DNA of 32,000 nucleotides. Origin: Mycoplasmoides genitalium G37. GTDB taxonomy: Bacteria; Bacillota_I; Bacilli_A; Mycoplasmatales; Mycoplasmoidaceae. This document shows, piece after piece, positions 1-32,000 of this stretch. The translations under genes were made by a program, and so were the position numbers. The stretch is taken from positions 510,001 through 542,000 of the forward strand of contig NC_000908.2 in NCBI RefSeq assembly GCF_000027325.1, read 5' to 3'. The notes beneath the pieces were generated by a model, which worked only from the letters and a program-made list of their open reading frames with translations, made no database searches and was not told the origin of the DNA. The number at the start of each line of letters is the position of its first letter. Position 1 is the first letter of the stretch.

Positions 1-11431: not shown

Positions 11432-11461
11432 ATAAATTAAATAAAACTTATTAAGTGACAG
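11432..11461 (-). promoter_or_regulatory. Candidate second sigma-20-type promoter: CTGTCA-N18-ATTTAT, 17 nt upstream of the MG415-like ATG
   Basis: The minus strand reads AAAAAAA-CTGTCA(11461..11456)-CTTAATAAGTTTTATTTA-ATTTAT(11437..11432)-GGAATATAAAGCTTATT-ATG(11414). There is one mismatch (first base of the -35) to the remembered consensus. The A-tract, 18-nt spacer and -10 hexamer are the same as the element upstream of the paralog. Confidence 0.45.
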
Positions 11462-11469
11462 TTTTTTTA

Positions 11470-11868
11470 CTAACGCTTAGTAAATTGTGGTGCACGTCTA
11501 GCACCATATAAACCAAATTTTTTGCGTTCCTTAGCACGCTTATCACGTGTTGTTAATTTTTTGGTTTTTAATAACTTTTTAAGATCTGGATTAAATTTTA
11601 TTAAAGCACGAACAATACCTAATCTAATGGCTCCTGCCTGCCCAGTAAATCCTCCACCTTTAACAACAACATTGATATCAAAGTTATCCTTAAGTTTGGT
11701 TAACTCTAAGGGTTGTTCCATATCTTGAATCACCAATTTATTTGGAAAATAATCGCTAGGATTACGATGATTAATGGTTATTTTACCCTTATCTTTGCTT
11801 TGATATAAATAAACTTTAGCAGTAGAAGATTTACGACGACCAAGTCCATAAAAAGATTTTTTATCCAT
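11470..11868 (-). CDS. rpsI: 30S ribosomal protein S9, 132 aa
   Basis: Track ORF 11470..11883 ends ...[14 protein letters not shown], typical of S9. I prefer ATG at 11866-11868 ([13 protein letters not shown]) over the track's TTG at 11881-11883, which lies inside the rplM tail. Stop is TAG at 11470-11472. Confidence 0.93.
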
Positions 11869-11873
11869 ATCTT

Positions 11874-12314
11874 TTAACTTCAATTAAGTAATGTTGGTTT
11901 TTGTGCTTCCATGTTGTGCTTATCATTCTTAAAAACATGTACTTTAGTTATTAATCTTCTGCTTAAACGATTATCAGGTAACATTCCCTTAACAGCATTG
12001 AAAACAAGTTTATCTGAATTTTTGTTTATCATATCCCTTCCACTAGTTTTTTTAATTCCACCCATGTATTGAGAGTGATGATATCAAAACTCATTGTCTT
12101 TTTTATTTCCAGTTAAAACCACTTGATCACTGTTAATAATTATTAGATGATCTCCACAATCTTGATTAGGAGTAAAATTAGCTTTATTTTTTCCTCTAAT
12201 TAAATTTGCAGCTTTAACTGCTAATTTGCCTAAAACCAAACCACTAGCGTCAACAAGATACCACTTCCTGTTTTTAATGGCTTCTTCCTTTGTAAGCATC
12301 GATGTTTTTTGCAT
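11874..12314 (-). CDS. rplM: 50S ribosomal protein L13, 146 aa
   Basis: Fragments 11880..12065 and 12084..12365 share a frame and join via TGA. ATG at 12312-12314 ([23 protein letters not shown], typical L13 start). The apparent stop at 11880-11882 is TGA (Trp); the true stop is TAA at 11874-11876 (...PTLLNWS*). Confidence 0.92.
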
Positions 12315-12351
12315 ATATTTAGATACAAAACCGCATTCTATTTTAATATTA

Positions 12352-14145
12352 TTACTTTTCTTCAAAAAGTCCTTTAAAGTATTTATCCACCATTTTTTGT
12401 GATAAAGAGCGTTTCTTTTCTTTTAAAAAAGGCTTAGCTAAGTTTTCCAATTGGGTTAAGTTCAACACTTCAGTTTGATACTTTTGATTTTTTGTTTCTT
12501 CAGTAATTGTTGTTTTATATTGATGCTCACTAAAAGATGCTAAGAATAAATTTTGGTTAAAAATCTGAAATATAGTTGCTTGTACATTACCTTCTTCTAT
12601 TGCCTCTTTTCAAAGTCTCATAGCAATTTTTTGATCTTCAAATAAGATAACTATCCCAAATGAAGAAGCTTTTACTATTTTGGTTGCTTTCACTATATCA
12701 CGAGCACTATATTTGTCTATAAAGTTATTGAAATAACTTAAATTATTCTGTTTATCTTTATCATTAAATTTAGTTTGAAAAACACTTAAAAGATTTTGAA
12801 AATGATTAATTCATTTATTGTCATTAAATGCATTAATTGCAAGAGCAATATTGGCAAGATTTAGTTTGCTTGTATCTAAGAATTTGTTATTAGTAACTTC
12901 ATCATTTTTAGGTGTCTTTTCTGATTTATCTATAAAAGATTTTTCAAATAAAGAAAAGTGCTTTTGGTCTTGTTTGTGATTTGATTTTTTTATTTTTTTC
13001 TTTTCCAAATATTCAGTTTCTAAGTGTAGAGATTTTTCATTACTTGGTGAGCTTATTGTTAAAGGTTTTTGATTAAAAAATTCATTATAGCTAATAACAA
13101 TAGCTTTTAGCCTATCAATTAAAGTTAATTGACTTAAACCAAAATTAGTATTTTCTTCAATGGCCTTAATTAAAAACGCATAATGCTGCTTTTCAAAATT
13201 AAGTGTTTCTATCATTGTTTTTTCAGTTGAATCTAAAACATTAATATTTTTTAGTTTTGCATACGCATATAAATTAACTGTTAGCGCAAACAACTCTCTT
13301 AAGAAGTAAGTGAAATTTAGACCATTACTTTCAAAATCATCAAGCAAGTTAAATGCTTCTTTTATATCTCCTGATAAAACTGCTTTAATAAAAGTAAATT
13401 TTGCATTTCTATCAACGATATTAAATGTTTTTTCAACATCAGTAATACTAATTTTTTCACTATCAGAGAAATTGCTAATTTGATCTAGTAAGCTAAGCCC
13501 ATCACGCAATGAACCTTGGGATAAATCAGCAATTTTTATTAATGCATCTTTCTCTATCTTAATCTTTTCTTTTTTTGCTATATCATTTAATCTTTCAAGG
13601 ATTAAATCACTAGTTATTTTTTTAAAAAAGAAGCTTTGACATCTGGACAAAATTGTTAATGGAATCTTGTTAAATTCAGTAGTTGTAAAAATAAAAAGAA
13701 CATAAGGTGGTGATTCTTCTAAAGTTTTTAACAAGCCACCCCATGATTGGGTGGTTAACATGTGTGCTTCATCTAAAATATAAACCTTTTTTTTAAATGT
13801 GAAGGGATGATTGAAAACATTTTCTACCAACTCTCTAATATCATTAATACCATTTTTAGAAGCTGCATCTATCTCAACTATATCAATGGCACTATTAGTG
13901 TTAATACTTTTACACACATCACAACTATTACAAACATCAATTTGATCTCAATTTAAGCAGTTTATCGCTTTTGCTATTATCTTTGCAAAAGTAGTTTTAC
14001 CTGTTCCTCTTTCACCTGAAAAGATATAACCATTAGGTAGTTTATCCCTGTTAATAGCATTCACCAAGATTTTTCTTATCGATTCTTGTCCTAGGGTTTG
14101 TTTGAAATTGATTGGCCGATATTTTTGATAAAAAACTTGGTGCAT
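12352..14145 (-). CDS. dnaX: DNA polymerase III subunit gamma/tau, 597 aa
   Basis: Fragments 12811..13917 and 13948..14145 share a frame. Walker [10 protein letters not shown], Zn-module Cys cluster [16 protein letters not shown], Walker B ILDEAHML, sensor motif SRC. I checked 12352-12810 codon by codon with no TAA or TAG until TAA at 12352-12354. ATG 14143-14145. Confidence 0.93.
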
Positions 14146-14150
14146 AATTT

Positions 14151-17015
14151 TTAAATTGAATCTGGTTTTAAAATTTTGGACAAATATTGGGCAGTATAAG
14201 ATTTATTAACTTGGTTTATAAGTTGTTCAGGTGTTCCTTGAGCAACAATTTGACCACCATTGTCACCACCTTCAGGACCTAAATCAATGATATAGTCAGC
14301 AACCTTAATAATATCTAAGTTATGTTCTATAACAACTACTGTATCACCATTCTTAATGATTCTTTGAATTATTGTTAATAGTTTGTTTATATCTTCTAAA
14401 TGTAAGCCAGTAGAGGGTTCATCTAAAACAAACAAAGTTTTACCAGTAGATTTTTTTTGTAAAAACTTAGATAACTTAATTCTCTGTGCTTCCCCACCTG
14501 AAAGAAAAGTGACATTAATACCTAATTGCAAATATTCTAAACCAACATCACATAACAACCTTAGTTTACGTGATATATTTGGGATAGCTTTAAAAAATTC
14601 ATAAGCTTCTTTACAAGACATTTGTAAAACATCAAAAATTGATTTTCCCAAATATTTAATTTCCAGTGTTTGTGAATTGTACTTCTTGCCATTACATACT
14701 TCACATTTGACATAAACATCAGGTAAAAAATGCATTTCAATGCGAATCACACCATCACCAAAACACTTATCACACCTACCACCTGGAACATTAAAAGAAA
14801 ATCGTGAATTTGTATATCCTCTTGCTTTAGCTTCTTTTGTGTTGGCAAATAAATCACGAATATCATCAAAAACACTAATATAGGTTGCAGGATTAGAACG
14901 TGGTGTTCTACCAATTGGGTCTTGAGAGACAACAATTATCTTATCAATGTTGTTAGCACCAATTATTTCCTTATATGTATCTTTTTTAACACCTTTACGA
15001 TAAAGAATTCTTTCTAAAGCTGGAACTAATGTTTGATTAATTAAAGAGGATTTTCCAGAACCTGAAACCCCTGTTATCAAAACCAATTTATTTAAAGGAA
15101 TGGTGACATTAATATTTTTCAAATTATTAACTTTAGCACCCTTGATAATAATTGTTTTACCATTACCACTATGTCTATTTTTTGGAATGGAGATTTGTTT
15201 TTTACCACTAAGATATTGTCCAGTAATTGAGTTTGAGTTTTCCATTACTTGTAAAGGTGTACCGCAAGCAACTAATTCACCACCTTCATTACCTGCTTTA
15301 GGACCAATATCAATTAAATAATCTGCCGCTAACATTGTTTCACTGTCATGCTCAACTACTAATAAGGTGTTACCTAAATCACGCATTACCATCATTGTTT
15401 TAATTAAACGCATATTGTCTTTTTGATGCAATCCAATAGAAGGTTCATCCATTACATATAAAACACCAGTAAGTTGAGAACCAATTTGGGTAGCTAATCT
15501 AATTCTTTGTGCTTCTCCACCTGACAGCGTAGAAGCTCTTCTTGCAAGATTAAGATAATCTAAACCAACATTTTTAAGAAAAGAAAGACGATTAATAATC
15601 TCTTTTAAAGCTAATTCACCGATCTTCTTTTGCTCATCATTTAACTCTAGTTTTAATAGAAAATCAATACTTTTATCAATGGAAAGTTCAGTAAAGCTAA
15701 TAATGTCAATTCCTCCTAACTTAACACTTAAAGCGTCTTTTATTAATTTTTTTCCATGACACTTTTTACATGTTATTTCAGACATGTATGCAGAATATCA
15801 TTCTCTACTTACTTGGCTGTTTGTTTCTAGGTGTCTTCTTTTAATTAAATTAGCTATCCCTTCATAATGCTCAAAGCGGATATTCTTAGCACCTGAATTG
15901 GAAATTGTTTTTATTTCAATAGGTTCATCACTTCCTTCTAAAATTAAATTAAGTTGTGACTTATCTAACTGTTCAATTGGTTTATCTAATGGAATTTTAT
16001 AGTGATTAACTAAAGATAAAAAGCGCTGTCAATCCAAAGAAGTTCCATGCACAATATTTTTAAAAATATCAATGGCTCCTTGGTTAATAGAAAGTTTAGA
16101 ATCAGCAATTATCTTGTCTACATCAGGTTCATAACTAAAACCAAGTCCTTTGCAATATGAACATGAACCTAAAGGGGAGTTAAAGGAAAATAATCTTGGT
16201 TCCAATTCACTAATAGAAAAACCACATTTATCACAACCATGATTTTTGCTGAAATTTAATATTGTTCCATCTTCCTTAAGAACTTCTATCTTGCCATTAG
16301 TTAACCTATCAATGGTTTCAATGCTATCAACTATCCTTGAATAAGTTTGATTATCTTTATTGATGATAATTCTATCGATCACTACACTAATGTTGTGTTT
16401 AGTATTTTTATCAAGTTTAATTTCATCATCTAAGGTGTAAATCTGGCCATCAACTAAGACTCTAAGAAAACCTAATTGCTTGTATTTAATAAATTCATTT
16501 GTAAAAATGCCGCGCTGATTTTTAACAGTAGGTGCTAATAATTGCACCTTTGATTTATTAGGTAAATCAAAAATCTGATTAGCAATTTGGTTAATTGTTT
16601 GCGTTTGAATAGAACCATGACCATTAGGACAATAAGGGGTCCCAATTCTAGCTCATAAAAGTCTTAGATAATCATAGATCTCAGTTACTGTACCCACAGT
16701 TGAACGTGGGTTATGTGAAGTGGTTTTTTGATCAATGGAAATTGCTGGTGATAATCCTTCTATAAGATCAACATCAGGTTTATCACTGTTACCTAAAAAT
16801 TGGCGTGCATAAGAAGATAGAGACTCTAAATATCTTCTTCTCCCCTCAGCATAAATTGTGTTAAATGCTAAGGAAGATTTACCTGATCCTGATAGACCAG
16901 TAATAACAACAAATTGATTTTTAGGGATATCAATGTTAATGTTTTTAAGGTTATTTTCTCTAGCACCTTTAACCCTTATAAAATCATTATTTTTTCATTC
17001 CGGTTTCAAAGTCAA
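14151..17015 (-). CDS. uvrA: Excinuclease ABC subunit A (UvrA), ~954 aa; start codon uncertain
   Basis: Fragments 14151..15785 and 16029..16547 plus the upstream region share a frame, joined by TGA at 15798, 16029, 16653 and 16995. N-terminal [37 protein letters not shown], two ABC signatures LSGGEAQR, and Zn-finger cysteines. No ATG exists in the open frame upstream (TAG at 17040-17042). Candidate starts are TTG at 17013-17015 (gives 954 aa) or TTG at 17007-17009. Confidence 0.9.
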
Positions 17016-19494
17016 TGTTTTTAATTGAAAAATTTTTAACTAACTTATTATTAGGATCATTGAAAATAAGCGCAATACCTTGTTTATTTTGATATGAGAT
17101 CAAAAGTCCACGAATGAAATTATAAGCGTGGTTAGTGAAATCATTGCAGCAGTTTATCATTAGTAACTTAGGATTTAACAAAAGTTTAAATAGCAAGTAA
17201 AGCTTTAGACTTTCATTTTTGTTAATTTTGTTTAAATCACTAAATAACATTCAGCTGCTAATACCATTCTTTTTGGTTTGATTTATCAATAAATTAATGT
17301 TGTTAATAAAGTTAAGTTTTTTAAGATTTTTTTGTGATCTTAAAAAGAAATTAATTGTTTTTAATTGTGAATTCAAAACATTAAGATAAAGCTTATTTGA
17401 AGCTTCTAAACGATTGATATTGCACTCTTCTGAATCAATAAAAAAAGTTCTCTTAATTTTCTTGTTTGTTTTTTTAAGTCTTAAGTGCAATGTTTTGTTT
17501 AAAATACAATATCTTTTCATGATGAATTTAATCTTTTGTAACTTTTGATTTGTTTCATCGCGAAAAATTCACTTAACTAAATTAATGTCTTTTAAAAGTA
17601 ATTTGTATTTTTGTTTGCATTTTTTTAGCTTTTGTTTTAGATCATTCTTGGTTTCTTTATTTGTTGTATCTGTTGTTGAAGAAAAACCGCGTGATGCTAA
17701 CAGGAAACTAACAGGGGTTTCAAAATTTAGATCTAAATATTTATTAATAACTTTGTCAACTAGAAAATTTCACTTTGGGGAGTTTAAATCATTTTTTAAC
17801 TTATCTTTTAGCAAACTAAAATGTGGTTCACTACGTCCTTCATTTCAAATAAAATCATTAGAACCACAACTTAAAAACTCATATTTATTAAAGAATTGTT
17901 GAAATTTTTTACTTAGGCTATTTCAAAGTGAAATAAGAACAAAATACAAGTTATTTAACTCATATTTTTGTCAGTTAATTTTTTGATAATTAGCTAATAA
18001 GCTTTCATAAAAATATTGCTTTATTTGAAATGCAAAGTTAAAAGTCTCCAAACTTTTTCTCATGCTGATTAAACCAATTGCATATTGCACTGTATCAATA
18101 AACTGTTTGAAAACTGTTTTTTGGATTAGAACTGAAAAACTGTTATTATGCTTACCTCTATAATGATTTTGATTTAATAAGATGTTTTCTTTTAGTTCAT
18201 TAACCAATTTTTCATGAACATACAAATTGTTTGATTGTTTAACAAAATTTTTAATAAAAGATAAACGTGCTTTGATCAAAAATTCATGAACCTCTTTTTT
18301 CGTTAGAATGAAACGTGCAGACATTATTTTAAGTTCTTGATTAATTGTCTGGTACTTTCAGTTCAAATTAGGACCTGATTTTAAGCTGATAATTTCTTGA
18401 TAAAGATTTTGAATATTAGCAAAGATTTTATTGACTAAATTAATACTTTCATCAATAGTTTCTACAAGTAATTTTGGAGAAAGTAAATCCATTTTCTTAA
18501 TTTCTTTCAAAAGTAAAATTCTTGTTTTAATCCGCTTAGATACAATCTTTTTTTCTAAAATTCTTTTTCTATAAAAATTAAAAAAACTTCTTCACTTAAT
18601 CTTTCAACCACTAAAAATTAAAGAAAAGGTGAATGAATTAATTAATTGCAAAGCATTTTTATGTTGTTTTGAGAATGTTTTCTTAGCATCAAAAAGTCTT
18701 TGTTTAGCTCTTTCAATTTGCAATTTTTCAAAATAACTGTTATCTCGTGATTTAGCTTCATAAGCAGCTATTTTCAGTTTGTTTTTTAAGTTATTTTTTT
18801 GTTCGTTCAATGCATAGTAACGCTCAAAAAAACTTTTTATTACTTTGTTATTAAAAGTAAATAATTGATTGAAAAACATGCAATTAAAATCAACAAGTTC
18901 TCTTTCGTTTTTTTCAATTAAAGTTAAAAAATTATTGTATTCAAAATCAACTTGTTCAAAGTAGATTGAATTAATAAATTTTGATGTAAAAAACTGATTA
19001 ATGACTTTACTAGTTTTTTGATTAACATTTTCAATTTTCAAAATTGAAAACCTAAATAAATCATTAAGCGCATTAAAACCTAAAAATCACTTTAACTGTT
19101 TAGGTATATTCACTAAATTAAAGTAATTTTGATCTTTTTTATAACTTAAATCTTGTTTTAGAAAAATGCTAAATGAATTAGGAAATAACCACTTATTTTT
19201 ATTTCTTAAATCTATCTCTTCACATAAATTAAACTTAATTTTTTGAAGCGGTAAATATTGATGGTTATTAACAAGCAAAAACCCAGAATAGGGTTGTTTA
19301 TTTAACTGTAAAACTTGTGAAAGGGTTTTTCATTGTGCTTGATTTAAATTATCAATGAGATAGTTACCATACTTAAATAATGATAGCTTTGCAACCCCAA
19401 AATAGTTAGCATCTAAAAAGGAGGTACGAATCATTAATAATGACAAATCAACCCACTGTTCTAGATTATCAAAAAGAGATATTTTCTTTAGCAT
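16987..19494 (-). CDS. MG_422: Large Lys/Asn/Phe-rich hypothetical protein (MG422-like), 835 aa
   Basis: Five track fragments (16987..17250, 17251..17520, 17971..18324, 18604..19041, 19087..19278) share one frame. I translated all gaps and found only TGA. ATG 19492-19494 is the first ATG after TAG at 19516-19518; TAA at 16987-16989. I recognise no confident domain. Confidence 0.75.
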
Positions 19495-19531
19495 GTACCT
19501 TTCAAATTTTAATTGCTAATCTTTAAGGTAC

Positions 19532-21217
19532 TTAAATAGAAATAATAGTTGAAAGAATTAAGGGTGCTTTTGATGTCATCTTGGTGAATAAATTCATTAC
19601 TGCTCGTTTAATAGAAACCTTCAATTCTTTTGAAATTTCTTTACCTATTCGTTTTTTAATCGTGGTGAAATCCTTAATATCATTAATTTGTTTTTTAATT
19701 AATTCTTCCATTTTTGTTTTTAGTTTATCTTTTTCTGGTACATCTAAAGATACTCCTAAAAAAGAATAAGTTATCTCATTTAAGAATTCACTCTTTTTTT
19801 GATCAAAATAAATGATTATGATCACAACTCCAGATTCTGACATTTGATCACGTTCAAACATAATGCTAGCTCCAATTTCTTGTAATCCAGCAGAATCAAC
19901 ACACTTAGGATTTAATTTCAATTCATTTTTTTTGCTATCTAGTTTTTTGTTTTCAATAGTTAAAACTTCACCGTTAAAAAGAATTAAGATTTGATTTTGC
20001 TCAGCGCCAGCTTGTTTTAAAACCATTGTGAAGTTTATAAAATCCCTATAAAGTCCACCAGTTGGAATAATATATTTTGGTTTTAAAGAACTAACTAAAA
20101 ACTTCATATCTTCATCACTTGCTTGGATAGAAAGGATTTCTCTACCTAAGTTGTAATAACTAACTTCATTACGTGCAATATCATCAAGGATTTGTGCTTC
20201 TATCTCTTCATAGCCAGCAACTTTAGGAGTCATAAAGATAAAAGTATCACTCTTACGATAACGAATTCTTTCATCTTCGTTCATTCCAATTTTGAATAAT
20301 TTAGCATACAACTTATCAGGTGGTGAGGTGAGAACAACAATACTGTTGGTTGAATTGTTAATCTCCTCAATAGAAATGGTATTTAAATGCGTGTTATTAA
20401 ACAATTTTTGACGCACAATTGTGTTAAAGAGATGCACAAATGATTGTGAATAGATAATAAAAGGACGATTTTGCATCCTTGCAATCTGGGCAAGAGTCAT
20501 AACACTGTAAGCATTTGAATCATAACAAGCTACAAATATTCTGCCTTTGGCTGGAGTTATGATCCTGTTTAACTGTTCTAATGACTTGTGTTTAGGTGTT
20601 GTAAAACCACTGTTTCTACCAACTAAACCAACTCCTGTTATTAATAACAATGTATTGTCAGAAAGTTTAGGGATAATTTGATTTAGTTGATTTTCAAAAG
20701 CAATGTTCTTATCATTTAAAACAATGAAATCATCAATAAAAACGATGTAACCATTATCAGTATTTAAAGCAAATCCAAATGATGATGGTAAAGAACTTGA
20801 TACTTTAAAAGGGGTAATAGAATGATTAGAAATTTCGATTGTTTCAAGTGGTTTTAATTCATGAATTTCCAATTTATCACGTGCAATATTAAGTTTGTTT
20901 TCATTAATTTTGCTTTTAATTATAGAAGCGCCTATTGAACTTGTGTAAATAGGAAAAAATCCTACTGTATGGAACAAAAATTCTAATGATCCTAAGTTTT
21001 CAGTAATGGCATTACCTATAAAAATACCTTTAACTCTTGCTTGATTTTCTTGAATTCAACTAAAATCAGGAATAATTTTTTTAACACCTAAAACTGCTGT
21101 TGTTGGTGTTAAGCTACCAACATTAAAGATAAACACATCATTGTCAATTTCAAGCACATAGCAATTTTTACCACGTTCATCTTGACCGCCGAGCGCAAAG
21201 AATTTAATCTTAGCCAT
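19532..21217 (-). CDS. RNase J-family (metallo-beta-lactamase/beta-CASP) paralog with substituted catalytic motifs (MG423-like), 561 aa
   Basis: Track ORF 19532..20977 extends upstream through TGA (21056-21058) to ATG 21215-21217. The N-terminus MAKIKFFALGGQDERGKNCYVLEIDNDVFIFNVG...VKGIFIGNAITENLGSLEFLF aligns to the RNase J N-terminus (ALGG..E.GKN.Y......D......DAG...KG.F.THGHEDHIG). Confidence 0.85.
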
Positions 21218-21219
21218 TT

Positions 21220-21480
21220 TTAACCCCGGAGGTTTAAATTTTTAATCAAATCACGGTAGGTTTCAATATTACGTTCTTTTAGATATTTAAGTAGCCGTTT
21301 TCTTTTTGATACCTTTGTATATAAACCACGCTTAGAAATAAAATCCTTTTTGTTTGCTAACAGGTGGTCTGTTAATTTTTTAATCTGATCTGTTAATATA
21401 GAGATTTGTACTTGCACACTGCCAACATCGTTTTTGTGAAGTTGATGAGCCTTAATGATTTGTTCTTTATCAATTTTCAT
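21220..21480 (-). CDS. rpsO: 30S ribosomal protein S15, 86 aa
   Basis: Intact track ORF MKIDKEQIIKAHQLHKNDVGSVQVQISILTDQIKKLTDHL...KRKRLLKYLK, typical S15. The stop TAA at 21220-21222 lies two bases from the downstream ATG. Confidence 0.95.
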   Translation of the reverse strand: MKIDKEQIIKAHQLHKNDVGSVQVQISILTDQIKKLTDHLLANKKDFISKRGLYTKVSKRKRLLKYLKERNIETYRDLIKNLNLRG

Positions 21481-21609
21481 TAATTAATAAACACGTTGAA
21501 TTATAACAAAATTAGAAAACGGCTCATTGCCAAGGTTAGAAGTAATAAATTCTCCTACTTACTTATTACTTATAATAAATATAGTTTTTATTTTTATTAA
21601 TAAATTCTC

Positions 21610-21627
21610 TCGATATTTTCGATATTT
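21610..21627. repeat. Perfect tandem duplication TCGATATTT x2 in the rpsO/helicase divergent intergenic region
   Basis: Read directly: 21610-21618 and 21619-21627 are identical. CG dinucleotides are rare here. The repeat lies 42 nt upstream of the helicase ATG. A 12-mer TAATAAATTCTC also occurs twice (21543-21554 and 21598-21609). Confidence 0.5.
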
Positions 21628-21668
21628 AAATCTATACATCTAAACAAATTAACAAAGCCATTTAACTT

Positions 21669-32000: not shown

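Follow-up and report, generated by a model that had tools for sequence, protein, structure and literature searches.

A degenerate RNase J2 paralog in Mycoplasmoides genitalium and its probable role as a non-catalytic partner of RNase J1

The J2 gene, its protein family and its fold

The window under analysis, a stretch of 32,000 nucleotides corresponding to bases 510001-542000 of the single-contig M. genitalium genome (580,076 bp), contains the MG423-type gene of an RNase J2 paralog (positions 19532-21217, minus strand; all window positions given below refer to this strand unless the plus strand is indicated), whose product appears to be catalytically dead. Read under genetic code 4, the frame encodes 561 amino acids followed by a stop codon, is free of internal stops and includes one TGA codon specifying tryptophan. 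The product is the M. genitalium ortholog of RnjB (RNase J2), MG423. Immediately upstream lies rpsO, the first gene of the unit, coding for ribosomal protein S15 (21220-21480; Pfam PF00312, 9e-29); direct reading of the sequence gives a spacer of two bases, AA (21218-21219), between the rpsO stop codon (TAA) and the J2 start codon (ATG), which is the arrangement that an earlier note on this DNA had described.

The RNase J family model of NCBIfam, TIGR00649, matched the protein with 730 bits (cut-off 400) over model positions 1-546, i.e. at full length; this score is partly circular, as the model is named ‘MG423’ after this very gene. Support independent of TIGR00649 came from the RNase J entries of the PDB, which were matched with E values of 1e-44 to 1e-16: the top sequence match was RNase J2 of Staphylococcus epidermidis (6k6w; E 8e-44), and RNase J1 of Bacillus subtilis and RNase J of Thermus thermophilus were also among the matches. 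The equivalog model of RNase J1 (RnjA, NF047419) was reached with only 237 bits against a cut-off of 820. In the Pfam scan, no match to Lactamase_B was obtained and RMMBL stayed below its cut-off; the beta-CASP domain was recognized above cut-off at residues 224-344 (20186-20548; PF22505, E 3.9e-7) and the RNase J C-terminal domain at residues 453-561 (19535-19861; PF17770, E 2.3e-9), the latter being modelled mostly at high confidence. In characterised RNase J enzymes, this C-terminal domain is the dimerisation domain.

The AlphaFold2 model of the J2 protein, calculated with 62 homologs, reached a pLDDT of 87 and a pTM of 0.77. Its comparison by Foldseek with 9a5v, 3zq4, 3bk1, 7pcr and 4xwt gave TM scores of 0.84-0.87 over approximately 570 columns; the best match was the integrative model of B. 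subtilis RNJ2-RNJ1 (9a5v), followed by RNase J1 (3zq4) and the T. thermophilus enzyme (3bk1), and the RNase J1/J2 structures scored 0.85-0.87. The complete RNase J architecture, consisting of the metallo-beta-lactamase core, the beta-CASP insert and the C-terminal domain, is thus kept, and the description of the gene product as a full-length RNase J paralog in the earlier note is borne out by family model, PDB matches and fold alike.

Metal-ligand motifs and origin of the degenerate copy

The same note had reported that the catalytic histidine motifs are replaced and that an acidic residue persists in a DDF string, and both the HMMER and the MAFFT alignments agree with this reading. The strings concerned are located at residues 68-77 (GNAITENLGS, 20987-21016), 140-146 (SSSLPSS, 20780-20800), 162-164 (DDF, 20726-20734), 364-373 (IQASDEDMKF, 20099-20128) and 383-393 (IIPTGGLYRDF, 20039-20071). 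When the protein was aligned by HMMER with RNase J2 of S. epidermidis, whose ligand positions are marked by 6k6w and the mutant entries H76A/H78A/H80A/H144A/E166A, these positions were occupied by N69, I71, E73, S141 and D163. The MAFFT alignment to the intact paralog of the same genome gave a consistent picture: the aspartate of motif 1 is replaced by Asn-32 (VFIFNVG, 21116-21136), the HxHxDH signature of motif 2 has degenerated to NxIxEN (N69-A-I71-T-E73-N74), the histidine of motif 3 is substituted by Ser-141, and only motif 4 has kept its aspartate (D162-D163-F164); in the beta-CASP part, the glutamate of motif A is changed to valine, the histidine of motif B to Gln-365 (with the A-S-x-E-D string of this region retained) and that of motif C to Gly-387. 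When motifs 1-4, A, B and C are compared, the acidic residue of motif 4 is therefore the sole survivor of the di-metal site.

A displacement of the ligands, which the earlier note had named as an outcome that would refute its reading, was ruled out: the protein possesses six histidines, none of which aligns with a ligand column, and with the exception of His-210 they are not conserved among relatives. The second paralog of the genome, the MG139-type RNase J1 (genome coordinates 165519-167162), has intact THGHEDH, NHSIPD, SGDY, ASGH and PIHGE motifs. The combination of ligand loss in the MG423 copy with an active-type paralog in the same genome, together with the preserved fold and domain order, corresponds to a pseudo-nuclease as had been proposed. 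Established MBL/beta-CASP chemistry provides the basis for deducing inactivity from ligand loss: with the di-metal site lost, we infer that MG423 would be unable to hydrolyse RNA by the mechanism of its family, since the canonical two-metal chemistry is impossible without these ligands. As judged from its sequence, MG423 would consequently belong to RNase J by descent and not by enzymatic definition, because the catalytic di-metal site is missing.

The loss is not peculiar to M. genitalium. A search of 5.8 billion proteins retrieved 61 distinct protein clusters with the same ligand loss, which originate from Mycoplasmoides, Ureaplasma, Malacoplasma, Mesomycoplasma, Mycoplasma mycoides, Spiroplasma, Mesoplasma, Entomoplasma and Williamsoniiplasma. 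All nine sampled families of the order contain a second copy without HxHxDH next to an intact first copy (J1), and whole-genome searches detected at least two RNase J copies in every one of the 119 genomes, from 28 genera, that were scored for the order, and likewise in 12 of 12 genomes of the genus. The earlier note had suggested to look for the substitutions across the pneumoniae group of mycoplasmas; they are indeed shared there, but the loss is not a peculiarity of this group and represents an ancient state of the whole order.

Within the 61 clusters the former ligand columns are nearly free of histidine, and the columns of the first and second histidine and the aspartate of motif 2, of motif 3 and of motifs A, B and C show entropy percentiles of 43-96, i.e. 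about the variability of an average column, a pattern that speaks against the rebuilding of a metal site. Of the former ligand positions, three are constrained in the dead clade: asparagine at motif 1 (52 of 61 clusters, 85%), asparagine at the last position of motif 2 (82%) and aspartate or glutamate at motif 4 (54 of 61, 89%); in the hominis group even motif 4 carries asparagine. No alternative ligand set is common to the dead clade. Separately from the former ligand positions, a motif specific to the dead J2 proteins, GFTxPNHK, was observed at residues 204-210 (20588-20608), whose Gly-204, Thr-206 and Pro-208 are conserved to at least 93%; His-210 occurs in 45 of 61 clusters, the J1 proteins having lysine in this place. 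A second histidine specific to the dead clade is found at position 371 in 38 of 61 clusters (methionine in M. genitalium). The J2 protein of Mesomycoplasma dispar (cluster P0064) is 673 amino acids long and contains a thioredoxin Pfam domain, which may reflect a gene fusion or read-through in the annotation; M. hyorhinis encodes thioredoxin separately, two genes 3' of J2 (L007:6309-6659).

In the maximum-likelihood tree, a branch with an SH-aLRT support of 99 sets the dead proteins apart from the remainder, and MG423 is excluded from the J1 clade (support 100); as this tree has no outgroup and is unrooted, it does not by itself place the descent of the dead clade within J2. The J2 orthology of MG423 is supported by its higher similarity to J2-type than to J1-type proteins (BLAST scores of 166-214 versus 128-185, with J1 as a separate clade on the unrooted tree), by the rpsO...rnjB-ftsK synteny described below and by the low NF047419 score. 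Acholeplasma-type and Firmicute J2-type proteins have kept the histidine of motif 3 and, in motif 2, the first two histidines together with most or all of the other residues; the histidine of motif C is already missing in both, and some of them read HGHDDQ or HGHFDA at motif 2. Judged from these motifs, the mycoplasma state appears as the end point of a graded series of ligand losses. A single inactivation probably occurred in the common ancestor of the order comprising Mycoplasma, Ureaplasma, Spiroplasma and Entomoplasma, and would have completed a degeneration already begun in the Firmicute J2 proteins. With the Acholeplasma J2 as query toward Firmicute J2 proteins, only Acholeplasma relatives were obtained. 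Graded ligand loss of this kind was seen among Firmicute and unnamed J2-type proteins (L052:3655-5406, L054:3228-4874 and clusters P0062-P0073); the motif C histidine is missing throughout this series, and one of its proteins has asparagine at motif B.

The rpsO-rnjB neighbourhood

In each of the 12 genomes of the genus, the S15 gene lies immediately 5' of J2, and in Mycoplasma pneumoniae rpsO and J2 are the first and second genes of a five-gene operon (PMC12494982). The adjacency is not a general feature of Mollicutes, as A. laidlawii, M. mycoides, Malacoplasma, M. hyorhinis and Spiroplasma do not show it; a functional requirement for the pairing of rpsO and J2 was therefore dropped as an explanation. 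M. pirum has the order rpsO-J2-ftsK and Spiroplasma monobiae the order J2-ftsK. Within 9 kb to either side of 19 RNase J loci no S15 gene was detected beside J2, because the distance between S15 and J2 in Bacilli amounts to 7-15 kb: when coordinates were compared in 80 Bacilli genomes, S15 was found 7-15 kb upstream of the J2-type copy and on the same strand in 10 genomes from three families. Two of these regions, from different families of Bacilli, read rpsO-pnp-(deacetylase or unknown)-dpaA-asd-dapG-dapA-rnjB-ftsK, where dpaA codes for dipicolinate synthase A and dapG for an aspartokinase.

The intervening genes act in 3'-5' RNA phosphorolysis, sporulation and diaminopimelate synthesis, functions that have been lost in the wall-less, non-sporulating mycoplasmas. 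Deletion of these middle genes results in rpsO-rnjB-ftsK and, once ftsK is gone, in rpsO-rnjB; neither a PNPase nor an FtsK domain was detected in the M. genitalium genome. The gene thus occupies the position expected of rnjB, downstream of rpsO-pnp, upstream of ftsK and on the same strand. In S. aureus, PNPase (SAR1250) and J2 (SAR1251) bear consecutive locus tags (PMC4419217). The earlier note was correct in stating that M. genitalium lacks PNPase, but the placement of J2 where pnp usually follows rpsO, to which it had drawn attention, does not point to a functional stand-in for pnp: the position behind rpsO is a relic of the ancestral rpsO-pnp-...-rnjB-ftsK neighbourhood, which confirms the orthology with rnjB and is no sign of a takeover from PNPase.

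Several minor features of this region were recorded. An ORF of 835 amino acids without a Pfam family lies directly 3' of J2 (16987-19494) and occupies the site of ftsK in M. pirum and Spiroplasma; a comparison with the M. pirum ORF next after ftsK revealed no similarity. The M. pneumoniae counterpart of the 835-residue ORF, MPN620, is the third of the five genes of the rpsO operon and has been given a fitness score (F2). Just 5' of the rpsO start codon the sequence reads TTGTTA-N19-ATTAAT (21481-21512); Torres-Puig et al. (2015) listed this element among the sigma-20-like matches (G37 coordinate 531509) and assigned it to MG_423, without evidence of regulation. A DEAD-box helicase gene is oriented divergently beside rpsO (21669-23018, plus strand), and the same helicase is encoded near J2 in a Malacoplasma contig (L006:998-2365).

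Retention of J2 and its probable partnership with RNase J1

The J2 gene is under strong purifying selection. As synonymous sites are saturated between M. genitalium and M. pneumoniae (pS 0.85), dN/dS was not computable for this pair and closer pairs of the genus were used; in the closest non-saturated pair the ratio was 0.067 for J2 versus 0.047 for J1, and across the close pairs the J2 values ranged from 0.03 to 0.07. J2 evolves faster than J1 (mean pairwise identity in the genus of 56% versus 68%), the metallo-beta-lactamase core being its best-conserved part within the genus, and in all genomes examined its reading frame runs uninterrupted over the full length. The M. pneumoniae ortholog MPN621 shares 86% identity with MG423. 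Both J1 and J2 have been reported in all Mollicutes (Grosjean 2014, PMC4014445), RnjB is retained in JCVI-Syn3.0 (PMC4993169), and MG_423 has been counted among the core essential genes (PMC3216540). According to the M. pneumoniae datasets of 2025 (PMC12494982), MPN621 is scored essential (0.397 versus 0.399 for J1), was detected in 116 mass spectrometry experiments and is present in 341 copies per cell compared with 385 for J1, near-equal numbers that are consistent with a 1:1 complex and do not demonstrate one; over-expression of MPN621 alone was without effect on the transcriptome, which is uninformative.

All mycoplasmas retain the MG423-type J2, and the most likely reason is a partnership with the intact J1 in which J2 itself is not catalytic. 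For MG423 itself we consider it fairly probable that this RnjB ortholog without a di-metal site was inactivated once and has been preserved for its association with J1 (MG139). J2 would pair with its intact paralog through the retained C-terminal domain and surfaces of the core and, as an obligatory non-catalytic subunit, would stabilise J1, shape its choice of substrates, or both. This explanation is preferred because the C-terminal domain is retained, because J1/J2 heteromers exist elsewhere, and because the J1 and J2 of M. pneumoniae are near-equimolar and do not differ in essentiality. Such heteromers occur in B. subtilis and S. aureus, where the active site of J2 is dispensable (PMC4419217; PDB 9a5v); indeed, mutation of the J2 active site in S. 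aureus had no effect on growth (review PMC4419217). In the accessible literature, no nuclease assay, pull-down, cross-link or other biochemical or interaction experiment on any mycoplasma J2 was found.

The main rival is a non-catalytic role independent of J1, in which the protein would bind RNA or serve as a scaffold; it could, for example, be an adaptor for the ribosome, for RNase Y or for the DEAD-box helicase, or an RNA chaperone working through the former substrate channel. The core and not the C-terminal domain is most conserved within the genus, and GFTxPNHK as well as N32/N74/D163 show a clade-specific conservation that pairing does not explain; these residues, among them His-210, could serve something besides pairing. 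The co-transcription with rpsO in the genus and the divergent helicase gene next door would likewise suit such a role; the rpsO linkage, however, is a relic that is missing outside the genus. Wherever a species with two RNase J paralogs has been characterised, the two form heteromers (PMC4419217; PDB 9a5v), and this, together with the near-equimolar and equally essential J1 and J2 of M. pneumoniae (PMC12494982), makes a function apart from J1 unlikely.

Still less probable is a nuclease with a different metal site, in which carboxylate and amide groups, e.g. of E73, N74, D162/D163 and E369/D370, would bind Mg2+ or Mn2+. Such a site could draw on the acidic residue present at motif 4 in most clusters, on the asparagine conserved at two former ligand positions and on the invariant E-D pair behind motif B. 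This pair is conserved in active enzymes as well, though, and is not a metal ligand there; the hominis-group orthologs with asparagine at motif 4 and the free variation of the other ligand columns leave no common ligand set, and no sampled genome of the order contains the dead copy without an intact J1. As to a functionless remnant in decay, the lost catalytic residues and the faster evolution compared with J1 are what one would expect of it; full-length frames throughout, low dN/dS ratios, retention in Syn3.0 and in all 119 genomes scored for an order well known for losing genes, and an essential M. pneumoniae ortholog that is expressed at several hundred copies per cell have already refuted it.

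The partnership with J1 is not a new proposal. The inactive state and the interpretation as a partner are already known and have been in the literature since 1999-2002: a passage of the review PMC8501993 (2021) refers to Callebaut 2002 for MG139/MG423 and the corresponding M. pneumoniae proteins as an active:inactive beta-CASP pair, the same pair is mentioned in a passage of PMC3155973 (2011) where Aravind 1999 is credited with the idea of a regulatory inactive form, and MPN621 is annotated as ‘Probably non-catalytic ribonuclease J2’ (Dataset EV2, PMC12494982, 2025). The entry MG423 of this literature is the very gene described here, with a published conclusion one line long, and its direct ortholog MPN621 shows no difference in this respect: the rpsO-J2 operon is shared, and the same motifs are replaced. 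What the present analysis adds is the proposed single ancient origin, the stepwise degeneration from the Firmicute J2, the selection figures and the explanation of the gene order by synteny collapse; as a discovery it adds little, since the inactive state was published in 1999-2002. In practice, a protein that databases label ‘ribonuclease J’ almost certainly has no nuclease activity; where whole-cell and minimal-cell models give MG423 an exonuclease function, they should treat it as a cofactor of J1, and its mode of action is a question of narrow scope within RNA decay in minimal cells.

Besides MPN621, the Firmicute RnjB proteins (B. subtilis YmfA and the J2 proteins of S. aureus and S. epidermidis) are among the known systems close to MG423: family, fold and domain order are the same, the neighbourhood is shared (rnjB before ftsK and downstream of rpsO) and the motif C histidine is missing in both. 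Firmicute J2 is a weak or dispensable catalytic partner of J1; the Firmicute and Acholeplasma proteins possess the motif 3 histidine and all or most of motif 2, which MG423 has lost, and still bind metal and cut RNA weakly. The role of MG423 would resemble that of J2 as it is thought to act in staphylococci, and that of CPSF100 and IntS9, which serve CPSF73 and IntS11 in eukaryotic 3'-end processing. With confidence only slightly above even, it may further be proposed that the only 5'-3' exoribonuclease of all mycoplasmas, and of the synthetic minimal cell as well, has the dead J2 as an obligatory and essential subunit without catalytic activity, that this J2 is a bacterial counterpart of CPSF100/IntS9 derived from one ancient inactivation, and that N32/N74/D163 and GFTxPNHK mark a new regulatory or RNA-handling surface. 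Like MG423, CPSF100 and IntS9 are paralogs of an active MBL/beta-CASP nuclease that have lost their metal ligands, and they are obligatory heterodimer partners through their C-terminal domains (review PMC8501993); they arose, however, by independent duplications in another domain of life, and the pairing demonstrated for them is deduced for MG423. Compared with Integrator and CPSF chains, the J2 model gave TM scores of about 0.5-0.55 at an identity of only 12-14%.
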